DNA of 27,428 nucleotides from a virus (Duplodnaviria; Caudoviricetes). The stretch is from IMG/VR virus record IMGVR_UViG_3300037851_000121, positions 1 through 27,428 of that record; one strand, given 5' to 3'. The notes under the pieces were generated by a model. The model was not told the DNA's origin. It ran no database searches and saw nothing but the letters and a program-made list of their open reading frames with translations. Position 1 is the first letter of the stretch, and the number at the start of each line of letters is the position of its first letter. A program made the position numbers and the translations under genes. Positions 1 through 27,428 of this stretch are shown here, piece after piece.

Positions 1-492
1 CAGACCAGCCGGCAGATGTTCGCGCAGCTCATCCAGGCCGGGGTGAAGGCCGAGGTGTTCTTCTTCGATGGGCGCATCAAGGACGACGAGGTGCCGATGG
101 TCCTAGGACTCTCGGCGCCGGGGGCTGTCTACGCCTTCGATGACTTCAAAGCAGGGCCTACCGGCAAGGGAGTGGCGAATGTGCGGAAGCTGGCACCGGC
201 CCTTCCAAACCACGTTCTCGTCCCCCCCTACAAGCCGTTTGAGGGGCGGACGGCTCTGGCAATGCTGGTCCCGCTCACGTTGCAAGAGACTGTGGCACAT
301 AGAGGTGAGGCGATGACACATGACAGGGATGCCCATGACCGACAGGCGCTATTCGAGGGCGAGACTGACACCGGATTCTGGCGGGCCACCTGCCCCGAGT
401 GTGTCGAACAAAACGAGGCACTCGCAAATCTTGGCGTGCTTGAGCCCTCGGAGGTTGAGACGTGCGAAGCCGCACGGAGGGGGAATTATTGA
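1..492 (+). CDS. C-terminal part of a probable class I SAM-dependent methyltransferase (5'-truncated by window edge), with a short CxxC-containing tail
   Basis: Frame open from base 1; VFFFDG and GAVYAFDDF resemble the beta4 and beta5 motifs of Methyltransf_24-type enzymes; SAM-binding motif I is not visible. Confidence 0.5.
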   Translation, partial: QTSRQMFAQLIQAGVKAEVFFFDGRIKDDEVPMVLGLSAPGAVYAFDDFKAGPTGKGVANVRKLAPALPNHVLVPPYKPFEGRTALAMLVPLTLQETVAHRGEAMTHDRDAHDRQALFEGETDTGFWRATCPECVEQNEALANLGVLEPSEVETCEAARRGNY

Positions 493-1130
493 GGATCGGC
501 TTCTATACAACATACGAGCGCGACCCGATCCACTATATCCTCGGGCGCAACATGGTGCGTTCGATCCGCAAGGTGATGCCGGATGTCGAGATCACTCAAC
601 TCACCGACCTCACGAGCGCCCCGATCTATGGCATCGACTCGATCCGGCGTCTGCCTCGTGAGCCACTGTGCATTGCCACCGCACGCCACTACTCGCTCTG
701 CGAGGGGGATTGGCTGCTGATCGACACCGATGTGATCATCCAGAAGGACGTGCGGCATGTCTTCGACGGTGCCACATGGGACTTCGCGCTCACCGACCGG
801 CACGGGACGCTGGTCCCGGGCGAAAAGTTGTTCATGTGGTGCGGGGACTTCAACATCGGTGTCGTCTTCCAGCGCAATGGTAAGGAGTTCTGGAGCGAAG
901 TCGTCAGGAGACTCCTGGCGGCGCCGAAGGACCATCGGCATTGGATGGGCAATCAGATCGTGGCGAGTGAGGTGCTGAAGTCGCGGGATTGGAACTACGT
1001 TCTCCTGCCCGGTGTGGAGTTCAACTACCCCCCGAAGAACACCGAGGACCGGCACGAGCACGCCGCTATCGTCCACTACAAGGGGCCGACTCGGAAGCGT
1101 TGGCTCTACCAGCGATGCGCGTCACTCTAG
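489..1130 (+). CDS. GT-A fold glycosyltransferase (GT8/GT77-like)
   Basis: TTG start overlapping the upstream TGA; DxD motif (LLIDTDVII), FNIGVVF, GNQ, FNYPP and IVHYKG motifs. Confidence 0.8.
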   Translation: MRIGFYTTYERDPIHYILGRNMVRSIRKVMPDVEITQLTDLTSAPIYGIDSIRRLPREPLCIATARHYSLCEGDWLLIDTDVIIQKDVRHVFDGATWDFALTDRHGTLVPGEKLFMWCGDFNIGVVFQRNGKEFWSEVVRRLLAAPKDHRHWMGNQIVASEVLKSRDWNYVLLPGVEFNYPPKNTEDRHEHAAIVHYKGPTRKRWLYQRCASL

Positions 1131-2464
1131 TCAACCCGCCGTCTGCGTTCCTGCTGGATGACAAGGTATTCCCGCCGCTTGGGGTGTTGCGTGTGGCGGC
1201 ATGTCTTGAGCGTGAGGGCCATGACGTGACGGTGCTCGATCTGGCCGGAAAGTCGCCAGACGTGGCGGTCGAGGCCGACCTGATCGGGGTGACGGCGACC
1301 ACGGCGCAGATGCCGTCCGTGATGCGGATGACGCTCGTCGGCCGGACGGTCCTCGGCGGTGCTCATGCGACCATGATGGCGGCTGCGGCCAAGCGGGGTA
1401 GCGAGCGAGGGCGGCGGCGCCTCGCGGAGTTGCTGGGCTGCTTCGATGCCGTGGTGGCCGGGGATGGCGAGGAGGCCATCTTCGAGGCCATGACGAGGGA
1501 TGGACTGATCGACGCCGACGACCCCAAGTCGTCGCTCTACGTCATGGACCAGGACCGGCTCCCGGCGCCGGCCCGACACCTGCTCGACTTCGACTCCTAC
1601 GAGTACCGGATCGACGGCAAGCGGGCCACGTCTGTCGTGACGCAGCTCGGGTGCCCGTTCGGCTGCGCGTTCTGCGGTGGGCGGTACTCTCCGTTTTATC
1701 GGAGGGTGCGCTTCCGCTCAGTCGAGCACATCCTGAGCGAAGTCGCCAGCCTCCATGGCCGCTACGGGCTCGAAGGTTTCATGTTCCTCGACGATGAGTT
1801 GAACGTGTCGCCGCTCATGCCCGTGCTGATGCGACGGCTGACCGAGCTTCAGCGGGAGCGAGGTGCTGAGTTCGCCATGCGCGGGTTCGTCAAGGCGAGT
1901 CTGTTCACCGACGAGCAGGCCGATGCTCTCCGCGAGGCCGGGTTCCGCGAGGTGCTGTTCGGCTTTGAGTCCGGCGACGACCGCATCTTGAGGAACATGC
2001 AGAAGGGCTCTGTGGCAAACAACACGAAGGCGCTGCGGATCGCGGCTGGGGCCGGGCTCCGCGTCAAGGCGCTCATGTCGCTCGGACATCCGGGCGAGTC
2101 TGCCGGATCGGTCAAAGCCACCCGTGACTGGTTGCTTGCCGAGAAGCCAGCCGACTTCGATGTGACCATCATCACGCCCTATCCCGGCACGCCGTATTGG
2201 GATGACGCGCGTGAGGATACCGGCGTCTGGACCTATTCGGCCAAGACCGGGGACCGACTGCACATGTTCGACACCGACTATGGGCGGGACAGTTCCTACT
2301 ACAAGGGCGTGCCGGGGGAGTACCGCGCGCATGTCTGGACGGATCACTTGACGGCTGACGACCTGGTGGAGATCAGGGACGAGACGGAGCGGTCGGTGAG
2401 GACTGCGCTGTCTATCTCTTGGCCCAAGGCGCAGCACTTCGATCATTCGATGGGGCAGGCATGA
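1115..2464 (+). CDS. Cobalamin (B12)-binding radical SAM enzyme (class B methylase-like)
   Basis: N-terminal MRVTLVNPP..FPPLG..VAACL..GHDVTVLD, GGAHAT and GDGE B12-domain motifs; CPFGCAFC cluster motif; FLDDE, FGFESG, TPYPGT. Confidence 0.92.
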   Translation: MRVTLVNPPSAFLLDDKVFPPLGVLRVAACLEREGHDVTVLDLAGKSPDVAVEADLIGVTATTAQMPSVMRMTLVGRTVLGGAHATMMAAAAKRGSERGRRRLAELLGCFDAVVAGDGEEAIFEAMTRDGLIDADDPKSSLYVMDQDRLPAPARHLLDFDSYEYRIDGKRATSVVTQLGCPFGCAFCGGRYSPFYRRVRFRSVEHILSEVASLHGRYGLEGFMFLDDELNVSPLMPVLMRRLTELQRERGAEFAMRGFVKASLFTDEQADALREAGFREVLFGFESGDDRILRNMQKGSVANNTKALRIAAGAGLRVKALMSLGHPGESAGSVKATRDWLLAEKPADFDVTIITPYPGTPYWDDAREDTGVWTYSAKTGDRLHMFDTDYGRDSSYYKGVPGEYRAHVWTDHLTADDLVEIRDETERSVRTALSISWPKAQHFDHSMGQA

Positions 2465-3432
2465 GCGGAACGATCACCAACCGGATCGACTCCATCACGC
2501 GAATCCCCGCCGAGCGGTTGGCGACGGCTATCCCGCCCCCGCGCTCGGTCAAGATCGAGCTGACCGGTCGCTGTAACTACCGTTGTGCCTTCTGCGCCTT
2601 GGCGGTCCGGGACAAGCAGCCGACGAAGGACATGGACTTCGACTTCTTCAAGCGCATCACGCGCGAGATGCGCGAATGCGGGGTCGAAGAAATTGGGGTC
2701 TTCTTCATCGGGGAGTCCTTCTTGGTCCCTGAGCTGTTGGTTGATGCCGTGCGCTATCTGAAGCGCGAGATCGAGATGCCCTACGTCTTCCTCACGTCGA
2801 ATGCCTCGATGGCAAAGTCGGACATCGTGGCGGACCTCATGCGGGCCGGGCTCGATTCGCTCAAGTGGTCCGTCAACTCGGCGTCAGAGGAAGAATTCGT
2901 CCGCGTGATGAAGGTCGGCCCGAGAATGTTCCACCAAGCCACGCAGAACATTCGAGACGCCTACCACGTCCGCGAGGTGCTTCGGGCGAAGACGGGGCTG
3001 TACGCCTCCTCGATCATGTATGACGGAGAGCAGCAGGCGAAGATGGAAGCCTACCTCAAGGCGCACATCATCCCCTTCGTGGATCAGCACTACTGGCTGC
3101 CGCTCTATTCCATGGGGTCGTTTGCGACGGCACGGGAGGAAGCCCTTGGCTATCGACCGACAGCAGGAAACCAGGGACGAATCGGAGCCCTTCGAGAGCC
3201 GCTCCCATGCTGGTCGGTCTTCACGGAAGGTCACGTCACGAGCAGGGGGCACCTTTCGGCGTGTTGTTTCGATGCGTCTGATACGTGGTCGATGGCTGAC
3301 CTTCACGCGGTGTCGTTCCTTGAAGGCTGGAATTCGCTTCCCTTTCAAGAGCTGAGGGCGGCACACTTGAAGAAGGACGTAACGGGTACGGCCTGCGAGA
3401 AGTGTGTGGCCTACCAAGGAGCCGGAGCATGA
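2461..3432 (+). CDS. Radical SAM enzyme with C-terminal twitch/SPASM-like auxiliary cluster domain
   Basis: ELTGRCNYRCAFC; C-terminal PCWSVF...G.LSACCFD...WNS...R......ACEKC; ATGA overlap with upstream gene. Confidence 0.9.
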   Translation: MSGTITNRIDSITRIPAERLATAIPPPRSVKIELTGRCNYRCAFCALAVRDKQPTKDMDFDFFKRITREMRECGVEEIGVFFIGESFLVPELLVDAVRYLKREIEMPYVFLTSNASMAKSDIVADLMRAGLDSLKWSVNSASEEEFVRVMKVGPRMFHQATQNIRDAYHVREVLRAKTGLYASSIMYDGEQQAKMEAYLKAHIIPFVDQHYWLPLYSMGSFATAREEALGYRPTAGNQGRIGALREPLPCWSVFTEGHVTSRGHLSACCFDASDTWSMADLHAVSFLEGWNSLPFQELRAAHLKKDVTGTACEKCVAYQGAGA

Positions 3433-5561
3433 GCAAGGGCAAGTCGGCATCGCTTCTCGAGCGGGCACGGCTGCACTTCAAGTTCGCTACCGAGGCCGAG
3501 GAGGCACAGCGGGAGCGTGAGCGTGAAGACCTCCGCTTTCAGGTGCCCGAGTTTCAGTGGACCGATCAGGCGAAAAAGGATCGTGAGGGCCGACCCACGC
3601 TCAGCATCAACAAGCTCGATCAGCCGCGACAACTCATCCTGAACCAGATGCGCGCTGCCGACCTCGGGGTGCAGATTGCTCCGCTGAGCGAGGATGCCGA
3701 CCCCGATACGGCCGAGATGCTGCAGGGGCTCTATCGCAGCATCGAGCGCGATGGCGGCGAGCTCGCGCGGTTTTGGGCCTTCGACCGTGCCGTTTCGGCA
3801 GGCCGCGGATACTACCGCATCCTGACCGAGTACGACCCTTCCGGCGGTATGAAGGGTGATCAGCGGATTGTTCTGAAGCGAATCTATCACCAGGACGGGG
3901 TGCTGCTCGACCCTGCGGCGCAAGAGCCGGACTGGTCGGATGGGTGCTTCGCTTTCGTCCTGACGTGGATGAGCGCGGACAAGTTCAAAGAGGAGTTCCC
4001 GAACGCCAAGCAGACGCCCTCAACCAAGCTGGAGTGGGAGCAGAGCAAACGGACCATCCCGGAATGGGTTAGGGACGATGACGTGCTGGTTGCTGAGTAC
4101 TGGACGAAGGAATACAGCGAAGGCGACGAGTACGAGCCACCCAAGGTCAAGGTGAGCAAGGTGTGCGGCTGGGAGGTGCTCGAGGCTGAGCGCGACTGGC
4201 CGGGCCAGTACATCCCGATTGTGCCCGTGGTTGGCCGTGAACTGCAGCCCTTCGATGAGGAGCGGCGTCTGGTTGGACTGATCGGGCCGGCGAAGGACGG
4301 GCAAACGTTGTACAACTTCGCAGCCTCAACGCTCGTGGAGCGGATGAGCCTTGAGCCTAAGGCGCCCTTCGTCGGCGCCGCCAAGCAATTTGAGGGCTAC
4401 GAGGCATGGTGGAAGCAGGCAAATCGTGCGCTCCTGCCGTACCTGCCATACAACCACGTTGAGGGTCTCCCGGCGCCGCAGCGGGCACAGATCGACGCCT
4501 CAGGCATGTCGATTGCCATGATGGCGCTGCAGGAAGCCGACCAGTTCATCCAGGCGAGTACGGCCGTCTTTGATCCATCGCTGGGCCGGCTGCCACAGAA
4601 GGAGCGGAGCGGGAAGGCGATCCTTGCGCTTCAGCAGCAGGCGGACGCCGGGACGAGCCACTATCTTCAGAACTTGGCCGATATCAGCATGAAGTACGAG
4701 GCCAAGGTGATCCTCGACCTGATCCCGAAGATATATGACCGGCCGGAGCGGGTGATTCGGATCATCCATGGCGACGACCGCAAGAGCACGGCGGTCATGA
4801 TCGGGGCGCCGTACACGACGGACGACAAGAAGCGCCCGCAACTCGTTCAAGGCTGGAATCCGCAGCAGTCGGCGCCGATGCCTGAGGGGGCGAAGTACTA
4901 CGATCTGAGTCGTGGGGTGTACGACGTGTCCATCTCCATCGGCAAGGCCTTCCAGACGCGCTTGGATGAGGGCCGCGAGAAGATCGGGGAACTGCTGAGC
5001 GCCAAGCCAGAACTGTTCATGATGATGGGCGACATCTTCCTAAACTATGCGGACTGGCCTGGCTCAAAGGACATGGCGAAGCGGATGGAGAAGATCCGCG
5101 AGCGTACGTTCCCGGGCCTCGGGGAGAATGAAGACGGCCAGGCGCCGCCCGAGCAGATGCAGGCCGAGCTCGCTGGCATGAAACAGCAGATGCAAATGAT
5201 GGGTCAGCAGTTGCAGATGGCGATGCAACAGATTGAGACAGACCGTGCGAAGCAGGAAGCCTCGCTCATGAAGGCCAAGATGGACAACGAGACGAAGTTG
5301 CGGATTGCGGCGGCTGACAATGAGACGAAGCTGGCGCTGGCCGGGATGGAGCAGAAGTTTGAGGCGCTGCTGACGATGCTGAACCTCGAGCACGAATTCC
5401 GCCAGGTTCGCGAGGCCGCGGCGCTGGATGCGGCGAAAACGGGACAGCAGATGGACCACGAGCGGACCATGGCGGCCGGCCAGCAGCAGCATGAGGCGGT
5501 TATGGGGGAGCTGGGGCGTGAGGCGCCGGAGAAGCCTGAGCCCGTGGAGCCACAAGCATGA
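3429..5561 (+). CDS. Portal protein, P22-like
   Basis: QW...REGRPTLSINKL, GRGYYRI, VLLDPAAQEPDWSD, YIPIVPV, SGKAILALQQQ, YDVSISIG motifs; long Gln/Met-rich C-terminal helical barrel; ATGA overlap. Confidence 0.93.
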   Translation: MSKGKSASLLERARLHFKFATEAEEAQREREREDLRFQVPEFQWTDQAKKDREGRPTLSINKLDQPRQLILNQMRAADLGVQIAPLSEDADPDTAEMLQGLYRSIERDGGELARFWAFDRAVSAGRGYYRILTEYDPSGGMKGDQRIVLKRIYHQDGVLLDPAAQEPDWSDGCFAFVLTWMSADKFKEEFPNAKQTPSTKLEWEQSKRTIPEWVRDDDVLVAEYWTKEYSEGDEYEPPKVKVSKVCGWEVLEAERDWPGQYIPIVPVVGRELQPFDEERRLVGLIGPAKDGQTLYNFAASTLVERMSLEPKAPFVGAAKQFEGYEAWWKQANRALLPYLPYNHVEGLPAPQRAQIDASGMSIAMMALQEADQFIQASTAVFDPSLGRLPQKERSGKAILALQQQADAGTSHYLQNLADISMKYEAKVILDLIPKIYDRPERVIRIIHGDDRKSTAVMIGAPYTTDDKKRPQLVQGWNPQQSAPMPEGAKYYDLSRGVYDVSISIGKAFQTRLDEGREKIGELLSAKPELFMMMGDIFLNYADWPGSKDMAKRMEKIRERTFPGLGENEDGQAPPEQMQAELAGMKQQMQMMGQQLQMAMQQIETDRAKQEASLMKAKMDNETKLRIAAADNETKLALAGMEQKFEALLTMLNLEHEFRQVREAAALDAAKTGQQMDHERTMAAGQQQHEAVMGELGREAPEKPEPVEPQA

Positions 5562-5740
5562 GCGGGCTGAGGGAACTGACACGGAATCGCAAGGTAGACG
5601 TGGCGCTCCACAACGAGATGCTCACGCGGGAGCGGGTGGACCGGCTCGAGCGGCAGGTAGCCGACCTCGGGGCATGGTTTGACGAGTTGGCACGACGTGA
5701 CCTGTGGGGACGTCTGCACTGGGTACTGACAGGGAGATAG
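5558..5740 (+). CDS. Small hypothetical protein (coiled-coil, ends LWGRLHWVLTGR)
   Basis: ATGA overlap with portal; fills the gap to the scaffold gene. Confidence 0.65.
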   Translation: MSGLRELTRNRKVDVALHNEMLTRERVDRLERQVADLGAWFDELARRDLWGRLHWVLTGR

Positions 5741-5750
5741 GGGAGGTCCG

Positions 5751-6821
5751 ATGGGTTCGACCGTAGCCGTTGGGGGTATGGAGATCACCTCCAACCACGA
5801 AACCGCCGAGGAGATGGTCAAGGTGCTGGCTCCGATCAAGGAGAACGGCAAGGAACCCCGTGTCATTCGGGACCAGGGCGCGGCGCCGGCCGAGCCAGAG
5901 AACCCGCTCAGCAAGGCTGCCGCAGAACTCGGGAAGGCCGGCGGCAAGGCGGCAGCCGAGGCCCGCGCCAAGGCCGAAAAGGAGCCCACCAAGTCACCAG
6001 ATCCGGCTCCGGCTCCGGTCAAGGCCGAGGAGCCCGAGGCAGAGGACAAGAGCAAGAAGGGCGACCCTCGATTCGACCCCCGCGCTCGCGTCATGGAGGC
6101 GACCAGGGAGGCCAAGGAGCAGCGTGAGCGGGCCGAGAAGCTCGAGGCGCGCGTTAGGGAACTGGAGGCCAAGGCGGCGGCACCCGAGACCAAGTCGGAG
6201 CCTAAGCCAGAACCGAAAGCCGATGCTGGTAGGGACAAGCCCAAGGTCGAGGACTACGAGACGTACGAGGAGTTCGTCGAGAAGCTGACGGACTGGAAGG
6301 CCGAGGAGCGGGAGCGCAAGCGGGCCGAGGCCGCCGAGAAAGAGGGCCGCCACAGGGCCCTCGAGGCCCAGCACGGCGCCTTCTTTGGGCGGATGCAGAA
6401 GGCATTTGAGGCCAACCCGGACATGCGGGAGAAGATCGCCGGCCTCGTCTCCGAGATGACCCCAACCGCCCTTCTGGCGCTTCGGGGCGAGCCCGCGACG
6501 GCGCAAAGCGATCTGGCCCAGGCTATCGTGGAGTCCGAAGTTGGCCCGGCCCTGTTGCTGCACTTCGCGGAGAACCCCGAGGAATACCAGAAAATTCTCC
6601 GACTGCCCGACAGCTACTCGGTCGCGCGGTACGTGGGCCGGCTTGAAGCGAAGTTCGACAAGTCGGCGCAGGATGTCTCGCCCGAGCCGGCGCCGAAGCC
6701 TAAGAGCCAGGCCCCGCCCCCGCTCAAGCCGGTCGCGGCCGGGAGTGTCTCGGCCGAGCCCGACATTACCGGGGATATCGACTTCAAGACATTCATGGCC
6801 CGGAAGAAGCAGGCGCGGTAA
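5751..6821 (+). CDS. Capsid scaffolding protein
   Basis: GGGGAGGT RBS; charged helical protein with KPKVEDYETYEEF..KLTDW, GPALLLHFAENPEE and APPPLKPV motifs; lies between portal and coat. Confidence 0.85.
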   Translation: MGSTVAVGGMEITSNHETAEEMVKVLAPIKENGKEPRVIRDQGAAPAEPENPLSKAAAELGKAGGKAAAEARAKAEKEPTKSPDPAPAPVKAEEPEAEDKSKKGDPRFDPRARVMEATREAKEQRERAEKLEARVRELEAKAAAPETKSEPKPEPKADAGRDKPKVEDYETYEEFVEKLTDWKAEERERKRAEAAEKEGRHRALEAQHGAFFGRMQKAFEANPDMREKIAGLVSEMTPTALLALRGEPATAQSDLAQAIVESEVGPALLLHFAENPEEYQKILRLPDSYSVARYVGRLEAKFDKSAQDVSPEPAPKPKSQAPPPLKPVAAGSVSAEPDITGDIDFKTFMARKKQAR

Positions 6822-6825
6822 GGTA

Positions 6826-6855
6826 TTGACAAACCGAGCCGCTCGGGCGCATAGT
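6826..6855 (+). promoter_or_regulatory. Putative sigma70 promoter for the coat operon with a palindrome in the spacer
   Basis: TTGACA (6826-6831), 18 nt, CATAGT (6850-6855); CCGAGC-C-GCTCGG inverted repeat at 6834-6846. Confidence 0.5.
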
Positions 6856-6858
6856 TCG

Positions 6859-7044
6859 CTTGACGTACCTCGGCGAGCGGATTGCTCCACCCGCTACGCT
6901 GGTCGCTCCCGGAGTACTCGGCACGCTGCAATGCTGGCATCGGCGGCCGGGTTAGAAGTGAGGCCCGCAGGCCACGCCAGAGGCCAACACGGGTCAGACC
7001 GTCAAGGGAGCCACTAGCTCACTTCGGTTAGCTTCTTCGGGAGC
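6859..7044 (+). ncRNA. Candidate structured 5' leader RNA of the coat gene
   Basis: CTTGACG(6859)/CGTCAAG(7006) closing stem with internal stems; two overlapping C(UUCG)G hairpins at 7016-7044, the second pairing the GGAG RBS. Confidence 0.45.
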
Positions 7045-7049
7045 ACCTC

Positions 7050-8279
7050 ATGGCGAACACTCTGGTGACCCCCACCTGGGTCACGAACGAGACGGCTCAG
7101 AGGTTCATCAACTCCGTAAAGGGAGTGGCGAACTTCAACCGCTCGTATGACGACAGCTTCATGCAGTCTGGGGCCAAGGTTGGCGCGACCGTTCTCGCCC
7201 GCCTGCCCCAGCAGTACACGGTCAGACGCGGCTCCGGCTGGAGCCCGCAGGCCCTCTACGATCGCACCGTCCCGGTGACGATTTCCTACCAGACGGGCGT
7301 GGACTTCGCCTGGACGTCGGCGCAGGCCACTCTCGAGCTGGACCGGGTGCGCGAGCGGTACGTCAATCCGGCGGCCGACACTCTGGCCTCGGACGCGGAT
7401 GCCCTGGGGATGGCGGACGTCTACGCATCGGTCTACAACTCGGTCGGCACTCCGGGAACGACCCCGAGCACCAACCTGACGTACCTGCAGGCGTTCAACA
7501 AGATCTTCGACGGTGCCGGCCGTGATGACCGCCTCATCGCGGTTCTGGACGGCCTCGCCTCGATCACACTGGTCAATGCCAACCTGACCTCGTTCAACCC
7601 TCAGGAAGCCATCTCGCAGATGTTCAAGCGGGGCCTGATGGGTCGGGGCCAGCTTGGCGTGTCCGAGTGGTATCGAGACCAGAACGTCCCGCGCCACACC
7701 ACGGGCTCTTTCACGGCGGCATCCCCGACCGTGAACGGAGCGAGCCAGACTGGTTCGAGCCTCGTGACTCAGGCCTGGGCCTCTGGTGCCACCTCGCTCA
7801 AGAAGGGCGACATCTTCACCATCGCGAACGTCTACTCGGTGAACCCGCTGAGCAAGGTGTCCACGGGCCGACTGCAGCAGTTTGTCATCACGGCCGACAT
7901 CTCGGACACGGCCGGCGCAGCCACCCTGAGCATCAGCCCCTCGATCATCACCTCGGGCGCCTTGCAGACCGTCTCCGCTTCGCCCGCAAACGGCGCGGCC
8001 ATCTCGGTTTGGGGCGAGCCGGCGGGTGATGCGCTGACGTCGGTTGTCAGTCCGCAGTCGCTGATGTTCGACCCCGACTTCGCGGCCTTCGTAATGGTTG
8101 ACCTCGAAGATCCCATTGCCGGAGCCAAGGCGACGTTCGCCCGCGACCGGGACTGGGGCATCTCACTCCGGTTCGTCCAGCAGTACGACACCACGGACGA
8201 CCAGAACAAGAACCGCATGGACATCATGCACGGGGCCTCGATCCTGCTGCCTCACCTGGCTTGCCGGGTGGTTGGGTAG
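7050..8279 (+). CDS. Major capsid (coat) protein, P22 gp5-like
   Basis: MANTLVTP, NRSYDDSF...GAKVGATV..RLP, LKKGDIFTIANV..VNP, ISLRFVQQYD...D.NKNRMDI motifs. Confidence 0.95.
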   Translation: MANTLVTPTWVTNETAQRFINSVKGVANFNRSYDDSFMQSGAKVGATVLARLPQQYTVRRGSGWSPQALYDRTVPVTISYQTGVDFAWTSAQATLELDRVRERYVNPAADTLASDADALGMADVYASVYNSVGTPGTTPSTNLTYLQAFNKIFDGAGRDDRLIAVLDGLASITLVNANLTSFNPQEAISQMFKRGLMGRGQLGVSEWYRDQNVPRHTTGSFTAASPTVNGASQTGSSLVTQAWASGATSLKKGDIFTIANVYSVNPLSKVSTGRLQQFVITADISDTAGAATLSISPSIITSGALQTVSASPANGAAISVWGEPAGDALTSVVSPQSLMFDPDFAAFVMVDLEDPIAGAKATFARDRDWGISLRFVQQYDTTDDQNKNRMDIMHGASILLPHLACRVVG

Positions 8280-8290
8280 GGAGGGCAACC

Positions 8291-8923
8291 ATGGCACTCG
8301 CAGAAACCACCCTTTCGGCCGCGCTTGGGGCAGGCGGCAAGGTCATGACCGTGGCTTCGGCCACGTCGTTCGCCGCTGGCCGCATCGCTCAGATCAACGG
8401 CGAGATCGTCCAGGTGAGCAAGGACTACGTGTCCGGGTCCACCAGCGTTCCCATCCTGCGCGGGCAGCTCAGCACGCTGCAGGTAGCGCACCCGTCGTCG
8501 GCCCGGGTCGTTCATGGCGATCCATCGGACTTCGGGCAGGGCATCGCCGGATCTCCGTACTCGCCCTACGGGCGGGTCCGGCGCACCGAGTCCTATTCGG
8601 CGGCCGGCGCCATCACCCTGCCGAAGCCCGGGGAGGATGTTGTGGCGATCCTGAACGGGACCGGCGCGCTCGCCATGACCATCGCAGTCCCGTCGAAGGA
8701 TCTCGATGGCTGCATCCTGAACGTCGTCGGCGATGGCGCGGCGGCTCACACGCTGACGTTCTCTGGCGGCCTCAGCGGCGCCGGAAGTTCGTACGATGTC
8801 ATCACCGCAAACGCAACTGGTCAGGTCTGGCATCAGTTCATCGCCATGAACGAGGTGTGGGTGCAGCTTGTGGCGACACCGATGGCGGGGACCGTCACCA
8901 ATGTTACGAGCACCGTGAGCTAG
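8291..8923 (+). CDS. Virion accessory/decoration-like protein
   Basis: Directly after coat, GGGAGG RBS, beta-rich S/T/G/A composition; N-terminal TTLS..VAS..GE...V...RG..T...H domain. Confidence 0.6.
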   Translation: MALAETTLSAALGAGGKVMTVASATSFAAGRIAQINGEIVQVSKDYVSGSTSVPILRGQLSTLQVAHPSSARVVHGDPSDFGQGIAGSPYSPYGRVRRTESYSAAGAITLPKPGEDVVAILNGTGALAMTIAVPSKDLDGCILNVVGDGAAAHTLTFSGGLSGAGSSYDVITANATGQVWHQFIAMNEVWVQLVATPMAGTVTNVTSTVS

Positions 8924-8935
8924 GAGAGCTGAGAA

Positions 8936-9652
8936 ATGGCAATCGCAAGAGCACTCCCGTCGCGGGAGGCGGACAGCTCCAACGCTGATCTGCCTACTCG
9001 AACCGGTCCCTACCGCGAAGCTTACGTCCTGCCCCTTGGGGGCGGCGACTACACCTTCGCGGATGAAGGTTCGTTCTTCCACTGCTCCAACGCCACGCTC
9101 GCCACGGGTATCGCCGGCCATGCGGCGCCTGTGGTGGTGGACACTGACACCAAGGCGCTGCTGCATCTGTACAACAGCGGGCAAAAGAACATCATCCCCG
9201 TCTACCTGTTCCTCGAAGTGACGGCGGCAGGTTCGGCGGGGACGCTCCACTACACCACGATCTACCTGGACAATGGTGGTGTCACGGCTCGGTCTTCCGG
9301 CGGCACGGCGATCACTCCAGTCTGCACCAAGAGCAACGGCTCCTCGGATACCGGCGCTGTCGTCTACTTTGGTGCCGTCGTCACGGCGATGACGTCGAGC
9401 GTCAAGGTGGGCCAGCAGATCGTCCGCGAGGTGATCCCTGTCGTCCAGGACACCATCCTGATGAAGTTCGGCTCGCCGGACGGATCGATTCACTCGTCAC
9501 TCGCGACATCGGGGACGAATGTGAACCACTGCGTTCAGTACTTCGCGCCGCTCGTGATCGCGCCGGGTGGAAATCTGAACATCGCTCAGATCCGTCCGTC
9601 GCAGTCGGGTGCGGCGTCGTATCAGTTCAGCTTCGGCTACATCGAGCGGTAG
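8936..9652 (+). CDS. Putative virion structural protein (beta-sandwich)
   Basis: AGGAG RBS; S/T/G/V-rich; position in the head module. Confidence 0.55.
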   Translation: MAIARALPSREADSSNADLPTRTGPYREAYVLPLGGGDYTFADEGSFFHCSNATLATGIAGHAAPVVVDTDTKALLHLYNSGQKNIIPVYLFLEVTAAGSAGTLHYTTIYLDNGGVTARSSGGTAITPVCTKSNGSSDTGAVVYFGAVVTAMTSSVKVGQQIVREVIPVVQDTILMKFGSPDGSIHSSLATSGTNVNHCVQYFAPLVIAPGGNLNIAQIRPSQSGAASYQFSFGYIER

Positions 9653-9655
9653 CCG

Positions 9656-10111
9656 ATGCCGGCCACCGTGACGTTGAGCTCCACGACGCTGAGCCAGAAC
9701 GTGTCGGCGTCGTCGGGCCTTATCAATGTGGCATCCACTTCCGGGCTCACTTCGGGCATACGGCTCTTTGTCGAAGGGGAGCTCATGCGCGTGGTGAGCC
9801 TGGGAGTTGATACCTCAACGGACGTGAACGTGCTGCGCGGTCAGGATGGAACCTTGGCGGCGCCGCATGTCAAGGGCGAGACGATCTATGTTGGTCAGGG
9901 CCATCAGTTCTACACCGTCGATCCGGTAGGTGTGCCTGCCGACGTGGTACTCGTCTCGCCGTACATCAATCTGACCAATGGATCGGTCTGGTTCGCCCAG
10001 GGCGGGCCGTCTGGTGTCGCCAAACGGTGGTGGCAGAAACAATCTGTCACCTACGGGACTGGTGCGCTCGGCATTAGGACGGTGAGCTACGATCCGACGT
10101 CTTCGACCTAG
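9656..10111 (+). CDS. Virion accessory protein, paralogous to the N-terminus of 8291..8923
   Basis: STTLSQ...VASTSG...GELMRV...VLRGQDGT.AAPH aligns by eye with the 8291 product. Confidence 0.6.
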   Translation: MPATVTLSSTTLSQNVSASSGLINVASTSGLTSGIRLFVEGELMRVVSLGVDTSTDVNVLRGQDGTLAAPHVKGETIYVGQGHQFYTVDPVGVPADVVLVSPYINLTNGSVWFAQGGPSGVAKRWWQKQSVTYGTGALGIRTVSYDPTSST

Positions 10112-10122
10112 AAGGGGGCTCG

Positions 10123-10635
10123 ATGTTCCATAGCGAGACACAGAAGGAACTGGCGAAGTGGGAGCAGTTTCCCACCAAGTTTGTGGCCGAGGGGCTCCAG
10201 CCCGGGAACCCATACCACAAGCGCGAGTATCCCAAGATGCTCTACAAGGCGCATCGGACGCGCACCGGCAAGTGGGCGGTGGCCGACTCGGCGCCGGCGC
10301 AGTTCGGGTTCGTGGACATGAACGAATGGGACCGTGCCTGTCAGGCCGCTGTGGCATTCACGGCTTCCTGCCAGAAGGAAGTGAACAGCCCCGAGGAGCA
10401 GAAGGCGCTCGAGGCCGAGGGCTGGCGTGAGACGCAGGCCGGCGCCATGGAGTACGTTGAGGCGCTGGACAAGGCCATCGGCCAGGCGGCGGCCGAAGCA
10501 AACTTCCGCGATCGGAGCATGAGCGAGAAGGCGCTGGCCGAGAAGGCCGCGTTTGAGGCCGAGAACTTCGGTCATCAGCCGGAGATCCCCGAGGCGCCGA
10601 AGCGTCGAGGCCGCAAGCCGAAGGCAGCGGCGTAA
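10123..10635 (+). CDS. Hypothetical head-region protein with basic C-terminal tail
   Basis: AAGGGGG RBS; EYPKMLYK motif; ends PKRRGRKPKAAA (AT-hook-like). Confidence 0.7.
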   Translation: MFHSETQKELAKWEQFPTKFVAEGLQPGNPYHKREYPKMLYKAHRTRTGKWAVADSAPAQFGFVDMNEWDRACQAAVAFTASCQKEVNSPEEQKALEAEGWRETQAGAMEYVEALDKAIGQAAAEANFRDRSMSEKALAEKAAFEAENFGHQPEIPEAPKRRGRKPKAAA

Positions 10636-10644
10636 GAGTCGCAT

Positions 10645-11364
10645 GTGGCTGAGGTCAGGGATCTCGTCACCGATGCGCTGAGGGAGCTTGGCGTCATCGC
10701 GGAAGGCGAAACACCCTCCGCGCAAGAGATCATTGACGGCCTGACCCAACTCAACGACCTTGTAGACCAGTGGGCCGCTGAGCGGCTCAAGATCCACAGG
10801 ACCACGCGGACGACGTGGACTATTGTCTCTGGCACCCAAACCTATACGGTCGGGACTACGGGGACGGTTGCCGTGGCGAGGCCTGTCTACATCGACGGGG
10901 TGCAGTACCTCGACACGACGATCAGCCCGAACAACGAGATTCCGCTCGAGATGATGACGGACGACGAGTACCGGCAGCTCGCGGTCAAGGCGCAGGAGTC
11001 TACCGAGCCGACGCACTGGTACTACAATCCCACATTTCCGACCGGGACGCTGACGCTCTGGCCGAAGCCAACGGGATCGACGCTTACAGGCGTACTCTAC
11101 GCTCCGCAGGCGGTCGCCGAGTTCTCGGGGATCGACGACACGGTGAGTCTGCCTCCGGGCTACCGGAAGATGATCAAGAAACGGCTCGCGCTCGAGCTGG
11201 CGTCAAGCTACAACCGGCCGATCAGTGGGGATCTGCGCGAGCAGGCGATGCAGGCAGAGGCCATCGTACGGAGGGCGAATCTCCGTATGAACGAGATGAC
11301 GTTCGAGGCCGGAGCCCTTGGACACGCTGGAGGGGGTAGCTTCGACATCCAGGTGGGCGAATGA
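10645..11364 (+). CDS. Head-tail adaptor, P22 gp4-like
   Basis: DLVTDALRELGVIAEGETPSA...DGL..LNDLVDQW and LPPGY..MI...LALELASSY motifs. Confidence 0.88.
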   Translation: MAEVRDLVTDALRELGVIAEGETPSAQEIIDGLTQLNDLVDQWAAERLKIHRTTRTTWTIVSGTQTYTVGTTGTVAVARPVYIDGVQYLDTTISPNNEIPLEMMTDDEYRQLAVKAQESTEPTHWYYNPTFPTGTLTLWPKPTGSTLTGVLYAPQAVAEFSGIDDTVSLPPGYRKMIKKRLALELASSYNRPISGDLREQAMQAEAIVRRANLRMNEMTFEAGALGHAGGGSFDIQVGE

Positions 11365-13232
11365 AGTTCGACGCCTTCTTCGGTGGAAGCTACGAGAGTC
11401 AGGCGATCACCGCCGATTGCGAGCGGACGATCAACTGGTATCCCGAAGTACTGCAGTCTCAGGGCGCGACTGCGCGGAGGGTTCTGTATCCGACCCCGGG
11501 CGTCGAGGTTATTCCTCTTGTTGGTGCCCCAGGGTTTCCCACGCTCACGGTTCAGGCGTCTCCGGGGCGAGCACACTACTCCGTCAACGGTAGAGAATTC
11601 GCCGTCATCGGAGACATGTTCTATGAGTTCAGTCGGAGCGGTATTCTTTCGGCATCCCAGATATCGGGGGATCCGGTGGATGGGTTGCCGGCAACGATCT
11701 CCTATAACGGAGATGGGGGAGCGCAACTATTCGTTACGGCTGGCGGTAATGGGTACTCTGTCGATATCAGCACGACACCATCGACGGCGATAGCCCCAAT
11801 CGCGGCACTCGCTGGCAAGGCACACTTTGGCGCTCATCTCGACGGCTACTTCCTCACGCTGGATACGTCCACGTCCACGCTCTACGTCTCGGATCTCTAT
11901 GATGGAACTACTTGGGACACCGGAGGAACCTTCGCGCAGCGGTCCCTAGGCTCGGATCGCTGGCGCTCGATGGCCGTCAATGGACGCACGGTCTGGCTCT
12001 TTGGTGAGTACACATCAGAGCCGTGGCACAACACGGGGGAACGGTTCCCGTTCGCTCCGGCGCCGGCTGGGGTGATTGAGTTCGGCATCTCCTCGCCGTG
12101 GTCTGCCAAGGTGCTCGGCAATACGATCTTCTGGCAGGGGAACTCTCGAAACGGCCGCATCTGCGTACTGCGCGCATCGGGCTATGCGCCCGAAGTCGTC
12201 TCGACGTACCCGCTCGAGAAGGCGATGCAGGGATATCAGAGCATCACGACGGCCGTGGCCGATGCCTACACCGATGCGGGGCATTCGTTCTACCTGCTCA
12301 ACTTCGACCTCGACGGGGTGACGTGGGCGCTAGACGCCGAAACGGGCCTATGGCACGAGCGGGGGACATGGAACCCGGCGTCGAATGCCTACTCGGCATG
12401 GCGGCCTCGCTTCTATGCCTATGCCTTTGGCGAGCATCGGATGCTGGACACGTCCAACGGCAACGTCTATCGGATGTCCTCGGATCTGAATCGAGACGTG
12501 GATGGACGGCTCATCCGGCGCCTGAGGCGAGCCCCGGCGATCAACGAGGAGAACGCCCGCGTCTTCTACTCGGCGCTGGAGCTTGATATCGAGCCCGGAC
12601 TCGGGTTGCAGGCGGGACACGTCGGGTTCCAGGCGATCCCGGTCATTACCACCGTGAGCGGCGAGGTGACTCTAGACGGCGATCCTGTGCCTGATGTAGA
12701 GGTCATCGTCGAGGTGGACGGTGTGGACGTAGGGACGACCACGACAGATGAAGACGGCGAGTACGAGCTCGAGGGGGTACCGGATGGCGAGGTGACGGCT
12801 CACGCCTTTATCGAGATTGACGATGTTTTCTACTGTGCTGAAGATACCGGAACAGCAACGGGCACTGGCGTCTTCACTAGTCCCGGGACGCTAGTTCTGA
12901 ATCTCACCCTTTCGGTTTGTGGGCTGTCGGCATCGTTCACGGCCGTTTCTACTGGCGCGTTTGGCCCCGATAGTGGAACGCTGACGCTTACGCCGACCGT
13001 GACCAACGGCTCGGGAGATTACTCCTACCTTTGGACTGCGTGGACCGAGCATGGAGGCACAGAGAATGCGCCGGACTTCACCAGTACCGATGAAATCGGG
13101 ATATGGGAATGGCTATACGATATAGCAGAAGACGGGATCTGTACCGGTGAGGCCAAACTGATCGTCACGGACAATGCGACGGGCGCATCTGTCATCTCGG
13201 GTCCTGACCCATGGACCTGGCAGTGCGTGTGA
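11361..13232 (+). CDS. Tail nozzle/hub, P22 gp10-like, N-terminal part, ending in two Ig-like domains
   Basis: [42 protein letters not shown]...[23 protein letters not shown]; then [28 protein letters not shown] (carboxypeptidase-regulatory-like) and a second Ig/PKD-like domain. Confidence 0.88.
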
Positions 13233-13726
13233 TGCCCGCTTATGGTGTGGCGCCGCTCACGGTGAACTTTTACGACACGTCTAGCGATGCCGACTCATGG
13301 GCGTGGACGTTTGGGGACGGCGCGACTTCGACCAGTCAGAACCCGTCGCATACCTACACCGCGGATGGGACATATTCAGTGAGTCTGACGGTGACAGGCC
13401 CGTTAGGTTCGCTGACGTTCACCGATCTGGTCTATGTTGGTGCGGCATACATCGGCCCCGACTATGAAAGTTGGGTTCAGCCCGATCCGGCATACATCGG
13501 CTGGCCGGGAACCGATCCGCAGGTGATGCTTCGGATCAGCAATGACGGCGGACGGACCTGGGTCGCTGAAATCTGGCGCTCGGCCGGGAAGACGGGGGAG
13601 TACTCGCGGCGCATTCGCTGGAATCGAACGGGCATGGGGCGGCGCCGCGTGTTCGAGGTGAGCGTAACCGATCCGATTCCATGGCGGATCACGGGGGCCT
13701 ACCTTCAGGCAGAGAAGGGCACCTAA
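13232..13726 (+). CDS. PKD domain fused to the C-terminal part of the gp10-like nozzle
   Basis: TGATG overlap; [27 protein letters not shown]...[10 protein letters not shown] (PKD); [25 protein letters not shown]...[12 protein letters not shown] (gp10 C-terminus). Confidence 0.88.
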
Positions 13727-14220
13727 TGGCGCTGCCCAAGTTCCTCGACCATGGCAAGCCGTATCCGGGCCATGACGTTATCGCCGGCCCAGGCGGAATG
13801 CTGTCGCCCTCGTGGGCGTCGTGGTTTGCTCGCCTGACAGATACTCTAGCGAGTATCCCGAACATCATGAATGTGACCTCGCTCGAGGAGCAGGATGCAA
13901 GCATCACCGCGACCGACCTCAGCGGGTTTCAGCATCTTCCTGCTGGTTTGTATCGCGTGACGTATGCGGCGCGGATCACGACAGCAGCCGTCACGTCGAG
14001 TTCGCTCACGGTGACGATTGCCTGGACAGATGGCGCGGTGGCGCAGAGCCAGGCGGGGGCCGCAATGACGGGGAATACGACGACGACGAGGCAGACTGCG
14101 AGCTACCTAGTGCGAATCGACGCCGACTCGGACCTGACCTATGCGACGACCTACGCGAGCAACGGGGCTGGGGAAATGAAGTACAGCCTCGATATCGCGT
14201 GTGAGAGAATCGCGGCATGA
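13726..14220 (+). CDS. Tail protein at the needle (gp26) position
   Basis: TAATG overlap; G.LSPSW.SWF..L N-terminal motif seen in genes following gp10; Thr-rich beta C-terminus. Confidence 0.6.
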   Translation: MALPKFLDHGKPYPGHDVIAGPGGMLSPSWASWFARLTDTLASIPNIMNVTSLEEQDASITATDLSGFQHLPAGLYRVTYAARITTAAVTSSSLTVTIAWTDGAVAQSQAGAAMTGNTTTTRQTASYLVRIDADSDLTYATTYASNGAGEMKYSLDIACERIAA

Positions 14221-14654
14221 GCGCAATCCGGGCAGCCATGCCAGACGATATCGGACGCATCATCGAAATGGGTCAGCGTTTTGTTCGCGAGACAACCTAT
14301 GGAGAATTTATTGAGTTGAGCATGGAGCGGCTCAGCATGACGGTGGTTGGTGTGGCTTCAAACCCGAAGGGCGTCATCCTCCTCTCAGAAGATGGCCCAG
14401 ACGTTACGGGTATGATCGCCTTGGTGGTTCAAGAGCATCCATACTCTGGCATACCGATGGCGTTTGAGCTTGTTTGGTGGGTTGATCCAGAGCGGCGCGG
14501 CATCGGGCGTGAGTTGCTTTCGGCTGCTGAGGGATGGGCGCGCGAGCAGGGCGCTCGCGCGATTCAGATGGTTGCGCCGAATCCGAGGGTGGGCGCTCTT
14601 TATGAACGGCTGGGGTATCGGGCCGTCGAAACCTCGTATCAGAGGAGTCTGTAG
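14217..14654 (+). CDS. GNAT-family acetyltransferase-like virion assembly protein
   Basis: IRAAMPDD, WWVDPERRGIGRELL..AEGWAREQGA, LYERLGY motifs; P22 gp14-like position. Confidence 0.85.
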   Translation: MSAIRAAMPDDIGRIIEMGQRFVRETTYGEFIELSMERLSMTVVGVASNPKGVILLSEDGPDVTGMIALVVQEHPYSGIPMAFELVWWVDPERRGIGRELLSAAEGWAREQGARAIQMVAPNPRVGALYERLGYRAVETSYQRSL

Positions 14655-14656
14655 CT

Positions 14657-15103
14657 ATGGCAATCGGAACCACGGCTGCATTGTTGATCGGCTCTGGCCT
14701 TGCTGCTGGAGCACAAGCATATGGGGCTCACAAGCAGGCATCGGCGGCGAAAGATGCGACTAGGGCCCAGACGGCCGCAAATGATGCCGCCTTGGCTTAT
14801 GCCAGAGAGCAGGAGGCCCGCAACCGCGCCGATTACGAGCGCGCGCTGGCCCAATGGAACGCCGGCCGTGCGAGCCTTTTGGAGAGATATGGCGTGAGCG
14901 TGCCTGCACTTACGGCGCCGCAGGCAACCTCCGGCGCCGGGTTCCGGGCAACGGCGCCGCTGTCTCCCGGCGCCCTCGTCTCGGCCGGGACGGCGCAGAT
15001 CCCCAACCAAACGCTCGCCGGGATCATGGCCGAGCGCGAGGCGGCGATGACGAGGCCGGGCCGCTGGAACGACTGGGAATCCTATGGGCTCCAGCAGGCC
15101 TAA
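14657..15103 (+). CDS. Ejection (DNA transfer) protein, gp7-like N-terminal part
   Basis: Hydrophobic G/A-rich N-terminus followed by KQASAAKDA..AQ..A...A...AREQ helix. Confidence 0.7.
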   Translation: MAIGTTAALLIGSGLAAGAQAYGAHKQASAAKDATRAQTAANDAALAYAREQEARNRADYERALAQWNAGRASLLERYGVSVPALTAPQATSGAGFRATAPLSPGALVSAGTAQIPNQTLAGIMAEREAAMTRPGRWNDWESYGLQQA

Positions 15104-15320
15104 CGGCTGTGCTTACGTGCGGGACCGGGGCTGTCTCCGCTGCTGTATGTGCGGCGCCGAGAACGGGACCGCAGTCTGTGACGTCTGTGGGCACCAGTTC
15201 TGCAAAGACTGTCGAAGGGCCGGCATCCGAAGAATCAGGGAGGCCATCAAGGAACGGCTGGGGCGGTCGGAGTTGCATTGTGCCGCGATGATGCGGCGAT
15301 ACGCCTCGGGAGGGTACTAG
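15084..15320 (+). CDS. Small Cys-rich zinc-finger-like protein (start uncertain; GTG at 15117 possible)
   Basis: CLRCCMC...CDVC...FCKDC; fills the intergenic gap and its 3' end carries the GGAGG RBS of the next gene. Confidence 0.5.
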   Translation: MGSSRPNGCAYVRDRGCLRCCMCGAENGTAVCDVCGHQFCKDCRRAGIRRIREAIKERLGRSELHCAAMMRRYASGGY

Positions 15321-15321
15321 G

Positions 15322-16197
15322 ATGGCGAGCCCGGCGGCTCAGGCCTACTTCAACCAGTTCAGTCCAGCCGAGCAGGCGCGGATCACCGCCTCATGGGGCG
15401 GCGCCGACCTCATGGACGAGTGGTTTCAGAACGCCGTCGCGGCTGGAGCCGTAGGGCAGTCTGGTGCCCCAGCAACAGCGGCACAGGCACAGCAGTACGC
15501 GCAGAATACGGGGACTGCTGAGGACTATCAGCGGTTCCAAGATCCCGACTTCCAGCGGTGGGCCGAGTGGTTCGACCCCGCTTCGGGCCGCTATCGTAGC
15601 TCGCGCGGCGCCCCGGGCCTTTACGACAAGCCGACCGAATGCCCGCCCGGGATGGTTCCGAGCGGTCCCAACGAAACCGACCCCTGCATTGCTGGTGATG
15701 GGGCCGGTGGTGGTGGCGGCGGATATGGCGGCGGTGGAGCCTACGGCGCCGGGAGCAGCTACAGCGGCCCGACGACCGGCTTTGGCGGCGCCCCGGCCTT
15801 TCATTACACTCCGTTCAAGGCCCCCCTCCCCGGGGACGTCTGGACTGATCCTTCGTACCTTTGGCGGCTGAAGGAAGGCCAGAATGCGCTCGAGCGATCC
15901 GCCTCGGCGCGTGGCACGCTCCGCACGAGCGGGACGCTGAAGGACATCATCGATTACGGCCAGCAGGCCGCGAGCCAGGAATACGGCAACATGTTCGACC
16001 GCGCGCTCCAGACATGGGGGGCGCAGTACCAGGGCGAAAAGGATGCGTTTGCGCCGTCGTATGGCTCCTGGCAGACGGTCTACGGGACCGACTTCGACCG
16101 CTGGAAGACGCAGTTCGGCGGTGATTTGGCAAAGTACCTGCAGCGGGAGAACAACATCTATGGGCTGCTGAGTACCCCGCCGCCCTACTACGGGTAA
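15322..16197 (+). CDS. Ejection (DNA transfer) protein, gp7-like C-terminal part
   Basis: DPSYLWRLKEGQNALERSASARG.L.TSGTLK.I.DYGQQAASQEYGN motif; Gly-rich linker. Confidence 0.75.
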   Translation: MASPAAQAYFNQFSPAEQARITASWGGADLMDEWFQNAVAAGAVGQSGAPATAAQAQQYAQNTGTAEDYQRFQDPDFQRWAEWFDPASGRYRSSRGAPGLYDKPTECPPGMVPSGPNETDPCIAGDGAGGGGGGYGGGGAYGAGSSYSGPTTGFGGAPAFHYTPFKAPLPGDVWTDPSYLWRLKEGQNALERSASARGTLRTSGTLKDIIDYGQQAASQEYGNMFDRALQTWGAQYQGEKDAFAPSYGSWQTVYGTDFDRWKTQFGGDLAKYLQRENNIYGLLSTPPPYYG

Positions 16198-16201
16198 GCC
16201 A

Positions 16202-17452
16202 ATGCCTCAGATGCCGGCGTATCGGAGCCGTTACGGGGACACGATAGCGGACCTATTGCAGGGGCAGGGCGACATCGCGGCGCAGGGCGCGGTGATGTCC
16301 GCGAACGCCTGGGCTCCGGCAATCCAGAACATCGGCGCCATCGCTGGGCAGGCGGTACAGGACTACTCCGCGCAGAAGCAGCAACAGAAGCAGCAGGAGA
16401 TGGAGACGAGGCGCGGGCAACTGTTCAACGAGATCATCGGCGGGTGGGACGGCAAGGACCGGAAGGCGCTGTTCATGGGCTTGGCTCAGGTGGGCGGGCC
16501 GGAGTGGGCGGCGAAGGTGGCTCCAGGTGTGGCTGCGATGTTCGAGGAACAGCAGCAGCCGGAGAAGCCGACCGATCCCAAGAACTTCGCCATGATGGTC
16601 CATGGGATGCGCGGCGTGCTCGAGAAGGCCGGGCCGCAGTACGTAGAGCAAAACTGGGCGGGGTTGCGGTCTGCGTTCGGGAAGGGCGCGAAGGAACTGC
16701 TCGGCTGGAAGATGCCAGAGCAGTACACTCCCGAGCTCGGGCAGCAGGTGGTGCAGAGCATCCAGCAGCTTGACGATGCGTGGAATGCGCCGAAGGCTGA
16801 CACCCCAAAATCGATAGCGGCGGGAAGCTTTGAAGATTACGTGATGAAGAAGCACCCGCAAGGGGCCACGCCTGAACAGATCGTTGCGGCGCGCAAGGAA
16901 TATCAGCAGGCCGATGATCGCCTGCCTGCCTCGCCACAGCTAAGCCCCACGGCCGAATCCAACATCATCAATCGCCTGTCGAATCAATGGACAACGGCAT
17001 CCAAGGCAACCGGTGAACTTGGACGTCAGGTTAAGTTGATGGAGGCCGGCCTAGAAGCTGCGAAACGTGGAGACATGGCCGCCGGCTCGCAGGCCGTTTT
17101 GGTTACCTTTCAGAAGATCCTTGACCCGACCTCAGTGGTCCGGGAATCTGAGTATGCTCGTAGCGCAGCCGGACAGGCGCTATTGGCGCAAATTAAAGGT
17201 GCCTATGAACGCCTGCAAAAGGGTGGCGCAGGGGTACCTGTTGCAGAACTCGAAAAATTCGCCCGCCTAGCCCGAGAGATGACGCGCGGGCAGATGGGGC
17301 ACATGCAAGCAGTTAAGGAGCGGATCGGAAAGACCGCTGATCGTTACAAGATCCCTCGAGAGCTAGTGCTTGAGGACTATGATTTTGGGGCGGCGCTTCA
17401 GGGCAATGTTTCAACTCCCGTCAAGATCAAGTCGGTGACGGAGATCAAATAA
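16202..17452 (+). CDS. Ejection protein (gp20 position)
   Basis: Gln/Ala-rich helical protein; F.KILDPTSVVRESEY motif; synteny. Confidence 0.65.
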   Translation: MPQMPAYRSRYGDTIADLLQGQGDIAAQGAVMSANAWAPAIQNIGAIAGQAVQDYSAQKQQQKQQEMETRRGQLFNEIIGGWDGKDRKALFMGLAQVGGPEWAAKVAPGVAAMFEEQQQPEKPTDPKNFAMMVHGMRGVLEKAGPQYVEQNWAGLRSAFGKGAKELLGWKMPEQYTPELGQQVVQSIQQLDDAWNAPKADTPKSIAAGSFEDYVMKKHPQGATPEQIVAARKEYQQADDRLPASPQLSPTAESNIINRLSNQWTTASKATGELGRQVKLMEAGLEAAKRGDMAAGSQAVLVTFQKILDPTSVVRESEYARSAAGQALLAQIKGAYERLQKGGAGVPVAELEKFARLAREMTRGQMGHMQAVKERIGKTADRYKIPRELVLEDYDFGAALQGNVSTPVKIKSVTEIK

Positions 17453-17453
17453 G

Positions 17454-18677
17454 ATGCCCAAGTATCGCATCGAACTCGAAGACGGGCGAGAATTCGACGT
17501 CGAGGCAGATGCGCCACCGACCGAGGCGGACTTGTTGACCTTTCTGTCTCAGCAATCCTCCCCGCAAGGACTTCATGCTGCTGCTGCCGGAGCCGAAACC
17601 ATCGGCGGGGCCCCTTGGTATGCGAAGCCAGTACTCGGCGGGCCATCTGTCTTGCAGGCATTGAATACCCTGCCTGCTGTTGGGGGCATGCTCGGTGGTG
17701 CCGTGGCATCCCCTGGGATTGTTACTGCGGCCGGAGGAGCGGCGCTAGGGGGAGCTGGTGGCGAAGCACTACGACAACTAGGGCGGCGCGCGTTGGGGGC
17801 TTCCGCTCCAGAGACGCCAGCTCGGGCCGCACAAGACATTGCGGGTGAGGCTGCAATACAGGGTGGGGCGCAACTCGTAGGTCGAGTGGCTGGCAAGGCG
17901 CTCACGTCTGGTGCTGGGGCCCTCATGCAGTCGGCGGTCAAGCCGACCTTGAAGATGGCGCCCAATACTCCGAAAATCGTCAAGGTGCTTCTCGATGAAG
18001 GTATTAATGTCTCGCCTCGTGGGCTAGAAAAGCTAAATCGTTTGCTAGACGCAAAAAACGAGGAGATTGCGGCGGCTATCAAAGGCTCGCACGGACTCAT
18101 TTCCAAAGCTTCCGTCGCGCAACGGACAGCACCTCTCGCCAAGCGATTGTCTGAGCAGGTCAATCCGACTAAGGATCTGGCGGCCGTGGAGGCCGGAACT
18201 CAAGAATTTCTAGAGGGCGCAACACATCTAACCGTGCCGCAGGCCCAGGCGATAAAGACGGGCACCTATCAGCAAATTAGAAAGAACTACGGGCAACTAT
18301 CTTCGGCGGCGGTTGAGACGCAGAAGGCGCTCGCTCGTGGGCTCAAGGAGGAAATCGCCAAGGAAGTGCCGAGCATCGCCGGACTCAATGCCCAGGAGTC
18401 GAGCCTCATCTTGGCCAAGGAAGCCCTTGGGCGACGCGTGGCGATGTCCGGCAATCGTGATCCGGTAGGTTTCGCTTGGGTGACGAACCATCCGACGACG
18501 TTTCTTGCGGCCCTAATCGACCGTTCTCCGGCGGTGAAATCGATGCTGGCGCGAGGGATGTACAGTTCGGCAGGGGCAGCGGCTAAGGTTTCTCCGCAGT
18601 TGATCCGGGCGGCTGTGATTGCTCTTTCAACCAGCGAAGATGCATCGCCCGAGACTGCTTCCGCGCCTGCGCCATAG
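17454..18677 (+). CDS. Ejection protein (gp16 position)
   Basis: MPKYRIELEDGREFDVEA..P N-terminus, glycine-zipper hydrophobic segment (GGMLGGAV..GGAALGGAGGEAL); synteny. Confidence 0.65.
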   Translation: MPKYRIELEDGREFDVEADAPPTEADLLTFLSQQSSPQGLHAAAAGAETIGGAPWYAKPVLGGPSVLQALNTLPAVGGMLGGAVASPGIVTAAGGAALGGAGGEALRQLGRRALGASAPETPARAAQDIAGEAAIQGGAQLVGRVAGKALTSGAGALMQSAVKPTLKMAPNTPKIVKVLLDEGINVSPRGLEKLNRLLDAKNEEIAAAIKGSHGLISKASVAQRTAPLAKRLSEQVNPTKDLAAVEAGTQEFLEGATHLTVPQAQAIKTGTYQQIRKNYGQLSSAAVETQKALARGLKEEIAKEVPSIAGLNAQESSLILAKEALGRRVAMSGNRDPVGFAWVTNHPTTFLAALIDRSPAVKSMLARGMYSSAGAAAKVSPQLIRAAVIALSTSEDASPETASAPAP

Positions 18678-18783
18678 AGATGTTCTGCCCCATGTCAGCG
18701 ATTCGATCCATGAAGATCAAGAAGAACCAGACGCAAACGGCAAGGCCAAAGCCTCCGACGATCCAGCCAAGTGGCGCAATCAT
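18583..18783 (-). CDS. Possible small antisense membrane protein
   Basis: MIAPLGWIVGGFGLAVCVWFFLIFMDRI..., one TM helix covering the gap after the gp16-position gene; no clear RBS. Confidence 0.3.
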   Translation of the reverse strand: MIAPLGWIVGGFGLAVCVWFFLIFMDRIADMGQNISMAQARKQSRAMHLRWLKEQSQPPGSTAEKP

Positions 18784-18802
18784 GGCGATGGAAGGATAAC
18801 AG

Positions 18803-19981
18803 ATGCCCGGCACTATCGCACCCTTCCCAAAGCACTTTTTCACTGACAACAACGGCTCTCCCGCCGTCGCACACAAGCTGTTCGTCTATGAGACCGGGAC
18901 GACGACGAAGACAAACAGCTACACCGATGTTGACCTGACCTCGGCCAACACGAACCCCATCATCCTCGACTCGGCGGGCCGCTGCACGATCTTCCTACCT
19001 CCGGGCTCATTCACGTTCGTCCTGGCCCCCTCGACCGACACCGATCCCCCGACCTCGCCTCTCTGGACCCAGGATAACGTCGAGCAGGTGCCTTCCGCCG
19101 GCTCCAACGTGGACATCGACGGAGTAGCCGGCGAGACGATTGATGAGGGCGAGCTGGTCTATCTCGAGGACGGCACGGGAGGGACCGCTGGTCGCTGGTA
19201 TCTCACCAACAACTTCGTCATCGCGGAGTCTACCGAGGTCCCCGCGTGGGGATTCGCGCTCAACGATGCGACCGTGGGCGAGGAGTTGGCGGTTAGGCGG
19301 TCGGGACGGGTGACGCTGGCGGGTCCGCTCACGGCCGGGACGATCTACTACATGAGCGACACGGCGGGGGCGCTCGAGACTCCGGCGCCGACGCCCGAGG
19401 CCGGCTTCGAGATGCCCTATGCGGTAGGCATCGCGGACTCGACCACCACGCTGGTATTTCCGTTGTCCTCACCCCAGGCCCACACCAAGGACGCGCTGAA
19501 GACGATTGCATTCAGCAGCGGCCAGAGCAATGCCGGTGGTGGCGGTGATACCGAGCTCACGTCCTATGACGTCTACCTGCCAGCAAACTACATCGGCGCC
19601 GCTGGGAATGCGCTCGTCATCGAAGGCACGATGAGCGTTGCGGCGAACGGGGACGCGAAGACGGTCAAGGTCCAGGTGGGGAGCGGTACGGCCGTCACGG
19701 TCTGGAGCTCGTCCGCGAACGTGGCGAACCATGTGGTGCCGTTTCGCATCGTGATCCGGCGCCGGACCTCGACCACGGGCTCTATCTCAAGCGTCTTCTG
19801 GCATGGTGTAGCGTCAGGGAACAACGCCGACCCTTACATGGTCTATACCACCATAGGGACGGTAGCATGGACATCGAACCAGTCGATCACGCTCTATTGC
19901 GCCGCGAACACGGTGACTTCGGTCACGATGAACGACTTGACGTACTATGCGCTCCGCAGCGGCAACGCGGCGACCGTATGA
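18803..19981 (+). CDS. Tailspike/tail fibre with P22-type head-binding N-terminal domain
   Basis: FTDNNGSP....KLFVYETGTTTK..SYTD.....NTNPIILDSAGR; then a small beta domain (AGETI..GELVYL...GFAL...G.V..LTAGTIYY) and a C-terminal beta-sandwich. Confidence 0.8.
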   Translation: MPGTIAPFPKHFFTDNNGSPAVAHKLFVYETGTTTKTNSYTDVDLTSANTNPIILDSAGRCTIFLPPGSFTFVLAPSTDTDPPTSPLWTQDNVEQVPSAGSNVDIDGVAGETIDEGELVYLEDGTGGTAGRWYLTNNFVIAESTEVPAWGFALNDATVGEELAVRRSGRVTLAGPLTAGTIYYMSDTAGALETPAPTPEAGFEMPYAVGIADSTTTLVFPLSSPQAHTKDALKTIAFSSGQSNAGGGGDTELTSYDVYLPANYIGAAGNALVIEGTMSVAANGDAKTVKVQVGSGTAVTVWSSSANVANHVVPFRIVIRRRTSTTGSISSVFWHGVASGNNADPYMVYTTIGTVAWTSNQSITLYCAANTVTSVTMNDLTYYALRSGNAATV

Positions 19982-20310
19982 GGGTGGCTTGGCTTCTCTT
20001 GCTGCTGGCCCTGGCGGCGCCAGCGGTGCAAGCGGATGGGCTCGAGCGCGGGCTGATCGTGGCGAGCCTGGCCGATCTGGCCTCGACGGAGTATGGCCTC
20101 AGGGCATGCGGGACGTGCTACGAGGGCAACCCGCTCCTGCGGGGGACCGGAACCCGCGTCCTGCTGAAGACGGCCGGGACGGCGCTCGTGATCGCTGGTA
20201 CGCGGAGAGTCGAGCGAAGCAAGCCGAGGCTGGCTAAGGGGCTAAGGATTGGGCTGATCGTGCTCTACAGTGGCGCGGCGGTCCACAACATGCGGATTTC
20301 GCGGAGGTAG
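19978..20310 (+). CDS. Signal-peptide-bearing membrane protein, DUF5658-like
   Basis: ATGA overlap; signal peptide ending AVQA; ADLASTEYGL...EGNPLL...K motif; hydrophobic helices. Confidence 0.6.
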   Translation: MRVAWLLLLLALAAPAVQADGLERGLIVASLADLASTEYGLRACGTCYEGNPLLRGTGTRVLLKTAGTALVIAGTRRVERSKPRLAKGLRIGLIVLYSGAAVHNMRISRR

Positions 20311-20314
20311 CGGT

Positions 20315-20362
20315 ATGCCTTGCGGGAGCAAGAAGCGTCCGAAGTCGAAGACGAAGAAGTAA
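20315..20362 (+). CDS. 15-aa basic micro-peptide MPCGSKKRPKSKTKK
   Basis: GGAGGT at 20303-20308, 6 nt before ATG; clean TAA. Confidence 0.5.
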   Translation: MPCGSKKRPKSKTKK

Positions 20363-20373
20363 GCTGGATAATC

Positions 20374-20432
20374 GGCCGGCCAGAGCAAATCCCCCGCTCG
20401 GGAAAGCAGGGTATCGGACGCCCTGGCCGGCC
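20374..20432. other. Branched stem-loop closing the late operon (terminator or processing-site candidate)
   Basis: Perfect 10-bp stem GGCCGGCCAG/CTGGCCGGCC with inner CCC/GGG and GCT/AGC pairing; no U-tract directly after. Confidence 0.4.
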
Positions 20433-20447
20433 TGTCCCGTTGTCATT

Positions 20448-20500
20448 TTGACACACCCGTCAAGAAAGTGCTTGTTCTGAGCCGTTTCAGGGCGTAGACT
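20448..20500 (+). promoter_or_regulatory. Putative promoter with upstream palindromic site
   Basis: TTGAC-N6-GTCAA (20448-20463); TTGTTC (20472-20477), 17 nt, TAGACT (20495-20500). Confidence 0.45.
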
Positions 20501-20506
20501 TCGTAG

Positions 20507-20910
20507 AACGGCGCTCGCCGGACAGGGCTCCACCCCAGAGCTTCTAACAACTGGGGGGAGCGGCGGGAGCCACCGAGGTGCAGTCGGTGACAGAGAAACA
20601 ATACATCGTTTCCGAAGATACCGCAAGCCCTCGGCCCCAATCTTTTCAGCCTTGGTTGAGGGGAACCCAAAGACGAAGGCGCGGACCTACCGTACCAGCA
20701 AACAGCCGGACTCTCAGTCAAAGCTTCTACTGCCCCCGCGAGGGGGAGGCTCTACCGGGCAACGCGCCAGTGGTCCCGTTCTGCGGGCACAACGTATCGT
20801 GGATCTGGCATCCGCCCTGCGCCCCGGTTCCAAATCCGTCCCGTAACTGGAGAAGCGTCAAAGGCTAATCGCCAGCAAAGAGCCCTAACCGGCTGAGGGC
20901 TGGCGGCGTG
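20507..20910 (+). ncRNA. Candidate structured non-coding RNA or replication-origin region
   Basis: At least six hairpins in ~400 nt including CCCCC-GCGA-GGGGG; only unconvincing ORFs. Confidence 0.35.
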
Positions 20911-20951
20911 GAGGGTACGGACGGACGAGGAAGGGCGGAGGTGTCCCCCGA

Positions 20952-21027
20952 AAACATTAAGAATGTTTCTCCATGCCCCGCACAAAAGCCCTTGACATGT
21001 CCCGCACATGGCGTTAGATTGTCGGCC
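20952..21027 (+). promoter_or_regulatory. Near-consensus sigma70 promoter with operator-like repeats
   Basis: TTGACA (20992-20997), 17 nt, TAGATT (21015-21020); CATGYCCCGCACA direct repeats at 20972 and 20996; AAACATT-AAG-AATGTTT palindrome at 20952-20968. Confidence 0.75.
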
Positions 21028-21192
21028 ATGGGAGACGAGTGGCAGAGGTTGGAGGACGAAGCGGCGGCCAAGATCAGCGAGGCCATGCGCCTGCTCAACA
21101 AGCAGCGTTGGGCGAAGGCCACTCCAGAGGACCGCAAGCGTGTAGGTAAGGCGCTGGCGAAGGCCCGCAAGGCCAAGAGGAGGAAGAAGTGA
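21028..21192 (+). CDS. Small basic protein, probably leaderless; putative nucleic-acid-binding regulator
   Basis: ATG follows 7 nt after the -10 box with no RBS; RWAKATPEDRK...KARKAKRRKK. Confidence 0.65.
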   Translation: MGDEWQRLEDEAAAKISEAMRLLNKQRWAKATPEDRKRVGKALAKARKAKRRKK

Positions 21193-21512
21193 GCCAGGAC
21201 GACACGCCGACCAGGCCGTCCATGCGGGTGGAGCGTCGTTTGATGGACCGTGCCCGTCAGGACTGGCAGCCCGACCCCGAGCTGGTTCGTGAGTGCGCCG
21301 GGGTGTTCGAGTTCTACGGCGGGGACTGCGGACCCATGGGCGAGGATGTCGTTCGCCGCGTGCTGTCGGCTGCGGCGGCGTGGCACGCCCGCAAGGACGC
21401 CGAGGAGCGTCGCCACGCCGCGCTCCGGGACGGGTCCCCGGTGGGCGAGGTGCTGAGGCAGTTGTCCGAGGTGCGGCGCCGCGCGGCCGAGCACGCCAAG
21501 GACAAGGAGTAG
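21189..21512 (+). CDS. Hypothetical protein, possible ribbon-helix-helix-like N-terminus
   Basis: GTGA overlap, GAGGAGG upstream; TRPSMRVERRLMDRAR. Confidence 0.6.
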   Translation: MSQDDTPTRPSMRVERRLMDRARQDWQPDPELVRECAGVFEFYGGDCGPMGEDVVRRVLSAAAAWHARKDAEERRHAALRDGSPVGEVLRQLSEVRRRAAEHAKDKE

Positions 21513-21516
21513 CGCC

Positions 21517-21672
21517 ATGCCGATCTTCGACGAGGATCTGAGCCCTGAGGACTGGGCGATCATCGAGATGTACGACGCGCAGGAGTTCGACCGCATGGAG
21601 GAGATCCGGCACAGATTCCGCGAGGATGACGAGTGCCGTGACTACGAGCCCGAGGCGACCGATGGCGAGTGA
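21517..21672 (+). CDS. 51-aa highly acidic protein (not in the ORF track)
   Basis: AAGGAG RBS; MPIFDEDLSPEDWAIIEMYDAQEFDRMEEIRHRFREDDECRDYEPEATDGE. Confidence 0.7.
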   Translation: MPIFDEDLSPEDWAIIEMYDAQEFDRMEEIRHRFREDDECRDYEPEATDGE

Positions 21673-21868
21673 CAAGCCCACGCTGAAGACGGCCCTGGAT
21701 GCGCTCTACAAGGCCGGGATGCAGATCGAGTTTCTGCGGCTCGAGTATCACGAGCCCGGTCGGACGCAGGACGTGCTCGACAACATCTCGTTGGAGCTGC
21801 AGCACTGCTGCCAGAATCTCGACGGGGAGATCAAGGCGCTGGCAAGGTGGCCGGAGGATCGGCAATGA
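21662..21868 (+). CDS. Hypothetical protein
   Basis: Overlap-coupled to both neighbours. Confidence 0.6.
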   Translation: MASDKPTLKTALDALYKAGMQIEFLRLEYHEPGRTQDVLDNISLELQHCCQNLDGEIKALARWPEDRQ

Positions 21869-22200
21869 GCGCTGAGGAGCCGGAAACTTTTGGCTGGGCA
21901 GCGTGCATGGAGGATGAGAGGCTTGAGGGGCCGGCACCGTTTGGCTGGAAGCCCTGCATGAACTGCGGAGAGCGTAGGCCAGACACGAGTGTTTTCGGCG
22001 GCTGGTGCTCGTCCTGCGCGGGTGAGGGGCAGACGGCAGCCGAGGTGCATCGGTCGAACATGCAGGCGACGCTGCTGAACGCGGAGAAGCTGCTGGAGAT
22101 CAAGCGGCGCCGCCGCGATCCGGTGCGAGAGGTCACCTGGTGGGAGGGTCGGATCGCGGCGATTAAGAGTGCGTTGAGCCACCCGAGCGAGGAACGCTAA
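21865..22200 (+). CDS. Zn-ribbon hypothetical protein
   Basis: GGAGGA RBS, ATGA overlap; CMNC...CSSC. Confidence 0.6.
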   Translation: MSAEEPETFGWAACMEDERLEGPAPFGWKPCMNCGERRPDTSVFGGWCSSCAGEGQTAAEVHRSNMQATLLNAEKLLEIKRRRRDPVREVTWWEGRIAAIKSALSHPSEER

Positions 22201-22682
22201 TGAGTGATTGGATCGGTAAGACACCGATAGCCGACGAGTGGCGCGAGATCCTTGAGAATCACGTCAAGTGGCTGTACTTCAGTGGCGGCCAGCGCGCGGA
22301 CCTCCAGGCCGCGGACCTCCGGGGCGCGAACCCCCAGGCCGCGAAAAATGGTGATCTGGAAATAGCGCGAACGCGCATCCTGCCCGAAGGCGACCTGATC
22401 GGCTGGAAGAAGTGCCGCCGAGGTGTGATCGTTCAACTCCTGATCCCGCTCGCCGCGAAGCGGTCGCATGCGTTCGGACGGAAGTGCCGCGCAGAGGCGG
22501 CGGTGGTAATGGCGACGTTCCCGCCGAACATGAAGGCTGAGAGTTGCCACACTGAGGGCTTCTACTACGAGACGGGGCAGATCGTGCGGCCGGACAAGTG
22601 GGACGGGGACTGGACCAACGAGTGTGGTGGCGGCATTCACTTCTACATCACGCGGGCCGAGGCGGAAGCGCATGAGTCGTGA
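22200..22682 (+). CDS. Pentapeptide-repeat / DUF5758-like protein
   Basis: ILENHVKWL...G.RADLQAADLRGAN; LPEGDLIGWKKC...IVQLLIP..AKRS...GRKCRAE.A...ECGGGIHFYITR.EA. Confidence 0.8.
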   Translation: MSDWIGKTPIADEWREILENHVKWLYFSGGQRADLQAADLRGANPQAAKNGDLEIARTRILPEGDLIGWKKCRRGVIVQLLIPLAAKRSHAFGRKCRAEAAVVMATFPPNMKAESCHTEGFYYETGQIVRPDKWDGDWTNECGGGIHFYITRAEAEAHES

Positions 22683-22914
22683 TCTCATCTGCCAGTGCCA
22701 GTACTGCGGTCGGGTCCGCGTGGGAGATGAGTGGACGCGCGATCCCTCCGTGGAGCCTGACGTGGTGGGGCACTGTCCGACGTGTGGCGAGCTGCGGCTG
22801 CGGCAGATGCAACTGAAGTATGCGCGTGAAGGGCGCGAGCTGTTGCGGCGCAGGGCGAAGGGGTACGGGCCGGGGACGGGTGATCCGTTCGCTGGATTCA
22901 GAGGGGGGGAGTAA
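22672..22914 (+). CDS. Zn-ribbon hypothetical protein
   Basis: CQYC...GHCPTC; overlaps the upstream stop. Confidence 0.6.
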   Translation: MSRDLICQCQYCGRVRVGDEWTRDPSVEPDVVGHCPTCGELRLRQMQLKYAREGRELLRRRAKGYGPGTGDPFAGFRGGE

Positions 22915-23292
22915 ATGAAGATCGGGAGTGCGTTTCCGGGGACGTATCTCAAGGCATCGGATCTCCAGGGCCGTCGCGTGCAGGTGACAATCGAGCGGGT
23001 GGAGATGGAGGACATCGGCGGCGACCAGAAGCCGGTGATCCACTTCCGTGGCAAGGACCGCGCCCTGGTGCTGAACAAGACGAACGCGAACAGCGTGTGG
23101 GGCATCAACGGCAGCGACGACACGGACGACTGGCCGGGGACGGTGGTGGTGTTGTACCCGAGCAAGACGGACTTCCAGGGGAAGCGGGTGGACTGCATCC
23201 GCATCGACCCGCCCGACACATCAGCGCGGCCGCAGTCGAGGCGTGAGCCAACCCCCCCGGCCGACAGCGATTCGGACGAGGTGCCGTTCTAG
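22915..23292 (+). CDS. Phage OB-fold ssDNA-binding/recombination protein
   Basis: FPGTYLKASDL, KPVIHF..K..LVLNKTNA; SSB-like acidic tail DSDSDEVPF. Confidence 0.7.
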   Translation: MKIGSAFPGTYLKASDLQGRRVQVTIERVEMEDIGGDQKPVIHFRGKDRALVLNKTNANSVWGINGSDDTDDWPGTVVVLYPSKTDFQGKRVDCIRIDPPDTSARPQSRREPTPPADSDSDEVPF

Positions 23293-23294
23293 CC

Positions 23295-23717
23295 ATGTCA
23301 CGCTTCAGGGCCACGGTTGACGCCGAGGGACGGTTGGTCCCGGTGGTGCGGGAGCGTCTCTGGCGTCAACGTGGTTCTGAGGTGTGGGTGTCGGTCCACA
23401 AGGGTCCGTGCGAGACGCGCACCGGCAAGAGCAACTCCTACCTCTGGGGGGTCGTCTATCGTGCGATCTGCGATAAGACGGGGAACGATCCTGAGACGGT
23501 CCATGAAGCGCTGAAGCGTGAGGCCCGACGGGTAGGGATTCTCGATCCCGTCTACACCGTGATTGGGTCGAGCTTGTTCGAGGACGATCCGACGACGGTA
23601 GTCGAGCAAGAGCAGTTCAGTCGATATGTGGACTGGATCAAGGAAGGCTGCGCGACGGGGAGCCTGATCGGATCGGTGCTGGTGATTCCCGATCCCCCAG
23701 ATGGGGGTGAAGCGTGA
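23295..23717 (+). CDS. NinB-like recombination protein
   Basis: RT..SNSYLWGVVY..I...TG...E.VHE.LK...T......FS.YVD.I pattern; follows the SSB-like gene. Confidence 0.6.
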   Translation: MSRFRATVDAEGRLVPVVRERLWRQRGSEVWVSVHKGPCETRTGKSNSYLWGVVYRAICDKTGNDPETVHEALKREARRVGILDPVYTVIGSSLFEDDPTTVVEQEQFSRYVDWIKEGCATGSLIGSVLVIPDPPDGGEA

Positions 23718-23797
23718 ACGCGCCGGGCACGAACGCTGCGCATGTCGATCGCAGAAGTGAATATCCCGCTGGCACGGTATGCGCGGATGGGGGAGTG

Positions 23798-24007
23798 ATG
23801 AAGACGCTGGAGCAGTGGAACAAGGATCGCCGTGCCGCCTACAAAACCGCCCGGATGCTCAAACTGCCACACGCAAACGGGATTGAGTGCCCGAAGTGCG
23901 GTGGAGAGCTATGGGACAGCGATCCATGCGTAACGCTTGCGAGCAATCCTCCGCAAAAGAACGTCCATTGCCCCGAGTGTGGGCATCGCGGGTATCGACT
24001 CGCGTGA
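23798..24007 (+). CDS. Zn-ribbon protein (alternative start 23714)
   Basis: GGGGAG RBS; CPKC...CPEC. Confidence 0.6.
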   Translation: MKTLEQWNKDRRAAYKTARMLKLPHANGIECPKCGGELWDSDPCVTLASNPPQKNVHCPECGHRGYRLA

Positions 24008-24038
24008 TCGCTTGGCTGATTGCGCTGGGGAGGACTCT

Positions 24039-24179
24039 GTGATCCCCGGCGTTGAGTTCCCGAGCCTGTTTGTGGAGGGGTGCGTCTGGTTCCTCGCTTC
24101 GATCCTGCTGGGGTTGGTGGATCTGCTGTACCGGAGTCGTGTGGTGCGTCGTATGGGGGGTGACGAGGATGGACGCTAA
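24039..24179 (+). CDS. Small single-TM protein
   Basis: GGGAGGA RBS, GTG start; hydrophobic CVWFLASILLGLVDLLY. Confidence 0.45.
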   Translation: MIPGVEFPSLFVEGCVWFLASILLGLVDLLYRSRVVRRMGGDEDGR

Positions 24180-24822
24180 GGAGCTGGCGCGGTACCTGAA
24201 GCGCGTCGGAGCTTGTCCGGAAGCGGTCGAATGGAGCAAGGGCAAGACGCTCGCAGAAGCATGGACGCAGTGCGAGCGGGCGGACTGGATGCTCTGGTTG
24301 GCGGCGAAGCGGATGCCGCGCAAGCGTGTTGTGCTCGCGGCGTGCGCGTGCGCGCGGACGGCGCTCAAGCGTATTCCTGTGGGAGAGGAGCGACCGGCTA
24401 AGGCCATTGAAACGGCTGAGCGATGGGCGCGCGGGGAGGCGACGATTACCGAGGTCCGCGCCGCCTACGCCGCCGCCGCCGCCGCCTACGCCGCCTACGC
24501 CGCTGCCGCCGACGCCGCCTACGCCGCCGCCGACGCCGCCGACGCCGCCTACGCCGCCGCCGACGCCGCCTACGCCTACGCCTACGCCGCCGACGCCGCC
24601 GCCGCCGCCGCCGCCTACGCCGCCTACGCCGCCGCCGCCGCCGCCGCCGCCTACGCCGCCTACGCCGCCGCCGACGCCGACGCCGCCGCCGCCTACGCCG
24701 TCGCCGACGCCGCTGCCGCCGCTGCCTACGCCTACGCCGCCGCACGAACGAAAGTTCTGCGCGAGATGGCGGATCTGGTGCGCGAGCAGATAAGCGCGGC
24801 CGACATCGAGGCAGGGGCATGA
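24169..24822 (+). CDS. Imm5-like helical protein with Ala/Tyr/Asp low-complexity repeat
   Basis: GACPEAVEW, CERADWMLW, ACACAR.AL, ERPAKAIE.AERWARGEAT, then ~95 residues of A/Y/D, then MADLVR. Confidence 0.75.
   Translation: MDAKELARYLKRVGACPEAVEWSKGKTLAEAWTQCERADWMLWLAAKRMPRKRVVLAACACARTALKRIPVGEERPAKAIETAERWARGEATITEVRAAYAAAAAAYAAYAAAADAAYAAADAADAAYAAADAAYAYAYAADAAAAAAAYAAYAAAAAAAAYAAYAAADADAAAAYAVADAAAAAAYAYAAARTKVLREMADLVREQISAADIEAGA
24460..24744 (+). repeat. Degenerate (GCC)n triplet repeat interrupted by TAC/GAC
   Basis: Directly visible; nearly all codons are GCC, TAC or GAC. Confidence 0.95.
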
Positions 24823-24909
24823 GCGAGCGTGTGTGTCGTCGCGGATCGGATGGTCCGACCGTGTTGGGAAAGGAGTCGTATGGCCTAACCCCGGACGGAG
24901 GGCAGAGCG

Positions 24910-24946
24910 TGCCGGGCCGGGGGGAGTCACAGGCCCCGGCCCGGCA
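24910..24946. other. Perfect GC-rich hairpin
   Basis: TGCCGGGCCGGGG-N11-CCCCGGCCCGGCA, 13-bp stem. Confidence 0.6.
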
Positions 24947-24967
24947 GTTGCGCGAGGAGACACAGGC

Positions 24968-25162
24968 ATGACCCTCAACAAGCGAGACGCGAAGCTTCGA
25001 TGGACAGCCGTGACCGTGCTGTTCCATGTGTCGCGCGTGGCGGACATGGCGGGCTCTGAAGCTATGCGCGACCATCCTCGCCGGGCGCTGCAGGCGATCA
25101 GCCGAGCCGAGGCGCATCTCGCCAAGGCCAAGCGGGCGCTGCGGGCATGGTGCAGGCCGTGA
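24968..25162 (+). CDS. Hypothetical protein
   Basis: GAGGAG RBS; abuts the methyltransferase start. Confidence 0.55.
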   Translation: MTLNKRDAKLRWTAVTVLFHVSRVADMAGSEAMRDHPRRALQAISRAEAHLAKAKRALRAWCRP

Positions 25163-26188
25163 ATGCGCGTTCTCTCTCTGTTCTCCGGCATAGGCGGCTT
25201 CGACCTTGGCCTGGAGTGGGCCGGGATGGAGACGGTCGGTCAGTGCGAGATCGACCCCGCGTGCCGGTTCTGGTTGGAGCAGCACTGGCCGGAGTTGCCG
25301 CGTTGGGGCGACATCCGCGAGGTGACGGGCGATGCGGTTAAGGCAGCGTGCGGCGCAGTTGACGTTGTTGCCGGAGGCCCGCCCTGTCAGCCGGCCAGTG
25401 TGGCAGGACGACGGCAGGGAAGTGCTGACGTGCGATGGCTCTGGCCTGAGTTTCTCCGCGTGTGCCGCGAGGTTGGTCCCCGCTGGGTCGTGGCAGAGAA
25501 CCCTCTCGGCCTCGCTAGCCTCGAGCCTCACGGGCTTGATTGGGTGTGCTGTGAGCTTGAGGGTGCGGGCTACGAAGTCTGGCCGGTCGTTGTTGGCGCC
25601 CGACATGTCGGGGCTCCGCACCGGCGGGACCGGATCTGGCTCGTGGCCCACCGTTCACGGGATGGACAACGAGGGCAACCCGCGCAGGAACGGGCCGACC
25701 GGGAACGAGTTGGGGCGGGCGGTAACGCGGCACGACTGGCGATCCCCAACGCGGGAGGAAGCGGGTCCGCGAATCGAGACGCTTGCGACGAAGGACGGCA
25801 AACTTCGACTTGGCGAGCGTCTATACCGCAGTGGCGGAGTTCATCAGTCGGTGACGCTAGGGCTTCAGGTGGAGATAGCAAATCGTATTTGGGCGACGCC
25901 GAACACGATGGACGGCGGTCAGACGAGCCGGGGCGAGAAGCGGAAGGGCGAACTGCTGCTTGGGGGGCAGGTGCGGCAGTGGCCTACGGCGACGGGCGAG
26001 GACAGTCGGGCGAGCGGCTCACTCAACCCCGCCTGGGTGTCTCAGTTGATGGGCTTCCCGACTGGGTGGCTGGCCGCATCACCTCCCGTCACCGGAGGGA
26101 AGCGTTGAAGGCGCTGGGCAACTCCGTCGTCCCGCAGTGCGCGGCGGCGGTCGGGAAAGCGATCCTCGACGCGGAGGGGCTAGATTGA
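25163..26188 (+). CDS. DNA cytosine-C5 methyltransferase, large (alpha) chain
   Basis: Motif I LFSGIGG, IV GGPPCQ, VI AENP, VIII HRRDRIW, X ALGNSVVP; motif IX absent from this frame. Confidence 0.92.
   Translation: MRVLSLFSGIGGFDLGLEWAGMETVGQCEIDPACRFWLEQHWPELPRWGDIREVTGDAVKAACGAVDVVAGGPPCQPASVAGRRQGSADVRWLWPEFLRVCREVGPRWVVAENPLGLASLEPHGLDWVCCELEGAGYEVWPVVVGARHVGAPHRRDRIWLVAHRSRDGQRGQPAQERADRERVGAGGNAARLAIPNAGGSGSANRDACDEGRQTSTWRASIPQWRSSSVGDARASGGDSKSYLGDAEHDGRRSDEPGREAEGRTAAWGAGAAVAYGDGRGQSGERLTQPRLGVSVDGLPDWVAGRITSRHRREALKALGNSVVPQCAAAVGKAILDAEGLD
25332..26108 (+). CDS. Nested +1-frame small (beta) chain of the C5 methyltransferase (start uncertain)
   Basis: WPTV/WRSPT/WATPN/WPTAT repeats and motif IX-like LNPAWVSQLMGFPTGW. 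Confidence 0.75.
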   Translation: MRLRQRAAQLTLLPEARPVSRPVWQDDGREVLTCDGSGLSFSACAARLVPAGSWQRTLSASLASSLTGLIGCAVSLRVRATKSGRSLLAPDMSGLRTGGTGSGSWPTVHGMDNEGNPRRNGPTGNELGRAVTRHDWRSPTREEAGPRIETLATKDGKLRLGERLYRSGGVHQSVTLGLQVEIANRIWATPNTMDGGQTSRGEKRKGELLLGGQVRQWPTATGEDSRASGSLNPAWVSQLMGFPTGWLAASPPVTGGKR

Positions 26189-26499
26189 GTTCTCACTACC
26201 GGACGGCCCAACACCTGCCGTTGTTCGCTACAGCCCCGGAAACGGCGCCCTGCGAAGCGACAGGGGCATCTAGGCGTGAATTCCTGCCGTCTGTAGCCAA
26301 GGAATCGGCCAAGCGTGACGGGAAGCGTGTCAAGATCCTAGACAGGCTGAGGATGGGGCCGGCGCGGACCATTGATCTCATGGTGATCGGGGGGTCTGGT
26401 TTCAGCAGCCGTTTGCGGGAGTTGCGTGACGAGGGGTACCGGATCGAGTGCGAGCAGGACGACCAGGGGGGCTTGTACACGCTGAGGGGGGAGCCGTGA
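26185..26499 (+). CDS. Winged helix-turn-helix protein
   Basis: TTGA overlap; KILDRLRMGP..TIDL....SSRLRELRDEGYRIE. Confidence 0.75.
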   Translation: MSSHYRTAQHLPLFATAPETAPCEATGASRREFLPSVAKESAKRDGKRVKILDRLRMGPARTIDLMVIGGSGFSSRLRELRDEGYRIECEQDDQGGLYTLRGEP

Positions 26500-26708
26500 T
26501 CTGGCTGGTACTGGTGATTTTTGCGGCGGTGCTCGGGTTCTTCATCGGATGGAATGAGTCGGCGCGGGCTCATCGTGGTGCCGTCAAGTTGTTGAAGGAC
26601 GAGCTACGAAGGGTCTATCTGGAGAAGTCGTTGGAGCGGTCGGCGAGTATGGCCGCTGTGCTGCGGGCGTACCAGCATACGAGGGAACCCCTTGACCCTG
26701 TGGGCTAG
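26496..26708 (+). CDS. N-terminally anchored membrane protein
   Basis: GTGA overlap; MIWLVLVIFAAVLGFFIGW followed by a coiled coil. Confidence 0.65.
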   Translation: MIWLVLVIFAAVLGFFIGWNESARAHRGAVKLLKDELRRVYLEKSLERSASMAAVLRAYQHTREPLDPVG

Positions 26709-26984
26709 ATGGTTGGAGGGGAGCGAGTAGTGAGAAGCGAAGATCGAGTCACCTACGCGACCGCCGTCTGGAGCAGCTTCCAAGCGAAGGCCAAGACCAA
26801 GCGAGACATGTCATCCGCCGAATACCACTACGTCAGCAAGTGGATGGATCGGAACATTCCATTGCCTGTGGTTCTGAGGGCGATCCACGAGTTCAACGGC
26901 ACTCCGAGACGGCTCGAAGCGTGCGTGGACGGGGTAGACCGGGCGTATGCCTACTGGTTTCAGGCAATGGGCGGTGTGCCGTGA
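26709..26984 (+). CDS. DnaD-like domain protein (alternative GTG start ~26730)
   Basis: MSSAEY.YV.KW....IPLPVVLRAI.E pattern. Confidence 0.5.
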   Translation: MVGGERVVRSEDRVTYATAVWSSFQAKAKTKRDMSSAEYHYVSKWMDRNIPLPVVLRAIHEFNGTPRRLEACVDGVDRAYAYWFQAMGGVP

Positions 26985-27072
26985 GTAGTCTGGACGTGAA
27001 CGCGGACAAGTACCCGGTGAGGGCATTCCCTGCCGCTCCCCGCGAGTGGGTGGGAGCCGGCGAGGGGGAGTA

Positions 27073-27294
27073 ATGGCGACGTGCGAGAAGTGCTGGCGCG
27101 ACAGCGCACACGAGAGATACCTAGGAGATCACAGGGCTTATGTGAGGCTTGTCCGGCAGCGGGGCGCTGAGCATAAGTGTACCCAAGAGGAGCAAGCTGG
27201 CCCAGGTGCCGGCGAGTGTGGCAAGTGCGGACGGCGTGCGGTTCACCAGTACGTCAAGGTCTGTATGTGGTGCGGAGCCAGCGAGGGGGAGTAG
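27073..27294 (+). CDS. Small Cys-rich zinc-binding protein
   Basis: TAATG overlap; CEKC, CGKC, CMWC. Confidence 0.65.
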   Translation: MATCEKCWRDSAHERYLGDHRAYVRLVRQRGAEHKCTQEEQAGPGAGECGKCGRRAVHQYVKVCMWCGASEGE

Positions 27295-27310
27295 ATGAGG
27301 GGGGTAACGG

Positions 27311-27428
27311 ATGTGGACTCAGGTTGGTAGCTGTCCGAAGTGCGGAGCGCCGATCTACGCGCCTACGGTGTGGAATGGAACCACCCCGCCGCCGGTGACG
27401 TATACATGCGCCTGCAACATGGGTGCGC
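27311..27428 (+). CDS. Small Zn-ribbon protein, 3'-truncated by window edge
   Basis: GAGGGGG RBS; MWTQVGSCPKCGAPIY...YTCAC. Confidence 0.55.
   Translation, partial: MWTQVGSCPKCGAPIYAPTVWNGTTPPPVTYTCACNMGA

Follow-up and report, generated by a model that had tools for sequence, protein, structure and literature searches.

A hub of the P22 gp10 type is encoded in two pieces by overlapping genes of an uncultured, short-tailed phage, and very probably its two chains are made separately and re-form one subunit through strand A of a PKD domain, which is donated by the first chain to the second. The stretch of DNA analysed here (the window; 27,428 nucleotides) is the whole of a 27.4-kb contig whose sequence is present in two freshwater metagenome runs, X1 and X2, and it has a P22-like virion block on board. 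Its genes run in the order portal, scaffold, coat, adaptor, hub, acetyltransferase and ejection proteins, with the hub in the same position as in phages with a P22 gp10-type (PHROG 578) hub. This hub is encoded by both ORF1 (11361-13232, 623 aa) and ORF2 (13232-13726, 164 aa). Unlike in a canonical PHROG 578 member, the halves of the platform domain are not on one polypeptide but are separated by a stop/restart at 13230-13234, and judged by their sequences ORF1 and ORF2 together represent a homologue of the P22 gp10-type hub family in two pieces, and not a canonical member.

The N-terminal part of ORF1 (residues 1-419; 11361-12617, plus strand, as are all coding features given below) comprises the β-propeller and the N-terminal half of the platform domain of a P22 gp10/Sf6 gp8-type hub. 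Residues 6-417 align with positions 8-401 of the PHROG 578 sequence profile (E 1e-58), and the six best Foldseek matches of ORF1 are the hubs of Pan3, P22, Pam1 and Sf6 (E 2e-14 to 4e-12). This is followed by the putative donor strand, PKD strand A (residues 418-429, core Phe423; 12612-12647), which was assigned using conservation, PKD spacing and a predicted interface. The remainder of ORF1 is formed of two domains that we refer to as cargo. Cargo domain 1 (approximately residues 430-515; 12648-12905) is a CarboxypepD_reg-like β-sandwich, identified with Pfam PF13620 (E 9.6e-07; 29.5 bits, under the cut-off of 32.3) and by confident β-strands in the model. Cargo domain 2 (approximately residues 516-623; 12906-13232) is modelled as a PKD/Ig-like β-sandwich with a free C-terminus at the TGA stop, and its look-alikes among Atlas structures (TM 0.6-0.7 to PKD/Ig clusters) serve as a lead only. 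ORF2 begins with a PKD domain that is without strand A (residues 1-70; 13232-13441), as supported by Pfam, the model and structure alignments. It scores above the Pfam cut-offs for both PKD_4 (PF18911; E 3.8e-15, 56.1 bits against 27) and PKD (PF00801; E 7e-12, 45.6 bits against 23.5), and contains the WxFGDG motif. A return linker to the hub (residues 71-92; 13442-13507), delimited from alignment A1 described below, leads into the conserved hub C-terminus (residues 93-164; 13508-13726), which forms the C-terminal half of the platform domain and matches positions 399-472 of the PHROG 578 profile (E 2.6e-15). No promoter- or terminator-like site and no NCBIfam name were found for the ORF1/ORF2 region.

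A preliminary description of this DNA had reported a hub segment interrupted by ~890 nt and by a stop/restart with a frame change, and these coordinates are correct: the hub motif starts at 12579, HVGFQAIP occupies 12618-12641, the ORF1 TGA (13230-13232) overlaps the ORF2 ATG (13232-13234) in the -1 frame, and the motif resumes at ORF2 residue 93 (13508), 890 nt past 12617. Likewise, the arithmetic behind its 596-nt distance and in-frame join holds, and the 596-nt stretch does encode two acidic β-sandwich domains in the ORF1 frame (18% D+E, 0.5% K+R).

The cut lies just after strand A of the PKD domain and leaves the core Phe on ORF1. In 217 canonical PKD repeats, which are matches of the A1 search and, swamped by multi-PKD proteins (as was a search of representatives), uninformative on fused forms, the domain starts P-V-A-x-F-x-x-x-P, with Phe at 96% and four residues before the last Pro. 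ORF2 starts one residue before this conserved Pro and is therefore without strand A. Its model also contains no strand A and aligns from approximately residue 11 of the stand-alone solved PKD domains 6aem and 4xed, while alignment with 4u6t covers 71 residues (Z 9.6, rmsd 1.7). In split ORF1 proteins the strand-A motif directly follows the last hub strand; it is near-canonical in P0046 and P0082 and diverged in the window. The strand-A Phe is kept in 20 of the 21 rows of the ORF1 alignment (A2), whatever the cargo and also when there is no cargo, with the Ile and Pro that come after the Phe found in two and four rows, respectively. In 15/21 rows a Met lies two residues past this Phe; the idea that it marks a hop site or internal start was rejected, as the window has Ala here and the residue fits an inward-facing strand position.

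The same loop of the hub carries a different insert of ~170 aa in the intact hubs P0025, P0028, P0031, P0033, P0037, P0057 and P0061, and it can therefore be described as an insertion hot spot. A second split subtype (P0175-P0179 with P0049, P0062, P0064, P0082 and P0094; locus L086) carries no cargo; its PKD domain is shorter, belongs to a different lineage and is cut at this same boundary between strands, and the subtype may have arisen independently.

Searching with ORF1 yielded 707 matches, and among the 120 best, 40 (window included) are without the hub C-terminus, 62 are intact with a short loop, 11 are intact with another insert, three are intact with PKD in the loop and four are unclear, with classes assigned at the protein level and some of the proteins without a C-terminus possibly being contig-edge fragments. 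Eleven homologues align over 98-100% of the length of ORF1 at 44-59% identity and likewise end after the cargo. In the corresponding search with ORF2, 57 among the 120 of 166 matches listed are ~160-aa proteins composed of PKD and the hub C-terminus, and when these are aligned with ORF2 (A1; 58 rows), 55 rows begin with Met and 53 have Pro at position 2. Dozens of proteins share the split. Scans of genome collections found no split locus (one scan returned eight loci, one of them fused, and another returned a single chance match), and in 50,697 records of cultured phages there were 35 partial matches, none with the ORF2 layout and none covering 80% of ORF2.

We then scored the stop/start junctions on DNA at 12 distinct loci, window included. 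L117 was left unscored (14 nt upstream only), L127 is a near-copy of L027, the duplicates L001/L025/L113/L114, L124, L125 and L126 were not counted, and L115 and L123 were dropped as chance pattern matches. The gap between stop and start is -1 at eight of the 12 loci (window, L026, L027, L086, L116, L119, L120 and L122), +2 in L118, +8 in L022 and L023, and +3 in L121, although in L116, L120, L121 and L122 the hub core lies beyond the DNA examined and we infer the identity of the upstream gene. At L026 the overlap is TAGTG (3499-3503), where GTG encodes the same Met-Pro start.

Frameshift-linked Ig domains are known in phages, and a programmed -1 frameshift at or before the stop could fuse ORF1 and ORF2 into a single chain with the cargo looped out of the PKD domain. 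A capsid frameshift in K1F is mentioned in the available portion of PMC13370021. Gaps of -1, +2 and +8 all correspond to the -1 frame, which is seen at 11 of the 12 loci, and the Shine-Dalgarno sequence before ORF2 is weak (anti-SD duplex of -3.5 kcal/mol, compared with -2.5 to -8.2 in relatives), as are those of several other genes in the window. However, none of eight loci has an X XXY YYZ heptamer within its open overlap, a TGA in the ORF2 frame immediately precedes the ATG in L022 and L023, and in L121, with its gap of +3 behind a presumed ORF1 equivalent, a TAA closes the ORF2 frame two codons before the start. Furthermore, Met1 of ORF2 is conserved (55/58), and the gaps of +2 and +8 follow from earlier stops. 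Because an ATGA overlap is impossible when the ATG precedes a Pro codon, TRATG is the form expected of coupling. We therefore consider a frameshift very improbable and the TGATG overlap at 13230-13234 a likely case of translational coupling.

To model the complex we used ORF1 residues 414-623 and ORF2 residues 1-76, which excludes the hub strands and retains the cargo as a competitor; hub pairing could therefore not drive the result. Three runs scored 0.67, 0.67 and 0.63, whereas none of three controls scored above 0.00, and the mark for this score is reached by 116 of 157 solved and two of 215 mismatched pairs, but since whole PKD folds have been solved this pass may reflect likeness and not binding. 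Contacts agreed between runs by at least 88%, with a partner pLDDT of at least 83. ORF1 residues 418-429 were placed antiparallel to ORF2 residues 11-17 in the canonical register, with Phe423 touching Phe13 and Leu52, which are conserved in 57 and 58 of the 58 rows of A1, respectively. Thus, the check that had been proposed, whether the strand of the HVGFQAIP region completes the sandwich, predicts it into the ORF2 PKD domain. When ORF1 was modelled alone, the propeller and cargo folded, and residues 1-46 and 376-425 had a pLDDT <50, for which the shallow alignment (21 rows) may partly account. These two regions correspond to parts of Sf6 gp8 that build the apical domain together with the C-terminus; according to the available part of PMC9728967, extensions at both termini make up this lamin-B1-like domain, which docks on the adaptor.

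We also examined cysteines across 21 gene pairs, of which seven were paired on DNA and 14 by equal size of their source contigs, with one of the latter (L022) checked on DNA. A Cys before the strand-A Phe occurs only together with a Cys in strand B of ORF2 (both in two pairs, a single one in none, neither in 19), and these positions match the modelled contact between residue 422 and residues 16/17. Both cases belong to one clade, of which another member, L086, has neither Cys. Likewise, a Cys in the outgoing linker of ORF1 occurs only with a Cys in the return linker of ORF2 (two pairs with both, none with either alone and 19 with neither). Pairs bearing such cysteines include P0049/P0176 and P0007/P0139. 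These counts are post hoc, with two cases per site and no correction for kinship, and across the aligned sequences the paired cysteines lend small but independent support to strand pairing.

Alternatively, the two chains might associate via the hub platform domain only, with the ORF2 PKD domain folding alone or strand A packing on the cargo. The PKD part of ORF2 is indeed predicted with a pLDDT of 85-98 without strand A, and the window's strand A is diverged from the canonical motif. Set against this, Phe423 is kept in 20 of 21 rows regardless of cargo, including where cargo is absent, the complex model adopts the canonical register even though the cargo competes, and cysteines are paired across the chains, which makes association through the platform alone very improbable.

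Relatives carry zero to several unrelated domains in the place of the 596-nt stretch, which is therefore C-terminal cargo and not an insert that needs removal. No domain follows strand A in L027, L086 and L119, single-domain cargo consists of either one CarboxypepD_reg-like or one complete PKD domain with its own strand A, the window has two domains, and longer, unrelated tails are present in P0013, P0087, L121 and L122. As the cargo PKD domains have a strand A of their own, the first strand A is left free. On the core tree, closely related sister hub cores carry different cargo. In addition, P0006/P0121, linked as a pair by the equal size of their source contigs, show 85% and 93% identity to the window in the cargo and PKD domains, respectively, whereas the hub parts on either side show 65% and 71%, as transfer of the entire block from one hub gene to another would predict. 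By analogy, the cargo is plausibly an adhesion module of surface-binding domains, and PKD and Ig-like domains are described as phage adhesins for gut phages in the available portion of PMC13370021. The terms 'essential' and 'adhesion' in the preliminary description likewise derive from the protein families.

As its alternative to complementation in trans, the preliminary description had proposed that the 596 nt are skipped, by a DNA deletion subpopulation, splicing or a ribosome hop, so that a single-chain isoform without cargo exists alongside the split form. Joining the two sides keeps the reading frame and brings back canonical PKD spacing, as would be expected of any split descended from an intact domain. 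Near both junctions the window also contains a perfect 14-nt inverted repeat (arms 12650-12663 and 13251-13264, 587 nt apart, beginning 11 nt past the left junction), a length reached by none of 273 random window pairs. However, the perfect repeat is absent in four of four relatives, which have 6-8 nt only, and in the closest relative of the cassette it cannot be perfect, as one arm there encodes Ile in place of Val (judging from P0121); the repeat is probably specific to the window and incidental, a coincidence of codons (TVS versus LTV). The suggested microhomology at the junctions amounts to a longest exact repeat of 4 nt, which 76% of random 21-nt window pairs reach, with repeats of 3-4 nt at background level in five of five cargo loci, and the Ile-Pro that creates the window's repeat is not conserved. 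A comparison of 12300-13900 with Rfam gave no match at E≤1, the stretch codes for protein and is conserved at the protein level, and the cargo-less loci L027, L086 and L119 are still split at the same place. Furthermore, PKD domains of the ORF2 type form one clade (95/97) with none of five fused genes inside it; the PKD domains of those five group loosely with the second, shorter split subtype in a tree of 79 columns. There is consequently no uninterrupted gene of this PKD lineage among the five, and cassette skipping appears highly improbable. Of the two readings first offered, complementation in trans is the one that stands, supported by the conserved split, canonical PKD spacing, the complex model and the paired cysteines, while skipping found no support.

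The chance of an assembly error, or of a decayed and non-functional gene, is negligible: the lone contig that spans the junction (X1, depth 11, zero differences at the contig level rather than in raw reads) may be the window's own source, and X2 contigs do not cover the junction, but the same split recurs in dozens of proteins (44-85% identity) as well as at 11 other DNA loci, and this comparison of sequences argues that it is real and conserved.

From the observed split, its place after strand A, its conservation and its variable cargo, a mechanism can be proposed for a hub whose two chains are joined by the donated strand. ORF1 and ORF2 are likely translated separately by stop/restart, and residues 418-429 of ORF1 are predicted to pair with strand B of ORF2 and bury Phe423 against Phe13/Leu52. 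Based on the Sf6 structure, the last 72 residues of ORF2 would complete the platform domain with the N-terminus and residues 376-413 of ORF1, which would provide a second, independent latch. The cut would open what had been a closed loop at the surface, leaving a branch that ends in a free C-terminus. Zero to several Ig-like domains may have been added to this end, and recombination between the conserved motifs of the hub would allow their exchange. Each tail would then present six copies of the cargo, likely to attach the phage to its host's surface or to particles, although this is the least certain step. More broadly, there is about an even chance that this is a natural split-PKD tag/catcher, disulphide-locked in some members, which would make the hub an exchangeable receptor-binding platform with its payload swapped between environmental P22-like phages.

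On trees of the hub core, split hubs are intermingled with fused and short-loop ones, which suggests that the 3' module has been repeatedly exchanged or re-made. We counted eight changes between split and whole, at least four of them forced by starred branches, using FastTree and quick IQ-TREE trees with a midpoint root that do not give the direction or number of origins (P0006, P0016, P0041, P0065 and P0078 were omitted, and the labels of P0100 and P0109 were changed by eye). The simplest path would be insertion of PKD in the loop, followed by a stop/restart after strand A and then accretion of cargo. Such a path, in which a domain is inserted in a loop and then cut inside the insert, would be a general route for a core virion protein to gain a free terminus for variable surface domains with its fold kept. 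It also predicts a compact single-strand PKD tag/catcher pair with testable inter-chain contacts, and would explain a common mis-annotation, in which a 'truncated' gp10 precedes a 'PKD repeat protein'.

Elsewhere in the window, two radical-SAM genes (989-3432; a B12-binding radical SAM and a radical SAM/SPASM) lie immediately upstream of the portal gene, at the usual position of terminase, and are a possible modification cluster. Downstream of the coat gene there are three small β-rich genes (8261-10111), and that at 9656-10111 has weak tail-fibre PHROG matches and resembles the N-terminus of 8261-8923; these are likely decoration proteins. The ejection genes are followed by a gene of 392 aa (18803-19981), in which an N-terminal domain is P22-tailspike-like in position (weak phrog_26190) and no fibre body was recognised, and a C5 cytosine DNA methyltransferase gene is located at 25163-26188. 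As none of the window's genes was recognised as a long fibre gene, the hub cargo may be of greater importance.

The hubs P22 gp10, Sf6 gp8, Pam1 and Pan3 (PHROG 578, 'head closure Hc3'; PF11134 in precomputed matches; PDB 8u10, 7sg7, 7eeq and 9vyg) have their profile, fold and gene order in common with the window hub, but they are single chains without PKD, whereas in the window a second gene encodes the C-terminal half of the platform. The PKD domain itself (PF00801/PF18911) matches by profile and fold, with strand A and its core Phe on the other polypeptide. In chaperone-usher pili, an incomplete Ig fold is completed by a strand of a partner through donor-strand complementation; in the pili it is the last strand (G) that is lacking and a polymer is built, while in the window it is the first (A) and the pair is 1:1. 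In the literature searched, mostly without subscription papers and not covering supplements, no hub split inside PKD was found, and the available text of PMC10386132 makes no mention of split hubs. There is a close likeness to the Pseudomonas podophage A1002, where, in the portion of PMC13730344 available, a solved nozzle is formed of gp39 (nozzle-rope) and gp42 (nozzle-base) with domains completed by strand addition. In both phages nozzle domains are divided between two genes, and in A1002 the C-terminal piece has an extension with an Ig-like domain. However, according to the same text, the A1002 cut lies inside propeller blades and the C-terminal piece carries a 300-Å fibre-docking rope, with gp40/gp41 between the two genes by numbering, whereas the window genes overlap, the cut is in an inserted PKD domain with the propeller whole, the variable cargo is on the N-terminal piece and ORF2 is 164 aa. 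Complementation in A1002 is seen in a solved structure, while the PKD pairing in the window is a prediction. Likewise, in the Tuc2009 baseplate, as described in the available part of PMC4742702, a hairpin of BppU completes domain 2 of BppA, an Ig/titin-like sandwich, in trans, so that in both systems an Ig-like sandwich is completed by strands of another virion protein. Tuc2009 differs in being a siphophage baseplate in which a two-strand hairpin docks an accessory protein, whereas in the window one strand joins the halves of a core protein. Precedents therefore exist, in the accessible text of these sources, for both a two-chain nozzle (A1002) and strand completion in trans (Tuc2009).
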